A stretch of DNA of 64,000 nt from Muribaculaceae bacterium (GTDB lineage Bacteria > Bacteroidota > Bacteroidia > Bacteroidales > Muribaculaceae). Within the stretch, counting starts at the first letter, position 1. Each line of letters begins with the position of its first letter. The notes under the pieces were generated by a model, which worked only from the letters and a program-made list of their open reading frames with translations, was not told the origin of the DNA and made no database searches. Positions 1-64,000 of this stretch are shown in pieces. Position numbers and translations under genes: made by a program. The stretch lies in assembly GCA_017557425.1 (NCBI GenBank), contig JAFYYU010000007.1, positions 13,450 through 77,449 of the forward strand, given 5' to 3'.

Positions 1-701
1 AGCGCCTTCATCTGGTCGGCGGCATCGGTCGAGAATTCCTGCAGGTTGGCGTTGGTGCGGTCAAGTTCACGGGCGAAGTTGCGACGCATTTCCTTGATTT
101 TGCCGCGGTTGCTCAGGGCGGTGAGCAATGCCCACAGGCCCAGCAATGCTCCAAGAATACTCAGCCAAAGGGGCAGGTTGATGGGGCATGCAGGGCCTCC
201 ATGAGCACGGTCGGGTCGGCGGTCATGACGAGGACCACCGGGAGGCGGCGGCATATTGCCTTTGTCCTCCTGTACACCCTCGGGCGCCTCATTTTCAGGT
301 GTGTCGGCCGTGGCTTGTGCCATCTCGGGATGATCAGTGATGAAAGCGTTGAAGTCAGGCTCCACCAGCTTCCAAATCTGCGGGCTGACCAATTCCTTGA
401 GGTCGGCGATGCTGCCGGCTTTGCCTTCTTCCTTCTTGAACTCGTCGTAGATCTTCTCCCACTTATGGCCTTGGTTGCCATACACGTCGTTCAGGTCATC
501 CAGGGTATAGCCCTGGGGGTAGCGGGCTACCATCTCGTCAGTGCGTTTGGCAAAACCCTTGGCATAAGCCGTGTAGTGGGCACAGCGTGCGATACCCTGT
601 TTCCACAGGGCGTTCGACAACGTCTGATTCTCGGATACTTGCGCCAGTGCCGAGGTGGCGAGGCAGACGATGGCTGCCATGAGTAAAGTAAAACGTTTCA
701 T
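1..701 (-). CDS. Partial (runs off left edge) secreted/membrane-anchored protein: signal peptide, Pro-rich linker, TM helix, coiled coil
   Basis: Not in the ORF track. Manual translation from ATG at 701: MKRFTLLMAAIVCLATSALAQ...MPPPPGGP...LPLWLSILGALLGLWALLTAL-SNRGKIKEMRRNFARELDRTNANLQEF..., open to position 1. Starts 23 bp after the upstream gene's stop. Confidence 0.8.
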   Translation of the reverse strand, partial: MKRFTLLMAAIVCLATSALAQVSENQTLSNALWKQGIARCAHYTAYAKGFAKRTDEMVARYPQGYTLDDLNDVYGNQGHKWEKIYDEFKKEEGKAGSIADLKELVSPQIWKLVEPDFNAFITDHPEMAQATADTPENEAPEGVQEDKGNMPPPPGGPRHDRRPDRAHGGPACPINLPLWLSILGALLGLWALLTALSNRGKIKEMRRNFARELDRTNANLQEFSTDAADQMKA

Positions 702-724
702 AACTTTAAGAGATATTATGATTG

Positions 725-3700
725 TTATTGGTTAAACTTGCTGATTACGTCGTTGCGCAGGTTCTTGAGCAGGTTGTGGCGTATGACGCCGATGATGGGA
801 TAGAAGAACGGAACATCCTCGACCACATCGGTGGCATTGTAGCGACCCTTCAAGAAAGTATTGATGCCCGCTGTGAGGTAGTTGGCCAGGTTATCACTCA
901 GCACGCTCTCAAAGAGGCGCAGCACGTTGTTCTCGATGCCGAACTCGTCCTTGATGGTCGCGTCGCACAGTTCAACAAAGAACTTGTTGAATTCCTTGAC
1001 TTTTTCCACCAGGCGTTCGCGCACCTCGATGGACTCGACCTGCTCCATTGTCAGGTCGTCCTGGCCCAGCATCGAGCAGCAGTAACGCATGCGCTTGACA
1101 CTCGTGGCGTTGTAGCGGGCGACATCGGCCTGTCCCTCCAGGCGCTTGTTCTCCAGCTTGATGCCGCCGCGGCAGGTGATCTGCTTGGGACACTGGATTT
1201 CCTGCTTGATCTCGAACAATTCATGGTACTGTTTGCCGTAAACACGCTCGATAATCGTCTGGGTGAGCATGTTGATGCGGCTGTGCGAGCCCAGGATGTT
1301 CAATATCTTGCTGCCCGTGCCCGAGAAGTAGATCTGCTTGGGCATCTCATAATTGCGCAGCTTCATGGCCTGGGCGATGTAGTAGATGATGGCCGAGTAG
1401 AAGTACATGAAGATCAGGCGCCGCTGGCTGTCGTTGCGCAGCAGGGCGTTGTAGCTGTACAGGTTGCGGTCGATCTCGCGCAGGGTGCGCAGTTCCTCAA
1501 CATTCTCGATCGAGAACAGGAACGCGTTGATGTCCTCGCTGCGCTTCTGGGCCATGATGTCGGCCAGGATGCTGCTCAGGTAGGCGATGCTGTTGCCCTT
1601 ATCGTTATCGATGAGCTGCTTGAAGTAGCGCGTGTAGTGCTGCAGCAGCGGGTTGTTGTCGGCATCTTTGTCGGTGAAGCCGTCACCAAAGATGGCGTTG
1701 CCGGCAAAGCGGAACGACGAGATGGCCACCGGCTCGCTGCTCATGCGGTCGTCAGTGGGCTGGTAAATGACCGTGTCGCACGTGCCGCCGCCAATGTCGA
1801 TCGACACATAGCTGCTGCCGGCCACCTCGGCACCACTGTAGTAGTAGGCAGGGGCAAGGCTCTCAGGATATGAACGCAGACGGTCGCTGTCGGCACCGAT
1901 ATAGGTGTTGAACAGCTCATTCCATGTGCGCTCCAACGTGTCACGGTCGGCTCCACCCATGCTCACGGGGTAGAAGTAAACGATTTCGGTGCGGCGCAGG
2001 TCGGCATTCTCAAGCAGAGCCTTGGCCTTGATGAGCAGAGTGAGCTCACGCAGGAAGGCTCGTGCCAGTTCAGTATCGCCTTTCCACTTGAGGTTTGTGG
2101 TCACCTCATAGCCGTGGAAATAGCGGCGCTCATACAGGAACGGGATGTTGACGTCACTGAACAGGTTGCTGCCAATACCGCTGTTCTCGTTTCGTGCCAG
2201 TGTGGAACGCAAGGGGAAACCATACACGTTGTCAATCTCGCGGGGCACGAATTCAACACGCTGCACCTGCTCGGCATATTCCAGCGAATGGGGCTTGTGC
2301 AATGAGGCGACGAGCACCTGCTGCGAACCGTATTCAAAGGTGAATGGCTGTGAGGGCTGTCCGCGCTCGGCCCACTCGACGTGGGTGTTGGTGGTGCCAA
2401 AGTCCACAGCAAAGATGAGTTCCTTGGCGCTGGGATTGTAGGGTTTCCATTGCGGGATGATTACACCTCCGGCCCGGCCCAGATGGTTCTGGATGCTGGC
2501 CTCAATATAGTCGAACGAACCGTCCACGTCATAGTAAACGGTGCTGTAGCCAGAGTGTGAGCGGATGGCGTCACGCACATTCAGCCCGTCAGTCTTGATG
2601 CCGTTCTTGTAGAACCGCAACGTAGCTCCGCCGCTCTCAATCATCGTGAACAGTTCAACGGTGTAGTCGTCGTTGGCCTCGGTCTTGACAAACGGGAATA
2701 TTGACGTGGACAAGGTGGCGCCAATGATGCGGCCTGTGCCGCGGCGCTCGTCAAAGGTCCACGTGTGGTCGTTGATGGGGAAATACTTACGCGACAGCTC
2801 AATATAGCGGTTTTCGCCTTTCTTGACGCGGATGCGCAGGGTGACCATCACGCTGCCGTCGGCAAATTCCTCAATGTCCATCACGTGGCGGCCGGCGATG
2901 GTGCCCTTGATGTACTCAGTATCAAAATAGGTGAACAGCAGGGGCTTCAACGGCAGCAGGTAGCCGCACGTGGGGTTGGGAGTGCGCGGCTTGAGGTTGC
3001 CGTCGAAGAAGTGGTCGGTGTCGATGACGCAACCGCTGTCCAGCCGAACGAGCGTGTCGGTCAGGAAGTCATCGGTCGTGACAAACGGGTATTGTATCGA
3101 GGTGTCAGGCAGCTTGCGGTCGTTCAGGGGAACACCGCCGCCATACACTTGTGTGGCACTGTCCCACTCCTTGTCGATGTAGCAGAAATGCTCCACGTTG
3201 CCGTTAAAACCGTTGACCAGCACGAGCGGCAATTCGTTCTTGCCTTGAGGCAGGGTGGGGGTGATGACAAAGTCGCTCTCGCTGGCGGCAGAGCGGATAT
3301 CCAGCACTCGCTTGTGATAGAATCGGGCACCTAGCACGCTCACGTCAATACCACCGCCAAAGGGGTCGTAGTTGTGCTCCAGCTGCTCCAGAACGGTGCT
3401 GGCACGGCCCTCGTCCAGGGCATCCAGGTTGGGGATGACTGTAGCGATACGGCGGTACAGGTCGGGACGGTTGGCGCGCAGGGGCTCCAGGTTCTTCTGC
3501 ATGTAGGCATATACCTCGCCACAGTGCAGTCGCAGCGTGGGATAGGCGTTCATCAGCAGGTACATGTAGAAGACGAAGTCCTCGTCACGCTCCCACAGGT
3601 GACGCACCTCACCAAAGAGGCTCACGCCCTGCTCCACCTTGATGGCGTCAATGGTGCCCAAAGCGGGCGCTGCCATGACAACGGAAGCGGGCGATGTGCC

Positions 3701-4168
3701 GCCAAGCACCTGACGGTCCCACATCAGGATGTACCAGTCCTTGAGCAGGTCAAAATTATAGACCTTGTCGCTGCGCAGGAACAGGTCGAGCGTCTCGCCG
3801 TAGAGGCGGTGTTGCGGGTTAGCCTTCAACTGCTCCAGACATTCCTCGCGGTTCCAGCGGATGATGCGCAGGTAGTCCTTGTGGTTCTCGTAGTCAAAGA
3901 ACAGCTGTGCCACGTCAAGGGCGTTGGACACGAGGCGCTCGTTCATGCGGGCACCGCGCAACCGCTCGTTGGCCAGTTGCTTGAAGGCGTTCTTTACGAG
4001 GTCGAGCTGGGCCAGCGGGCTCGGAATGGCGGTGCGCGGGTTCTCGCTCAGTCCGCCGTCGGGGTCCTTGATGCGCGCGATGTCGTCGTCGCTGTACGGG
4101 GCGTGCCCGATCCAGTCCTCCTCGCCGCTCTTGCTCGTATTGTTGCTATAGGATAATATCTCGCTCAT
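725..4168 (-). CDS. 1147-aa protein with unknown N-terminal half and C-terminal actin/Hsp70/FtsA-fold ATPase
   Basis: Phosphate-1 AVDFGTTNT, connect YPESLA, phosphate-2 SIDIGGGTCD and adenosine-like YFSGTGSK, in the correct order. Confidence 0.8.
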   Translation of the reverse strand: MSEILSYSNNTSKSGEEDWIGHAPYSDDDIARIKDPDGGLSENPRTAIPSPLAQLDLVKNAFKQLANERLRGARMNERLVSNALDVAQLFFDYENHKDYLRIIRWNREECLEQLKANPQHRLYGETLDLFLRSDKVYNFDLLKDWYILMWDRQVLGGTSPASVVMAAPALGTIDAIKVEQGVSLFGEVRHLWERDEDFVFYMYLLMNAYPTLRLHCGEVYAYMQKNLEPLRANRPDLYRRIATVIPNLDALDEGRASTVLEQLEHNYDPFGGGIDVSVLGARFYHKRVLDIRSAASESDFVITPTLPQGKNELPLVLVNGFNGNVEHFCYIDKEWDSATQVYGGGVPLNDRKLPDTSIQYPFVTTDDFLTDTLVRLDSGCVIDTDHFFDGNLKPRTPNPTCGYLLPLKPLLFTYFDTEYIKGTIAGRHVMDIEEFADGSVMVTLRIRVKKGENRYIELSRKYFPINDHTWTFDERRGTGRIIGATLSTSIFPFVKTEANDDYTVELFTMIESGGATLRFYKNGIKTDGLNVRDAIRSHSGYSTVYYDVDGSFDYIEASIQNHLGRAGGVIIPQWKPYNPSAKELIFAVDFGTTNTHVEWAERGQPSQPFTFEYGSQQVLVASLHKPHSLEYAEQVQRVEFVPREIDNVYGFPLRSTLARNENSGIGSNLFSDVNIPFLYERRYFHGYEVTTNLKWKGDTELARAFLRELTLLIKAKALLENADLRRTEIVYFYPVSMGGADRDTLERTWNELFNTYIGADSDRLRSYPESLAPAYYYSGAEVAGSSYVSIDIGGGTCDTVIYQPTDDRMSSEPVAISSFRFAGNAIFGDGFTDKDADNNPLLQHYTRYFKQLIDNDKGNSIAYLSSILADIMAQKRSEDINAFLFSIENVEELRTLREIDRNLYSYNALLRNDSQRRLIFMYFYSAIIYYIAQAMKLRNYEMPKQIYFSGTGSKILNILGSHSRINMLTQTIIERVYGKQYHELFEIKQEIQCPKQITCRGGIKLENKRLEGQADVARYNATSVKRMRYCCSMLGQDDLTMEQVESIEVRERLVEKVKEFNKFFVELCDATIKDEFGIENNVLRLFESVLSDNLANYLTAGINTFLKGRYNATDVVEDVPFFYPIIGVIRHNLLKNLRNDVISKFNQ

Positions 4169-4220
4169 GTTGATGATATTTTCTCTTTTTTCTAAAGCCT
4201 AATAACCTAAAACCTAAAGC

Positions 4221-5744
4221 CTAGTTGATGTTTTCGAAGCGCTCGGTGAATATCTTATGGGCAGCCTTGTTGAACAGGTCCAGCAGCTTGAATTCCACGG
4301 TGCGGTCGCTGTAGCTGGGGTTGTCCTTGCTTAACTTGTTCATCTCGGCCTTGAACACGTTGTTGTCCACGGTTTTGTGGCCGAAAAGGGCCTTACGCAC
4401 GTTCACGCCCTCGATGGCATGGGACATGTCAATCTCGCCTGGCTTGAAAAGGGCCACGCTGCGCATGTTGTCGTTCATCTCGGTGAGCCACTGGGCATAG
4501 GCCAGCAGGAACTGGTCCACCAGGGTGCGGTAGAACTGCGAGGCCAGGAAGTCGCTCTTGATTTTGGGGGCGTCTTCGGTAAAACCTTGTCCGATGATGT
4601 CCTTGAAACCCGTGGTCAGGAACAGGAACAGCAGGTGGAACTTGCTCATGGGCTCATAGATGAGCTGGCGCGTGCGGCGGCCCAGCGACAGGAAGTTGAT
4701 GCTCAGCTCGTCCTTGGCCAGAGCGTACTCATAGGCCGTGGTGGGCAGGGGATAACCGTCCATGTCGGTCAGCTTGTTTTCGGGCACACCGGCAAAGTCC
4801 AGCGGTGCCAGAGCACCGATAAGCTCAATGAAATGGGCGTTGTTGCGTTGCCCGTGCTCACCTGGATCATACAGGTAGGGCTTGCTTCTTACTTGGTCGC
4901 CCAGATAGTAGATGCTGTTCACGTTGCTGTCGTTAGCGCCGGTGAGCGTGTTCTTGTAGTAGTAAAGCGCACTTTGGGTCTTGACGATGAAGTCGCTCGT
5001 GGCGATGCGCTGGTCCTGCTTGTTGCCCTCCAGGGTGAAGTAGGGGAGCACCGTCAATCCACCGATGGGCGCACGGCTCAGGGCGTCGCGGTTTTCTATG
5101 CCTTCCAAACTGGCTGCCTGGCGGATGTTCTTGACCATGATGGGGAAGCCCGAAGCTCCCGTGCCGCCAAAGATCGAGCTGATGAAAAAGATGCGGTCGC
5201 CCTGGCGGAAAATGTTGCTGAAGGCCTTGAACTCGTTGCTGTCCTTGATTTCGTTCAGCGCCACGCTGCCGATGTTGGGACTGCCCACGAAGCCGATGTT
5301 CATCTTGTTCTCCAGCTGATAGTTGGCAAATAGCAGTGACGTCAGCGCCTGGTTGGCCTCGTTCATCGTGTCATAGCCGATGAATTCGCGGAATTTGCTG
5401 TTTTCCACGGCACCTAGGTTGAAGATGAACGTGTCGTTCAACGTCACGCTGGTGTTGCTCATGATTTCGCGCAGGGTGACGATACGGTTGGCGAAGAATC
5501 CGTCGGCGTTGGGCTCGTTGCCGTACAGCTTGCGGCGGATGTCGCGGTAGTCGTTGAGCATCGCCTCGGTGCGCTTCAGGTCCTCGTTGGCCTTGTGCGG
5601 GTCGATGATGACGGGCACGATTTCCAAGTCCTTTACCGGCTTGCCGTTCTCGTCAAGGGGACGCACGCCGGCTGCCGACAGCATCAGCAGTGACTTCAGC
5701 ACCCTTGATCCGGTACCTCCGATAGCAAAAAGGAATAGTCTCAT
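4221..5744 (-). CDS. Divergent FtsZ/tubulin-like GTPase
   Basis: N-terminal AIGGTGSRV, T3-like GFVGSPNIG, tubulin-signature-like SIFGGTGASG, and LTVLPYF (cf. FtsZ TxPF). Confidence 0.8.
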   Translation of the reverse strand: MRLFLFAIGGTGSRVLKSLLMLSAAGVRPLDENGKPVKDLEIVPVIIDPHKANEDLKRTEAMLNDYRDIRRKLYGNEPNADGFFANRIVTLREIMSNTSVTLNDTFIFNLGAVENSKFREFIGYDTMNEANQALTSLLFANYQLENKMNIGFVGSPNIGSVALNEIKDSNEFKAFSNIFRQGDRIFFISSIFGGTGASGFPIMVKNIRQAASLEGIENRDALSRAPIGGLTVLPYFTLEGNKQDQRIATSDFIVKTQSALYYYKNTLTGANDSNVNSIYYLGDQVRSKPYLYDPGEHGQRNNAHFIELIGALAPLDFAGVPENKLTDMDGYPLPTTAYEYALAKDELSINFLSLGRRTRQLIYEPMSKFHLLFLFLTTGFKDIIGQGFTEDAPKIKSDFLASQFYRTLVDQFLLAYAQWLTEMNDNMRSVALFKPGEIDMSHAIEGVNVRKALFGHKTVDNNVFKAEMNKLSKDNPSYSDRTVEFKLLDLFNKAAHKIFTERFENIN

Positions 5745-5781
5745 TTATTGAGTTTTTAGTTGTTAGTCCTTGGTTGTTAGT

Positions 5782-6237
5782 TTATTGCGGCAGTGGTGTG
5801 TGGCGGCAGTTGCTGCTCCACCAGCGCATCGAGTAGGATGCCACGATATACAGCAGGGCGGCAAACAGCACCGTCTGCATCTCGAACTGGATGGATTCGC
5901 CGACGTACAGCAGTCCGTTGTTGGCAAACACCGTGTCGTTGTAGATGTAGCACACCACGGGAGCCAAAACCACCACTACTCCCATGATCGCCAGCCAGTG
6001 GTACCAGCGGTCGAACTTCACCGAGTTGATGGCATAGTAGTAGATGGCGGCGCCGCCCCATGCCACAAGGATGGTGATGGCGGCAATTACGGGATACATG
6101 TTCAGATTGTACATCTTGTCGTTGTAGCCCTGGTTGAAGAACATTTGTTCCCAGATGTTGAAACCGTCACTGCAGCTGAGGATGAAAAACAGCACGGTTA
6201 TTACGATTCCGGCAATCAGATACCCTAAATGTTTCAT
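5782..6237 (-). CDS. Small integral membrane protein (~4 TM)
   Basis: Four hydrophobic segments. ATG at 6237 (MKHLGYL) avoids overlap with the upstream gene. Confidence 0.8.
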   Translation of the reverse strand: MKHLGYLIAGIVITVLFFILSCSDGFNIWEQMFFNQGYNDKMYNLNMYPVIAAITILVAWGGAAIYYYAINSVKFDRWYHWLAIMGVVVVLAPVVCYIYNDTVFANNGLLYVGESIQFEMQTVLFAALLYIVASYSMRWWSSNCRHTPLPQ

Positions 6238-6280
6238 TATTTCAATTATTTTGTCTGTTTCTGTTGTTAGACGGTGAATA

Positions 6281-7732
6281 TTACCGTTGAAGTTGCACGA
6301 TGACGTCAAAATAGCTGCTACCGCCCTTCATGGCGTCAAACATGCCGCCCAGCAGCTGTTCCAGGCCCAGCGTGGTCGTGGAGAACGATCCACCGGCACT
6401 CGTGTCGTTGTTGCTTGACGACTGGCGCACCCACCCAGGCAGTTCGTTGCGCAGCGAGATGTGTATCTCGTCACGCGGACTCTTCAGGTCGCCCACGAGC
6501 GTCAGCACATGGGTCATGCCTTCGAGATACTCTTTGTTGTTGGCCGTCAGCATGCCAGGAACGATGGGTTGCACGGTCAGCGTGTATCCGTCGATGCTCT
6601 TGACTTCGTAGTTGTCGGCATTGGTCAGGATGTCATCGTTCTTCATCAGTCCGCTCAGGTCAGCCGCCAGTGAGAAGCACAGTTTGCCCGTCTGGCGGTC
6701 GCCGTCACACTTGGCCAGCACGATGCCGTCGCCATGCTTGACACGGAAACGGCCCGCATTGTCTTTCCACTCGGGAAGCACGCGGCAGGGCAGTTCGGCG
6801 GTGGCTTGGTTGAAGCGGTAACTGTTGCGCAGGCCCGCAGCATCCAGCACCCCGCTGTAACGCTTGTCCTGAGCCAGCTGGTCCATCACGTCGCCATCGG
6901 CGATGATGACCAGATAGAACGGACGCTTGCCGTTGTACTCAAAGGGAACCCCGTTGTAAGGGTAATACTTGCCGCTGTAGTCGCCCATGAACTGCTGCAC
7001 CACCACGCTCTTGCCCTTGTAGCGGGCAAACACGCGCGTGGCCAGGCTGTTCTCCTCGTTGAAAATCTTGTCCAGGCTCACACCGTGCGTGTCCTGCGGC
7101 GAGTAGATGAGGTCGCTTACCAGCACACTCACGTTGCCGGGACGCTGAGCCTCCAGAATCTTGTTGAAAATCAGCTGGAAGTCGGTATAGCTGGCATTGC
7201 CCACACCTGCCGTGCTCTGGTAGATGTCGCGGTCCTTGAGGAACTCGTCCACTGTGTGCTGGTAGGGGTAGATGCCGTCGTTCACGATGTTGATTTCGAC
7301 TTTGCTGCCGGCAGGGAAATGGTTGATGAGGTCGTTCACGGCCTTTTTCAACTGGCCTCCTCCGCCTCGCTGGTCATAGGGCACCATCGAGCCGCTGCGC
7401 TCAAAATACACCGTCAGCGACAGGTCTTCCACGCCGCCATAGGGGCGCGTGTCCCAATGCATCGGCGGACGCAGCTGTGACCCTATTTCCTCGATAAAGG
7501 CGGCCAGTTTCTTGTGGTCCACACGACCCTCGGGGGTCAACATGTCGCCATATTTCCCGGGGTTTTCGGTAATCAGCGTGCACAACGAGTCATAGGCCAC
7601 CCGTGTCGTGTCGCCACTCACCAGAATGCCACGCACGGCCTTGTCCAGCCGACCGTGTCCACCACAACCCATCAAGGCCACCATCAGCAGGCAGCCCATC
7701 AGTAGCAACGGTAATCGTCTCATATATGTCAT
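6281..7732 (-). CDS. Lipoprotein with vWA-like domain
   Basis: Lipobox LMVALMG-C. MIDAS-like LTVYFERSGSM, YTDF and VLVSDLIY. Start is 7732 or 7723. Confidence 0.7.
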   Translation of the reverse strand: MTYMRRLPLLLMGCLLMVALMGCGGHGRLDKAVRGILVSGDTTRVAYDSLCTLITENPGKYGDMLTPEGRVDHKKLAAFIEEIGSQLRPPMHWDTRPYGGVEDLSLTVYFERSGSMVPYDQRGGGGQLKKAVNDLINHFPAGSKVEINIVNDGIYPYQHTVDEFLKDRDIYQSTAGVGNASYTDFQLIFNKILEAQRPGNVSVLVSDLIYSPQDTHGVSLDKIFNEENSLATRVFARYKGKSVVVQQFMGDYSGKYYPYNGVPFEYNGKRPFYLVIIADGDVMDQLAQDKRYSGVLDAAGLRNSYRFNQATAELPCRVLPEWKDNAGRFRVKHGDGIVLAKCDGDRQTGKLCFSLAADLSGLMKNDDILTNADNYEVKSIDGYTLTVQPIVPGMLTANNKEYLEGMTHVLTLVGDLKSPRDEIHISLRNELPGWVRQSSSNNDTSAGGSFSTTTLGLEQLLGGMFDAMKGGSSYFDVIVQLQR

Positions 7733-7784
7733 TCTAAACGTTTCTCTAGTCCAATAATAATCTGAAAGTAACAATATTAATATG

Positions 7785-7792
7785 CAAATTTA
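7785..7792 (-). promoter_or_regulatory. Bacteroidetes -7 promoter element (TAAATTTG) for the tubulin/actin operon
   Basis: Matches TAnnTTTG on the minus strand about 55 bp upstream of the lipoprotein start. Confidence 0.55.
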
Positions 7793-7849
7793 GTGCCGTT
7801 TTCCACATTATCTATGAAATTGCGTGTTAAAAAGTGTTTTTCCGACGGC

Positions 7850-8842
7850 TCAGTCGGAGTTTGCAGCACCTATAGCCGCCTTGATCAAGGCCAGGAAATA
7901 AGCGACCGCCTCCTCAAGGGGCATGAACCGGGCAGCATCGGGCTGGTCGGTCAGATCCTTGCGGATGGCTTCCTCGGGGTGGTATTGGACACCTAGGGCA
8001 AAACGTTTGTCAGTACGCTCAATGGCTTCGATGATGTTTACACCGTCGGTAGGGGTAACTCCCGTGACGCGCAATGGCGTACCGGTGACGTATCCCACCG
8101 CCTGATGGTGCCACGAGGGGACGTTACGGATTGTATCGGTTCCCGCAATGGCATAGAGCAGCGAAGTCGTATCGGTGACCACCACGTCGTGCGGCATGTA
8201 ATAACGTTTGCCCTCGGCATCGCGCTGCATGCGGTGCAAAAAGTGATAATTTTTGCCCATTTCATCGAAGTATTTGCCCAAATCCTGAATAAGCGGCGCC
8301 CCTGAGACAACCCCCAGCAACTGCATGCCACGGCACAGACCCAACACAGGGATATCGTGGTCCAGGCAATAGGCCATCGTCAGGTATTCCGATACATCGC
8401 GTGTGGCATTGGCCGGGCTGTCGTCGGCGATGCCGTGCCACGGCTGGGGAATGGCAAACAGGGTCGGACTGATGTCTCCACCACCCAAAAAAACAACCGC
8501 TTGTACACCTTGCAGCTGTTCGGCTATAGAAGTGCCATGGTAGGTTTCACGCTTGACAATGTCGGCATATTCCTGACGCAAAACGCCCATTTCATCTACA
8601 TATTTCGGGCATAATACCATATCGTCGTATTCAAAGCCAGCGGGTCGTACCTGAGGCAGAATCACCGCTTCACCACCGGCCTGCTCAATGGAGAGGATGG
8701 CGCGTGCATAACTGGCTTCGGTGGGTTGCCAAGCGATGCCAATGCGTACGGGAACACCCTCGCCCGCAATGGCGCTCATGCCGACCGCAAGCCATATCAC
8801 CGCAAGGGACAAAACTCTCAAAATCGCACTTGTTTTCATCAT
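7850..8842 (-). CDS. Secreted gamma-glutamyl hydrolase-like class I glutamine amidotransferase (peptidase C26)
   Basis: GGGDISP, GLCRGMQ (Cys nucleophile), SWHHQAV, GVQYHPE; N-terminal signal peptide. Confidence 0.85.
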   Translation of the reverse strand: MMKTSAILRVLSLAVIWLAVGMSAIAGEGVPVRIGIAWQPTEASYARAILSIEQAGGEAVILPQVRPAGFEYDDMVLCPKYVDEMGVLRQEYADIVKRETYHGTSIAEQLQGVQAVVFLGGGDISPTLFAIPQPWHGIADDSPANATRDVSEYLTMAYCLDHDIPVLGLCRGMQLLGVVSGAPLIQDLGKYFDEMGKNYHFLHRMQRDAEGKRYYMPHDVVVTDTTSLLYAIAGTDTIRNVPSWHHQAVGYVTGTPLRVTGVTPTDGVNIIEAIERTDKRFALGVQYHPEEAIRKDLTDQPDAARFMPLEEAVAYFLALIKAAIGAANSD

Positions 8843-8855
8843 TTTCAGTCTTTAT

Positions 8856-9989
8856 TTATCGGTTGCGCAGCATTTCCAGTACTTGTTCAACGGGCAGGGC
8901 GTCAACGTGGTAGCCGTTGCGGCCTGTCATCGAATCGGCCATGAACAGGGAGTTCCACAGCGCCTCGGCGGTAGCCTCGATGGTGGCGGCAAATATGGAC
9001 GACATCTCGCTGTTGGCCAGCACGGTAGAGGTAATCATTTTGGCCTTGTCGCTGATGAGGTTCCCGGGAGCGACCGACAGGGCGATGACATAGTCGCCGC
9101 TGCCGTTGGAAGCGATGCCGCCGGTCTTGGCCATGCCCATCATGGCACGTTTGGCGACACGTTCCAGGTTGCGCGAGTCGAGCGGGGCGTCAGTAATGAC
9201 GACCATCATGCAGGAGCCGTCCACATTCTCGGTCTTACGCACATGGTTGATGAAGTCATGCTTTTGGAGCTTTTGCCCCACCTGCACGCCGTCAATTTCG
9301 AGGATGCCGCCGTAGTTGGTCTGCACCAGCACGCCGATGGTGTAGCCGCCCAACGACTCGGGCAGCACGCGCGACGAGGTGCCGATGCCTCCCTTGAAAC
9401 CGAAGCAGATCGTACCCGTCCCCGCACCCACGTTACCCTGCTCGACAGGGCCGCCATGCGCCTTGTTGATGGCGTCGATGACCATTTGGGGCGTGACGTG
9501 CATGCCGCGGGTGTCATTCAGGCGCCCGTCATTGGTCTCGCCCACCACGGCATTGACCGAGTTCTCGCGCTCATGGCCGGGCTGCATTAGCGTGTAGCGA
9601 ATAACGCCTTCCATGCCGGCCGCCACGTTCAACGTGTTGGTCAGCACAATCGGCGTCTCGATGTTGCCCAGTTCACGCACCTGCGTCACACCCGACAGTT
9701 TGCCGAAGCCATTGCCCACATAGATGGCCGCCGGCACCTTGTTGCGGAAGATGTCGCCCTGGTGCGGCACGATGGCCGTGACACCCGTGCGCACGCTGTC
9801 GCCCTCGATCAAGGTCACATGGCCCACCGTCACACCGGGCACATCGGTAATGGCGTTATACTGGCCTGTCTCAAAAATCCCCGTGGGGAACCCCCACTCC
9901 CGCAGCGTCTTGTGCGTCTGTGCCGTTACCGCCAAGGTTACCAACATGGCGAATGCGATGCTAATCAATCTCCTCATCTCTTTAGTCAT
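8856..9989 (-). CDS. Secreted DmpA-family (P1/S58) aminopeptidase
   Basis: NAITDVPGVTVGH, GNGFGK, GETNDG, GAGTG, FKGGIGTSSR and the autocleavage motif NGSGD. Start is 9989 or 9977. Confidence 0.88.
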   Translation of the reverse strand: MTKEMRRLISIAFAMLVTLAVTAQTHKTLREWGFPTGIFETGQYNAITDVPGVTVGHVTLIEGDSVRTGVTAIVPHQGDIFRNKVPAAIYVGNGFGKLSGVTQVRELGNIETPIVLTNTLNVAAGMEGVIRYTLMQPGHERENSVNAVVGETNDGRLNDTRGMHVTPQMVIDAINKAHGGPVEQGNVGAGTGTICFGFKGGIGTSSRVLPESLGGYTIGVLVQTNYGGILEIDGVQVGQKLQKHDFINHVRKTENVDGSCMMVVITDAPLDSRNLERVAKRAMMGMAKTGGIASNGSGDYVIALSVAPGNLISDKAKMITSTVLANSEMSSIFAATIEATAEALWNSLFMADSMTGRNGYHVDALPVEQVLEMLRNR

Positions 9990-10144
9990 TAGTTTATCTA
10001 TCACAAAGATACATCAATCATCCCAATCATTGCTCTACTTACCCACAAAAAAGTGTCTGAATGCATTCTTCATCACGAAAACGGGTTACACCGTCACCCC
10101 ATAATGAAATAATTAGTATTTTTGTGCCTCTAACCATATCTATT

Positions 10145-10924
10145 ATGAGACTTCGTCAATTGTTTTTCATATCAGCATGCCTGGTGGCCTATGTGGCCTT
10201 TGCCCATGGGCACAACGACACCATCAGGGTCATGACTTTTAACCTGCATGCCGGCCATGATGCCAGCCTGCAGCAGATAGGGCTTCTCATCAAGCAATAC
10301 CAGCCCGATTTTGTCGCTTTACAGGAGGTGGATCAGAATACGCGGCGCTCCAATTGTCCGCATCAGAACAATCGTGATTTCATCACCGAGTTGGCCTATT
10401 TTAGCGGCATGCAAGGACTGTTCGGGCCCACCATCGAGTTCAGTGGAGGCTATTACGGCATTGGACTGCTCACGCGGCATCAGTTCGCTGATGTGCACAA
10501 CATCAAGTTGCCGCATCCTGTCGACCGCATGGAGCAGCGGGGCCTGCTCGAGGGCACTTTTATCCTTGCTGATGGCGACACCGTCATGTTTGCCTGCACG
10601 CATCTCGAGGCCTTCGACAGTGTCAGCCGGGCGGCCCAGGTGCCATTCATACTTGACCATTTTGCCGATTCAGCACACCCCGTTATCTTGGCCGGTGACT
10701 TAAATGCCTCGCCCGATGACCCTGTGATAGGGCTGCTCACCGCCCAATGGCTTGACAGCACCCCTGGCGATTTCACCTTCAGTGTGAAAGACCCTCGCGA
10801 GAAGATTGATTATATCCTTGCCCGCCCCAAACGGGCGTGGCGCACCATTGACTCGCAGGTCATTCCTGTTGAACTCAGCGACCACTATCCCGTCATCGCC
10901 ACACTGGTCCTCACCCGCGACTGA
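10145..10924 (+). CDS. Secreted endonuclease/exonuclease/phosphatase (EEP) family protein
   Basis: VMTFNL, VALQEVD, THL, AGDLNA, IDYI, SDHYPV; signal peptide. Confidence 0.88.
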   Translation: MRLRQLFFISACLVAYVAFAHGHNDTIRVMTFNLHAGHDASLQQIGLLIKQYQPDFVALQEVDQNTRRSNCPHQNNRDFITELAYFSGMQGLFGPTIEFSGGYYGIGLLTRHQFADVHNIKLPHPVDRMEQRGLLEGTFILADGDTVMFACTHLEAFDSVSRAAQVPFILDHFADSAHPVILAGDLNASPDDPVIGLLTAQWLDSTPGDFTFSVKDPREKIDYILARPKRAWRTIDSQVIPVELSDHYPVIATLVLTRD

Positions 10925-10957
10925 TACATAACAAACAGAACCTTCCTTTTATTGTAC

Positions 10958-11620
10958 TCACAAGCGGATGCTTTTGGAGCAGGCCTCGCACAGGTATTTT
11001 TCCTTGGCCAGGTCAGGCTTGCCGTTACAGTCGACCATGAAGCACTGCGGGTCATTGTTGGGGCAATGATTCAGTCCCAGGAAGCTGTGTCCGAACTCAT
11101 GCAGGACCACCTTCCAGAACTGGGTCTTGTCTTTCACCCTGAATGTGGAAATCACGCAGTTGGACTTTCCCGTATAGGATAGCCCCAATATGCCCCAATC
11201 GTCATATCCGTGAGCGTCTGTTGAGATATCGCAATCGGTCAAGCCGATGATGACATCGCCTTTCTGGCTCTGTAGGCTTGCCTGCTTGTCCAGAATATTG
11301 TCGGCGCGGTAACGGGTCTTGGCATCATTCATCAGGTCCTCGGTCAACGGCTTGGCGGGCAGCACCCGAACCTCGGTCACCGCCAGCTCTTTCACATAGG
11401 TGGCTAAATTCTTCTGCAACTCATCGGCCACCTTCTGCGCCCTCACATTCGAGAAATCGCCATAAGGTTGGATAAGGAGGCGGCAATGCGGGCTGGTACA
11501 TTCCACTTCAGCACTGGAGTCTGCCTCAACTTTCTTGATTCCCTTGTCATTTCTGCAACTCCAGGCAAGACACCCCAGTACCAATGCACAAGTGACCATA
11601 TACAACAACTGATGCTTCAT
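10958..11620 (-). CDS. Archaemetzincin-like (M54) Zn-metalloprotease lipoprotein
   Basis: HEFGHSFLGLNHC...CFM...CEAC (HExxH plus Cys4 site); lipobox LAWS-C. Confidence 0.8.
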   Translation of the reverse strand: MKHQLLYMVTCALVLGCLAWSCRNDKGIKKVEADSSAEVECTSPHCRLLIQPYGDFSNVRAQKVADELQKNLATYVKELAVTEVRVLPAKPLTEDLMNDAKTRYRADNILDKQASLQSQKGDVIIGLTDCDISTDAHGYDDWGILGLSYTGKSNCVISTFRVKDKTQFWKVVLHEFGHSFLGLNHCPNNDPQCFMVDCNGKPDLAKEKYLCEACSKSIRL

Positions 11621-12039
11621 AATACTCAAATCATTGACTATGCAAATATCGACATTTTTTCCAAAACTGCATCAAAGAGACGCTTCTTTTGATGTAATTA
11701 ATTCTTGTGAGCCAGCTATGTGTAAAAGTAGCATCCTCCAAAACCTTTAAAAACCTCTCAACGCCTGATCGAGAGGCGTTTGTGAAAAACCCATCAGGCG
11801 CGAAAAGGCGTCTAAAGGCGCAGAACGGCGCGAAAAGGGGGAGCGCACGCTCCCCCAAAATGTGCTACTTATGTCATGCTATTATTTTATCATAGACTCC
11901 CGTGTGGGCATCGACGCCAAGGGAAGTGGTTAAGAACTCGTATTATCAAATAAGACCTAATTTCCCTCCCAAATTAAACCTAACCATAGCTATTTTTCAA
12001 AATATAAAGAATGATTTCCACTCAAAAAACTGTGATTAT

Positions 12040-12071
12040 TTTGCTCAAATTAAAAAAGAATACTATTTTTG
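12040..12071 (+). promoter_or_regulatory. Bacteroidetes sigma-A promoter of the RiPP operon
   Basis: TTTG (12040-43), 20-bp spacer, TATTTTTG (12064-71). Confidence 0.6.
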
Positions 12072-12158
12072 CAAGCATGATAACCTTCGCAAACTGAGTA
12101 TTGTGATGGTATCGCCTAGTCTCAATTAGAATACTAGTATTGTCATTAATCTATAATA

Positions 12159-12716
12159 ATGTATAATATGAAGAGGGTCTTGTTATTGTGTATGCTGGCA
12201 TTTTTTGCTATAACAACAAGTTTCGCTACGGACTTTAACTATTATTATGATGGATATTGGGGCGAATGGTACAACGCGTATGGGGTTTGTCTTAAAGGTG
12301 ATTTTTCTGGATTTATTTGTTATTGGTATCACAATGGAGATGGTTCCTTGCGAGATCACCCTTCACAATGGTTCTTAAAAATTCAAATAAAAGATTATAT
12401 AGAACCATCACAAGTAATAAAGGACGCTCATCTCAAAGATAAAACTTGGTATGAATATACTGGAACCGTTGAGTACTACATCTCTGATGAGTATCAAGAT
12501 ATCAAAAGTGTACTTAAAAGTGCCTTAAACCCGATTCAACATTTTGTTAGACCTAGTAAACATCGAGTTGAGAAAGGAGAAACGCCTTGTGTGAAAAAAA
12601 CCGCACAAGCAACAATTAAAATAGCACCTTATAAAGACAATCCTAAGGATTACAATATTTGGTTTGACGGTGTTGGAATAGGTATTAGTATAAAAGACAC
12701 TGATTTTAAAAAATGA
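12159..12716 (+). CDS. Secreted hypothetical protein, paralog A
   Basis: Signal peptide; aligns end to end with 15756-16313. Stop overlaps the precursor start (ATGA). Start may be 12168. Confidence 0.8.
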   Translation: MYNMKRVLLLCMLAFFAITTSFATDFNYYYDGYWGEWYNAYGVCLKGDFSGFICYWYHNGDGSLRDHPSQWFLKIQIKDYIEPSQVIKDAHLKDKTWYEYTGTVEYYISDEYQDIKSVLKSALNPIQHFVRPSKHRVEKGETPCVKKTAQATIKIAPYKDNPKDYNIWFDGVGIGISIKDTDFKK

Positions 12717-13213
12717 AAGACGAGGTGCAATCAAGACGACGGTTCTTTAAGAATGTCGCAAAAACAGTCCTTCCTATATTAGGATGTTTGGCATTACCTG
12801 GCCCAATTAAAGCCGCAATTAGTGAGGTCTCAAATAGTCCTCAAGTCTCTCAAACATGTGGCGGTTCTTGCACTGGCCTTTGCACTACTTCGTGTTATAA
12901 TGGTTGTAAGACCGGTTGTAAAGGATGTAAAGGTAGTTGTGAGAATGGGTGCACAACTACCTGTGGCAGTGGTTGTGGGCAAGGGTGCAGCGGATCATGT
13001 AGAAATACATGTTCTACATCATGTCAAACCATTTGTCGTGATAATTGCATCTCATCTTGTTCTGGCACTTGCTCTAGTGGGTGCCAGGGTGATTGCATGT
13101 TTGGTTGTAGCGGCAACTGTCGTGGAGACTGCACTGGTACTTGCAAGGGCCGATGTAGTTATGGATGCTCTGGATGCTCTGTTCAGGTTTTTGGCGTCAG
13201 CGTTAGGTTTTGA
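12713..13213 (+). CDS. Cys-Xaa-Xaa-Xaa repeat radical SAM target (RiPP precursor)
   Basis: Twin-arginine-like leader SRRRFFK, then 28 Cys almost all in CXXX register; adjacent to a radical SAM gene. Confidence 0.9.
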   Translation: MKDEVQSRRRFFKNVAKTVLPILGCLALPGPIKAAISEVSNSPQVSQTCGGSCTGLCTTSCYNGCKTGCKGCKGSCENGCTTTCGSGCGQGCSGSCRNTCSTSCQTICRDNCISSCSGTCSSGCQGDCMFGCSGNCRGDCTGTCKGRCSYGCSGCSVQVFGVSVRF

Positions 13214-14436
13214 TGTATCCGATTAAACAAGAATCAGTAGAGTGGCAGTCTGGGAAAGCAAAAAACATCACGTTTATTGTAACGAAGGACTGCCAGCTGG
13301 CTTGCAAGTATTGTTATCTTGTAGGTAAGAACGATAAGGAGCGGATGTCTTGGGGCACTGCTAAAGAAGCTATTGATTATATTCTTGGACATGAAACTGA
13401 TTTCCCCGAAGAGAGTGTAGTTTGGGAATTCATTGGAGGTGAGCCGTTTCTGGAAATAGAGTTGATTGATCGAATCTGCGACTACCTCAAGGTCGAAATG
13501 TTCCGACATGGGCACCATTGGTTTGACAGTTACCGTTTCTCATTCTCGACTAATGGTATAAATTACCACTCTGAAAAGGTTCAACAGTTTATTGAGAAGA
13601 ACCACACACATCTATCCATTGGTATTACCATTGATGGAACACACGCTAAACATGATTTAAACCGTATCTATAAGGGTAATGGTCCAATAGAAAAAGGCTC
13701 TTATAATGATGTGGTGCGTAACATCCCATTGTGGTTAGAACAGTTCCCTGGAGGTGGCACCAAAGTAACTATTAGTAGCCCAGATATTCCATATATCTGT
13801 GAGAGTGTGTTGCATCTATACAGCCTTGGCATTCACGAGGTAAATATTAACTGTGTATTTGAGGATGTTTGGAAAGATGGAGATGACCGTCTATATGAGA
13901 ATCAATTGATACAACTGGCTGATGCAATTATTGATGGTGAATATTACAAAGATTATGCTTGCTCATTTTTTAGCGAAATAATAGGCAAGCCACTTGACCC
14001 GAAATTACATAATGAAAACTGGTGTGGTGCAGGAAAGATGCTAGCAGTAGATGCGAGTGGAAACTTTTATCCATGCACTCGTTTCGCAGCATATTCGTTG
14101 CGTGAAAAGCATCCAATTATCATAGGCAATGTTTATGATGGTATTGATAAGAACAAATTACGCCCGTTCCTGACATTGGATCGATTGACTCAAAGCCCAA
14201 GAAAATGCATTGAGTGCGAGATTGCTAGCGGTTGCGCCTGGTGTCAAGGGGAAAATTATGATGCAGCCGATACTTCGACAATTTATCAGCGATCCACCGC
14301 TATCTGCCTAATGCATAAGGCTCGCGTGCGCGCAAATAATTACTATTGGAATAAACTCTACCGCAAGTTGGAACTGGAAGGCGAACGAGAGCAATTTGAA
14401 AACAATAGACCTAAGTTAAACGATATCATCTGTTAA
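13213..14436 (+). CDS. Radical SAM/SPASM peptide maturase (CXXX-repeat target family)
   Basis: CQLACKYC, FIGGEP, STNG, ITIDG, SPASM CGAG..C..CIEC...CAWC. TGATG coupling to the precursor. Confidence 0.92.
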   Translation: MYPIKQESVEWQSGKAKNITFIVTKDCQLACKYCYLVGKNDKERMSWGTAKEAIDYILGHETDFPEESVVWEFIGGEPFLEIELIDRICDYLKVEMFRHGHHWFDSYRFSFSTNGINYHSEKVQQFIEKNHTHLSIGITIDGTHAKHDLNRIYKGNGPIEKGSYNDVVRNIPLWLEQFPGGGTKVTISSPDIPYICESVLHLYSLGIHEVNINCVFEDVWKDGDDRLYENQLIQLADAIIDGEYYKDYACSFFSEIIGKPLDPKLHNENWCGAGKMLAVDASGNFYPCTRFAAYSLREKHPIIIGNVYDGIDKNKLRPFLTLDRLTQSPRKCIECEIASGCAWCQGENYDAADTSTIYQRSTAICLMHKARVRANNYYWNKLYRKLELEGEREQFENNRPKLNDIIC

Positions 14437-14440
14437 TGCC

Positions 14441-15385
14441 ATGCTTCAGTACATGATTATATTGCTTGATGATACGAGCACATCGTTCTGTCACTATGAC
14501 GTAAACACTGCTAAGAAACGACTCATCAACCTTGACGACCTTCGCGCAGGCATTCGTATGGCGATGATTGAAAACTTGACCATCCAGTTCGTATATCCCG
14601 ATTATGATCTGCCCCAAGAATATAGAGACGTTATCCGCACTATTGACCACAGCGATATCAAGCCATTGACAAATGCCACGCAAGAAACTGATGTGATGAC
14701 TCTTGATGGATGGAGTTGGCATGTGGAAACGCAATATCTTGAGTCTCGGATTGTGGTTATTCGCACGTCGTTGCATGACCTGCTTGCGCATGGCGACGAA
14801 GTGGCTGTATTGTTGTCAAAAGCGCAGCGCCTTAATGTGGTTATTACAGACGTGGAACGGTTCTCCGATGACCAGCAAGTAATATACAATGAATGGCTCG
14901 GCAAGATGGGGCAAGAAGTTGAACGGCTATATGTTAATGGCACGTTGCCTCAATTCAATCTCTTGACTGACCGTATGATTCTAATGACCATGAACAACTG
15001 TGGTGCTGGAAACTCCTGTATCACTTTGGCTCCTAACGGCAAGTTTTACATCTGCCCTGCATTCTACTATGAGAATCATGAGGATAGTGTTGGTGATTTA
15101 GTGAATGGAATCATCATTCCCAACAATCAGCTTTATAAGCTGGATAATGCTCCCATATGCCGGAATTGTGATTCATGGCAATGCAAGCGTTGTGTATGGC
15201 TCAATCGAAAGATGACGCTTGAAGTTAATACGCCTAGTCATGAGCAATGCGTGATGGCTCATCTGGAACGCAACGCTTCTCGTGACTTGTTATTAAACAT
15301 TCGAAAACATGGTGCTTTCCTCCCCGAGACACCTGACATTCCTAAAATAGATTACCTTGATCCTTTTGATAATATCAATAACTAA
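14441..15385 (+). CDS. CXXX-repeat peptide maturase (degenerate rSAM with SPASM domain)
   Basis: No CxxxCxxC (only SFCHY), but retains CGAG..C..CPAF..CRNC...CKRC. Confidence 0.8.
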   Translation: MLQYMIILLDDTSTSFCHYDVNTAKKRLINLDDLRAGIRMAMIENLTIQFVYPDYDLPQEYRDVIRTIDHSDIKPLTNATQETDVMTLDGWSWHVETQYLESRIVVIRTSLHDLLAHGDEVAVLLSKAQRLNVVITDVERFSDDQQVIYNEWLGKMGQEVERLYVNGTLPQFNLLTDRMILMTMNNCGAGNSCITLAPNGKFYICPAFYYENHEDSVGDLVNGIIIPNNQLYKLDNAPICRNCDSWQCKRCVWLNRKMTLEVNTPSHEQCVMAHLERNASRDLLLNIRKHGAFLPETPDIPKIDYLDPFDNINN

Positions 15386-15398
15386 ATATTATATGTAA

Positions 15399-15674
15399 AT
15401 GGAAAAGAAATTAATTGGGCAGGTGACACCCGCCGAAAGAGATGAGATTAAACGTCTTTTTGAGAGGCGTAACGGACTAAATGAATTGGCAAAAATTCTT
15501 ACTGCAGACAACGCGGAACTTTATGAACGCCTAATTGCAGATATGGGCGAAACCGCTACTAAGTTCCAGCAATGGTGGGAAAAGATGGCGACCCTCTACA
15601 ATTGGGAAAGTCTTCCCGACGGAAACTGGGAAATCAATTTTGACACTTGTGAAATCTTTTTAAATAGACCATAA
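15399..15674 (+). CDS. CXXX-repeat peptide modification system small protein
   Basis: 91 aa, ERDEIKRLFERRNGLNEL...WW...WE...WEINFDTCEIF; matches the recalled family and its operon position. Confidence 0.75.
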   Translation: MEKKLIGQVTPAERDEIKRLFERRNGLNELAKILTADNAELYERLIADMGETATKFQQWWEKMATLYNWESLPDGNWEINFDTCEIFLNRP

Positions 15675-15755
15675 TCAAAACTTGCATTATTAACTATCGG
15701 TAGCCAATTATAATAGATATAAAAGAATAACTATAATCATCAATATCGAATTAAT

Positions 15756-16313
15756 ATGAAAAGATTAATGATTCTGTCGTTAGGTTTACTTTCAATATTA
15801 TCAAGTTATGCTATAAGTTTCTCTTTTTATTATGATGGTTTTTGGGGACGATGGCAGGAGGATAATATTAATGGTATAGCATGTTACGGTAACTATTCCG
15901 GATTCGTTTGTTATTGGGACTATCATGATGGATATGGGTTTTGGCAAGATCATCCTTCAGACTGGTTCTTTAAATTTCAGATAAAGAGTTATGTTGAACC
16001 GAGCAAGAAGGAAAAGAAACAGCATCTCAAGAAAAATGTTTGGTATGAATATACCGGTGTCGTTGAGTATTATATATCAGATGAATATCAAGACATTAAA
16101 AGTATACTTAAAAGCTCTATCGACTACACAATTAGTCATTTTGTGAGACCTAGTCGACATCGTGTTGAAGAAGGCAAAATGCCTTGTGTGAAAAGAACAG
16201 CCCAAGCTACGATTAAGATAGCTCCATATAAGGACCATCCTAAGGTTTACAATATTTTTTTTGAAGGTGTTGGAATTGCTATTGATTTAGGCAACACATA
16301 TTTTAAACTTTAA
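15756..16313 (+). CDS. Secreted hypothetical protein, paralog B
   Basis: Shares YYDGxWG, DHPSxWF, WYEYTGxVEYYISDEYQDIKS, HFVRPS and PCVKxTAQATIKIAPYKD with paralog A. Confidence 0.8.
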   Translation: MKRLMILSLGLLSILSSYAISFSFYYDGFWGRWQEDNINGIACYGNYSGFVCYWDYHDGYGFWQDHPSDWFFKFQIKSYVEPSKKEKKQHLKKNVWYEYTGVVEYYISDEYQDIKSILKSSIDYTISHFVRPSRHRVEEGKMPCVKRTAQATIKIAPYKDHPKVYNIFFEGVGIAIDLGNTYFKL

Positions 16314-16496
16314 GGTGTGTCCTTCCGCTTTTGAGATACTCAGTAAAGCGCAATCAACGAATACAAAATATTGAAAAGTGATAGGTTTACACTGAGGGTC
16401 AGCTAAAAGAATAACAAAATGGCAACCATAATCTTGAAATGCCAAGAACATGTGTTTGGTGAAAATGATAAAAAATGTGATTAATAGTTGGGGGCA

Positions 16497-17525
16497 ATGT
16501 CAATCAAATCAAAAGAAGAAATAGAAGCAGTTAAAACACAAAGCAAATTAGAACTACAGAATCTTTATCATCTTATTGAAAACTCAACTGAACGGTTAGT
16601 TCCACTATATGGAGTCATAGAAAACTACTTCTTTCAAGACATAGACATTCAAAAGTTAAAACCTTTAATTCCTCTTTGGATGGTTGATGCAGGGCATTCA
16701 CCAGAGTCGTTAGTCTCAAAGAATTGTTTTGATAAGCTGAGACAGGTTTATAGCGACTCCTTGGCTAATCGAATTATCCATTGGAGTGATGTGCAATTAT
16801 TATTGGGGGCATTACAAGATAGGTTGATGGCGGTAAAGAATCATCTTATACAGTTTTATCAGTACCTTCCATGCTATTGTCTATATGACGATAACGACTA
16901 TGAGTCAAGTAAAAGAATACTTGACAATTCGTCGGACATTGTTCATGCAGCCGCCAACAATGTGTTTGTATCATTGAACTCCTCATTTGATTTGCTCACA
17001 AAAATAGTGTACGAATGTTCGCACTACGATGCGACGGGCTTTGACAAGTATAAGAAAATGAAAAGCAGGAAAAAAAGTGCATTATACAATAAAGGCAATT
17101 ATGGGTTTGACGAGTTAAAAACAGACGGGTTGTTGTATAGTGAACCTGTATGTATTAGGACTGTTTGTAGTTTTAGAGATGAATTCTTGCATAATGGAGC
17201 CTGGGACTATCGTTGCGCTATCTATTATCCAATTATTGCAGGAGAACATGTTGAACCGTTTGTGGTTATGCCAGATATTGATGAAAAAGGAGTCCTTGTT
17301 TCTTCTGGTTCAAGGAATAAGTTTTATATAGGGAGAAAGAAACTTAATGTGGAATTTCCAAGATTAGTTACAGATGTTTTTCTGGTGTTGGATAGGACAA
17401 TAACAACATTTCATGATGTGTTGACAAGAAAAACGGTTACTAAAGACAAAGGCTTTGCGACGAGAGCAGCACTTAGAATACTACAACATAATCAGGAGAT
17501 ATTAAACGGTTATTATCAAAGATAA
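16497..17525 (+). CDS. Putative HEPN-domain protein (Cthe_2314-like)
   Basis: Helical protein with SSFDLLTK and an Rx4H motif RDEFLH; AT-rich. Alternative TTG start at 16488. Confidence 0.6.
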   Translation: MSIKSKEEIEAVKTQSKLELQNLYHLIENSTERLVPLYGVIENYFFQDIDIQKLKPLIPLWMVDAGHSPESLVSKNCFDKLRQVYSDSLANRIIHWSDVQLLLGALQDRLMAVKNHLIQFYQYLPCYCLYDDNDYESSKRILDNSSDIVHAAANNVFVSLNSSFDLLTKIVYECSHYDATGFDKYKKMKSRKKSALYNKGNYGFDELKTDGLLYSEPVCIRTVCSFRDEFLHNGAWDYRCAIYYPIIAGEHVEPFVVMPDIDEKGVLVSSGSRNKFYIGRKKLNVEFPRLVTDVFLVLDRTITTFHDVLTRKTVTKDKGFATRAALRILQHNQEILNGYYQR

Positions 17526-17528
17526 TTA

Positions 17529-18999
17529 GTCGCCCCTCAAAAAGTTATAACTATTTGATTATTAACATATTATAACGATAATATCTTTGATATATCTGCC
17601 GGTTTTTGTTACTTTGCATCAAAAAACTGGCAGATTTTTATGATTAAGAAGAGAGTCAACCGCCCGTCGCTGTTTTATTCCCTGGCCGACATGCTCGACC
17701 AGCGTCATGAACTGTATCTCCTTGCCGACAAGATAGACTGGGGGCGTTTTGATGATGCATTCACGCCACTTTACAGCAAGGACATGGGCGCCCCGGCCAA
17801 AGACATCCGCCTGATGTGCGGCCTGCTGATCCTTAAACACGTGCGCAACCTTTCTGACGAGTCGGTTGTGGAGCAGTGGTCGGAGAACGCCTATTACCAG
17901 TACTTCTGCGGCATGGACATGTTCTCCCCCTGCCGCCCTTGTTCCTCGACGGAGCTGGTGGAGTTCCGCAAGCGCATCGGCGAGAGCGGTGTGGAACTAA
18001 TATTGGCCGAGAGTATCCGTGTCAACGACGACCATGACGATGATGACACCTTCAAGACGGGTATCATCGACTCCACGGTGCAGGAGAAAAACGTGACGTA
18101 TCCCACAGACGCCAAGCTGCTGAAAAAGGTCATTGAGAAGATCAAGAAGATCGTGGCAGCCGAGGGCCTTCCCATGCGCAGGAGCTACAAGCGCAAACTC
18201 AAGGCGGTCTACCGCGATCAGCGTTTCCGCAACCATCCCAAGAACCACAGGAAGGCCAAGAAGGCCGACCGCGAACTCAGGACGATAGCGGGCCGCCTGC
18301 TGCGTGAGCTTCAGCGCAACCTGAAAGGCAACCATGACTATGACGAGCAGATCAGCATCTTCACCAGGGTGCTCAACCAGAAGAAGCACGACAAGGACAA
18401 GGTCTACTCCATCCATGAGCCGGAGGTGCAGTGCATCAGCAAGGGCAAGGAGCACAAGAAATACGAGTTCGGCAACAAGGTCTCGGTGGTTCGCTCGCTG
18501 GGCGGCCTTATCCTAGGCGCCCTCTCGTTCCGCAACGAGTACGATGGGCATACGATTGGTCAGAGCCTTGATCAGGTGAAGCGTCTCACGGGCAGGACGC
18601 TGAAACGGCTGGCCGGAGACAGGGGCTACCGCGGCAAGAAACAGGTCGATGGCACGAGGATCCTAATCCCGGACATACCTAAAGCCACGGACTCCTACTA
18701 CAAGAAACGGAAGAAGCACGACCTGTTCTGCAAGCGGGCAGGAATAGAACCGACCATCGGACACCTCAAGTCAGACTTCAGACTCGGGCGCAACTTCTAT
18801 AAAGGTGTGTTCGGGGACAACATCAATATCATGCTTGCAGCAGCGGCATACAACTTCAAAAGAGCCATGAGGCTTCTTTTGCACCTCATCCAAGCCATCG
18901 AATTTTGCATGGAGAATCTGATTTTACCCGTCGCCACACAGGCCGTTTGACCATGCCTGCTTTATAACAATGGCGAAAAGTGACTTTTTGAGGAACGAC
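17529..18999 (+). mobile_element. IS5-family insertion sequence
   Basis: Terminal IRs GTCGCCCCTCAAAAAGTTA and (revcomp) GTCGTTCCTCAAAAAGTCA match at 16/19. TA on both outer sides. GC-rich relative to its neighbours. Confidence 0.85.
17640..18950 (+). CDS. IS5-family DDE transposase
   Basis: LSDE..W.EN.YYQYFCG, IDSTVQEK, KYEFGNK, DRGYRG, RAGIEPTIGHLK. Confidence 0.92.
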   Translation: MIKKRVNRPSLFYSLADMLDQRHELYLLADKIDWGRFDDAFTPLYSKDMGAPAKDIRLMCGLLILKHVRNLSDESVVEQWSENAYYQYFCGMDMFSPCRPCSSTELVEFRKRIGESGVELILAESIRVNDDHDDDDTFKTGIIDSTVQEKNVTYPTDAKLLKKVIEKIKKIVAAEGLPMRRSYKRKLKAVYRDQRFRNHPKNHRKAKKADRELRTIAGRLLRELQRNLKGNHDYDEQISIFTRVLNQKKHDKDKVYSIHEPEVQCISKGKEHKKYEFGNKVSVVRSLGGLILGALSFRNEYDGHTIGQSLDQVKRLTGRTLKRLAGDRGYRGKKQVDGTRILIPDIPKATDSYYKKRKKHDLFCKRAGIEPTIGHLKSDFRLGRNFYKGVFGDNINIMLAAAAYNFKRAMRLLLHLIQAIEFCMENLILPVATQAV

Positions 19000-19275
19000 T
19001 ATCTAATTATTGTTTATGATTCATTCAAATATTATAAATAATGCGCCTTAATATTATTGTCAAGAACACCATAAAGCATTTATGATTGTTTTTAACGTTT
19101 GTCGACCACATACGACTGCATTCACATCACCAAAAGAGTTCGCTGTTGACAGTCCTAAATGATCTTGCAGACAAACGTCAGATCACCTTTCGAGTGAATA
19201 CTTCTTGTATCGTCATACTAATATAAAGTCACTACGTTTCTATCGACACCAGTATCTCTCATGCAGTATTTCAGA

Positions 19276-21093
19276 CTACTTTAGACACTCTATTATTTTT
19301 ATAGTGAGGCCCTTTAATAGTTTATATTTAGTAGAAAAAGAAGATTTTGATGGATTGAACTCCTCGGATAATTGTTTTTTAAAAGAATCCATATTCCAAT
19401 TGCTATACTTCTTTTTATTCTTCAAAATAGTGACAATTTGCTTAATGACTGGTTTATCTTCTAATAATGTTATTCCTGAAAGTTCTTCATTGAATGTTGA
19501 TTTATAATACTTAATGAATTGCGATTCAACATATTTCACCCCCAAGGTATCCTCTATTGTTCCTTGGTTAATAATCCCACCTTCTAAATCACGGATGGTG
19601 AAAACAGTATCATCGTTAAATGCGCCACCTATTTTCAATATATTTTCCTTATATTTTCGTCCATCTTTGTCATCATCTGTTACAACTAATACCGATATAC
19701 CATCAAAATTCATTTTCGATGCTAAGGTATCAATGTTTGAACCATGACCATTAGTAATTCCAATATCTTCACGTTCTAAAAGTTTGAATGCTTTTTGAAG
19801 AATAATCTTATCTGATGCTCCCTCTACCAAGACACTATGCGGATTTAACAAATCCTGATATACATTAATTCCAAAAGCCTCATTTAAAACTTCATCATCA
19901 ATAAGACTGTCACTTTCTTTTATTCTAGTAAGTTCTGTTATTGCTCTTAGATTCTTTTTTACGATAAAGTGCCTTTCTTTATGATTTTTATCAATCATAA
20001 AGGGGGAATGTGTTGCTAAAAACACATAATTATTTTCACCTATTTTTAGTAATTCACGTGATAAGTCTCTTATACCAGATGGATGGAGATGCACTTCTGG
20101 CTCATCAATCAGGATCAACTCGTTTTTTCTCTCATGATTTGTTGTTTCTATTGACAAAGATAGTATTAAAGACAAAAACTGTTTGGCACCTTGGCTACGC
20201 TCGGTTATAGAAAATCTATCATGTCTATTCTCATCGCCTTTGTCCTTTATGAGCAAAGAAAAACTACCCGTTTCGGTAATCTCTATAATCAAATCAATAC
20301 TATTCTTCCAAACTTTGCCGATATATTCATTCAACGAGTCGTTTAATTTGCTTATCAATTGACTTCTATTTCGAGCATTTGTTACTTTATCTATTGCTTC
20401 AATTATAGCATTTTTATCCTTATATCCACTTAATTTAAAGATATTATAAAGCGGTTTATTTGAATTAGGCTTATCTCTAAAGGTAATCAAGTTAGCATTA
20501 TATAACAAGTATTCATTTAATGGTTTCCATACAGATACAACCGGTTCATTTTCTTTTAAAAAATTGGAAATGATATCATAGAAGTAATCGTCAAAGTTAT
20601 TTTCGTTTAATAATACATAGTCATCGGTTTTGTGCGACTCATCTTCAATGGATATTATTTCTTTATCAGACTTTATGTACAAATTTGAGTTGTGTAGCTG
20701 AATATCATAGTTATATTCGAAATCAAATGTGGAAAAGTCTTTAGATAAAAATACGTTTTTTATGATATTTGAAATGGAGAATTCGATGTTGTATTCAGTA
20801 GAAACGCCTTTGTTGACACTTTTTTGCAAGGCTTCACTTTCTCCTTCTTCAAATCCTAAATAGAAGTAAATATCACAACTTTCACTATCCTCCATCTTCT
20901 GATTGCAATAAAGATCAAAGGAAACTTTATCCTCTGGAACATCAAAAAAAGATAAAGCTTCAAGAATATTACTTTTCCCAGACTCATTTATGCCTACAAA
21001 TATTTTTGTATAGCTATTGCCTACTTTATCGAAAGGGATTTCTATCTTACTGATAGACTTGAAGTTTTCAATATTTACTTTCTTAATAATCAT
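19276..21093 (-). CDS. OLD-family ATP-dependent nuclease (ABC ATPase + TOPRIM)
   Basis: IENFKSI, GINESGKS, RSQG, LIDEPEVHLHP, ATHSP, then TOPRIM LVEGASD and DDD. Confidence 0.85.
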   Translation of the reverse strand: MIIKKVNIENFKSISKIEIPFDKVGNSYTKIFVGINESGKSNILEALSFFDVPEDKVSFDLYCNQKMEDSESCDIYFYLGFEEGESEALQKSVNKGVSTEYNIEFSISNIIKNVFLSKDFSTFDFEYNYDIQLHNSNLYIKSDKEIISIEDESHKTDDYVLLNENNFDDYFYDIISNFLKENEPVVSVWKPLNEYLLYNANLITFRDKPNSNKPLYNIFKLSGYKDKNAIIEAIDKVTNARNRSQLISKLNDSLNEYIGKVWKNSIDLIIEITETGSFSLLIKDKGDENRHDRFSITERSQGAKQFLSLILSLSIETTNHERKNELILIDEPEVHLHPSGIRDLSRELLKIGENNYVFLATHSPFMIDKNHKERHFIVKKNLRAITELTRIKESDSLIDDEVLNEAFGINVYQDLLNPHSVLVEGASDKIILQKAFKLLEREDIGITNGHGSNIDTLASKMNFDGISVLVVTDDDKDGRKYKENILKIGGAFNDDTVFTIRDLEGGIINQGTIEDTLGVKYVESQFIKYYKSTFNEELSGITLLEDKPVIKQIVTILKNKKKYSNWNMDSFKKQLSEEFNPSKSSFSTKYKLLKGLTIKIIECLK

Positions 21094-21143
21094 ATTCTAT
21101 CTAATTTTTGATTCGTTGTATTATTTAGTTAACTTATATTTAT

Positions 21144-22577
21144 TTATACCACCCAGACTTCTGGCATTTTTGCCTTAAATTCTGAGTCAATGTAGTGGCA
21201 TTGTTCCTTCACGATACCTCGGCGATGGAGGGCTGGTTGCAGACAATAGAGGTCAAAGGCATCTTTATCAACATCTTCTTCATTCTCCCATTGTGGAAAT
21301 AGCAATTTCATGTATGCTGTTGCCATACGCTTGATTGCCTTTGAATCTCTCACATCGGCCTTTTCTTCAAATCTAGTGATTTTGTCAAACAGCAAACCAT
21401 ATGTGTTTTGTATTCTCATTGAATGTAAAACCTCTGAAAAGTATTCCACATTGATAGTCCATCCTTTAAATATCATGCTATCATTGACTCTCGGTAATAG
21501 CCATCCCTCAATGAAGCAATGGAATCGGTCGAGTAATGCTGACTCTCGGAAATTCTGCGGAAGAGAGTCGAAATACCTTGGTGATATGGGCACATTGGAT
21601 GCAGTTAATGGAATATTGCCCATAAGCATCAGGCCACATTCAGACGTAAACTCATTATTGTCGATGGTTGTCTTACCACTCTCCAAATATGATTTCAATG
21701 CAGCCTGAATTTCAGCAGGCTCTTGAAATACAATGGTCTGTATTTCATCAAATACTGTAAAGTCGTGATTCTTTATTATGCCATTCTGTTGTTTAGTCTT
21801 GTCATAGAACAGCTTTGCACGGGTAACCTTTCCTCCACTAACCAACCATCCATATTTTGACAGGTTCCCAAAAACATACGACTTGCCGGTTCCCTTGGGT
21901 GCTAGTTCCACAACATTTAATCTCGGCTCAATAAATATCAGTAAACGTGTAAGGAACTCCATTTTTTGTGTCATTGACACAAACCCATCTGGATCATACT
22001 CCATTGCTGACAGCAAGGTGTCTATCCATTCTTCTGTTGTGAAGTTTTTGCGTGCTTCTCGCAGGAAGTTGATGTCAACTGTCTTATACGGTTTGAATGG
22101 ATTATACTCAACCATCTGCACATGATTCTTTTTGCCATTATCATCAGGCAGAAGACAAAGTTTTACAATGCCCCATTTCTCACCGTCCACCAGTTCTCCG
22201 GCATGCTTTTTATATACATATTCAGGAATTAGTCCTTCACGGAGTTTAATGCCGTAATCGGGAATGGCGAACTGTTTCTCGCCTTTCACCAAGTCGATAT
22301 AAATGATGAAGCGAGTAAGAAGCACCACTTCTTCGCCTGACAATACTTTTTCTTTTACCATCTCCCCCTTTGCAGGTATTACCTTGTCGAGGAAAGCACT
22401 CAGTCCCATTGCGTCTATGCTTCCTGTTTCAAGGTTCAGAAAACGTTTCAATAAATAGTCTTTGACAAAAGATGGTAAGTTTCGTCCTACAAAAAGACTG
22501 TTTGTTGCTTTAGGATCTTTATAAATAGACATATCCTTGAAGTATGTCCGTATCTTCTGCTGCAGTTCTTCTTTCAT
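21144..22577 (-). CDS. brxL: BREX BrxL-like AAA+ (MCM-like) protein without a Lon protease domain
   Basis: FTTEEWIDTLL, ELAPKGTGKS, VFDEIQ, ALLDRFH; directly downstream of pglZ. Confidence 0.85.
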   Translation of the reverse strand: MKEELQQKIRTYFKDMSIYKDPKATNSLFVGRNLPSFVKDYLLKRFLNLETGSIDAMGLSAFLDKVIPAKGEMVKEKVLSGEEVVLLTRFIIYIDLVKGEKQFAIPDYGIKLREGLIPEYVYKKHAGELVDGEKWGIVKLCLLPDDNGKKNHVQMVEYNPFKPYKTVDINFLREARKNFTTEEWIDTLLSAMEYDPDGFVSMTQKMEFLTRLLIFIEPRLNVVELAPKGTGKSYVFGNLSKYGWLVSGGKVTRAKLFYDKTKQQNGIIKNHDFTVFDEIQTIVFQEPAEIQAALKSYLESGKTTIDNNEFTSECGLMLMGNIPLTASNVPISPRYFDSLPQNFRESALLDRFHCFIEGWLLPRVNDSMIFKGWTINVEYFSEVLHSMRIQNTYGLLFDKITRFEEKADVRDSKAIKRMATAYMKLLFPQWENEEDVDKDAFDLYCLQPALHRRGIVKEQCHYIDSEFKAKMPEVWVV

Positions 22578-22588
22578 TGCTTCTTCTT

Positions 22589-25009
22589 TTAAAAATCAAA
22601 CAAGTCATTCATAGTTGTCCCTGTATTCACGGATATTCTATACGGACGGATGAGACTACCTACGCTGATACTGAAAGTATCATCCTCGCTGTTTAGCGAG
22701 AGAGTCTCGGAGATATAATCATCCATACCGATTGAGGTAAGAGAATATTGTTTACCATCATATAACAAATAAGGTGTATCACTACTATTCAGACCTGAGA
22801 TATGGAATTTGACGACAGGGTTTGCACTCGACACCTCATCCGTCAACGGATATGCCTTCCAACTGATTTCACTTGGACTTCCTGACACGATAAAGATTGG
22901 CACCAAAACCTCTTCTGGTGTACAACCGCCATGAATACCTTGTCCTCGAGGAACTTTACCACAAAGAGATTTATGACTCAGTGAGCATAGCGTATTCCCA
23001 TCTTCAAGAACAATATAATTCTTGTCCATCGTTATACCTCCACTCTTCTTAATAGCAACCCGCCCATAATGATCGCCCTCCACTCCACTCATATTCAATC
23101 CTCCACATAATTGTGAAAGATATGTGAGGCCGTGGTCACTCACAATGGCGACTTTCTTCCCTGCGTATTTGCAGATAATCTTGTTGATGGCGGTCTTCAC
23201 CATCTCAATTTCTTCAACCAATATCTGTGGATACACGTTTGTTGAACGATGGGCTAGACTGTCGAGGTCACCTATCTTCATGCCTTGTATATCAATATCT
23301 GAAAGTTTCTGAAGTTCTACCTTGTTAACAGTTGTTGTGGTTGGCAACAATGCACGTGCAATCATCACATCGTTCAGGTAGATGTTTTCATGCTCACGCT
23401 CCCTCAGTAATTCCGAAACCAAAGGAATCCAATCTATACCTAAGCCGTCAATCCAGAAGAAAACTTCTATGTCAGAGCGGCTACTCAGTAATGTTCTCGT
23501 AGTCTTGAACGACTGATACCACGTATCAAAAGCCACGCTATCAGCATTCTTCTCATTTATATGGTTTTCTATTTCACTAGTATATTTGTTCGAAATTTTT
23601 GCCTGTTTGTATTCTTGGAAATAATCATCAAGCCAAGCCTTACCACCAGATATGCTTGTAAGCCCTGGCTGAAAATAAAGAGCCAATTCCGGAAAGAATG
23701 GTCGGATGTCCCTTGTTGTCACAAGTTTCTTACCTAACCACACTAATGCTATCTCTTTTTCTTTTGCAGTAAGTCTAGTGAAGTATTGTAGAGCTTGTTT
23801 ATAGCCCATCTTTTGAGGAATTGATTCTAACCTTCGTCCAATCAGACTCACTACTTCCTCTGTAAGGATCACATTATTGTCTGCCGCTACATTTAATATC
23901 TGTCGTCGTTCAACCACCTCTGCTGATATAGTCGACATGTCAAGGGCAACTTCATTAAACAGAGCGCGGTTACTGTAGTCAGCCATTTTTTTAATGCAAC
24001 GACACAAAAATTCGTCTGAATTGTGTGTCGAATAATAGAACAACGATAACAGCCATCTGTCAAAAGAAACACTATGAGCAAACCATATTTTTAAGAACGT
24101 CATGCTGTCTTCTATTGCTGCCACTCCAAAATAATGCTGCACAAATTCACTGAAGACAAAAGGGCGACTCACATCAATTTGCTGAGCCAATAGTCGCCAC
24201 TTATCTTCTTCTGTCTCCTTATAGATGATATTCTCAAAATAGAGTCCCAAGCCTTTCGTCAAAAACTCATATACGTTTTGTGGTACAAAGTATGTAAAAG
24301 CGTTGTCTGGATTAGCATTAACAGAATCCGTATAGATCGTCCTTGATGTCGTTATGATGGTGTGTTTATTTTGAGCATCATTATCCTTCCAGATATTCAG
24401 CCATTCAAAAAGGCTATGTACAACATTATATTCATTGGCCAAGCCCTTAACTCCGTAGCACTCCGTATCACTCATGATAACGACCCGATAGCCATTACTA
24501 TCGGAGTCTTTCAAATGCCATATTGTTATTTGGCTCTCGTTTCTGAATGACTGCATCTTTTCCTCCAATCCTACAATAGGAATATAGATGCGCTGATGCA
24601 CATCCTGACCTTCATTACTTCCCTCAATTCCCTTTAGCGATTTTATAAGGGCATCAAATGTCTTATCCCTTGTATTGTCATAAAAGCGGGCCAATTCTGA
24701 GAATGGTGCAACCAATCCGTCAGCGGATCCGATCCTCTTCACATAGTCTTCAATGGCTTCTCCAAGCTCCTGGTAGGTCATCATCAAGTCAGGATAACGT
24801 GTGTCCATCCATTTGTCAACGCTCTCAACATGAACTTGCCTTTCAGTCTGTAACCATTCTATGAGTTTGAAGCAAGCATCAAAACTGTCAGTTAGTATAA
24901 AGCGAAGAGGGAAACGATTTAAATTAGACGCCCCTACTTCAGTAGAAACATTCTTATCGGCAATTATCTCTTGCTTCAGTTCTTCAAGTGTCAGAATATC
25001 CTTATACAT
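22589..25009 (-). CDS. pglZ: BREX PglZ alkaline-phosphatase-fold protein (type 4-like)
   Basis: FFWIDGLG, LPTTT, DSLAH, VSDHG, HGGCTPEEVLVP. Confidence 0.88.
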   Translation of the reverse strand: MYKDILTLEELKQEIIADKNVSTEVGASNLNRFPLRFILTDSFDACFKLIEWLQTERQVHVESVDKWMDTRYPDLMMTYQELGEAIEDYVKRIGSADGLVAPFSELARFYDNTRDKTFDALIKSLKGIEGSNEGQDVHQRIYIPIVGLEEKMQSFRNESQITIWHLKDSDSNGYRVVIMSDTECYGVKGLANEYNVVHSLFEWLNIWKDNDAQNKHTIITTSRTIYTDSVNANPDNAFTYFVPQNVYEFLTKGLGLYFENIIYKETEEDKWRLLAQQIDVSRPFVFSEFVQHYFGVAAIEDSMTFLKIWFAHSVSFDRWLLSLFYYSTHNSDEFLCRCIKKMADYSNRALFNEVALDMSTISAEVVERRQILNVAADNNVILTEEVVSLIGRRLESIPQKMGYKQALQYFTRLTAKEKEIALVWLGKKLVTTRDIRPFFPELALYFQPGLTSISGGKAWLDDYFQEYKQAKISNKYTSEIENHINEKNADSVAFDTWYQSFKTTRTLLSSRSDIEVFFWIDGLGIDWIPLVSELLREREHENIYLNDVMIARALLPTTTTVNKVELQKLSDIDIQGMKIGDLDSLAHRSTNVYPQILVEEIEMVKTAINKIICKYAGKKVAIVSDHGLTYLSQLCGGLNMSGVEGDHYGRVAIKKSGGITMDKNYIVLEDGNTLCSLSHKSLCGKVPRGQGIHGGCTPEEVLVPIFIVSGSPSEISWKAYPLTDEVSSANPVVKFHISGLNSSDTPYLLYDGKQYSLTSIGMDDYISETLSLNSEDDTFSISVGSLIRPYRISVNTGTTMNDLFDF

Positions 25010-28000
25010 ACTTTATGATGATGTCAAGTGTTCTTACATCAGCGTTTTCGCATAAATCTGTCAGTAGTTCCTTCAAGATATCGCTTGAGGCCATTACTAA
25101 TACACGTTTTGCTCTCTGACGTTTTTCTTGAATCTGGGATTCATCTTGTGGAGAGGTATGTTCTGTGTTTGTACCGCTGTCAGGCTCAGTCAAAACGAGT
25201 GTTTTGCCTTGTTCCTGCCCTCTGAGTTGTTCACGCTCTCGTTCCAATTCTTCTATTCGACGTTTTTGTTGTTCCTCTCGCATCGTGCGCAAAGAGTCCT
25301 CTACCTGATCTTCAGACCAAAGGCTATTTGTTCCTGCTAGATGTTCCTTTAAATACGTATAGGCACCATCTACTTCTTCGGTTTTTAAGGTTATGCGATC
25401 TAAGGATAGAAGATAAGCCGAAAAACCCTTTCTAAAACTATCGGCTTGCGGCAATAATAGATTTCCTAAATCAGTTCTTCTCTGTGATAGTCCTAACACG
25501 GCGGATGCCATCAACTGAGGTTTTTTAACGCTATCGGCCTCATTAACAACTTCCACGATATCGTTAATAACTCTTTTCAGATCTTCGTCATCAGTAGCAT
25601 ATTTTAATGACCACAATGGATAGCCAACAGACTGAACATATTCATGTTGCATAGTCCACCGCGCATCTTTCAAACTGCTGATTTCAATGTCGCCCTTTAG
25701 CTTTTTAAGACCAAATACGCTAACTAACAGCTTACTCAATTGTCCTGCTTCACGACTTTCGAGTTCAAATTCTAATTTGGAGGACACTTTGTCTTTTGAC
25801 CAAGCGTCAAACAGCTCCACCACATCATCAACAAGATGCCCTGCAGAACGTGGTTTACCATTTAGATATATTTTATCAATATAAGGACGAAGGGCAAATG
25901 CCACCATTGCCATTGGTGCAATAGTCTTGAATAAGCCATATGGAGGTTCTGTAAGACCTTTCAATTTCTCACCTAGATTGAATGACTGATTTTTATTTGT
26001 ATGAGCAAAAGCCGTTTTTACGTACTCAGCAACTAACCATAGTGGATGTCTCTTATCACAATCCATTTTCCAGTTCAAGTGTTCGTCCACACTGTCTTGA
26101 AGCAATAGCTCAACGTGTTTATATTGAGCATTGAGTTTTGCAAGAATTTCTGATCTGGAGTTATAGTTTAATATTGCTTGTACTGCAGTCTTTGCCGATT
26201 GTTCCTTCCAGTATGTTGTTGACTTCTTTTCCAGGATTGAGGGTAAGGACTCTGGACCGCTAGTAAAAATAGAAGGCAACACCTCCATATTGAATGTACT
26301 TGTGATCCTATTACCATTTGCAGCCAATCGCTTTCCGTTAACATAGAAAGAGACATTACCGCTTCTAATACGCATAAACCATTCTGCGATAATCTCTGTA
26401 GAGTTTTTTGTATAGGTTTGTGTTTGGTTTACCAACGAGTGGCGTTGGGCACATGTTGCATTCGCTTGATATTCAATAAAGCGCTCATAATTTTTTTCTC
26501 CCAAAGCCGTATCTAAAACCACGAAGCATACTGTTTTAAACCGTTCATCGGTTGTATTCTTTGCTGCAATTGTTTTGAGTTCGGCTAATTCTTGCTCAGT
26601 CTTGCCAACAAGATAAGCTACACACAATTGATGACCTGGTGTATGTCGTCTCAAGCTTTCCACTTTATTTAACAAAGTGTATTCATTAGATGATAATGAC
26701 AAGAAATCACAATTAACTGGTCTGAAAACTTGTGAAGCAAACGAATTCATTAAAACAAAGCCTGTTTTGTTGAATTTCGCTACTTGCTCTGCACTCTGAT
26801 AAGTGGATGTGCGTAAATCGTCTTTAATCTTCAGTATCTCGTCTGGTGGCAGTGCAGTAAACAATATGGAGTAATTGCCGTTTGGTTGGCGTTGGATTAT
26901 GCTCTTTTCATTGAACCAATCCAGTATCTCAATGAGTCTGTCATATATCGGTGTCCCTTCAAACAATAGAGCGATATTCTCTTGTGATGGAGTTACCGTA
27001 TCATCATTAGCTCGGTTGTTCAACGCATTGAGCAGCAGTATTCCCTTGAATACAGCCACTGTATCCTTACCTTCTTCATCAACGGCAAGATGGTGGCTAT
27101 TGTATCGTTCTGTCACTGCCCCATATTCCTGAGTGCGTTCTTCAAAGAATGATTGAACGTAATCCCACAGATAATCAGCAGTAATAACTTTACCTTCAGA
27201 ATACGCTTCTTCGCTATCAAAGAAAGCTTTTACGCCATCACTTGCCAAAAAGTCGAATACCGAGCGGCTGCTGGAACCTGCCACTATGGCAAAATATGTT
27301 GCTAAATTCGCTGTAGCAGGATGTAAAGGAAATAAGTTTGAAAGATCTCTATATGTTTGCTCTGGATCTGAACTTGAGGTGGTGAATTTTTCTATAAGTT
27401 CTCTGTGTTTATCGCAAAAATCATCCTGTCTCATATTATATAATCCATAATGCAGTATCTTGAATTTTTTGGACATAATGCGGTAGGCAGAGACAGGCGC
27501 CATATTATACACAAAATAGTTATATCTCCCCATTGTTTTGTTCATTGCCTCGTTATCAAGTTTAGAAAACACTGAGGGGTGAGAAATAAATAAGAAGTAG
27601 CTGTCATTTTCCACCTTATTTAGAGTTTCTTCTACTTCTTGAAGCAGTGTGAAGATGCGAAGTGCCAATTCCGAAGTGCCAATCTCAGTAAACTCATCCC
27701 AGATAAGCAGCAGCCCAGTATAACCAAGATCTTTTGCCCTAAGTTCATTTTGCACCTCTTCTAACCACTGTGGTAGTACATTATTCTGCAAATTGATAGA
27801 GTAACCGCCTGCATTGAGCGCCTCATTGACACGGCTGAATACTTCAGTATCGCATTCGTTCAGTCTTTTCCTTAATCTTTCTATGCCTGGTGCAACGCTT
27901 TTTAATAGTTCATTCTGCGAAATTAGCATCTCCCAAAAGCTTGGTTGGCTTTCAATGTGACTCACATAACTCTGGAAGTCGGTGGGAACTGTGATTTCGA

Positions 28001-28448
28001 TTTCTTCACGAAGCAAGGCATTCTTCACTTCCTTTTGGATTTGTAGTGATAAGTCTGCCTCACGTGAAATATATTGCTGCCCGTAAAGGTTTACAGGGAA
28101 CAACCGCTTGTTGCGCCTTAATTCTAAGACACTGTTTTTCAACATGGCATATTTCTCTTCACGATATTCATCATTGACAAACTCCTCTACGTTTTCTATT
28201 GGGTCGCAAAGCAGATGTTTCAAGACGGAACCTGCATGACTTTTGCCAGATCCATATGTTCCTGAAATCCATATAGAACGATGCTTGTCTTGGTCATTAT
28301 TGCGCACAGCTGCCACGGTTTGTCTCAGCAGGTTGTTAAATAGATCGTTTGCTATAAATGTTTTCCAATCATCAGGTGCTTCTGCCTTAATGTTATATGC
28401 CGGACGCATTTGTCGGAGCGTCACAATATCATTGTATTTTGTTGCCAT
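25002..28448 (-). CDS. brxC: BREX BrxC-like P-loop ATPase
   Basis: Walker A GTYGSGKSH, Walker B LLIWDEF, FPLHP; lies between the PAPS reductase and pglZ. Confidence 0.8.
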   Translation of the reverse strand: MATKYNDIVTLRQMRPAYNIKAEAPDDWKTFIANDLFNNLLRQTVAAVRNNDQDKHRSIWISGTYGSGKSHAGSVLKHLLCDPIENVEEFVNDEYREEKYAMLKNSVLELRRNKRLFPVNLYGQQYISREADLSLQIQKEVKNALLREEIEITVPTDFQSYVSHIESQPSFWEMLISQNELLKSVAPGIERLRKRLNECDTEVFSRVNEALNAGGYSINLQNNVLPQWLEEVQNELRAKDLGYTGLLLIWDEFTEIGTSELALRIFTLLQEVEETLNKVENDSYFLFISHPSVFSKLDNEAMNKTMGRYNYFVYNMAPVSAYRIMSKKFKILHYGLYNMRQDDFCDKHRELIEKFTTSSSDPEQTYRDLSNLFPLHPATANLATYFAIVAGSSSRSVFDFLASDGVKAFFDSEEAYSEGKVITADYLWDYVQSFFEERTQEYGAVTERYNSHHLAVDEEGKDTVAVFKGILLLNALNNRANDDTVTPSQENIALLFEGTPIYDRLIEILDWFNEKSIIQRQPNGNYSILFTALPPDEILKIKDDLRTSTYQSAEQVAKFNKTGFVLMNSFASQVFRPVNCDFLSLSSNEYTLLNKVESLRRHTPGHQLCVAYLVGKTEQELAELKTIAAKNTTDERFKTVCFVVLDTALGEKNYERFIEYQANATCAQRHSLVNQTQTYTKNSTEIIAEWFMRIRSGNVSFYVNGKRLAANGNRITSTFNMEVLPSIFTSGPESLPSILEKKSTTYWKEQSAKTAVQAILNYNSRSEILAKLNAQYKHVELLLQDSVDEHLNWKMDCDKRHPLWLVAEYVKTAFAHTNKNQSFNLGEKLKGLTEPPYGLFKTIAPMAMVAFALRPYIDKIYLNGKPRSAGHLVDDVVELFDAWSKDKVSSKLEFELESREAGQLSKLLVSVFGLKKLKGDIEISSLKDARWTMQHEYVQSVGYPLWSLKYATDDEDLKRVINDIVEVVNEADSVKKPQLMASAVLGLSQRRTDLGNLLLPQADSFRKGFSAYLLSLDRITLKTEEVDGAYTYLKEHLAGTNSLWSEDQVEDSLRTMREEQQKRRIEELEREREQLRGQEQGKTLVLTEPDSGTNTEHTSPQDESQIQEKRQRAKRVLVMASSDILKELLTDLCENADVRTLDIIIKYV

Positions 28449-28465
28449 AGTATTGGTTTTGACGG

Positions 28466-30970
28466 TTAGAATTTCAATATGTCTAAGCTGGTGATATCAT
28501 CACGAAGTGTTATACTGTCAAGTCCCATATTGAGCTCTGCAGTAAGAAGCCTGTTCTGAGCTGCATTGAGTGCGCGGAGTGTTTTGAAGAATGTATTTTT
28601 TGATATTCCCAACACCTTGTTTGGCCCTGTCGTGCTTTCATCTTTGTAAAAATCGGATATGCGAAGGGAGCGAACACCTTTTTTTTCTGCATACTTATAT
28701 AGAGAATAAGCAAGACCTGTAGGTGTTATGTATTCATATTCAGACCTTCTCAAAGTCTTCTGACTATCATCATTGGCATTATAAGATAGCAATGGTCCGA
28801 TAGTTGCATTACGAATTGTCTGTATGAATGCTGATGCAGCATTCTTTGCTGTGCTTTCAGATTGAGTATAGCCTTGTTCGACAATAAGCGAAGCCATTAG
28901 TTTTGCATCATACTCATGATTAGTCGTAATGTTATTGGCAAACCATTCAACGATAAATGAGTGATAAGCCAGGTTAGTAAGTATGACTTCCCATACTAAT
29001 GAAACATCATCCATAAAAATGTCACAAATGACGTTACCTAATGGAGTCAACTTTGAGTGTGCATCAATTATCTCGGCATCTTTTAACCACGCTTTGAATC
29101 CTTCTTCTTGCGGCTTTGCCAAACTGCTGCTACCCCAGAAGTCATCACCTAACTCCACAAATTCTTGAAGCCAAGCTTCGCGAAGTCCAAAGGTCTTATA
29201 ACCCTGTACTTTTGCGTTAATCTTTTTATCCATATCGTTTATCATTCTTATACTATCAGCTGCGATACATCCTTTATCATGTGAGGTAATACACTTTAGG
29301 CAATGTACGCATTTTGTTTTGTCAATATTTAAATTAGGATATATGCTGAGAGCTCCAGTAGGGCAATCAACCTCACATACTTCACATTGTACACAATATG
29401 TACACTTGTAAAGTACTCGTTTAAGGTATAATATGAATTGCTTATCGTGTGTACCATAAACTATCAATGTGAAGTCTTGTCGACATTTATCATACAAAAC
29501 TTTGAAATCATATATGCTATCCTTGTATTTCAAAGAACCGTTGTCTTCACTATCGCCAATACGGACTGTATATTCACAGAGCGCATGAAGCCAATGATAT
29601 AAATCAAAATTTGACTCTTTTACAATGGCGATAAAACTATCCTGTTTTTCAATAAATGTCACATTTTTATTGCCCAGAGCTTTGTTGCCGATTGCTTTTA
29701 TCTTCCATCTGCGTTCTCGCAAATATCCTTCAATATCAGATATCTTTCGACTAACAGCCCAATCTTTGATTCTATCTTCGAATGGTTTAAGTTCGGACTG
29801 ATATTTAATCCGAATTATCATATCATCCCAAGATGTGGAGAATGGACATATAATACAACCGACTCTTGCCTTTCCCTCACGATAAGCTTTATTGATGGGC
29901 AATTCATATTGAAACAGATAGAGAAATATCTCAACAGTATTCCAATTCAGTATTGGATGGGCATTATGGATCGTAGTATGTTTACCTTGACCTATTCTTG
30001 GATAGTTTGACCTCCTGGTGCTTTCCTCTGCTCGCACTCCATCAAAAGTTAGCACTTTAGCTTGCTTGCCATCTTCTTTTTTTAGCAGTCTATATAAAGG
30101 TGCTGTCTTCATGATAGAACAACACCACCGATGAGAATCACTCGGAGTACCAATCTTATCCCAGTAATCCAAAACGGAGGCATGGTTTCTAGCCATACGG
30201 AACCTAAGGTCTGGAAAGCGTTCGTGGTAAAGTCTCTGTACCTCTTCATATAACTCAAGTGAAGGAGGTAACTCATAGCCAGTATCACTATAGATGACCT
30301 CAAAGTCTGTACTTGGCATAGCTCTGGTACACAGATCGAGTACTACCTGAGAGTCCTTGCCGCCAGAAAAGGAAGCCAAGAAATAATCTATCTTGGTGGT
30401 CTGATATATTTTGCGCCCCTGCTCTTCTGCTGCATCAAGTGGCATAATGTCAAACGAATCGCAGTCCTCCTTCACGATAGCCATCTTTTGCTTGCGTTTA
30501 GCCTCGATCCGCCTTACTAGAGCTTCATAGTCCATCTGGTTTGATGCCACTCGGTTTGTACTCTTGCGCGCTTTGGCATATTGATTGAAGGTCTCGTAAA
30601 TGAATTCGATGGCTTCACTTTCCAGCGTAAACATATTCTCCTTGTTACGCTTTATCATCTTTGCCATATTTACGGGTTTCAGGCCTACCTTGATGTCTGC
30701 TATACTCTCTGCCAACACAATGGTAGCAGCATCATAGATGTTGGCACCTTTAGCCTCGAACATTAGTTCACCTCTATACCAATATTGCTTGTTGATAGCC
30801 CACATCAGTGGTTCTTTGCATCGTGGGTATTTCCATCCTAGCTTATCAAGCCCAAGTAAATCGAGTTCCTCGTAGAACACAGGCCGCGGTGATACACCAA
30901 GCGTGCCTTCCACGATACGAGTGTGCAATAGCACTCCTCCAGTCTCTTTGTCCCACGTTATCTTATACAT
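28466..30970 (-). CDS. brxP: BrxP-like PAPS-reductase + 4Fe-4S + DUF4007-like protein
   Basis: SFSGGKDS, RWCC, GVRAEES, RVGCIICP; ferredoxin CVQCEVCEVDCP/CVHCLKC; C-terminal TFGLREAWL domain. Confidence 0.82.
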   Translation of the reverse strand: MYKITWDKETGGVLLHTRIVEGTLGVSPRPVFYEELDLLGLDKLGWKYPRCKEPLMWAINKQYWYRGELMFEAKGANIYDAATIVLAESIADIKVGLKPVNMAKMIKRNKENMFTLESEAIEFIYETFNQYAKARKSTNRVASNQMDYEALVRRIEAKRKQKMAIVKEDCDSFDIMPLDAAEEQGRKIYQTTKIDYFLASFSGGKDSQVVLDLCTRAMPSTDFEVIYSDTGYELPPSLELYEEVQRLYHERFPDLRFRMARNHASVLDYWDKIGTPSDSHRWCCSIMKTAPLYRLLKKEDGKQAKVLTFDGVRAEESTRRSNYPRIGQGKHTTIHNAHPILNWNTVEIFLYLFQYELPINKAYREGKARVGCIICPFSTSWDDMIIRIKYQSELKPFEDRIKDWAVSRKISDIEGYLRERRWKIKAIGNKALGNKNVTFIEKQDSFIAIVKESNFDLYHWLHALCEYTVRIGDSEDNGSLKYKDSIYDFKVLYDKCRQDFTLIVYGTHDKQFILYLKRVLYKCTYCVQCEVCEVDCPTGALSIYPNLNIDKTKCVHCLKCITSHDKGCIAADSIRMINDMDKKINAKVQGYKTFGLREAWLQEFVELGDDFWGSSSLAKPQEEGFKAWLKDAEIIDAHSKLTPLGNVICDIFMDDVSLVWEVILTNLAYHSFIVEWFANNITTNHEYDAKLMASLIVEQGYTQSESTAKNAASAFIQTIRNATIGPLLSYNANDDSQKTLRRSEYEYITPTGLAYSLYKYAEKKGVRSLRISDFYKDESTTGPNKVLGISKNTFFKTLRALNAAQNRLLTAELNMGLDSITLRDDITSLDILKF

Positions 30971-31172
30971 TTTTCCTAATTCTTACTAATTCCGATAATT
31001 CAACCTCTAGTAGCTCTGCTATCTTGAGATACGTTTCCATTGGAGGCTGTGAAGAGTTGGTGCACCATTTTGACACAGTGGTGGGCGCACAACCTAATTG
31101 CTCTGCAAGCCACTTGTTGGTTCTCTTCTTCTCTGCAAGAACCACTTTGATGCGATTGATGTCTTTGTCCAT
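30963..31172 (-). CDS. XRE-family HTH regulator
   Basis: NRIKVVLAEK...WLAEQLG...TVSKWCTN..QP; overlaps the brxP start by 8 bp. TACCTTTG promoter element at 31196-31203 (-). Confidence 0.9.
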   Translation of the reverse strand: MDKDINRIKVVLAEKKRTNKWLAEQLGCAPTTVSKWCTNSSQPPMETYLKIAELLEVELSELVRIRKNV

Positions 31173-31639
31173 CGTTATTATTTTATGTTATGTTGCAAAG
31201 GTAATCATTTTCAGCGAGAAACGGTGCAGAATATTACTTAAATTAGCAAAAGCGTTCACTTTATTGCCCTCCTGACCACTTTTTGATAGGGAAAAAGGCA
31301 GTTTGGTTCGCACCTTTACAAATAATAAAGCTATGTATCCCACAACGAGCACCTCACTTTTGTTAGGCTGATAATCATAGAAACCGGACCATTTTGACGG
31401 TTTTTGGTTCTATCGGTGATTAGGACTACCATCATTCAAGGGGGAGCTTGCTCCACCGAAAAAAGGGTTATAAAAACGAACAAAGGGAAGGGAGTTTATA
31501 AAAACTCTTAGCCTAATAAGAGTTAACTTTCGTTAACACTTTTGACTGCCTCTCCTGAAGGAGTTCCTACGGGGAGCAAGCTCAGGCAGATGAGGGTACA
31601 ATACTCGCCAAGGGATGCCCTTTTGGTCCTATTTTTTTC

Positions 31640-32677
31640 TCATGAATCATCCTCGATAAGTTCAAGGTCAAAGTCATCGATGAGCTGCTGAAGGGCAGGA
31701 TTTCGTTCAATCATTCGGGCCAAAACCATCTGCTTGGTCTCCTGCATCAGGAGGAAATCTGAGATGTCAAGACCCGCCTCACGTTGTTCGTTGGTCGCCA
31801 TCTGATCCAACACGTCAGAGATTGTGACACTCTTGCAGATGGGTTCAAGGATTTTCGATTTCTCGATCCATTTCTCTATAGCTCCAAGATCTGGCATGAG
31901 AATCACATCCCTTCCACGAAGCACTTGCATCGCATCTTCATTGAAACATCCGTTCTTACCTCCCGTTGCCAGCCAGAGAAAATCTGGCATGAAGTGCGAT
32001 GCTATCAGACAGGTCTTTTCGCTCTCCACCAACATGACTGTGGAAGATGATTTGGTAAGCATATGCTCACCGAACAGGCATTGCTTCAGATTGAAATCAG
32101 GTAGTTTCAATTCTGAATGCACCCAGCTGACCTGCGGATGTGGTTCTTTGATACGATGCCCGTCCTTGGGATTGTAGCCCATCATCTTTCCTGCTCGGAC
32201 ATTTCCCTCTATGTCAACTTGCCAATAGACAGCAGCTCCTCCCCATTTCTTGACGGTACCAACCATGTAGCGTTCAATCTGATTGTTGGCACCCTCCTTC
32301 CCGATAGTCCCGCACAGGAATTGGTACAAGGGATTCATGCCGTAATGGGAAAGTGTCTTTCGCATGAGGTCAGCCGGGATATAAGACGGAGCAACAGGCT
32401 CGGCCTTTGTCCTATTCTGTGCAATGGTCTTGATGCTCCTCCAGTCGTCATCATTCTTGGGTTTCATATCCGGCTTGTCCTGGAACAAATCCTTTGGCGT
32501 ATAATGGTAACCACATGAGTCCTCATGGTCACATCGTCCCACATAATCGGGAAAGGTTATCTTTCCCTCCTCATCGATATATCTGACAAAGCATTGCTTC
32601 CTGCCACATTGGGGACAGGTCAGTTTGCTGTTTCTGCCTGACTTATATTTCTGAAGATGAAATCGGTAAGTGCTCAT
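31640..32677 (-). CDS. Primase-like protein (Zn-ribbon + DUF6371-like + TOPRIM-like)
   Basis: CPQCGR...GRCDHEDSCGYH, QCLFGEH, LVESEKT, WLATGG, MPDLG. Confidence 0.8.
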   Translation of the reverse strand: MSTYRFHLQKYKSGRNSKLTCPQCGRKQCFVRYIDEEGKITFPDYVGRCDHEDSCGYHYTPKDLFQDKPDMKPKNDDDWRSIKTIAQNRTKAEPVAPSYIPADLMRKTLSHYGMNPLYQFLCGTIGKEGANNQIERYMVGTVKKWGGAAVYWQVDIEGNVRAGKMMGYNPKDGHRIKEPHPQVSWVHSELKLPDFNLKQCLFGEHMLTKSSSTVMLVESEKTCLIASHFMPDFLWLATGGKNGCFNEDAMQVLRGRDVILMPDLGAIEKWIEKSKILEPICKSVTISDVLDQMATNEQREAGLDISDFLLMQETKQMVLARMIERNPALQQLIDDFDLELIEDDS

Positions 32678-32728
32678 GATTATGTTCCTTTCTGGGCTAT
32701 TGAATTTCGACCGTTTCCACTTTGGAAC

Positions 32729-32765
32729 TTTACACTTTTACACTTTCGAAAGTGTAAAGTGTAAA
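32729..32765. repeat. Palindrome built from four TTTACAC heptamers
   Basis: Perfect 22-bp palindrome TTTACACTTTCGAAAGTGTAAA (32737-32758) with an extra heptamer on each side. Confidence 0.85.
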
Positions 32766-32779
32766 ATGTATCGGGTGTA

Positions 32780-34186
32780 CTAGAGTATTTTTCGGTAGGT
32801 GCCATGACCTGTTTTCTGAAGGGTTCGCTCCACGCACATCTTCGCAAGATTCTTCTTGACGGCACTCTCACAGAGTCCTATATCAGCTCCAGCCTTGATA
32901 GCATCTGCTGTAGTGAAATCTGGTTGAACCCCATCCAAGAATGATTTCTTTAGCGGTGACATGGACTCTTTCTGGACTTGTGTCTTGATTTCCTGATACG
33001 AAAGTTCCAGATAGTCATACAGACGAATGGCTGCTTGAACGGAGCGCACATCAATGTGCTGCATGTGGATCTCGTCACAAGCCCATCCTAGTAGTTGAAA
33101 CACCAGAGCAAGTCTGGCCACGTTGGAGTCTGCTTTCATCACCCGGCTTTCAATGAGTCTTTCGTCCTCTATCATATTGACTTGCTCGATGAGGGTATTT
33201 TTCCATTGGGCAAAGTATTGATAGGCTTCGGCGCTCATGTCAAGGACTTTCGGCATGATGATTCCTTTCTCGTCAAAATCAGGCTCAATGGAAAGCAGCT
33301 TATCTATCACCTGTTTCCATTTCCGATATACACTACCAACCCGATCATCTTCGCGCAATCCTGCATCCTGAATCAGTTGCATCTTGGGAATTTCACGACT
33401 CTTCGGATGAAGGAACAGGATGCGGTCAATCAATCCGCTTGACACATTCTCCTTGGTGAAGAGTTCCCCGATGCGCTGCGTCTGGGTGGTACCGACAATA
33501 TTGATACATGGATGGGGGATGATGATTGGAATGGGATTGCTGCAACGGGACACCTTCAAAGGCTTTCCGCTGTATGCGGTGAGCAGCTGGGTTAGCAATG
33601 GGCTGTCATTGTATCGACAGAAACTCTTGAAGAACCCCATTATTTCATCCACTAGGATGACGATGCCACGCTGGTTGTCGTTATGGATTCGCATCATGGC
33701 CTCCTGAGTAAGGTCAGAGAGGATGGTTTGAATGAGAACAGGTTTGTTCTTATCAAAGGCATCACCATCCCTGGCTCCAGCATTCTGCTCTGCATAGCGT
33801 TTGTTCTCTTCAATGAACCTACTGACCTGAAGGAAGTCATGTTCTTGAAGTGGACGATACGCATAGTCAAGTGGCGGGGTCTTGCCCTGCCCTGGCCTTC
33901 CTATCAGGATGACATAAAGGGCAGGGCTGCTTCTCCATGATCCACGGATACGTATCTGGCAACTGTTTCCGATGGCCGTAGCTGCAGCCGACAGCATACT
34001 CATTGCCAGATATTCCATATTAAACTGCTCAATATTGGTGACATCGAAGATGATGCCCTGCAATTTCTGAGGAAAGGCATCAAGGGGAAGACCAATGTCT
34101 TTCAGACCTATAGCCTCCCGTCGGATTCTGTTTGATAGCGCCAAAACACTTGGACACCCTTGATTAATCCCTACCATCATCGCCAA
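32780..34186 (-). CDS. DUF3987-like P-loop protein (replication-associated helicase-like)
   Basis: LPLDAFP, GRPGQGKTP, LVDEI, GTTQ, GLIDR; C-terminal wHTH GHGTYRK. Confidence 0.75.
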   Translation of the reverse strand: MAMMVGINQGCPSVLALSNRIRREAIGLKDIGLPLDAFPQKLQGIIFDVTNIEQFNMEYLAMSMLSAAATAIGNSCQIRIRGSWRSSPALYVILIGRPGQGKTPPLDYAYRPLQEHDFLQVSRFIEENKRYAEQNAGARDGDAFDKNKPVLIQTILSDLTQEAMMRIHNDNQRGIVILVDEIMGFFKSFCRYNDSPLLTQLLTAYSGKPLKVSRCSNPIPIIIPHPCINIVGTTQTQRIGELFTKENVSSGLIDRILFLHPKSREIPKMQLIQDAGLREDDRVGSVYRKWKQVIDKLLSIEPDFDEKGIIMPKVLDMSAEAYQYFAQWKNTLIEQVNMIEDERLIESRVMKADSNVARLALVFQLLGWACDEIHMQHIDVRSVQAAIRLYDYLELSYQEIKTQVQKESMSPLKKSFLDGVQPDFTTADAIKAGADIGLCESAVKKNLAKMCVERTLQKTGHGTYRKIL

Positions 34187-34496
34187 ACGGTTTGTTCTGG
34201 ACTCCGAGAATCTTGTTCACATCAGATTCACGATACTTCACCTTGGAGCCTACCTTGACAGGTTTCAAGTAGCCCTTCTTGTCCCAATGCCATAGGGTGG
34301 CATCACAGACTCCAAGGCGTTTCTTGGTTTCTTCTTTCGTCAGCAGACAGTCCTCCTTGTTGTCTTGCATGGCCGTTGCTACCTCATTGACCGCACGACT
34401 TATCAGCTCTTCTGAGAAGTTGCGCAAGTCCTCACCGGTAATCTCCAACTTAATGTTTGCATTGCCTGCTGAAAGAATTGACATAATATCAGTCAT
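34164..34496 (-). CDS. Excisionase-like HTH DNA-binding protein
   Basis: LLTKEETKKRLGVCDATLWHWDKKGYLKPVKVGSKVKYRESDV. Confidence 0.85.
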   Translation of the reverse strand: MTDIMSILSAGNANIKLEITGEDLRNFSEELISRAVNEVATAMQDNKEDCLLTKEETKKRLGVCDATLWHWDKKGYLKPVKVGSKVKYRESDVNKILGVQNKPFGDDGRD

Positions 34497-34552
34497 AGCT
34501 ATACATGAGCCACCAGATTTTTGACCCTCTCATCTTGGTGGCATTATAGATG

Positions 34553-34592
34553 AAAAAGCCACCGCTCCATTTGGAACGATGGCGCAAAAGTA
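34553..34592 (-). promoter_or_regulatory. Promoter plus promoter-proximal terminator-like hairpin in the xis leader
   Basis: TACTTTTG (34585-92) immediately followed by GCCATCGTTCC-AAAT-GGAGCGGTGGC-TTTTT. Confidence 0.55.
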
Positions 34593-34687
34593 TAGCTAAA
34601 AATAACTGATTTTCAATGATTTACGCTTCTCATATTTCGGCGAAATGAAAAGCGAAATATAAGAAATAGAATAAAGCCTAATATCGT

Positions 34688-35653
34688 TTAATCTGCATCT
34701 GAACTCGGCTTGGATTCCTCGATTTGGATGTTTGACTGGAGCATCGCTTTGATGTTGTCAATGGTCTTTCTCTCGATATTGGAAGTCAATGTCAGATTAC
34801 CCGACTTATCAAAGATTTTGCGAAGGGCTATCTGGAAGTTCCGGGTGCCTTTCAGGTCTATCGTCGGCACAAGCTCCTGAAGGCGTTTGTGGAATGTCGT
34901 GGCATCACACTTGTCCAGGTATTCCAACTCTTGCAGTGCTGCATACAGATATGTCAGATCTGGAGCGGAATGCTTTAATGCGAGAATACGCTTGATGTTC
35001 TGAAGAACTTCAGCTTTGTCGTGGCACAGCAGATAATCCTCAAATTGCACTTTGGACAGAGGGGTTGTTTGGCTTTCTTCTGGAACAGGAGACGGGACAC
35101 TTTCATCTTGATTGATGCTGTCAATAACGTTATCTGTGAATTTTCCATGATCAATCAGTGCCTTTTCCTTTCGGTATTGTTCCCAATCCTCCTTTGTCCG
35201 CATCTTGTTTTTGATGCTACCGTTGATGACATAGTTTATCAGGAACTTGTAAATCCATTTCGTTGCTCTTCCACAGTTGGGATCATTAATGTCGGCTTCC
35301 AATCGCTCGACCATCGTTTCATAACACTTGCCGTAATAAAGCCACGAAAGCAAGCAAGGAACTACTGACGAGTTTTCCACATTATGAAACTCATCTATCA
35401 ATTGGGCTGCTAGTCCTTCATCTGCGATAAAAGAGTCAAGTTCTTGTTCTCCTGGCACAATATCCCCATGTATTTCGGTTCTTGATTTCGCCATTAACAT
35501 AGGCGTCATTTTAATACCCAAGGCATAAATGCGCTGAATGCTTTGATACGATTTGCTATTGATGTCTGCGACAAAAGCATCGTACTCATCTTGATGGGTA
35601 TCAAGCCAAGCCTTGACCTCTTGCTTGAATTTCTCAAAGTCTTGTTTTGCCAT
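34688..35653 (-). CDS. Hypothetical mobile-element protein (possibly DUF6043-like)
   Basis: 321-aa ORF upstream of xis; family assignment from recall only. Confidence 0.6.
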   Translation of the reverse strand: MAKQDFEKFKQEVKAWLDTHQDEYDAFVADINSKSYQSIQRIYALGIKMTPMLMAKSRTEIHGDIVPGEQELDSFIADEGLAAQLIDEFHNVENSSVVPCLLSWLYYGKCYETMVERLEADINDPNCGRATKWIYKFLINYVINGSIKNKMRTKEDWEQYRKEKALIDHGKFTDNVIDSINQDESVPSPVPEESQTTPLSKVQFEDYLLCHDKAEVLQNIKRILALKHSAPDLTYLYAALQELEYLDKCDATTFHKRLQELVPTIDLKGTRNFQIALRKIFDKSGNLTLTSNIERKTIDNIKAMLQSNIQIEESKPSSDAD

Positions 35654-35664
35654 ACTCTAATCCA

Positions 35665-35805
35665 ACGTGAGTTCGATTATAGTTAATTGAAATTTAGGAG
35701 CATAGAGGTTAATTTTGCAAAAGCAAGAACCAACCACTATGTTTACCGAAGACAAAAATAGAGAAATTATTTCAATGTAAAAGGATTTCAGCAAGAGTTT
35801 TGGCA
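35665..35805 (+). pseudogene. IS982-like left-end remnant with decayed transposase N-terminus
   Basis: ACGTGAGTTCG end motif at 35665; ATG at 35739 reads MFTEDKNREIISM*KDFSKSF, resembling Bacteroidetes IS982 starts (M.TEDKVTEIFCMADDFCK.F, recalled). Confidence 0.5.
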
Positions 35806-35856
35806 ATGTTGCTAAATATGACCCATTTGGGTATTGTGTATGTCATGACATGACTA

Positions 35857-35940
35857 TAATTTTGCAGCAACTTTAAATCTACTTATTCATACTATTTTTT
35901 TTACAAAAAGGCATTTCGTTGCGAAACGGAGTGCTATTTT
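35857..35940 (+). ncRNA. Candidate small RNA unit, copy 1 (promoter, AU-rich tract, GCGA hairpin)
   Basis: TAATTTTG, TTAAATCTACTTATTCATACTAT, hairpin GCATTTCGTT-GCGA-AACGGAGTGC. Confidence 0.5.
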
Positions 35941-36212
35941 TCTAATACATCTGAAGCCACATGCATGTTAAGCGGATTCAAAGGTAGAAAGAATCATGGG
36001 GATAGCCAAATATATAGTGATAAATGTTTCTCTGTGTTTCACTGAAACGCACAGAAACGTCCATGACAATCTGAAGACTTTAAAAATGCTCATTTTTATA
36101 TATCGCTGAAATCCACATACTTAATTATATGTTTTAGGGGCTGCGACAAAATTTGACAGCTTAGTGAAACACAATGAAACAACAAATATTTCTTAGTGCA
36201 GAAAGACTTATG

Positions 36213-36293
36213 TAATTTTGAACCCATCTTAAATCTAATTTATTCATACTATATTTATTTTTTGAAGGCACTCCATTGCGAAATGGAGTGCTA
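36213..36293 (+). ncRNA. Candidate small RNA unit, copy 2
   Basis: TAATTTTG, TTAAATCTAATTTATTCATACTAT, hairpin GCACTCCATT-GCGA-AATGGAGTGC. Confidence 0.5.
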
Positions 36294-36387
36294 AATTCAT
36301 CAATAAAATCACTAAAAAGGTTGTAGTGTTGCAACCATATCTAATTTTTTATATCTTTGCGCCATCAATTGATTCAATTATACCCGT

Positions 36388-37455
36388 ATGAAGTATCTTA
36401 CAATCAAAAAGGCTCTGGCAGCATGGCAAGAGATTCAACCATTGTCGGAGAAGGACCGGGAGAGGCTTAGCCGCCGCTTCACTGTGGACTTCAATTACAA
36501 CAGCAACCACCTCGAGGGCAATACGCTAACCTATGGGCAGACTGAGATTCTTCTGTTGTTTGGCAAGGTGATTGGCGAAGCCGATGTGAGAGATGTGCAG
36601 GAAATGACTGCTAGCAACGTTGGATTGAAGATGATGGCCGAAGAGGCTCGCGTAAAAGAGATACCACTGACGCAGAACTTCATCCGTACGCTGCATAAGA
36701 CACTGCTGAGGGAGGACTATACGGTGTATCGAGATTTGCCTGGCGGCGTACAGACAAGTTACGTGATACATGCTGGACAGTATAAGACACGGCCTAATAG
36801 CGTGATTACACGATATGGTGACCGATTTGAGTATGCCTCACCCGAGGAGACGCCTGGTTTGATGACCGACTTGGTGGACTGGTACAACGCATCTGAACAG
36901 GAAGGAAAACTCTCGCCAGTAGAACTGGCAGCATTGTTCCACTATAGATACATCCGCATCCACCCCTTCGAAGATGGCAATGGACGCATCGCCCGACTGA
37001 TGGTGAACTTCATCTTGGCCCGTCACGACTATCCGATGATTGTAGTCCGTAGCCGCCAAAAAAGTGAGTATCTGGAAGCTCTACACCAAGCAGACCTCGA
37101 AGTGGGTCCCATCCCAAGCGATGGAGCCCATGCAGAGTTGAAAGACATTAAGCCATTCCTGAAGTATTTCAATGGACTCGTGGCCAGGGAGGTGTATAAT
37201 GATGTGCTGTTTGTGAGCGAGAGGGATGAGAATGTGTGGTGGTATGATGGAGAACGGATTTCATTCAGGACTCCAAACTACACAAAGATTCTGAATGCCA
37301 TGCGAACAGAGCCCACACTGACTTTGGCCGACATGAAGGAAGTGACAGGTATCAGCATTACCGCTATCCAAAAGCTCCTCGACCAATTGATTGACAAGAA
37401 GTATGTGGAACGGGGCGAGAAGGATGGTAGCTGGAGAGTATATCTGACACAGTGA
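36388..37455 (+). CDS. Fic-domain AMPylase with C-terminal HTH
   Basis: HPFEDGNGRIAR catalytic motif; N-terminal inhibitory motif SNHLEGN; TATCTTTG promoter element at 36352. Confidence 0.92.
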   Translation: MKYLTIKKALAAWQEIQPLSEKDRERLSRRFTVDFNYNSNHLEGNTLTYGQTEILLLFGKVIGEADVRDVQEMTASNVGLKMMAEEARVKEIPLTQNFIRTLHKTLLREDYTVYRDLPGGVQTSYVIHAGQYKTRPNSVITRYGDRFEYASPEETPGLMTDLVDWYNASEQEGKLSPVELAALFHYRYIRIHPFEDGNGRIARLMVNFILARHDYPMIVVRSRQKSEYLEALHQADLEVGPIPSDGAHAELKDIKPFLKYFNGLVAREVYNDVLFVSERDENVWWYDGERISFRTPNYTKILNAMRTEPTLTLADMKEVTGISITAIQKLLDQLIDKKYVERGEKDGSWRVYLTQ

Positions 37456-37485
37456 AACAGATGTTAATGATTAATCTAGAGAGTT

Positions 37486-37746
37486 GTGGAAACAAATTAT
37501 TTAGGAGCTTATCTTGAAGGAGCATTTCGGGCAGCAATAGCGTCTGGTTTTATAAATGGAAAAATCTCTGAGCAACAAATAGATATTATGAAAGAAGCTT
37601 TCTCGAAGTCCAGAGAATATGAGATTGAACATTTTGCTATCTTACCCGAAAAGAAAGAAGAGCTGAAACGCCAATGTAAGCTATGGCTGGAAGCGACAAC
37701 TCAAGGGATAAAAGATGAACTGAGAGCTCAAGGAAAATTGTTGTGA
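37486..37746 (+). CDS. Small hypothetical helical protein
   Basis: 86 aa, GTG start, between fic and a terminator hairpin. Confidence 0.55.
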   Translation: METNYLGAYLEGAFRAAIASGFINGKISEQQIDIMKEAFSKSREYEIEHFAILPEKKEELKRQCKLWLEATTQGIKDELRAQGKLL

Positions 37747-37766
37747 GATAGATAATGAGTAGACTA

Positions 37767-37800
37767 ATAGGCTCACCGAGAATTCCTCGGTAGGGCTTAT
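37767..37800 (+). terminator. Hairpin after the fic unit
   Basis: ATAGGCTC-ACCGAG-AATTC-CTCGGT-A-GGGCTTAT. Confidence 0.5.
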
Positions 37801-38094
37801 GGTCAGTGTTGAATTAATCCGATATCTTGACCATTTGCTTCATTTTAATAGGCATTAAAACGATGCAAATCGATTAAATTAGGGAATGATGCAACTATGT
37901 TTTGACAAGAATTATCCGGAGAGGTTTTATGAATTTTGTTTTATAGAAAATACCTAACTTTATAAACCAAACTTAATAAAATCACACGATTCTTATTAAA
38001 TATAATTTATAAGAGTATCAGTAAAGATGTCATCAAACAATGCCTGGTCAGTAAGCAACGCGAGGTGGACCATTGCAATTGAAGACGTGTTGAA

Positions 38095-39429
38095 CTAATC
38101 CAACAACTTGACCAGGTCTTTCTTCATTTCCTCATCAATGTCCCTATATCGCTGGAAAGCTTTGCTGCCTTCCTTATGACCAGATAGGGCAGAAACAAGG
38201 TTTGGGTCTTTGACTTTTCTGTAAATGTTACCAATGAAAGTCCTACGTGCCATGTGGCTACTGGCGACTTCATAAATGGGACGCTTTACCTCCTCACGTG
38301 TCAGAGTGTCTAACGTGGTAACAATCCGATCAATGCCAGCAAGTTTGAAAAACTCCTTGATGGCCTTATTGTATTTCTGCTCAGAAATAAAAGGAAGGAG
38401 ACCGGGACCTTCAAAATCCTCGTAGCGTTTAAGAATCTCTTTCGCTCTCTCGTTAAGCGGAACACGAACCGTTAAGGGTCGTCCTTCTTTAGTTTTCTTG
38501 GGAATATACTCAATAGCACCATTGACAATACTCCGTTTTGTCATTCTGTAGAGGTCGCTAACGCGGCAGCCGATGACAGACTGGAAAATGAAGATGTCTC
38601 GCTGAATGGCAAGTTGTGGCCGTGCAGACAAATCCGCGTTCCAGATCTTCTCCCTCTCGTCTAATGATATATAGACGGGTGTACCATACAGGCACTCTTC
38701 AATGGGGAATTTGTCAAAAGGACGATTAGTAGTCTTTCCATTCTCATAACACCACAAGAAAAACGTCCTGATGCGTGAGAAACAATCAATCAATGTGTTC
38801 TTGCCTCTTGGCTGCGGGGTTCGCTTTTCAGGTATGTCCTCGTAGATTTGAGGGTACTTCTCAAAGTACTTATACTCATTCTCAAAGAAGTCCCACATAT
38901 CTGCAAGCGTTTCCCTGGTTACTTCGTTCACGTCAAGAACAAAATCTTTCCTGTTTCGCTTGGTTTTCTTGACATATAGCTCATATCGGAGCATGGAACG
39001 TTTAACCACCCTGAAATTCTTCTTACGGACTTCAGAAAGACGGTGTTTCTCCAGGAATTCATCGAAAAGTTGCTCAAAGGTTTGTTTCTTTTCTCCTTCT
39101 GGAGTGAATTTGTCGGGGTTATAGTATCTGAATAGGGTGGCTTTGAGCCAGTCCTTATCCAGGTTGTCCTTGTCCCGGTCATATTCCCTCTCGATGAAGC
39201 CTTTGAGTTTACGGAGTTCTTCATTGGTCTCTGTACGAAGCTTTGAATCACAAATAGCCTTTGACTTGATACACTCATTTTTCTCGTCCCATAAATTAGG
39301 ATTGATGGTGAGTTCTGTCTGGGCAACTGAATCCAACCTTCTGCCATCCCTTAGGCGCAAATATATGGTAGCTGTCGATTCCGTGTCATACCGTTTGGCC
39401 GATTTCTTGATAATAAATGTAACTTTCAT
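38095..39429 (-). CDS. Tyrosine site-specific integrase
   Basis: N-terminal arm-binding domain (IYLRLRDGR); catalytic GCRVSD, KKT, HMARR, SGH, RY. Confidence 0.93.
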   Translation of the reverse strand: MKVTFIIKKSAKRYDTESTATIYLRLRDGRRLDSVAQTELTINPNLWDEKNECIKSKAICDSKLRTETNEELRKLKGFIEREYDRDKDNLDKDWLKATLFRYYNPDKFTPEGEKKQTFEQLFDEFLEKHRLSEVRKKNFRVVKRSMLRYELYVKKTKRNRKDFVLDVNEVTRETLADMWDFFENEYKYFEKYPQIYEDIPEKRTPQPRGKNTLIDCFSRIRTFFLWCYENGKTTNRPFDKFPIEECLYGTPVYISLDEREKIWNADLSARPQLAIQRDIFIFQSVIGCRVSDLYRMTKRSIVNGAIEYIPKKTKEGRPLTVRVPLNERAKEILKRYEDFEGPGLLPFISEQKYNKAIKEFFKLAGIDRIVTTLDTLTREEVKRPIYEVASSHMARRTFIGNIYRKVKDPNLVSALSGHKEGSKAFQRYRDIDEEMKKDLVKLLD

Positions 39430-39507
39430 GTTTTTTTCTGGTTGTTGGGATAGTGTGTAAATAGCTTTATACAAAGGTAATACTTATCCTAAAAATGACC
39501 AAAATTT

Positions 39508-39781
39508 TTTCCCCACATTTTCCCCACATCTGCTAAAAACCTTGCAAAACGCTTAAATGCGCTTAAACCCGAATGTTTTTGTAAAACACTGTAAATCAAT
39601 GAGTAATAAGCAAAATTAAGGGGCTTTCAATTTCATGGAATTTAAGCGGTTTTAATATTTTCAATTGCGGCTCTGGGTACTTTTTAAAACCATTTAAAAT
39701 CTCGCAAGATGCTGATAATAAAGCGCTTGCGAGATTTTTTCTTTTGTATGGGGTGTTAATTTGCTCCACATTTGCTCCACA
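39508..39781 (+). other. att-like site: tandem arm repeats, tRNA-Leu-3'-like core, hairpin, tandem arm repeats
   Basis: (TTTCCCCACAT)x2 at 39508-29; core CGGCTCTGGGTAC at 39668-80; hairpin AAAATCTCGCAAG...CTTGCGAGATTTT at 39696-738; (TTTGCTCCACA)x2 at 39760-81. Confidence 0.65.
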
Positions 39782-40096
39782 AGTCCTGACAAGAAAAATG
39801 TGTATTGTGTTAAATAATACCAATAAAGAAGGGATTGTTCCATTTTGTTTCCTATCATTACAGGTGGATATATACAATTATTGCATCAAGATATAAAAAC
39901 AACGTATTAAGGTATTGTTGTCTTCCTTAGTGTTTTGATTTCATGTTCTTAAATGCCAAACGAGTCTATCACATTGGCATATTTGGCTTGCCATATATTG
40001 AATTCTGACCATTCAAAACATTTTCTTTATCTCATCTGGCTTATAAGATTGGATTTTTTTCTATATTTGCATGTGATAACATAGAAACCAGAGAAG

Positions 40097-41209
40097 ATGA
40101 AAAAATGGTTAATGCTATGTGTGGTGATGTTCAACTTCGTCACCGCAGCATTCTCGCAGAACGCCAAGGCTGTGCTTATCGCAGACAGTCTGACAAGGGT
40201 CTCGCTTTATGACAATAACGGTTGGGGAGGCACACCTTTGGCATGGACATTGCAAGAACATCTCAATGAGGTGGCCTCCAATGATGACCTCGTGGCATTG
40301 GCTCGTAGTCATCGAAACGGTGCCGCTCGTGCCGTGGCATTCAGACTACTGCTGGCACGCTGTGACAGTCGCTACCGCGACATCCTCTATTGTTCACTTA
40401 ATGACACGACGAGTTTCCGTGAGCAGGGTTTCGACATCATTGGTTCAACCAATGTTGCCAACTATATGGTGAATGCTGTGACCCAACATTGGGATTTTCA
40501 AAGTCTCAGAGATAGCATTTACCTGGACAGTCTTATCCGCAGCGAACCCAAGTTGATGGAAACTGCTCCGCATCTTTATAATACCTTGGTAAAAAGATCT
40601 ACAGTGAGAGATTTTCGCCGCATCTTTACGCAGAAAGACAGTGTCACCCTTGACAGTATGCTCTTCTTCACTCCCAATATGCAACACATCGACCGGCTAT
40701 ATACGATTCTCGAGGAACTACCCGCAGAAGAATGCTACTACGAGCGGCTGCACCAGATGTATTATGACGAAGGAATTGCTGAAGCATTGCCGAACCTCTG
40801 CCGCTACCGGCGCGAAGAAGATAAGGCAACTGTAATCGAGTGCCTGTTGGAATACTCCAAAGGACTTGACAAGGAACATGTTCGAAATGGCCCGGAGGGC
40901 AGAACCAACCAAGGCCTTGAGGCTGTGTCCATCTGGCCCGACCCTGCATTTCTCCCTGCGCTTCGTAAAGTGCGCGACTTCGAGGTATCACGCAAACACT
41001 ATAACTATGGTCGTATCCGTCTCTTCTATCTTGCACTGATGGCCTATGACGATGAAAACTCATACAACTTCATCGACGAAACCCTACGCATGACCGGCAG
41101 GAACAAAACCACCCAGAAATATCATCTGGAGTTTTTCCATAAAGCCTATGAGACGAATCCGAACTTCCGCTATGAATCTCTCCTAAAGAAATATGACAAA
41201 ATCCCTTGA
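40097..41209 (+). CDS. Secreted hypothetical alpha-helical (HEAT-like) protein
   Basis: Signal peptide MKKWLMLCVVMFNFVTAAFSQ; helical repeats. Confidence 0.75.
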   Translation: MKKWLMLCVVMFNFVTAAFSQNAKAVLIADSLTRVSLYDNNGWGGTPLAWTLQEHLNEVASNDDLVALARSHRNGAARAVAFRLLLARCDSRYRDILYCSLNDTTSFREQGFDIIGSTNVANYMVNAVTQHWDFQSLRDSIYLDSLIRSEPKLMETAPHLYNTLVKRSTVRDFRRIFTQKDSVTLDSMLFFTPNMQHIDRLYTILEELPAEECYYERLHQMYYDEGIAEALPNLCRYRREEDKATVIECLLEYSKGLDKEHVRNGPEGRTNQGLEAVSIWPDPAFLPALRKVRDFEVSRKHYNYGRIRLFYLALMAYDDENSYNFIDETLRMTGRNKTTQKYHLEFFHKAYETNPNFRYESLLKKYDKIP

Positions 41210-41288
41210 TTGATTCTTTGATTGCGGTGAAAGGCCCGTCACATGTGAGGAAGGAATGACAAGCGTCCCAAAAACAAAACTTCATCTT

Positions 41289-41390
41289 ATGAAAAGAAAT
41301 ATTTTATTTTGCATATTGTTTACAGGCCTATTATTATTAGCGGGGACTCAGTATGGATTCTGTCAATACAGCAAAAGTATTATGAGCTAG
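41289..41390 (+). pseudogene. Truncated secreted-protein gene (signal peptide only)
   Basis: MKRNILFCILFTGLLLLAGTQYGFCQYSKSIMS*. Confidence 0.35.
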
Positions 41391-41594
41391 CGGTTTGAAA
41401 AAAACTTAGAGCCACGTTTTTGAGGCTTATCATTGGGCATGGTCCTACACTCTTTAAGAAGCATTTATATACTCCAACTTACCTATTCATCCATAATTGT
41501 GATTAAATTGTTGCGCACAGGCAACATTTTTTTGAAAAAACGCTGTTTGTGCGCAACAATTTTATTACTTTTGCGTCGGTAAAACAGAAATCGT

Positions 41595-42806
41595 ATGGAT
41601 TCGTTATTTAGAAAAAGTGACAGACTACTGGCTAATACCCAGACGGAGATTATTCGTGACAAGATGAATGAGATACACTGGAATGCCCAGCTTGTCACCA
41701 TTATGGGAGCTAAAGGCGTGGGCAAATCCACGCTCATCAAGCAGTATCTAAAGCAGAAGTATGGACTCGGCGACCGCCGCATACTCTATTGTTCAGCTGA
41801 TACTATAGATTTCTCTATGCGAACACTTGTGGGGTTGGCAGAGGAATTTGTAATTCGAGGTGGCGAACTATTGGCAATCGATGAGATTCATAAGTACAAA
41901 TCTGGCACAACTGACTGGAGTCGTGAAATCAAAGAGATCCATGAATTGTACCCCGACTTAAAACTGATTGTCAGCGGGTCATCCCTTCTTCGTTTAAGGG
42001 AAGGAGATGCTGACCTCTCTCGTCGTGCTGTCAAGTACACGATGCCTGGACTTTCATTCCGCGAGTCACTTCGTTTCTATCATGGGCTGAACTTCAAACA
42101 ATGGACATTGGAGGACGTACTGGCTCATCCATATGATTTGTGGCATGAGGTTTCTTCAAAGTGCAAACCTGTTGCCCTGTTCAAAGAGTATTTGGAAAAA
42201 GGTTACTATCCCTTCTTATTGGAGGGCGAAGGCGAATACTACACCAAGATTGAGCAGGTTGTGAACTACATTATTGAAACTGAACTACCTCAAATTTGCA
42301 AAGTCGATGTGGCTAATGTCAGAAAATTGCAGGCTCTTATTGCTCTTATCTGTAGTGAAGTTCCATATGAACTGAATGCAAATAAGATTGCTGCCGCCAT
42401 TGAGATCGGACGTGACACAGTGGTAGAATATCTGAAATATCTTGGTGATGCAAAAGTGCTCAATCTGTTATATTCGGATAAGAAAAAGATTGGCAAACTC
42501 TCTAAGCCGGATAAAGTCTATTTGGAGAATCCAAATATTCTTTATGCATTGACACCCACAAAGGCTGAAATTGGGACGCTACGTGAAACTTTTGCAATAT
42601 GTAGTCTTTCAGAAAACCATATCGTAGAATATGGTAAGGCGCAAGGCGATTTCAAAGTGGATGCCAAATACACTTTTGAGATAGGAGGACGCAGCAAGGG
42701 CTTTTCACAGATTGCAGGTGTGGTGAACTCCTACATCTTTGCTGACGACTGGGACATGCCTGATGGCGCAAAATTGCCATTATGGATGCTTGGATTCCTA
42801 TATTGA
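41595..42806 (+). CDS. AAA+ ATPase (AAA_14/DUF4143-type)
   Basis: GAKGVGKST, LAIDEIHK, VSGSS, GLSFRE, GYYP, KVYLENPN, FEIGG. Confidence 0.88.
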   Translation: MDSLFRKSDRLLANTQTEIIRDKMNEIHWNAQLVTIMGAKGVGKSTLIKQYLKQKYGLGDRRILYCSADTIDFSMRTLVGLAEEFVIRGGELLAIDEIHKYKSGTTDWSREIKEIHELYPDLKLIVSGSSLLRLREGDADLSRRAVKYTMPGLSFRESLRFYHGLNFKQWTLEDVLAHPYDLWHEVSSKCKPVALFKEYLEKGYYPFLLEGEGEYYTKIEQVVNYIIETELPQICKVDVANVRKLQALIALICSEVPYELNANKIAAAIEIGRDTVVEYLKYLGDAKVLNLLYSDKKKIGKLSKPDKVYLENPNILYALTPTKAEIGTLRETFAICSLSENHIVEYGKAQGDFKVDAKYTFEIGGRSKGFSQIAGVVNSYIFADDWDMPDGAKLPLWMLGFLY

Positions 42807-42818
42807 GGTAACGAGAGT

Positions 42819-42867
42819 CAATAAATAGTCACTACTGTCCGGATTAGATAGTAGTGACTGTTTATTG
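42819..42867 (+). terminator. Long hairpin after the ATPase gene
   Basis: CAATAAATAGTCACTACTGTC...GATAGTAGTGACTGTTTATTG (21-bp stem with G-U pairs). Confidence 0.6.
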
Positions 42868-43316
42868 TATCCTGCTGTATCATAATGGTCTTGAGATTTA
42901 GAACAAAAAAACTGAGCTTTCCCACAGATTTTCGTTCATAAACGACATTTTTAATCAAGAGGCACAGAGGTTTGGTTTGTCGCTTTGCTATATATGCGCA
43001 ATGCGAACTAAACTTATTCATCTTTCGCTAGAATTAAAAATACTTGCTGGCGAAAGGAAAAAGTGTTTTCTTTTGGCCAGCAAGAATCTTTGGTCACAAT
43101 TCCAATGATGGCAGGCTGTTGATGGCATCCTCTTTCAGTTTGTCAACAGGTGGCGAGGGTTAAAAAATTAGCCGCGCATTGGGATTGTCAACATTTTGGG
43201 TTATCTTTGCATCGCAATAACAATGGCGGTGACAATTAAAGACTGCCTCAGATGTAATTGAGAGCATAATCTTCATTTTTTAAGGACACGATGAACCTTT
43301 TAATCAGATAAGGAAT

Positions 43317-43517
43317 ATGACGATTATAGTAAACAAATCGAAAATCAGGATTTTCAGCGGTGCAACGGTCGGTGACGCTGTGCTGCGTTGGGCTGTGCGC
43401 AACAGGTTGGATATCAGTAAGGTTTCCTCAATCCAGGTCACCGACAAATGGGGACATCCACTGGATAATGCGGCCCCCTTGAGTGAGAATCAAATTATAA
43501 AAATAATAAACCCGTGA
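43317..43517 (+). CDS. Small beta-grasp/ThiS-like protein lacking C-terminal GG
   Basis: MTIIVN...GATVGDAV...PLSENQIIKI pattern; 4 bp upstream of the nucleotidase gene. Confidence 0.6.
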   Translation: MTIIVNKSKIRIFSGATVGDAVLRWAVRNRLDISKVSSIQVTDKWGHPLDNAAPLSENQIIKIINP

Positions 43518-43521
43518 TGTT

Positions 43522-44949
43522 ATGAAAAAGTTGTTTTTTTCCATCGTGACATTAGTTTTGGTCTCGGTCTGTGGCACAGTTCATGGTGAGACCGTCAGGA
43601 TTTTGTCAACCAATGATATGCACTCGGCGATTGAGAAGATGCCTCAACTTGCCGCTATCGTGGACAGCATGCGGGCAATTGACCCGTTTTTGCTGGTCTT
43701 GTCGGCAGGAGATAATCGCACTGGCAATCCTTACAACGACCTCTACCAGCCTGTCTCATATCCCATGATCTCAATGATGAACCTTATCGGGTTTGACGCG
43801 TCGGGCTTGGGTAACCATGAGTATGACTCCAAGGTTGAAGGCCTTGCCCGGGTAATCACGTTGTCCAATTTCCCGTACCTTGCCGCGAACATCAGTTGCC
43901 CGCCCGAGACGGGGATTCAAGTGCGTCCTTATAAGGTCTTTGACGTCAAGGGCATTAAAGTGGGCGTGCTTGGCATCACACAGGTGGGAACTTTGGGCAT
44001 CCCCGACACGAGCCCCGAGAATGTGACAGGGCTGACGTTCCAGCAACCCGAGGAAATTATTCCGCAGTATAAATGGCTCACCGAGCAATGCGATGTCAAT
44101 GTCTTGCTGACCCATGTGGGCTATGAGGTCGATTTAGAGTTGGCCAAGCAGTTCCCGTACTATGATCTCATCGTCAGCAGCCACAGCCACACTCAACTTG
44201 AGGGCGGAGAAATTCACGATGGCGTTTTGATTACCCAGAACGGCTACCAGTTGCCACGCGTCACCCTCACGACCCTGGAGGTTGAAGGCGGCAAAGTGGT
44301 GAGCAAGAAAGCCGAGAACATCTATCTGAACAAGTCGCAGAGCCGCAGCGAGGCCGCCGATGTCCTGCTCAAACACTTCATGAGCAGTCCTGAATTTGAG
44401 CGCGTAGTAGCTCATTCCCAAAGTGACATTAACACTTATGACGCGCTGGGTGTGATGATGTGCGATGCGTGGTTAGAGGAATGCAATTGTGACATCGCCC
44501 TGGAGAACTATGGAGGCGTGCGCTATGACTACTTCCCCGCAGGCCCCATCACGGTAAAAGACATCCTTAACCTCGATCCATTCATGAACAGCCCGGTGGT
44601 GATGACCCTGAGCGGCAAAGAACTCAGTGACATGCTCATCGCATGCTTTAAGGCCGATCGCAACCGCTTCCCCGTCACCAGCGGATGCAGTGCCGTGGTG
44701 ACCTATACCGACGACAGCAAGTCATCAATCAAGAAACTGGAGCTTTTTGACACGAATGGCAAGAAACTCAACATGAAGAAAAAGTACCGCGTGGTGACCA
44801 ACAACTATGTGGCATCAATCGCCGATTCTCCCCGCGAGGACCAGGGTGAACGTGGAGCCATGACCACCAGCGACCTCATCATGCAATGGCTTGAGAAAAA
44901 AGGAACTGTCGACTACCAGGGTCGCTCCAGTTTTACCGAGAAGTATTGA
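43522..44949 (+). CDS. Secreted 5'-nucleotidase/metallophosphoesterase
   Basis: TNDMH, AGD, LGNHEYD, LTHVG, SHSH, NYGGVR; signal peptide. Confidence 0.92.
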   Translation: MKKLFFSIVTLVLVSVCGTVHGETVRILSTNDMHSAIEKMPQLAAIVDSMRAIDPFLLVLSAGDNRTGNPYNDLYQPVSYPMISMMNLIGFDASGLGNHEYDSKVEGLARVITLSNFPYLAANISCPPETGIQVRPYKVFDVKGIKVGVLGITQVGTLGIPDTSPENVTGLTFQQPEEIIPQYKWLTEQCDVNVLLTHVGYEVDLELAKQFPYYDLIVSSHSHTQLEGGEIHDGVLITQNGYQLPRVTLTTLEVEGGKVVSKKAENIYLNKSQSRSEAADVLLKHFMSSPEFERVVAHSQSDINTYDALGVMMCDAWLEECNCDIALENYGGVRYDYFPAGPITVKDILNLDPFMNSPVVMTLSGKELSDMLIACFKADRNRFPVTSGCSAVVTYTDDSKSSIKKLELFDTNGKKLNMKKKYRVVTNNYVASIADSPREDQGERGAMTTSDLIMQWLEKKGTVDYQGRSSFTEKY

Positions 44950-45002
44950 TCGCGATACTCTAGAACAACGGTTTGAGACCTGCCCTGGGTGTCAAGCAAA
45001 AC

Positions 45003-45038
45003 AAAAGGTGCCGACAATCGACGATTGCGGCACCTTTT
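45003..45038 (+). terminator. Intrinsic terminator
   Basis: AAAAGGTGCCG...CGGCACCTTTT. Confidence 0.75.
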
Positions 45039-45272
45039 CTGTTTTCTGCTTCAATGCAGTGGCAGACGATTGATCGGGGGAGGGCGAGTGGCCGTGAATC
45101 TTCTATGGTTTCCGGTTAGTGGATAAGTTCAGGTTATTTGTTTACTTTTTTTATCTCTACTGGCTCATAAATCGGGAATTATATCTAAATTTGCGGGTTA
45201 AAGGAATTTTGTTTACTTCTTTTAGAGGCTAAATCGCTGAAATTTAACCAATAACCATATAAACTAGTTATC

Positions 45273-48200
45273 ATGTATAAAATTGAAAACCATCCTATTC
45301 TTGACCTTCCAAAAGAAGAGTTTGTGGAATTTCAGTTTGAAGGGAGGACCGTTCGCGGCCAGAAAGGCAAAACCATAGCTGCCGCCCTTCATCAGGCAGG
45401 ATTTGTTGTGCACAGCCACAGCACCTCGGGCCGCAACCGCAGTCTGGAGTGCGGTATCGGCAAGTGCGGTGCCTGCGAAATGCTCGTCGACGGCCAGGTG
45501 CGCCGCATCTGCATCACCAGCATCGACGGTGTGAAAGAGGTGCGCGAGATTCCCAAGGACTATATGCCCGAGGGCAAGGCCCGTGAAGCCAGTGAGACCA
45601 AGATTTACAAGACGACGGTTGCCATCATCGGCGGCGGCCCTGCCGGTCTGGCATGCCGTGAGCAGCTCACTGCACTGGGAATTCCCAACATCGTGGTGGA
45701 CAACAATGCCACCGAGGGTGGTCAGTTCAATATGCAGACCCACCAGTTCTTCTTCTTTGAGAAAGAGCAGAAGTTCGGTGGTATGCGTGGTTTTGACATC
45801 GCCAAGACACTTGCGGGCGACAGCCACGACGGCATCCTGCTCAACAACACCGTGTGGGACCTGCTCGAAGGCCGCCGCATCGCCCTGAAGAATATCGTCA
45901 CCCAGGAGGTGAGCTATATCGATGCCGACCATCTGGTAGTGGCAACGGGTGCCGTGCCCTTCATGCCCGTATTTGAGAACGACGACGTGCCCGGTGTTTA
46001 CACCGCAGCCGTGTTCCAAAAGATGATGAACCAGGAGCATACCCTGCTGGGTAAACGCGTGCTCACCGTGGGTGCCGGTAACATCGGCTACCTCACCAGC
46101 TACCAGGCCATGCAAGCCGGTGCTACCATCAAGGCCATCATCGAAGGTATGGACCACGAGGGCGGCTTCCCCGTTCAGGCCAACCGTGTTCGCCGTCTGG
46201 GCATCCCCATCATGACCTCACACGTGCTCATTCGTGCCATCCCCAACGAGGACTACACCGGCGTTAAGGGTGCCGTGATTGCCGAGTGCAAGAATTTCCA
46301 GCCCATTCCCGGCACCGAGCAGGTGATTGACGACATCGACATCATCAACATCTGCACGGGTCTGATTCCCGATAACCAACTGCTCGTGAAGGGCCGCTCG
46401 GTATTCGGCCGCAACGTGTATGGTGCCGGCGATGCCGTCCGCATCGGCGAGGGCACCAGTGCCGTGCTGCGTGGCAAGCAGGTGGCCTATGAGGTGGCTC
46501 AGGAGTTGGGCCTCCGTTTCAACTATGAGGACTACCTGGAGGTTTCCCGTCAGTATATCGACTCACAGCAGCGTCCCGTTCGTCTGCTTGACCAGCCGCG
46601 CATCCCCGATGAGGAGCGCATGGCCCTGAAGCCCTATGTGCAGATCAACTGCCTCTACGGGTTTGCCTGCAATCCCTGTACCTTCGCCTGCCCGCAGGGC
46701 GCTATCACCAAGCCCACCACGTCGTCGGTACCGATGGTCGATTACGACAAGTGTATCGGCTGTATGCAGTGCGTGAACCACTGCCCCGGTCTGGCCATCT
46801 TCGGCTACGACAAGCGCAAGAATGTGGTCTTCCTGCCTGTAGAATATGAGGTGGAAGAGGGCAAGGAAGTCTTCCTCGTTGATGACAACGGCGCCAAGGT
46901 GGGCCAGGGCATCATCGAGAAAGTGCTCAAGAAAGACAACAAGACCAATGTGGCCCGTGTTCAGGCCACCGAGGTCGATGACCTGAACCAAGTGAAAGGA
47001 TTCATCCTCAAGGAGCGCTATCCCGAGCCCTTGAACCTGCGACCCCTCACCGACCCCGAGGAAGGCAAGTCCTTCGTCTGCCACTGCGAGGATGTGGATG
47101 TGCAGACCCTGCTCGCCGTGGTTGGCGACCGCAAATACATCTCGGTGGACGAACTCAAGCACACCACCCGCATGGGTATGGGTCCTTGCCGCGGCAAGCG
47201 CTGCGTGTCGCGAGCCAAGCAGATCCTGCGTGCCCACGGTATCGAAGTGACCGGCGACAGCACCCCGCGTGCACCGCTGGCCAACCAAGTCACCTTAGGC
47301 GATGTGTACAATGGCGAGACCAAAGAGACCTTCGTCTTTGAGCACGGCTCCGTCATCGAGAAAGCCGAGACCGAAATCCTCGTCGCTGGCGGCGGTATGG
47401 CCGGTAGCGCAGCATTCCGCTATTTTGCCGAGGCCGGCAAGCGCACCATCCTGGTGAACTACGACCGCGGTTCAACATGGCGCTGCATCGGTGGTGGACG
47501 TCCCGCCTTCTCCAACCCCGACATCAGCGACATCGCCATGCACAACCTGGAAATCTTCCGCGACGACCAGCAGCATTGCAACATCGACCTGAAGATGACG
47601 CGCTATGTCAACCTCGTGCACGACGACGCCACCTACCGCTCCCTTGACGCTTCACGCGCCTGGAGTGAGGCCTATATGATTGACCGCAAGGACTTTACCA
47701 AGGTAATTTCGCCTTACTGGAATCCCAACGACAACATCTATAGCCACGCCTTGATTTCTGAGAACTGCTGGCAGGCCACGCCGGGACGCACCATCGAGTA
47801 CGTTCGCAACGTGGGCAAGCAGCATGGCGGCGAGGTGCTCGAGGACTGCGAGGTGCTGCACGTACAGCGCGTCGGTGACAAATACCGCGTGCTGGTACGC
47901 CGCCACGACAAGCACTACGTGGAATACACATGCGACCACTTTGTTAACGCCATGGGTTGGGGCTCAGAAAAGTTTACCGACATGCTCGGCATCGACACCC
48001 AGCTCTTCCCCGTCAAGCACCAGGCATTCATCACCCGCCGACTGCCCAACATGGGTATCAACGGCGACTCGCTCGACATGATTATCGACCGCCGTCACTA
48101 CAAGGGCTTCAACGCCGTTTACGGTCAGCAGTTCCTGCACACCGGACAGATTATCGGCTGCGCATCGCCCGACTGCGATGCCTATGAGGCACGCCAGAAC

Positions 48201-48494
48201 CTGAAGTACAACAGCCAAGCCTTCCTCAAGATCGTGAGCGAGATGTTTGCCCAGTGGATACCCAACCTGGCATCCGTCGGCTTCCATGCCGTATGGGCCG
48301 GCTACTACATCGAGCCGCGCTACATCATCGATCCCGAGGTCGGTCTGCTCACCGGTCTGCGTGGCCACGGTTTCATGCTCGGCCAGTACCTGGCTAAGCT
48401 CTACGTGGACAAGTATCTGGGCAAGCCCGTTCCCGAATACATGAAGGACCTCGCCATCGGCGGCAAGGGCCTCAGCGAGAACGCCTTCCAGTAA
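45273..48494 (+). CDS. Fused multi-module FAD/Fe-S oxidoreductase (sarcosine oxidase/proline dehydrogenase-like)
   Basis: 2Fe-2S CGIGKCGAC..C; GGGPAG/GAGNIG; 4Fe-4S CNPCTFACP and CIGCMQCVNHCP; BFD-like CHCED...GPCRGKRC; DAO-like GGGMAG...GHGFM. Confidence 0.88.
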   Translation: MYKIENHPILDLPKEEFVEFQFEGRTVRGQKGKTIAAALHQAGFVVHSHSTSGRNRSLECGIGKCGACEMLVDGQVRRICITSIDGVKEVREIPKDYMPEGKAREASETKIYKTTVAIIGGGPAGLACREQLTALGIPNIVVDNNATEGGQFNMQTHQFFFFEKEQKFGGMRGFDIAKTLAGDSHDGILLNNTVWDLLEGRRIALKNIVTQEVSYIDADHLVVATGAVPFMPVFENDDVPGVYTAAVFQKMMNQEHTLLGKRVLTVGAGNIGYLTSYQAMQAGATIKAIIEGMDHEGGFPVQANRVRRLGIPIMTSHVLIRAIPNEDYTGVKGAVIAECKNFQPIPGTEQVIDDIDIINICTGLIPDNQLLVKGRSVFGRNVYGAGDAVRIGEGTSAVLRGKQVAYEVAQELGLRFNYEDYLEVSRQYIDSQQRPVRLLDQPRIPDEERMALKPYVQINCLYGFACNPCTFACPQGAITKPTTSSVPMVDYDKCIGCMQCVNHCPGLAIFGYDKRKNVVFLPVEYEVEEGKEVFLVDDNGAKVGQGIIEKVLKKDNKTNVARVQATEVDDLNQVKGFILKERYPEPLNLRPLTDPEEGKSFVCHCEDVDVQTLLAVVGDRKYISVDELKHTTRMGMGPCRGKRCVSRAKQILRAHGIEVTGDSTPRAPLANQVTLGDVYNGETKETFVFEHGSVIEKAETEILVAGGGMAGSAAFRYFAEAGKRTILVNYDRGSTWRCIGGGRPAFSNPDISDIAMHNLEIFRDDQQHCNIDLKMTRYVNLVHDDATYRSLDASRAWSEAYMIDRKDFTKVISPYWNPNDNIYSHALISENCWQATPGRTIEYVRNVGKQHGGEVLEDCEVLHVQRVGDKYRVLVRRHDKHYVEYTCDHFVNAMGWGSEKFTDMLGIDTQLFPVKHQAFITRRLPNMGINGDSLDMIIDRRHYKGFNAVYGQQFLHTGQIIGCASPDCDAYEARQNLKYNSQAFLKIVSEMFAQWIPNLASVGFHAVWAGYYIEPRYIIDPEVGLLTGLRGHGFMLGQYLAKLYVDKYLGKPVPEYMKDLAIGGKGLSENAFQ

Positions 48495-48519
48495 TCAAGC
48501 GATTCCACAACCCCAAATT

Positions 48520-48553
48520 AAAGTGTCCCGGCACCTACGTCGGGACACTTTTT
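48520..48553 (+). terminator. Intrinsic terminator
   Basis: AAAGTGTCCCG...CGGGACACTTTTT. Confidence 0.8.
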
Positions 48554-48745
48554 GTTATTGTTTGTTTGTACTCTCGTTTACTGTTGACTGCCCTTGCTTA
48601 CGCGTCAAAAAATCCCCATTTCATCGCCGTTTTTGGTCGTATTCTTGAATTAGAACACCCCTACCTCAAATGATTGCCGCATTTATCTTGTTTTCATATA
48701 CTTTTGCAGAAAATCTCGTAATTATTCATCCAAATTTTTAGATCT

Positions 48746-50632
48746 ATGAAGAAATTATTATTACTATTAATTGCTGTTGTTGCCCTAGGAGAGGCGGCAG
48801 CCGATGAAATTCCCGCTGGTTTTAGGCCTTTGGAGACACCAACCACTGTCCGCCCCGACTATCAGGTTATTGCCGATGGTGTTAAGATCCCTGATGAACT
48901 AAAGTTCTTTAATCCCAAGAATTCCACCCCATCCCGTTCTTCAGAGATTATCTTCTATAATCAGCCAGAGGGCGAGTTAAAGACATACTACCGCTCGGGA
49001 GGCGCTATGTTTTTTCTAAACTTGTTCGTTGACATACAGTTAGTAATAGGCCCTCAGGATGGCAAAGCTTATGTGGTTTATGGCGATGACGGTAAGGTTT
49101 ATCTCAGAAACCCTGTTTATGGCCTTGAAACAGGCGCATGGGTTGAAGGCAGGCTAAGCGAAGACGGCACTCAGATCATAGTCCCCATGGGCCAGACCAT
49201 CTATGAGCAAGATGGCTACACCCTTGACTTGTGTTGGGCTTCCACAGAATATGGAGGACCAGATTACTATAATTATTATCCGATAGACTTCACTGTTGAT
49301 GATAGCATTGACGAAGCTGTTTATACCATCGATGGCGACTGCCTTATTCTTGAGAACACCGCTGGTGATCTGGAGGCTGGTTTCCCTGATAATGCCACTA
49401 TCTATGGACTGAGTGCGGTATGGAGCAATGATATCACTCATTGGAACATGTGTATTGACTTTGGCTCGGTTTATACCGAGCGCCCCTTTGACCCATGGCC
49501 TGTTATTGAAGCGCAGCCAGAGGGCGAACTGGTTGATTACCTCCGCTCTGGCGAATATCTCTTAAATGGTGTATATGGCCCGTCTATGGATGTGCAGTTT
49601 GGTAAGGCATATTGTGTCTTTGGCGACGATGGGAAGGTCTATATTATGGATCCTATTATCTGTGGTGACTATCAACGTTATCGTCCGCATCCGAATGTTT
49701 CGACTGTATGTTGGGTAGAGGGAACATTGAGTGAAGATGGTACTACTGTCACTGTTCCCATGGGGCAGGGCCTCGGATGGGATGAGGAGAATGACGTGGC
49801 CTATGTCTTGGCCAATGTCACCATACTGGTCGATGAGGATGGTCAAATATACTACCACATCAACGAGGATGTTACCGAGATGACCTATACCATCGACGGC
49901 AACAAACTCATCCTGAACGGCACCGACGGTGACATGAATGCCGAATGGCCTATGCAGATAACCGGTCTCGCCGAGTGCAGGATGTACCCGCGGTATGACT
50001 ATGAAAAGGCTTTCACTGGGAATATGGAATGGAACACCGTTTGGCATAAGATTGTCAGGACGCCTGTTGTCCCAGCCAACCCCAGCCTGGATCCTGCAGA
50101 CTTATATGGTCAGGATGCGTGGTATGACTGTGGTAATGAGAGTGGGGGCAGCCAGTTCAATCACTACATCAAATTAGAGGATGTTGACGGTAATCCCATC
50201 GATGAACAATATGTGACTTACAGCATCTTCACTGATGATGATCAGCTATTTACCTTTGAGGCAGACACTTACCTATATGACTTAACCGAAGATGTGACAG
50301 AGATACCCTACAATACTCAAGGAAAGGCCTTAATGCCTCGGTACACTAAATTCTATCGCACCAATGCCGAGGGTTACGACCCTTTCTTCAATTGGCGCAT
50401 CGGCATCCAGGTTTACTATACAGTTGAAGGCGTTCGCAAGGCTTCCAACATTGTTTACTATGAAGTGTTTGATCACGACACCAATGTTAACGAAGTTGCT
50501 GAATGCAAGACCGTTGTAGGGGTGAAGTACTACAACATGGCTGGTCAGGAGATGCGTGAGGCTAACGGCATCTGCATCGCTGTGATTACCTATACCGACG
50601 GCTCCACCAGTACCATCAAGCTAATGAAGTAA
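48746..50632 (+). CDS. Secreted acidic protein with two tandem ~190-aa repeats and a T9SS-like C-terminal domain
   Basis: Repeats QPEGEL..Y.RSG...GDDGKVY...WVEG.LSEDGT...VPMGQ...YTIDG; C-terminus YYNMAGQ...YTDG...KLMK. Confidence 0.8.
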   Translation: MKKLLLLLIAVVALGEAAADEIPAGFRPLETPTTVRPDYQVIADGVKIPDELKFFNPKNSTPSRSSEIIFYNQPEGELKTYYRSGGAMFFLNLFVDIQLVIGPQDGKAYVVYGDDGKVYLRNPVYGLETGAWVEGRLSEDGTQIIVPMGQTIYEQDGYTLDLCWASTEYGGPDYYNYYPIDFTVDDSIDEAVYTIDGDCLILENTAGDLEAGFPDNATIYGLSAVWSNDITHWNMCIDFGSVYTERPFDPWPVIEAQPEGELVDYLRSGEYLLNGVYGPSMDVQFGKAYCVFGDDGKVYIMDPIICGDYQRYRPHPNVSTVCWVEGTLSEDGTTVTVPMGQGLGWDEENDVAYVLANVTILVDEDGQIYYHINEDVTEMTYTIDGNKLILNGTDGDMNAEWPMQITGLAECRMYPRYDYEKAFTGNMEWNTVWHKIVRTPVVPANPSLDPADLYGQDAWYDCGNESGGSQFNHYIKLEDVDGNPIDEQYVTYSIFTDDDQLFTFEADTYLYDLTEDVTEIPYNTQGKALMPRYTKFYRTNAEGYDPFFNWRIGIQVYYTVEGVRKASNIVYYEVFDHDTNVNEVAECKTVVGVKYYNMAGQEMREANGICIAVITYTDGSTSTIKLMK

Positions 50633-50691
50633 ATTATTAATTCGTAATATTATTAACTTGCCCGTAAGGGTTACAAAAAACTTACAGTAAG

Positions 50692-51558
50692 ATGAAAAAA
50701 ATGATTTTTGCGTTCGTGGCAACGCTGTGTTTCTCGATTCCTGCGTTGGCAGACGAGGGAACCGGTTTTATTCGCGGCGATGTCGATTTGGATGGCAATG
50801 TCAACATTGCTGATGTGACTGCCCTGATCGACTATTTGCTCAGTGGGCAATGGCCACCTGAGGCTCCCGAGCCTGAGGTGATTACAGTCAACGGTGTTTC
50901 ATTCACCATGATTCCCGTCGAGGGAGGCACGTTCATGATGGGTGGAACCGAGGAGCAGGAAAGCGATCGGGAAGATGAATATCCCGTTCACGAAGTGACA
51001 TTGTCGAGTTTCAGCATCGGCCAGACCGAGGTAACCTGTGAACTCTGGAAAGCAGTCATGGGGGACAGGACTGACTATCCTAACGACATGCAGCGCCCTA
51101 TGGAGGCGGTTACTTGGACTGAATGTCAGGAATTCATTACCGCGTTGAACGAGATGACGGGCAAACAGTTCCGCTTGCCCACCGAGGCCGAGTGGGAGTT
51201 TGCCGCCCGCGGAGGCAACCTGAGCGAGGGCTACAAGTATGCCGGCAGCAACAATTATAACGATGTGGCTTGGTGTGCTGGTAATGCCTACTGGGCGCAA
51301 CCAGTTGCTACGAAAGCCCCCAATGAGTTAGGACTATACGACATGAGTGGTAACGTGAGTGAATGGTGCAACGATTTCTATGGTCCATACTCGAGCGAGG
51401 CACAAACCGACCCGACGGGCCCAGTAAGCGGTCAGGAATATGTATATCGTGGTGGTCCTTATAATTATCCGGCTAGCGCTAGTCGTGTGGCCCAACGATT
51501 TCATTTAGAAGGCCAGTGGTCTCATATGGGTGGCTTGGGCCTGCGCCTTGCCCTCTAA
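50692..51558 (+). CDS. Secreted dockerin-like + FGE-sulfatase (C-type lectin fold) protein
   Basis: GDVDLDGNVNIADVTALIDYLL; RLPTEAEWEFAARGG; PNELGLYDMSGNVSEW; GLRLAL. Confidence 0.88.
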   Translation: MKKMIFAFVATLCFSIPALADEGTGFIRGDVDLDGNVNIADVTALIDYLLSGQWPPEAPEPEVITVNGVSFTMIPVEGGTFMMGGTEEQESDREDEYPVHEVTLSSFSIGQTEVTCELWKAVMGDRTDYPNDMQRPMEAVTWTECQEFITALNEMTGKQFRLPTEAEWEFAARGGNLSEGYKYAGSNNYNDVAWCAGNAYWAQPVATKAPNELGLYDMSGNVSEWCNDFYGPYSSEAQTDPTGPVSGQEYVYRGGPYNYPASASRVAQRFHLEGQWSHMGGLGLRLAL

Positions 51559-51595
51559 TTGCTTGGTGATTCAGGAGAGTTAAATAAAGAGTGAT

Positions 51596-51630
51596 GGGTC
51601 GCCACGGCTGTTTAACGGCTGTGGCGACTC
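51596..51630 (+). terminator. Hairpin after the FGE gene
   Basis: GGGTCGCCACGGCTG-TTTAA-CGGCTGTGGCGACTC. Confidence 0.6.
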
Positions 51631-51711
51631 TAAGTATGTGCATATTGAGCGAATATTTGGGGATGTTTCGGGATTTGTGTACCTTTGTTGCAAAAGAACA
51701 GTAACATCAAC

Positions 51712-53385
51712 ATGAGCTATAAGCGAAACATCATCATAGTGTTGACCGCATTGTGTGCCTTGATAGGAGCGGCACACGCCACCGACAACAGAACGTTTCA
51801 TAGGTTCTACAGTCTCACCCCTAAGGAATTTGTCGATAAACTCAATGATTATCATCTGCGTAATATGGCCGACAGTGCCATGTTATGTGCCAACATTCAG
51901 GCCAGTAAATATGGCAAGGAAAAACTCACAACAGAAGAAATCAAAATATGTTGTATTGCCTTCCGACATATGGGTCTGGAGTATTTATGGAGATACTATA
52001 ATTACCAGATTGCAGCTGAATATAATTTGAAGGCTGAACAAATAGCCGAGCAATATGGCTTTGAACAATTACGTTGTCAATTAGCTTGTGATAAAGCATT
52101 GTTGACAGCAACGCAAAACAGCCTGGAAAACAACTTTGTTATTAATAGTATTGTGATGGATAACTTCAAAAGCGCCTTCCACCGCACACTTGAACAACTC
52201 ATGTCAGAAAATACGGAATTCAACAGGTTAATCATGGAATTAAATGTGTCAAATCTGCTGTATCTTGCTGTCAAGTTTGACCAAACCAATGAAGTGACCA
52301 GTGAAGTTCAACTCTACCGTGAGGCGCAACAACGCTATGGCGTCAGTTGTAATGTGGCCGACGTGCTGTGCGATGCGATTGAATATTGCAATGCTGGCCA
52401 CTATGATAAGGCGTTTGAATCCTTGCAGGTACCTATTTCCCGTTCCTCTTTTATCAACAATAAGGAATTCAATCAGATTCAAGCCACGATCAAAATAGCC
52501 CAGTATGCCGTCTTATTCAAGAGCGGAAAGACGACCGAGGCATTGAAAGTGTTGTTGGAACAGGAACAGTTTCTGCGTGATAATGAGATGCCTTTTGAAT
52601 TGCTGGAGGTGCTGCAACTCATCAAGCGACACTATGAAGTGGAGGGTAATGTGGCGTTTGCTGACAAATACAGCCTGCTCTACTACAAGACCAAGGACGA
52701 ATTCATTAACAAGAGCCGACTAGGCAAGATGGATCAGGCAAAGCTCAACATTGAACTGGAGGAGACGCGTGAGCGCATCCGTGAGATGAGTTACCGTCAG
52801 CAGATGCAGACCCTAATGTTGTGGGGCGCCATCATCATCGCCTTAATGGCACTCACCATCCTGGGGGTACTGTATGCCAACTACCGCAAGACCAAGCGCA
52901 CCAACCGCCTGCTATACGAGAAGAATGTTGCCCTGCTCAATGACAACAAACAACTGCGGCCTGTCGCCGAAATCCCTGAAAAAACCACCAAAGAAGAACT
53001 CTCGACAGCCGATTTGGAACTGCTGGACAAGATTACTGCGGTGATGGAATCGTCGCTCGAAGTGTTCAACGAAGCGTTCTCGCTCAACCGCCTTGCCGAA
53101 CTGGTCAGCAGCAACACGAAGTATGTGTCCCGTGCCATCAACATCGGCAAGCAGTGCAACTTCAGCGTGCTGTTGAACGAATACCGCATCAAGGAAGCCT
53201 GCCGACGCCTGATGGATACCGAAAACTACGGCAATTACACGATTGAGGGCATCGCCAACAGCGTCGGCTATAAGTCACGCAGCAATTTCTCGACAATTTT
53301 CAAGGAAAGTGTAGGACTCACCCCCTCGGCGTTCCAGAGGATGAGTCGTGACGGGAAAAACGTTCTTGACCTTGACGAGGGTTAA
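51712..53385 (+). CDS. Membrane-spanning AraC-family regulator with TPR-like sensor
   Basis: Signal peptide, helical region, TM LMLWGAIIIALMALTILGVL, C-terminal AraC (LNEYRIKEAC, VGYKSRSNFSTIFK..GLTPS). Confidence 0.88.
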   Translation: MSYKRNIIIVLTALCALIGAAHATDNRTFHRFYSLTPKEFVDKLNDYHLRNMADSAMLCANIQASKYGKEKLTTEEIKICCIAFRHMGLEYLWRYYNYQIAAEYNLKAEQIAEQYGFEQLRCQLACDKALLTATQNSLENNFVINSIVMDNFKSAFHRTLEQLMSENTEFNRLIMELNVSNLLYLAVKFDQTNEVTSEVQLYREAQQRYGVSCNVADVLCDAIEYCNAGHYDKAFESLQVPISRSSFINNKEFNQIQATIKIAQYAVLFKSGKTTEALKVLLEQEQFLRDNEMPFELLEVLQLIKRHYEVEGNVAFADKYSLLYYKTKDEFINKSRLGKMDQAKLNIELEETRERIREMSYRQQMQTLMLWGAIIIALMALTILGVLYANYRKTKRTNRLLYEKNVALLNDNKQLRPVAEIPEKTTKEELSTADLELLDKITAVMESSLEVFNEAFSLNRLAELVSSNTKYVSRAINIGKQCNFSVLLNEYRIKEACRRLMDTENYGNYTIEGIANSVGYKSRSNFSTIFKESVGLTPSAFQRMSRDGKNVLDLDEG

Positions 53386-53419
53386 TACCCTGCTACAGAC
53401 GCCTATACCGCTTAGTTTG

Positions 53420-55393
53420 TCAACGCGGTGAAGCTGCTTCGTCTTTACAGGTGAGGCGGTTTTCGTTCATGCGGGACATGTATTGCTGGATGAGGGCTTT
53501 GATGAACTGTTCTATCGGCGCCTGTTCGGACAGTTGCCCTACTAGGTTGTTTTTCAGCAGTTTGTCGGTCTTGAAACGATAGACGGCAGTGGTGCGGGAG
53601 CCGTCGAACTGGAGCAGCAGGTCGCCCAAGACGAGCTGGTAAATTCCGGCATTGTAATTGAAGGCCCACGTCCCCTTCGGGTCAGCAGCGAGCACATCGG
53701 CACCGAAGGCCAGATAGGGCTTGCCATAGCCCAGCAGGTGCAGCAAGGTGGGCGTGATGTCGGTCTGCTGCACGATGACGTCGTCGCGCAGGGCGGGCGC
53801 CAGCGAGCCATCAGGTGCAAAGAAGATGATGGGGATGCTGTAGAGGCCCAGGTCGGTCTTATAGACGTCGTGGCTGGCCTGGTTGGTATGGTCGGCGACG
53901 AGGACAAAGATGGTGTTGTTGTACCACGGCTCACGACTGGCGCGTTCAAAGAAGCGGCGCAGCGACAGGTCGGTGTAGCGTACACACTTGTGGATAGGCT
54001 GGCCTCCCTCATCAACGAGGGAGTCACGGTACCGGTCGGGCACGTTATAAGGATGGTGGGACGACGCGGTGAATACGGTGGCCAGGAAGGGCTGCTTCAT
54101 GCCCTCCAGATTGTCGAGGGTAAACTGCAGGAACGGCTCGTCCCAGATGGCCCATTTTCCGTCAAAATCGCCCATTCCATCGTATTTTTTCGACATGCAG
54201 TACTCGTCAAGGCCGTAATAATTCTCATAGCCGATGCTGTGGGCATAGGCGCTGAAACCCATCGAGATGTTGTGCCCCCCATGGAAGAAAGCGGTGCTAT
54301 AACCCTCACGGTCAAGGATCGACGAGATGCCGTCCACGTCGTTGAGCGAGGCGGGGGTGAGGAAAAACGACTCGACCATCATGGGCAGACCCGACAGAAT
54401 CGAGGGCATGGCATCCATGCTGATGCGTCCGTTTGCAAAGCTGTACTTGAACGTCAACGACTTGGCCACCAGGCTGTCGATAAACGGCATATAGCCCTTG
54501 TAGCTGCCTCCGTCCAGGTCGGGGTTGAGCGACCCGATGTATTCCTTGCCCATGCTCTCGACGATGAGGATGACGACGTTCTTGCCGGGATGGCTCAATT
54601 CATCGACCACGGGATGAAGGTGGAGGGGGCTGTAGGTGGCCTCCATCTGTTCATCGGTCATATAATCGGGCGTGACAAAGGCTTTCTTGCCGAGGCTGCG
54701 TATCATCGAGAACGGCGTGTTCAACACAACCGACGCCTCAACAGGGCGGTTGACATACTCGTTGGCATTGCTGATGGTGATGGGGCGGGTGCCTGCCGTG
54801 ACACTGCCGCGGATGCCCACGATGGCCAGCGGTACCAGCACCAGCAGGGCAACAGCCTGGGAGACATAATACTGAAAACCAAAGCGATAGACCTCCAATC
54901 TGGGCTTAGTATAGCAGCGCCACAAGATAAAGACCAGCGCGGCAAACACCAGTACCAGATACCAGTGGTTCACAAATTCGGTCAGGAGGATGGACGCGAT
55001 GTTGCCCTCATTGGCAAACTCGGTGAACACGGTCACCGTTGAGCGGCGGCCTGTATATTGGAAATAGACGGCATCCATCAGGTTACTGGCTATAGCGATG
55101 GCATTGGTCACGACAAAGAGCCACTTGAGGCCCTTGTGGAAGCCCGGCCGCTCCTTGAGATGGAACGGCAACAGCATGAGAGCCAAATAGATACTGTTGA
55201 CATACAGCAGCGCCGATGTGTCGAACACCAGCGCACCGTGCAGCATGCTCTTGAACAACGGCCATGACATATAGGGCGCAAAAGTGGACCAATTCTCGAC
55301 AAAAAACGCCACCCGCGACAGCATCCACACCAGATAGGCCACCAGCATGTTCAGCAAAGCGGCACCTATATTGCTATGAATCAATTTTTTCAT
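53420..55393 (-). CDS. LTA synthase-family sulfatase-like membrane protein
   Basis: Five N-terminal TMs, NVVILIVES, SSHHPY, VADH. Confidence 0.88.
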   Translation of the reverse strand: MKKLIHSNIGAALLNMLVAYLVWMLSRVAFFVENWSTFAPYMSWPLFKSMLHGALVFDTSALLYVNSIYLALMLLPFHLKERPGFHKGLKWLFVVTNAIAIASNLMDAVYFQYTGRRSTVTVFTEFANEGNIASILLTEFVNHWYLVLVFAALVFILWRCYTKPRLEVYRFGFQYYVSQAVALLVLVPLAIVGIRGSVTAGTRPITISNANEYVNRPVEASVVLNTPFSMIRSLGKKAFVTPDYMTDEQMEATYSPLHLHPVVDELSHPGKNVVILIVESMGKEYIGSLNPDLDGGSYKGYMPFIDSLVAKSLTFKYSFANGRISMDAMPSILSGLPMMVESFFLTPASLNDVDGISSILDREGYSTAFFHGGHNISMGFSAYAHSIGYENYYGLDEYCMSKKYDGMGDFDGKWAIWDEPFLQFTLDNLEGMKQPFLATVFTASSHHPYNVPDRYRDSLVDEGGQPIHKCVRYTDLSLRRFFERASREPWYNNTIFVLVADHTNQASHDVYKTDLGLYSIPIIFFAPDGSLAPALRDDVIVQQTDITPTLLHLLGYGKPYLAFGADVLAADPKGTWAFNYNAGIYQLVLGDLLLQFDGSRTTAVYRFKTDKLLKNNLVGQLSEQAPIEQFIKALIQQYMSRMNENRLTCKDEAASPR

Positions 55394-55455
55394 TGTTGGC
55401 TCTTGATTGGTTTTCCTTAAGGGCTTTAGGGGCTTTAAGGGCCTTAAAGAGGGGG

Positions 55456-56976
55456 CTATCTTTCGTCGATCATGGCGAGCATCTGGTCGATGATGTCGCG
55501 GTTATTGCTCAAGCGGGGAACCTTACGCTGACCGCCCAGTTTACCGGTAGAGGCCAGCCAGCGGTCGAACAGGCCGGCAGGAGCCACGGTCAGTGTGGGC
55601 GGAGCCAGGAAAATGTCACCAGTGCGCTTGGCGTCATAGTCGCTGTTCACCTCGCGCAGATGCTGGTCAAGCAACTGCATGAAACGGTCCTTGTCATCGG
55701 GCTGGCGGACAAACTCGATAAGCCACTGGTGATGGCCTTTGCTTCCCTCCTGGGAATAGACGGGCGCGGCAGTATAGTTGAGCACCTCGGCACCGGTCTC
55801 CCTTTCGGCAAGCGCGATAGCGTTGTCGGCATTGTGCACCATCAGCTCCTCGCCAAAGGCGTTGATGAAGCTGCGTGTGCGGCCTGCAATGGTGATTTTC
55901 GCGGGATTAAGCTGCTCGATCGTGACCGTGTCCCCCAAGCGGTAGCGCCACAGGCCATTAGCGGCGGTAATGATGAGTTCATAGGTGCGGCCCGCCTCAA
56001 TCTCCCAGATGGGATAGACCTCGGGCGTCTCGCTGTCCATGTCCTCGATGGGCAGGAACTCGTAGAATACTCCTACATCGAGCAGCAACAGCATGGCCTC
56101 GCTGTCCCAGTCGCTTTGTACGGCAAAGAAGCCCTCGCTGGCATTATAGGTGTCCAGGAAGTGCATCTTGGTCATGTCGCAAATCTCCTCATACTGATGC
56201 CTGTAAGGCTCGAAGGCGATGCCACCGTGGAAGAACACCTCCAAATTGGGCCACACCTCGTGAACGCACGATTTGCCCGTTTTATCGAGAATTTCCCTCA
56301 ACACAGTAAGGAACCATGAGGGCACACCGCTCAAGTTGGTCACGTTTTGGCCTATTGCGGCATCGACCAGCATGGGCAGTTTCTCGTTCCAGTCTTCCAT
56401 GAGCGCCACCTGCTTGCCGGGAATGCGCACCAGATTGGCCAACGGATTCATGTTCTCGATGAGGTTGGCGCTGAGGTCCCCTACCCTAACCCCTGGCTTC
56501 AGCTTCAGATTGTTGGCGAAACTGCCGCCCAAAATGAATGCCTTGCCAGAGAAGAGACGGCTGCCTGGGTTCAAGTTCAGATAGTGGGACACGACATCGC
56601 TGGCACCCACATAGTGGTTCCACCGGAAAGATTCGCGCGTGACAGGGATGTACTTGCTGCGGCCGTCACTCGTACCCGAGGACTGGGCGAAATTCATGCA
56701 ACGCCCCGGCCATAACTCGTCCTTAATACCGTTTACCATGCGCATAATTTGCGGCCTCAAGTCCTCGTAGGAGTACAACGGCAAGGTCGAGGCGAACTGC
56801 CGATAGGTCCTGATGGACGAGAAGTCGTATTTGCGGCCTATACGGGTCAGGGCCGCTTTCTCGATCAGACGCACCAACTCGCCCTGCTGCACGGCGTCGG
56901 CATGGTTGACGTACCGCACATGCTCTTGCAGGCGATCCAAAAAATGGCTGCGGACAAGTGGCGTGAAGTTGATCAT
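55456..56976 (-). CDS. GH3 acyl-acid amido synthetase family protein
   Basis: QSSGTS..SKYIP, GVPSW, TYNASEGFF, GLWRYRLGD, GGQRKVPRL. Confidence 0.9.
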   Translation of the reverse strand: MINFTPLVRSHFLDRLQEHVRYVNHADAVQQGELVRLIEKAALTRIGRKYDFSSIRTYRQFASTLPLYSYEDLRPQIMRMVNGIKDELWPGRCMNFAQSSGTSDGRSKYIPVTRESFRWNHYVGASDVVSHYLNLNPGSRLFSGKAFILGGSFANNLKLKPGVRVGDLSANLIENMNPLANLVRIPGKQVALMEDWNEKLPMLVDAAIGQNVTNLSGVPSWFLTVLREILDKTGKSCVHEVWPNLEVFFHGGIAFEPYRHQYEEICDMTKMHFLDTYNASEGFFAVQSDWDSEAMLLLLDVGVFYEFLPIEDMDSETPEVYPIWEIEAGRTYELIITAANGLWRYRLGDTVTIEQLNPAKITIAGRTRSFINAFGEELMVHNADNAIALAERETGAEVLNYTAAPVYSQEGSKGHHQWLIEFVRQPDDKDRFMQLLDQHLREVNSDYDAKRTGDIFLAPPTLTVAPAGLFDRWLASTGKLGGQRKVPRLSNNRDIIDQMLAMIDER

Positions 56977-57248
56977 AGGCTACAAAAGTAGTAATAAACC
57001 CCGAAACACGGCTGCAACAAACAAGGAAAAAATCAAGAAAACCGCCTCTGTCGTCGATGAAAACAGGCGCTTTGCCGTTTGAATTGACGATAACAGCGGT
57101 TTGGCTGTTTACCAGGCACGAAAAATGCAGATTAAAGGGTAATCAGTCGACTGGCCATGAATAAATGTTGTAGTGATTTGCAGTTACTCATCAGTGAGAC
57201 TGAACTTGAGGCAACAAGCATTTATAAACAGTTTAATACAAAAGCACT

Positions 57249-57866
57249 ATGAAACGGTTTATCTTAACAATGGTGGCAATGCTGACCCTCGGGGCAGCCG
57301 CCAACGCGATGAGCTACAAGCAGGCCCGCGAACAGGCGCTCTTCCTGAGCGACAAGATGGCCTTTGAGCTCGGACTGAGTGACGACCAGTTTAATGCCGT
57401 GTATGAAATCAACATGGACTACATCATGTGCCTTGATACTTTTGATGACGTATTCGGTACCTTCTGGACCCGTCGCAATAACGAACTGAGGTTTGTGCTC
57501 TCACCCGCACAATACCAACTCTACATCCAACTGGAATACTTCTATCGCCCCGTTTCGTGGGAGAACAAGAAGTTTGTGTTCACCATCTACCACCGCTATT
57601 CCAAGGACCGCTTCTATCGCGCAGCTCCTCCGGGATACCAGGTTTACAAGGGCTCTAACCGCTACTTTGTCCACAGTGCCTATAAGGGACGCAATTATGG
57701 TGAAGTAACGACTAAGTCGCAGCCCAAGCCCGGCAACGTTGGCATGCAGCACAGCAACAAGAGCGTTTCTAAGAGCCAGACCGGTAGCAAGAGCCAGACC
57801 GGCGGCACGATGAACAAGAAGCAGGCCGTCAACCAGGGCAAGCAGCAGATGAACAAGCGCCGTTAA
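57249..57866 (+). CDS. Secreted hypothetical protein with basic low-complexity tail
   Basis: Signal peptide; ALFLSDKMAFELGL...YEINMDY motif. Confidence 0.8.
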   Translation: MKRFILTMVAMLTLGAAANAMSYKQAREQALFLSDKMAFELGLSDDQFNAVYEINMDYIMCLDTFDDVFGTFWTRRNNELRFVLSPAQYQLYIQLEYFYRPVSWENKKFVFTIYHRYSKDRFYRAAPPGYQVYKGSNRYFVHSAYKGRNYGEVTTKSQPKPGNVGMQHSNKSVSKSQTGSKSQTGGTMNKKQAVNQGKQQMNKRR

Positions 57867-57890
57867 CAGGCTATAGCGGCAGATATAAAG

Positions 57891-57926
57891 CAGGAGAGAA
57901 TTCCCGTATGAGGGGGTTCTCTCCTG
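57891..57926. terminator. Hairpin between convergent genes
   Basis: CAGGAGAGAATTCC...GGGGTTCTCTCCTG. Confidence 0.65.
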
Positions 57927-57949
57927 TAGTCTTGTCCGGGACAGGCCAG

Positions 57950-58576
57950 TTATTGCCTCTTGAGCTCAAATCCCACCATCACGTCCTCATAATTGTCGAG
58001 AAGCGTCGACAGCGCCTTGATGGCCGAACTGTCACTGAAGCGCCCCACCAGGGATATCAGCTTCAACAGCTTGTCAGAGTCAAACGTGAGGTGCAGTTTC
58101 TTTTTGCCGTCACGCTTGAGGTTGGCACTCATGGGCACGCCATGCCATTTGAAGGTGATTTTCTCGGTGGAGGGGTTATAGTTGTAGGTGCCCTTAACGC
58201 TTGCTCCCAGCATCTTGATCGAGCAGGTCCCGTCCTCGTTGAACATGAACTGCGGACGCGCCTTGTCCAGCCCGATTTTTTTGAATGCGTTCTTGAGTTT
58301 CTTCTTCAGTTTGCCTTTGGCAATGGGCTTGGCAATGCCCGCTAAGAGGTTTTTGCCGCTCACACCGACGCTGGGCGCGTTGTATTTCCAATCGCCCTGC
58401 AAGGCCCGGTTGATTCTCAGGGTCTCGTTGGCGATATCCTCCTCGGTCATCGTAAACACGTCATCGGGATGCAGGCCCCTTCCCGCATTGTGGCGCGACG
58501 AGCTGCAACTCGTTGTCACGGGCACCATCAGGGCCGCCATGACACAGAAAAAAACTATAAAACGTCTCATTGTCAT
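57950..58576 (-). CDS. Lipoprotein (DUF4923-like)
   Basis: Lipobox TTS-C; GDWKYNAP...GTY.Y...GFELK. Confidence 0.7.
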   Translation of the reverse strand: MTMRRFIVFFCVMAALMVPVTTSCSSSRHNAGRGLHPDDVFTMTEEDIANETLRINRALQGDWKYNAPSVGVSGKNLLAGIAKPIAKGKLKKKLKNAFKKIGLDKARPQFMFNEDGTCSIKMLGASVKGTYNYNPSTEKITFKWHGVPMSANLKRDGKKKLHLTFDSDKLLKLISLVGRFSDSSAIKALSTLLDNYEDVMVGFELKRQ

Positions 58577-58733
58577 AAAATTTTGACGCAAATATAACGC
58601 TATTTTTCCAAAAATCATTTCCCAAAACGGCATAGATATAAAAAAAATAGTACCTTTGCAGGCTGTCAATCATTTACAGCATCGAAAAACGCTAAGAATA
58701 TTTTACAAAATCATAAATCAAAAACAACGAATT

Positions 58734-59876
58734 ATGGTAGTAGGTTACGGTGGACGCAAGATTATCATGAAGAATGATGATACGTCATATTATGGACGCA
58801 TCTTGATCAAGGCATTAGCCAAGAACTATCCTGATAATTACTACATCCTGTACTCTCCCGAGAACGAGTCGAACAAGCGTCTCACGGCATTATTCAACGA
58901 GGATAGCGTGCGTGTGAAATTCCCGCGCAGCCACATCCACAACAAGAACGGCTGGTACACTAAAAACGGCATCGTCCGCTCGGCCAAGGGTCATGGTGTG
59001 AACACGTTCCATGGTATCGACGACGGCATCGCCTCGGGATTCTCCGGCAGCAACTTCCCGACGGTGTTCACTATGACGGATCCTCTCTATCGCAATGCCA
59101 GCGGATGGGTAGAACGGATGCTCATGCAACGCCGTGCCCGCAAGGCGTGCAAGATCGCCAAGCGTATAATTGCCCTCAACGAGGTTGACCGCCAGACGAT
59201 TATCGACCATTATCACGTTAAGCCTGACGATGTCGAGGTGGTACACCCCTGCTTCTTTGACGGTTGTGACGAGTCGGTTCCTGATAACATGTTTGAAATC
59301 CTGCGCGAGAAATATCATCTGCCCGAGCGTTTTGTCTTGTATAAGGGACGCTTGGATAAGAATGACAACCTGACCGAGGCCATGCAACTGGTACATGCAT
59401 TGCGCAACAACAAGATTTCGATCGTGATGCTGGGATACCGCACCAACCACTTTGACCGCGTCATCAAGGAGGAGGCCCACAACATTCACATGTTCCACCG
59501 CTTCAAACAGGTGGACAAGATACACCTGGCCGACCTCACCGCAGTGTGCAAGATGGCAAAGGCTGTGATTATTCCTAATACCGACCGTGCGCGTGACCTG
59601 TACAAAATCATCAACGCACAGCGCAGCGGCGCAATCGTGATCTGTAAAGATTCGGCCAAGGCGCGCGAGATTGGCGGCGACGGTGCCATCTACTATGACG
59701 ACATCCATCAGGGTGCCGACATGCTGAGCGATGTGCTTGAGGACGAGAACAAGAAAGCCGCATTGCTGGAGGCTGCACGCGCCAATACCGAGCGATTCAC
59801 GGCCAAGGTATTAGCCGACCACATGATCCACATCTACCGCTCGATATTGACTCACCGTCGACTCTACCAACAGTAA
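58734..59876 (+). CDS. GT-B/GT4-like glycosyltransferase with degenerate catalytic motif
   Basis: KYHLPERFVLYKGRL, EIGGDGAIY, ERFT pattern; the EX7E position reads DRARDLYKIINA. Confidence 0.7.
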   Translation: MVVGYGGRKIIMKNDDTSYYGRILIKALAKNYPDNYYILYSPENESNKRLTALFNEDSVRVKFPRSHIHNKNGWYTKNGIVRSAKGHGVNTFHGIDDGIASGFSGSNFPTVFTMTDPLYRNASGWVERMLMQRRARKACKIAKRIIALNEVDRQTIIDHYHVKPDDVEVVHPCFFDGCDESVPDNMFEILREKYHLPERFVLYKGRLDKNDNLTEAMQLVHALRNNKISIVMLGYRTNHFDRVIKEEAHNIHMFHRFKQVDKIHLADLTAVCKMAKAVIIPNTDRARDLYKIINAQRSGAIVICKDSAKAREIGGDGAIYYDDIHQGADMLSDVLEDENKKAALLEAARANTERFTAKVLADHMIHIYRSILTHRRLYQQ

Positions 59877-59896
59877 TCAGCGTAACCACACAACAC

Positions 59897-59938
59897 AAAG
59901 CGGCAATGGACCACACAACATCCATTGCCGCTTTTTTT
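59897..59938. terminator. Bidirectional intrinsic terminator
   Basis: AAAGCGGCAATGGA...TCCATTGCCGCTTTTTTT between convergent genes. Confidence 0.8.
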
Positions 59939-59962
59939 ATGTCAAAGGATTAACCAGGCCTA

Positions 59963-60829
59963 TTACCGTCGGTCGGTGCCCCAGAGGAGCTTCTGGCGCA
60001 AGGTGCTGGCAAAGTTGTTGCCGGTCAATTGGACGACACGGGCACAATGGGCGGCGCGCTTGATGGTCAAGGCCGAGCCGGTCGGACATAAAGTGACTTC
60101 GCCATCGATACTCACCTCGTAATGCGTCGCACGGGTGTGGGTCCGCACGGCGATAATGCTGTCGTCGCGCACGACAAGCGGACGCATAGTCAACGAGTGG
60201 GGCGAGATAGGCGACAACACCAGGCAGGAGGTCGTGGGCTCCAGAATGGGGCCGCCAACGCTCATATTATAAGCTGTGGACCCTGTTGGCGTGCTGATAA
60301 TCAGTCCGTCCCCGCGATAGGTGGTAAGGCTGTTGCTGCGAAGGCTGGTTTCCATGTCGAGCATCGATGAGGTGTCGTGACGTAGGATGGCCACCTCGTT
60401 CAATGCCCACGGATGAGGGATCTCCACCTGGTCGCACTCCACCTGTAACATGGTACGTTCCTCGATACGGTAATTGCCGGCCAAAACGTCGTCAATGATG
60501 CTGTTGTTCTTGTCAAGGTTTCCGGTGGTGAGATAACCCAGATGCCCGAGATTGATACCCAAGATGGGCATCCCCATGCGTGACACCCACATCGCCGTGG
60601 TGAGGAAAGTGCCGTCACCCCCCAGCGAAAGCGCCATATCGGCGTCTATCACACGGTCAGCCTCGAATGACGCAATCCCGCAGGCATTGTCACCGCAAAG
60701 GTGATGCAGATACTCTCGCTCTACAGCGATGTCCAGACCGCGGTGCTGCAGATAATCCAACAGTGACATGACCTTGGCGGTATCATCGTGATGATAGGTG
60801 TTTCCAAAAATGACTAATCGTTTTATCAT
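59963..60829 (-). CDS. nadK: NAD kinase
   Basis: LGGDGTFL, GINLGHLGYL, LNE, STPTGSTAY. Confidence 0.95.
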   Translation of the reverse strand: MIKRLVIFGNTYHHDDTAKVMSLLDYLQHRGLDIAVEREYLHHLCGDNACGIASFEADRVIDADMALSLGGDGTFLTTAMWVSRMGMPILGINLGHLGYLTTGNLDKNNSIIDDVLAGNYRIEERTMLQVECDQVEIPHPWALNEVAILRHDTSSMLDMETSLRSNSLTTYRGDGLIISTPTGSTAYNMSVGGPILEPTTSCLVLSPISPHSLTMRPLVVRDDSIIAVRTHTRATHYEVSIDGEVTLCPTGSALTIKRAAHCARVVQLTGNNFASTLRQKLLWGTDRR

Positions 60830-60840
60830 AATGGCAGTAT

Positions 60841-62691
60841 CTAATTATTGTGTTCTATTGGTTGAGTCTTGCCAACGCTTTCCGGCTGGCTGAATGCGTC
60901 AATAAGGGCATGGGCCTTGACGGGGCCTACGAGGGCTGCCAGTTCTTCCTCACTGGCCTCACGTATGCGCTTTAATGACTTGAATTGCTTGAGCAGCAAG
61001 GTGCGGGTCTTGGGGCCGATGCCCGGCACGTTGTCAAGGGCACTGCGCACCTGGCCCTTGCTGCGCTGTTTGCGGTGGAAGGTGATGGCAAAACGGTGTG
61101 CCTCGTCCCTCAAACGCTGAATCACATGCAGCGTCTCGCTGTTCTTGTCGATGTACAGGGGAACGCTGTCTCCCGGGAAAAACACCTCATTCAGGCGTTT
61201 GGCAATACCCACGACGGTCATTTGGCCGTGCAACCCGATGCTCTCGAGCGCATCGAGCGCCGAAGTTACCTGTCCCTTGCCGCCATCGACAATCAACAGC
61301 TGCGGCAGCTCCTGACCTTCCTGCATCAGGCGGCTGTAACGCCGAATGATTACCTCGCGCATCGAAGCGAAGTCATCACTGCCTTCTACCGTCTTGATGT
61401 TGAAGTGGCGGTACTCTTTCTTGGATGGCTTGGCATTGCGGAACACCACACACGACGCGACAGGGCTTGATCCGCTGATGTTGCTGTTGTCAAAGCACTC
61501 CACATGGCGCGGCAACACCGTCATGCGCAGGTCGCGCTGCATCGTGGTGAGCGTACGTGTCATACGCTGCTCGGGATTGAGCTTTTCCATGGCCCGCAGG
61601 CGGTCAGTGCGCTTTTGCACAGCATTCTTGACGGCGATGTCGAGCAGTTTTTTCTTGTCGCCGCGCTGCGGTATGGAGAAGGTGATGCCCTCAAATTCTA
61701 CATCAGGCATAACGTTGACGACGACCTCGGTAACCTTGTCGCGCCGATAGGTGTCGGCAAAGCGCTGATGCACCTCCAAGATAGCCATCGACATGATTTC
61801 GGCATCTGTCTCTTCCCGGGTCGAGAGGCGGTACTCCAGGGTGATCGACTGCACCACTGCCCCACCCCGCATGTGCATGTAACTGACCCATGCGGCATCA
61901 TCGTCGCGCAACAAGCCCAAAACGTCAATATTGTGGATACTGGGGCTGACAATAACCGAGCGCCGCCTAACATGTTCCAGCAGTTTGTACCGGCGTTTGA
62001 TGATTTCAGCCTCTTCAAAGCGCAATTCGCTGGCCAATTGTTGCATCTGCTCCATGAGCAGGTCCATCAGCTGGTGCGTGTCACCATTAAGGATCTGGCG
62101 TATCTCGCTAATGTAGTCCCCATATTGCTCAGCACTCACCAGCCCCTTGCAGCAACCCTCGCAGCGGTGGATGTGGTATTGCAGGCACAGGCGGTGTTTA
62201 TCCGCATCAATTGTTTCACGTGAAACGTGCAGGCGACAGGTACGCAGCGGATAAATCTGGCGGATGGTGTCAATGAGCACCTTGGCCACCTCAGCCCTTG
62301 GATATGGGCCATAGAAGCGATCCCCCTTTGCTCTGGCATCTCGCGTGATATAAACACGCGGATACAAATCTCCTGATATGCATATCCAGGGGTAGCTCTT
62401 GTCGTCCTTAAGCAGGACATTATACCTCGGCTGGTACTCCTTAATGAGGGAATTCTCAAGGTCGAGCGCTTCTTCCTCAGTATTGACAACGGTGTACTCC
62501 ACGTCGGCAATGTTGCGCACAAGCATAGTCGTGCGCCGCGAGGCATGCTCACGATTGAAGTAGGAATTGACGCGACGCTTGAGGTTCTTGGCCTTACCGA
62601 CGTAGATGATGGCGCCCTCCCGATTGCGGTAGCGGTAAACGCCAGGCCCTTCGGGAAGCAGCGACAGTTTCAACTTCAAGTCGTCGGTCAT
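60841..62691 (-). CDS. uvrC: Excinuclease ABC subunit C
   Basis: GVY...YVGKAKNLKRRV.SYF, ECFDNS, DGGKGQ, RDEAHRFAI, C-terminal HhH. Confidence 0.97.
   Translation of the reverse strand: MTDDLKLKLSLLPEGPGVYRYRNREGAIIYVGKAKNLKRRVNSYFNREHASRRTTMLVRNIADVEYTVVNTEEEALDLENSLIKEYQPRYNVLLKDDKSYPWICISGDLYPRVYITRDARAKGDRFYGPYPRAEVAKVLIDTIRQIYPLRTCRLHVSRETIDADKHRLCLQYHIHRCEGCCKGLVSAEQYGDYISEIRQILNGDTHQLMDLLMEQMQQLASELRFEEAEIIKRRYKLLEHVRRRSVIVSPSIHNIDVLGLLRDDDAAWVSYMHMRGGAVVQSITLEYRLSTREETDAEIMSMAILEVHQRFADTYRRDKVTEVVVNVMPDVEFEGITFSIPQRGDKKKLLDIAVKNAVQKRTDRLRAMEKLNPEQRMTRTLTTMQRDLRMTVLPRHVECFDNSNISGSSPVASCVVFRNAKPSKKEYRHFNIKTVEGSDDFASMREVIIRRYSRLMQEGQELPQLLIVDGGKGQVTSALDALESIGLHGQMTVVGIAKRLNEVFFPGDSVPLYIDKNSETLHVIQRLRDEAHRFAITFHRKQRSKGQVRSALDNVPGIGPKTRTLLLKQFKSLKRIREASEEELAALVGPVKAHALIDAFSQPESVGKTQPIEHNN
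62212..62227. promoter_or_regulatory. parS-like site inside uvrC
   Basis: TGTTTCACGTGAAACG, 15/16 to the palindromic parS consensus TGTTTCACGTGAAACA. Confidence 0.7.
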
Positions 62692-62717
62692 GGCTACAAA
62701 AAACGAGCAGACAATTC

Positions 62718-63251
62718 CTAGAATGTGAACAGCGAGGTCACCTCGACATCGGGCGGGAACACGTCACGACCATTCAGATCGGCCAGGTCACAGATGAAGT
62801 TGATGTAGATTTTCTTGGGATTCATGGACTTCACCAGTTCGTAGGCCGCGAGCATCGTGCCGCCTGTTGCGAGCAGGTCGTCATGGATGACCACCACATC
62901 ATCGGGGGTGATGGCATCCTTGTGTATCTCGATGGTGTCGGTTCCATATTCCTTGGAATAGGATTTCTGGATGACCTCGGCGGGCAGTTTTCCGGGTTTG
63001 CGCAAGGGCACGAATCCGGCATTGAGCTGGGTGGCGAGGATAGCGCCGCCGATAAAGCCGCGAGCCTCGATGCCCACGACACGGGTTACGCCCTTATCAC
63101 GGTAAAGGTCAGTCATGGCACGCGTCATGATTTGGAGCGCCTCTGTGTCCTTGAATGCGGTGGTCAGGTCCTTGAACTGGATGCCTGGAACAGGGAAGTC
63201 CGGAATGTTGCGAACAACGCTTTTAACTCTTTCTAATTCTTGCTTATTCAT
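62718..63251 (-). CDS. apt: Adenine phosphoribosyltransferase
   Basis: IPDFP.PGIQFKD, EARGF, RKPGKLP, EYG, DDLLATGGT. Confidence 0.97.
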   Translation of the reverse strand: MNKQELERVKSVVRNIPDFPVPGIQFKDLTTAFKDTEALQIMTRAMTDLYRDKGVTRVVGIEARGFIGGAILATQLNAGFVPLRKPGKLPAEVIQKSYSKEYGTDTIEIHKDAITPDDVVVIHDDLLATGGTMLAAYELVKSMNPKKIYINFICDLADLNGRDVFPPDVEVTSLFTF

Positions 63252-63277
63252 TGTAAATCAATGTATTAGGTAATTAT

Positions 63278-63293
63278 TGTTTCACGTGGAACA
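63278..63293. promoter_or_regulatory. parS site between mnmG and apt
   Basis: TGTTTCACGTGGAACA. Confidence 0.8.
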
Positions 63294-63295
63294 TA

Positions 63296-64000
63296 TTATC
63301 TGCCCAACAGGGCGAGCAGAATATTGATGTCGCTGGGAGACACGCCCGGGATGCGGGAAGCCTGCCCCACGGTCTCGGGGTCTATGGCCTGCAGTTTCTG
63401 ACGGGCCTCGGTGGAGATCTGGTGTATCTGGGCATAATCAAATTTGCCCTTGAGGGTCACGTTATCGAGCCGTGCGACACGGTCGGCAATGAGCGTCTCG
63501 CGCTGGATGTAGCCCTTGTACTTGATAGCGATTTCGGCCGCTTCAATGATTTCGTCACGTCGTGCCTCCTCCAGGTGATCAAGTTGGGCGCGCAACTCTG
63601 GAATGGCTGAGGCAAGCAGCTCGATGCCCAATTGTGGCCTCAGCAACAAATCGTGCAGTCGTTGTCCCTGGGTTAATGGCTGTAATCCGTTTGCCTCCAA
63701 CATGGGGTTAATGGCGGCTGCCTTGACCGTGAATTGCTGACTGAAGGCGATCAACTGTTCTATCTGTTCACGCTTGGAACACATCAGGTCGTACCTTTCC
63801 TGTGTCGCAAGTCCCAGGTGATAGCTTTTCTCGGTAAGCCGCATGTCAGCGTCGTCCTGACGCAGCAAGATACGGTGCTCGGCACGCGAAGTGAACATGC
63901 GATAGGGCTCGTCCACGCCACAGGTCACCAAGTCATCGATGAGGACACCGACATAAGCCTCGTTGCGGGCCAGGGTGAACGGCTCGCCGTCCGTTACATT
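63296..64000 (-). CDS. mnmG: tRNA uridine 5-carboxymethylaminomethyl modification enzyme (C-terminal part)
   Basis: EAYVGVLIDDLVT.GVDEPYRMFTSRAE.R..LRQD; KYKGYI; QASRIPGVSPSDI. Continues past the right edge. Confidence 0.96.
   Translation of the reverse strand, partial: NVTDGEPFTLARNEAYVGVLIDDLVTCGVDEPYRMFTSRAEHRILLRQDDADMRLTEKSYHLGLATQERYDLMCSKREQIEQLIAFSQQFTVKAAAINPMLEANGLQPLTQGQRLHDLLLRPQLGIELLASAIPELRAQLDHLEEARRDEIIEAAEIAIKYKGYIQRETLIADRVARLDNVTLKGKFDYAQIHQISTEARQKLQAIDPETVGQASRIPGVSPSDINILLALLGR

Follow-up and report, generated by a model that had tools for sequence, protein, structure and literature searches.

The question raised by this locus, at the left end of the window (the whole 64,000-nt stretch of DNA that was analysed), is whether an operon that places a tubulin-like GTPase next to a giant actin-like ATPase encodes a machine of two filaments, as the initial annotation proposed, or a unit of another kind. 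The five open reading frames (A–E) that it had read as a tight minus-strand cluster were all confirmed, with spacers of 23–52 nt. Its count of at least five genes holds and was extended when the sequence left of the window was fetched: with it E reaches its full 388 aa, and another gene on the same strand, F (161 aa), follows after 108 nt, making an operon of six genes, after which comes a convergent recO-like gene. The operon is indeed GC-rich (55.9% vs 52.1% for the genome) and lies outside the division cluster, as there are no adjoining mur or ftsQ genes and what we take, from short motifs, to be the canonical ftsA–ftsZ pair is on another contig (C1), with presumed mreB and dnaK genes on C14 and C11. 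No above-cut-off match to Pfam, NCBIfam or PADLOC was found for any of the six proteins. Contigs from four RNA runs (four studies) cover genes A–E, and in three of the four also F, while some contigs in three runs bridge the D–E junction; all derive from relatives, possibly from DNA, and they allow no ranking of the genes.

Gene C (4221..5744, minus strand) encodes a divergent predicted GTPase of 507 aa, for which the AlphaFold model is compact (pLDDT 88, pTM 0.90). The top 17 rows of the structure search all belong to the tubulin/FtsZ family, including PhuZ and the best match, CetZ (Z 15.9, rmsd 3.0, 203 residues aligned). At the level of sequence the likeness is faint: the best PDB match has an E-value of 0.25, profile alignment with the FtsZ of the same genome is weak and of low probability (a hint only), and the Pfam Tubulin_2 model (PF13809) gives 14.4 bits against a cut-off of 27, a score reached by three of the six distant homologues scanned (27.1–37 bits). 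Helix H7 is nevertheless kept, as are motifs T1–T4, conserved across 75 sequences (GGTG, D48, GxxGxPNxG and FGGTG), so that C, to judge from its modelled fold and these motifs, is a member of the tubulin/FtsZ superfamily, as had been annotated. It has no conserved T7 loop; the equivalent region (about 319–335) is variable and gapped, and the sole column of residues 312–364 that is more than 80% acidic, E339, lies on a strand. The C-terminal part is helical and replaces the alpha/beta C-terminal domain of FtsZ. By this model C lacks both features, the T7 synergy loop and the alpha/beta C-terminal domain, that define filament-forming FtsZ, tubulin and TubZ. No homologue was found in the 50,697 phage records searched.

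Gene D (725..4168, minus strand) was annotated as a 1147-aa actin-fold protein, of which the length and the fold superfamily stand; the ATPase fold, however, occupies only residues ~581–1024 and is equally near to Hsp70 (Foldseek, VIA). It is preceded by an N-terminal domain predicted to bind C (1–295) and a beta-rich middle, and is followed by a helical tail where the model (pLDDT 88, pTM 0.79) has no Hsp70-type beta-sandwich. Foldseek returned MreB, Hsp70 and ParM at an E-value of 2e-9, and VIA structure comparison placed ParM first (Z 11.9, rmsd 4.2, 268 aligned) in what amounts to a tie with PilM (11.4), MreB (11.2) and BiP (11.0). Sequence comparisons were again faint (best PDB match MreB, E 4.6e-4; profile alignments with the DnaK, MreB and FtsA of the genome of low probability, hints only). 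Ten residues are invariant among 144 sequences (D589, G591, T592, K694, E769, D791, G793, G794, D798 and G950), and with its phosphate-1, phosphate-2, connect and adenosine motifs D is, by its modelled structure, a member of the actin/Hsp70 ATPase superfamily.

An accessory cytoskeleton in which C and D are each cytomotive filaments would be in keeping with two folds from filament-forming superfamilies, with CetZ, PhuZ, ParM and MreB among the top matches, and with the invariant nucleotide motifs. This part of the annotation is not supported: besides the variable T7-equivalent region and the replaced C-terminal domain of C, Hsp70, FtsA and PilM match D about as well as the filament actins do, and the large predicted interface and repeated fusion of the two proteins, described next, oppose independent polymers. 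We regard it as quite improbable, although C–D units may form a co-polymer.

The longer homologues returned by our searches were without exception C–D fusions (39 of 39, 1197–1644 aa, median pairwise identity 31%). On a quick tree of 57 rows, which has long branches and covers 22 of the 39 fusions, the fusion label changes five times, at least two of these changes being forced by well-supported branches, and as far as these sequences allow the fusions are of more than one origin. When C was modelled together with D residues 1–295, the multimer check that had been suggested for the pair, the complex scored 0.88 compared with 0.01 for the best of three controls, with contact agreement of at least 89% between runs and partner pLDDT of at least 85; of 157 solved complexes 116 attain the mark used for such scores, as do 2 of 215 mismatched pairs, counts that apply only roughly to the alignments employed here. 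In the separate 144-sequence alignment, 15 of the 75 interface columns of D are at least 90% conserved, compared with 16 of 220 elsewhere (Fisher p 0.004). The N-terminal arm of D, disordered when D is modelled alone (residues 1–50, pLDDT 44–65), is predicted to wrap around C together with the first domain. Because all longer homologues are fused and the complex score is high, C and D look like a single unit, predicted to be a tight heterodimer.

The remaining genes fit the view that this accessory operon has envelope-spanning partners. Gene A (6281–7732, minus strand; 480–483 aa) is predicted to encode a lipoprotein with a vWA-like domain. The list of open reading frames starts it at a TTG (7774), and we prefer the alternative ATGs at 7732 or 7723 because they better fit the promoter and the lipobox. 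The lipobox cysteine and Asp204 are invariant among 29 aligned homologues and there is an ExSxS MIDAS-like motif; a cyanobacterial homologue has the canonical DxSxS and a profile match of 1e-12, and the top Atlas look-alike cluster (0.98) is auto-named ‘VWFA domain-containing’. The lipoprotein assignment is thus backed by the lipobox, and that to vWA by motif and language-model likeness, although no Pfam match stands behind the latter and the PDB sequence search gave nothing useful. Gene B (5782..6237, minus strand), found in 77 of 80 loci with a dN/dS of 0.07, encodes a membrane protein of 151 aa with three clear hydrophobic peaks; a weaker fourth makes the annotated four transmembrane (TM) segments three or four. 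Gene E (1..701, minus strand, the first 233 of its 388 residues being in the window and the rest extending to position 12984 of contig C3 of this genome, G000) has a signal peptide, an exported domain, one TM segment, a helical/acidic linker and a conserved C-terminal cytoplasmic domain that is common to distant variants. Gene F, outside the window (G000:C3:12390-12875, minus strand), combines an MJ0042-type zinc ribbon (TIGR02098, E 3.5e-4, just under the model's cut-off), a linker and a C-terminal TM segment, and is found in 59 of 66 testable loci but is absent from distant copies.

Upstream of A the annotation had pointed to a TAnnTTTG element, the Bacteroidota −7 promoter consensus. It is present (TAAATTTG, 7785..7792, minus strand) and by itself does not stand out from chance, as the window contains 47 matches where 39.6 are expected and 12 of 100 shuffles give as many, whereas conservation speaks for it: 72 of 73 related loci have a −7 box no more than 200 nt upstream of A, and in close relatives its distance from the start is mostly 67–68 nt. 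A direct repeat, TAACA-N5-TAACA (7825..7839, minus strand, with one mismatch in the window), lies 46–47 nt upstream of the box in 39 of 72 loci and is possibly a regulator site. It defines no regulon, as only four such sites in the genome are spaced in about this way from a −7 box, and no link to RprY was found in the literature.

The neighbourhood survey that had been recommended showed the order A–E to be kept in 63 of 66 testable loci. Of the 81 genomes of the genus 79 have the operon, among them all 40 of high quality, and its genes are under strong purifying selection (dN/dS 0.055–0.18); across 400 genomes of the phylum there were only seven strong matches. The host is a rumen gut bacterium. 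The cultured Prevotella sp. oral taxon 299 F0039 has A–E in order, 13,018 bp are 100% identical between genomes of two genera, copies occur on plasmids of the cyanobacteria Picosynechococcus and Gloeothece, and tyrosine recombinase or relaxase genes adjoin loci L106, L107, L113 and L115; in relatives the cassette is spread by mobile elements. Ten of the 27 distant loci (L091-L098, L100-L118) carry a MotA/MotB-like pair by a profile built from seven of them; its best PADLOC matches are ZorA and ZorB (E to 1e-14). Six of the 27 carry TerD genes with OmpA and a Ca-type P-ATPase nearby, and other neighbours include trypsin-like, FGS-like and DnaJ-, GrpE- or HscA-like genes and, at L112, a type IIG restriction enzyme and DprA/ShosA. 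A BREX-like island 11 kb from the operon was set aside as defence context, being part of a low-GC element of its own; moreover, relatives differ in what adjoins the operon (67 upstream genes fall into 37 clusters on crude gene calls).

The mobile elements that carry the cassette in other genomes, and the ZorAB-like motors, proteases, DnaJ or TerD found with it there, suggest a conflict system, and Kaur et al. (2020; PMC7159879) read operons bearing tubulin, HSP70, vWA, DnaJ and FGS domains in that way. Among the three functions offered by the annotation (membrane remodelling, cell contact and defence), defence or conflict thus has the best support from gene context. Our main reading, to which we give a probability of about one half, is that the six genes specify one envelope-anchored, nucleotide-switched surveillance machine of conflict-system descent, with a predicted 1:1 C–D complex rather than two filaments at its core. 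Against it, besides the lack of a matching PADLOC model, stand the core status of the operon in its genus and its strong purifying selection, since most defence systems are patchy and fast-changing, and a typical anti-phage system of that patchy sort would not be expected to be fixed throughout a genus. The operon encodes no nuclease or other recognisable effector, the genome (85% complete) yielded neither TerD nor, with profiles of the relatives' stator pair, any ZorAB-like gene, and MotAB-like pairs also serve transport and motility.

Fixation and purifying selection would suit a lifestyle function, such as a machine for membrane remodelling or of focal-adhesion type (for adhesion, contact between cells, vesicles or slow surface movement) driven by the C–D core and akin to Myxococcus Agl–Glt. 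CglB of that system is a vWA lipoprotein (PMC9946355) and the N-terminal zinc ribbon of GltJ couples the GTPase switch to MreB (PMC11135422), which recalls the zinc ribbon, linker and TM segment of F; membrane remodelling was also favoured for FtsZl1 by Makarova and Koonin (PMC2875224). We nonetheless think it rather unlikely, as distant copies lack F, a search of this genome gave no stator, and mobile-element carriage beside restriction and toxin-like genes fits less well. A Ter-type module for general envelope or metal stress, with C–D as a regulated chaperone pair and A sensing divalent cations, would account for the TerD loci, the chaperone-like neighbours and the upstream repeat, which suggests a dedicated regulator. 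The TerD variants, however, form the most divergent clade on a quick tree, TerD is one of the genes not found here, and D is without the Hsp70-type beta-sandwich, making such a module distinctly unlikely.

In the surveillance machine that we favour, lipoprotein A would bind a ligand or sense damage outside the inner membrane through a metal-dependent vWA site, and the signal would cross the membrane through B and E, the cytoplasmic domain of E (here with F) tethering C–D. C would act as a GTP switch whose cycle, for want of its own T7 loop, relies on partners, and its state would gate the ATPase of D, which would assemble or remodel a target complex at the membrane. Where relatives carry the cassette on mobile elements, its output would be linked to ZorAB-like ion motors, trypsin-like proteases, DnaJ or TerD. 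The genus studied here has fixed a version without a stator, which probably performs standing envelope surveillance. More tentatively, this could be a new class of machine: an obligate heterodimer, or fused chain, of a tubulin-fold GTPase with an actin/Hsp70-fold ATPase. In it the N-terminal arm of D would replace the missing FtsZ C-terminal domain, and the GTP state of one fold would control ATP-driven assembly in the other on a trans-envelope signal; mobile elements would have spread it in Bacteroidota and cyanobacteria, and a rumen genus would have domesticated it.

Contact between tubulin-fold and actin-fold proteins is normally made only by adaptors or short tails, as with FtsZ and FtsA. 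A directly bound, repeatedly fused pair would, if true, couple the GTP and ATP cycles in a new manner. What we have here is a conserved, unstudied kind of operon in which a tubulin-fold protein is predicted to be clamped onto a giant actin/Hsp70-fold protein. The role of FtsZ-like Tubulin_2 proteins, a question dating from 2010, becomes directly testable, since the predicted interface offers residues for mutation and cultured carriers exist, and the contrast of mobile copies that bear a stator with the stator-less copy fixed in one genus provides a natural test of a conflict system turning core.

Comparison with characterised systems, which had been proposed as a check, gave no counterpart: no study of this gene set was found in the literature (mostly open-access papers; the supplements of Kaur et al. 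(2020), outside that scope, could list such loci). As in Zorya, relatives of the operon carry ZorA/ZorB-like stator pairs, but this locus and genome do not, the relatives' ZorB1 scores fall well short of the NCBIfam cut-off and no neighbour tested matched a Zorya effector model. Agl–Glt has in common a vWA lipoprotein, a zinc-ribbon membrane protein, a GTPase, an actin-fold protein and an ion motor; the likeness is by domain type only. Its GTPase is Ras-like, its MreB ordinary and its proteins number at least 17. The GAP1-N2 DO-GTPase conflict systems (PMC7159879) are likewise membrane-proximal operons with tubulin, HSP70, vWA, DnaJ/GrpE, FGS and trypsin domains. They are defined, however, by TRAFAC GTPases with GAP1 and FNIII proteins, whereas a Walker A motif is absent from all six proteins here, and in them tubulin and HSP70 fall into themes that do not overlap, in Firmicutes and Actinobacteria, whereas in the present type tubulin and ATPase are always adjacent or fused. 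FtsZl2 of Proteobacteria, with an intact T7, an alpha/beta C-terminal region of ~300 aa and no conserved neighbours, does not match. Intact FtsZl1 proteins (Makarova and Koonin, 2010; PMC2875224; Pfam Tubulin_2, PF13809) are 732–1393 aa and mostly have a long coiled coil, and C, which is compact, does not show their combination of an extended coiled coil with a helical C-terminal domain (about 750–1400 aa in all); nor does any of the four parts of file 5 of that study show a ~500-aa tubulin followed by a ~1100-aa ATPase, although a Magnetospirillum FtsZl1 locus includes, three genes away, a DnaK-like gene of 1626 aa. Both nonetheless have a divergent N-terminal tubulin domain without canonical T7 or C-terminal domain, beside a normal FtsZ, and a vWA gene in the operon (here by motif and look-alike), with a MotA/OmpA-MotB pair in some loci, and the order in Deinococcus (hypothetical, small protein, tubulin, MotA, OmpA; file 5) is similar. 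The kinship with FtsZ-like neighbourhoods first suggested for this locus is therefore upheld, and the predicted FtsZl1 operons are the closest known systems.

All five minus-strand open reading frames (A–E) that the initial annotation placed at the left edge of the window were confirmed, with spacers of 23–52 nt between them. Fetching the DNA to the left completed E (388 aa) and revealed a sixth gene on the same strand, F; a convergent recO-like gene lies beyond F and the operon unit therefore ends there. The 108-nt E–F spacer (G000:C3:12876-12983, in the contig whose positions 13450-77449 form the window) contains AT-rich inverted repeats of short units, and similar short-unit repeats occur in the C–D and B–C spacers. 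The TAAATTTG box at 7785-7792, proposed as the promoter element, is present in the window at chance level only, but in 72 of 73 related loci A is preceded by a box at a distance of at most 200 nt, and in 39 of 72 a TAACA-N5-TAACA repeat is found 46–47 nt further upstream (the loci used here and for gene order, the best 80 among 194 found, come largely from close relatives and so are not independent). RNA-run contigs overlie the operon genes, although such cover does not demonstrate transcription. Canonical ftsZ, ftsA, mreB and dnaK are sited elsewhere in the genome and, as had been argued, the operon is outside the division cluster. A second, shorter FtsZ-like gene (336 aa, G000:C14:86537-87544), also outside that cluster, retains the GGGTGTG motif intact and has a segment resembling T7.

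Several other features were recorded nearby. A low-GC integrative element (window 19279-39474) carries a phage-type integrase (38098-39474), Fic and primase/helicase-like genes, and within it a BREX-like defence cluster encoding a PAPS-reductase-domain protein, a DUF6079 ATPase, an unannotated 806-aa protein, BrxL and an OLD-type AAA/TOPRIM protein. At 12713-15382 a radical SAM gene and another gene lacking annotation come after a 166-aa Cys-rich peptide (CxxxC repeats), an arrangement that we take to resemble a RiPP maturation cluster; two similar 185-aa exported proteins flank it. Three tandem paralogous exported proteins (324–338 aa, family unassigned) lie 9 kb left of the window (L001 1328-4522).

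The tubulin/FtsZ fold of C (507 aa) was borne out by a confident model (pLDDT 88): a comparison with 48,161 chains placed tubulin/FtsZ relatives in all of the top 17 rows, the best being CetZ (Z 15.9, rmsd 3.0, 203 aligned) with dehydrogenases trailing at Z 9.3, and Foldseek agreed weakly (best E 4.7e-4). The match spans residues 1 to ~360; towards the C terminus the model is helical. Across 75 sequences, of which 36 are stand-alone and 39 fused, motifs T1–T4 and an H7-like helix (Q299/H304/E307) are nearly invariant, and the expected T7 position is occupied by a variable, often gapped stretch. For D (1147 aa, pLDDT 88) an actin/Hsp70 fold was upheld at residues ~581-1024 (Foldseek E 2e-9; VIA Z 11.9, rmsd 4.2, 268 aligned), with catalytic-motif residues invariant in 144 homologues, but no preference for actin emerged, as ParM, PilM, MreB and BiP tied. 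In A, the predicted vWA-like lipoprotein, the lipobox Cys is invariant and a MIDAS-like ExSxS...D is present (DxSxS in a cyanobacterial homologue); its nearest Atlas cluster is auto-named vWA, but Pfam and PDB profile searches with it gave no match.

Longer homologues of C were sought and 39 proteins retrieved, all of which carry C then D joined by short linkers; one sits in the usual operon within locus L117. A quickly built tree of 57 rows, whose long branches limit inference, requires five changes of the fusion label, two of them forced by strong branches. Co-folding of C with D 1-295 scored 0.88 against 0.01 for the best control (contact agreement at least 89%, partner pLDDT at least 85), a mark which, in counts only roughly applicable here, 116 of 157 solved complexes attained as against 2 of 215 mismatched pairs; the model supports binding of C to D as a prediction, and PDB searches found no comparable complex. 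In the predicted interface W19 of the D arm, which is poorly ordered when D is modelled alone, lies against C 338-340, the conserved 45-57 motif of the arm takes part, and D W105 packs against C helix 130-137. Columns at the interface show higher conservation than the remainder in C (p 0.013) and in D (p 0.004, in an alignment separate from the folding); in the alignment used for folding the same threshold test for D gave p 0.25 and a rank test p 6e-5. C and D are thus predicted to act as a unit, and two independent filaments would be the least probable of the readings considered.

Among 27 distant loci (8 from the phylum and 19 from the family, the latter picked for divergence among 85 matches) a ZorAB-like stator pair occurs in 10 and TerD in 6; others have trypsin-like, DnaJ, FGS-like, extra Hsp70-like or GrpE-like genes. 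A Ter-type stress module appears improbable; neither stator nor TerD was found in the window's genome. Several distant loci adjoin recombinase or relaxase genes, one adjoins a type IIG restriction enzyme with DprA, homologous cassettes are borne on cyanobacterial plasmids, and one 13-kb stretch is identical between two genera, possibly through contamination. The C-terminal domain of E is common to distant variants, which defines A–E as the core.

Closer to home the gene order is conserved, as anticipated: of the 66 loci whose flanks are long enough, 63 have the full A–E series and 59 have F next, and the exceptions include one lineage with A non-adjacent. Of 81 genomes in the genus, 79 yielded D (40/40 high-quality ones; the two lacking a match are 58% and 74% complete). 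C was found in 24/24 genomes of this genus, 6/6 of a second and 45/270 others in the family, with 7 strong matches in 400 genomes across the phylum. Median dN/dS against 39–41 close loci was 0.058 for C, 0.055 for D, 0.07 for B, 0.11 for A, 0.14 for F and 0.18 for E. Divergent second copies of the operon occur within the genus (L100, in G492:C14, and G768:C81), with an additional D paralogue that has no N-terminal C-binding domain; in L114 (G595:C1) D is split by an IS4 transposase, and between C and D a ~450-bp PD-(D/E)XK (GxxExxY-type) gene is inserted in L003, L004, L019 and L029 and an AAA-type gene in L069.

We give a probability of about one half to the operon being an envelope-anchored switch of conflict origin, in which A would sense, B and E together with F would transmit and tether, C would be a GTP switch without its own polymerisation loop and D would provide ATP-driven output. 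Genus-wide fixation, strong conservation and the absence of any effector or PADLOC match speak against this. A focal-adhesion-like or membrane-remodelling machine, suggested by analogy with what the available parts of the GltJ (PMC11135422) and CglB (PMC9946355) papers describe, seems rather unlikely, if less so than the Ter-type module.

The operon is real, conserved and uncharacterised, our literature search having found no study of gene set A–F. In the sections available, the FtsZl1 proteins of Makarova and Koonin (2010; PMC2875224) are longer, coiled-coil forms encoded beside vWA, MotA/OmpA and GTPase genes, and a ~500-aa tubulin paired with a ~1100-aa ATPase is not among the loci listed; in the corresponding parts of Kaur et al. 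(2020; PMC7159879) tubulin and HSP70 fall in separate themes of DO-GTPase systems, and in those of a 2023 phylogeny (PMC9871819) Tubulin_2 proteins serve only as outgroup. The operon is placed with the predicted FtsZ-like/vWA envelope systems, from which its modelled tubulin-fold/actin-fold heterodimer would set it apart.
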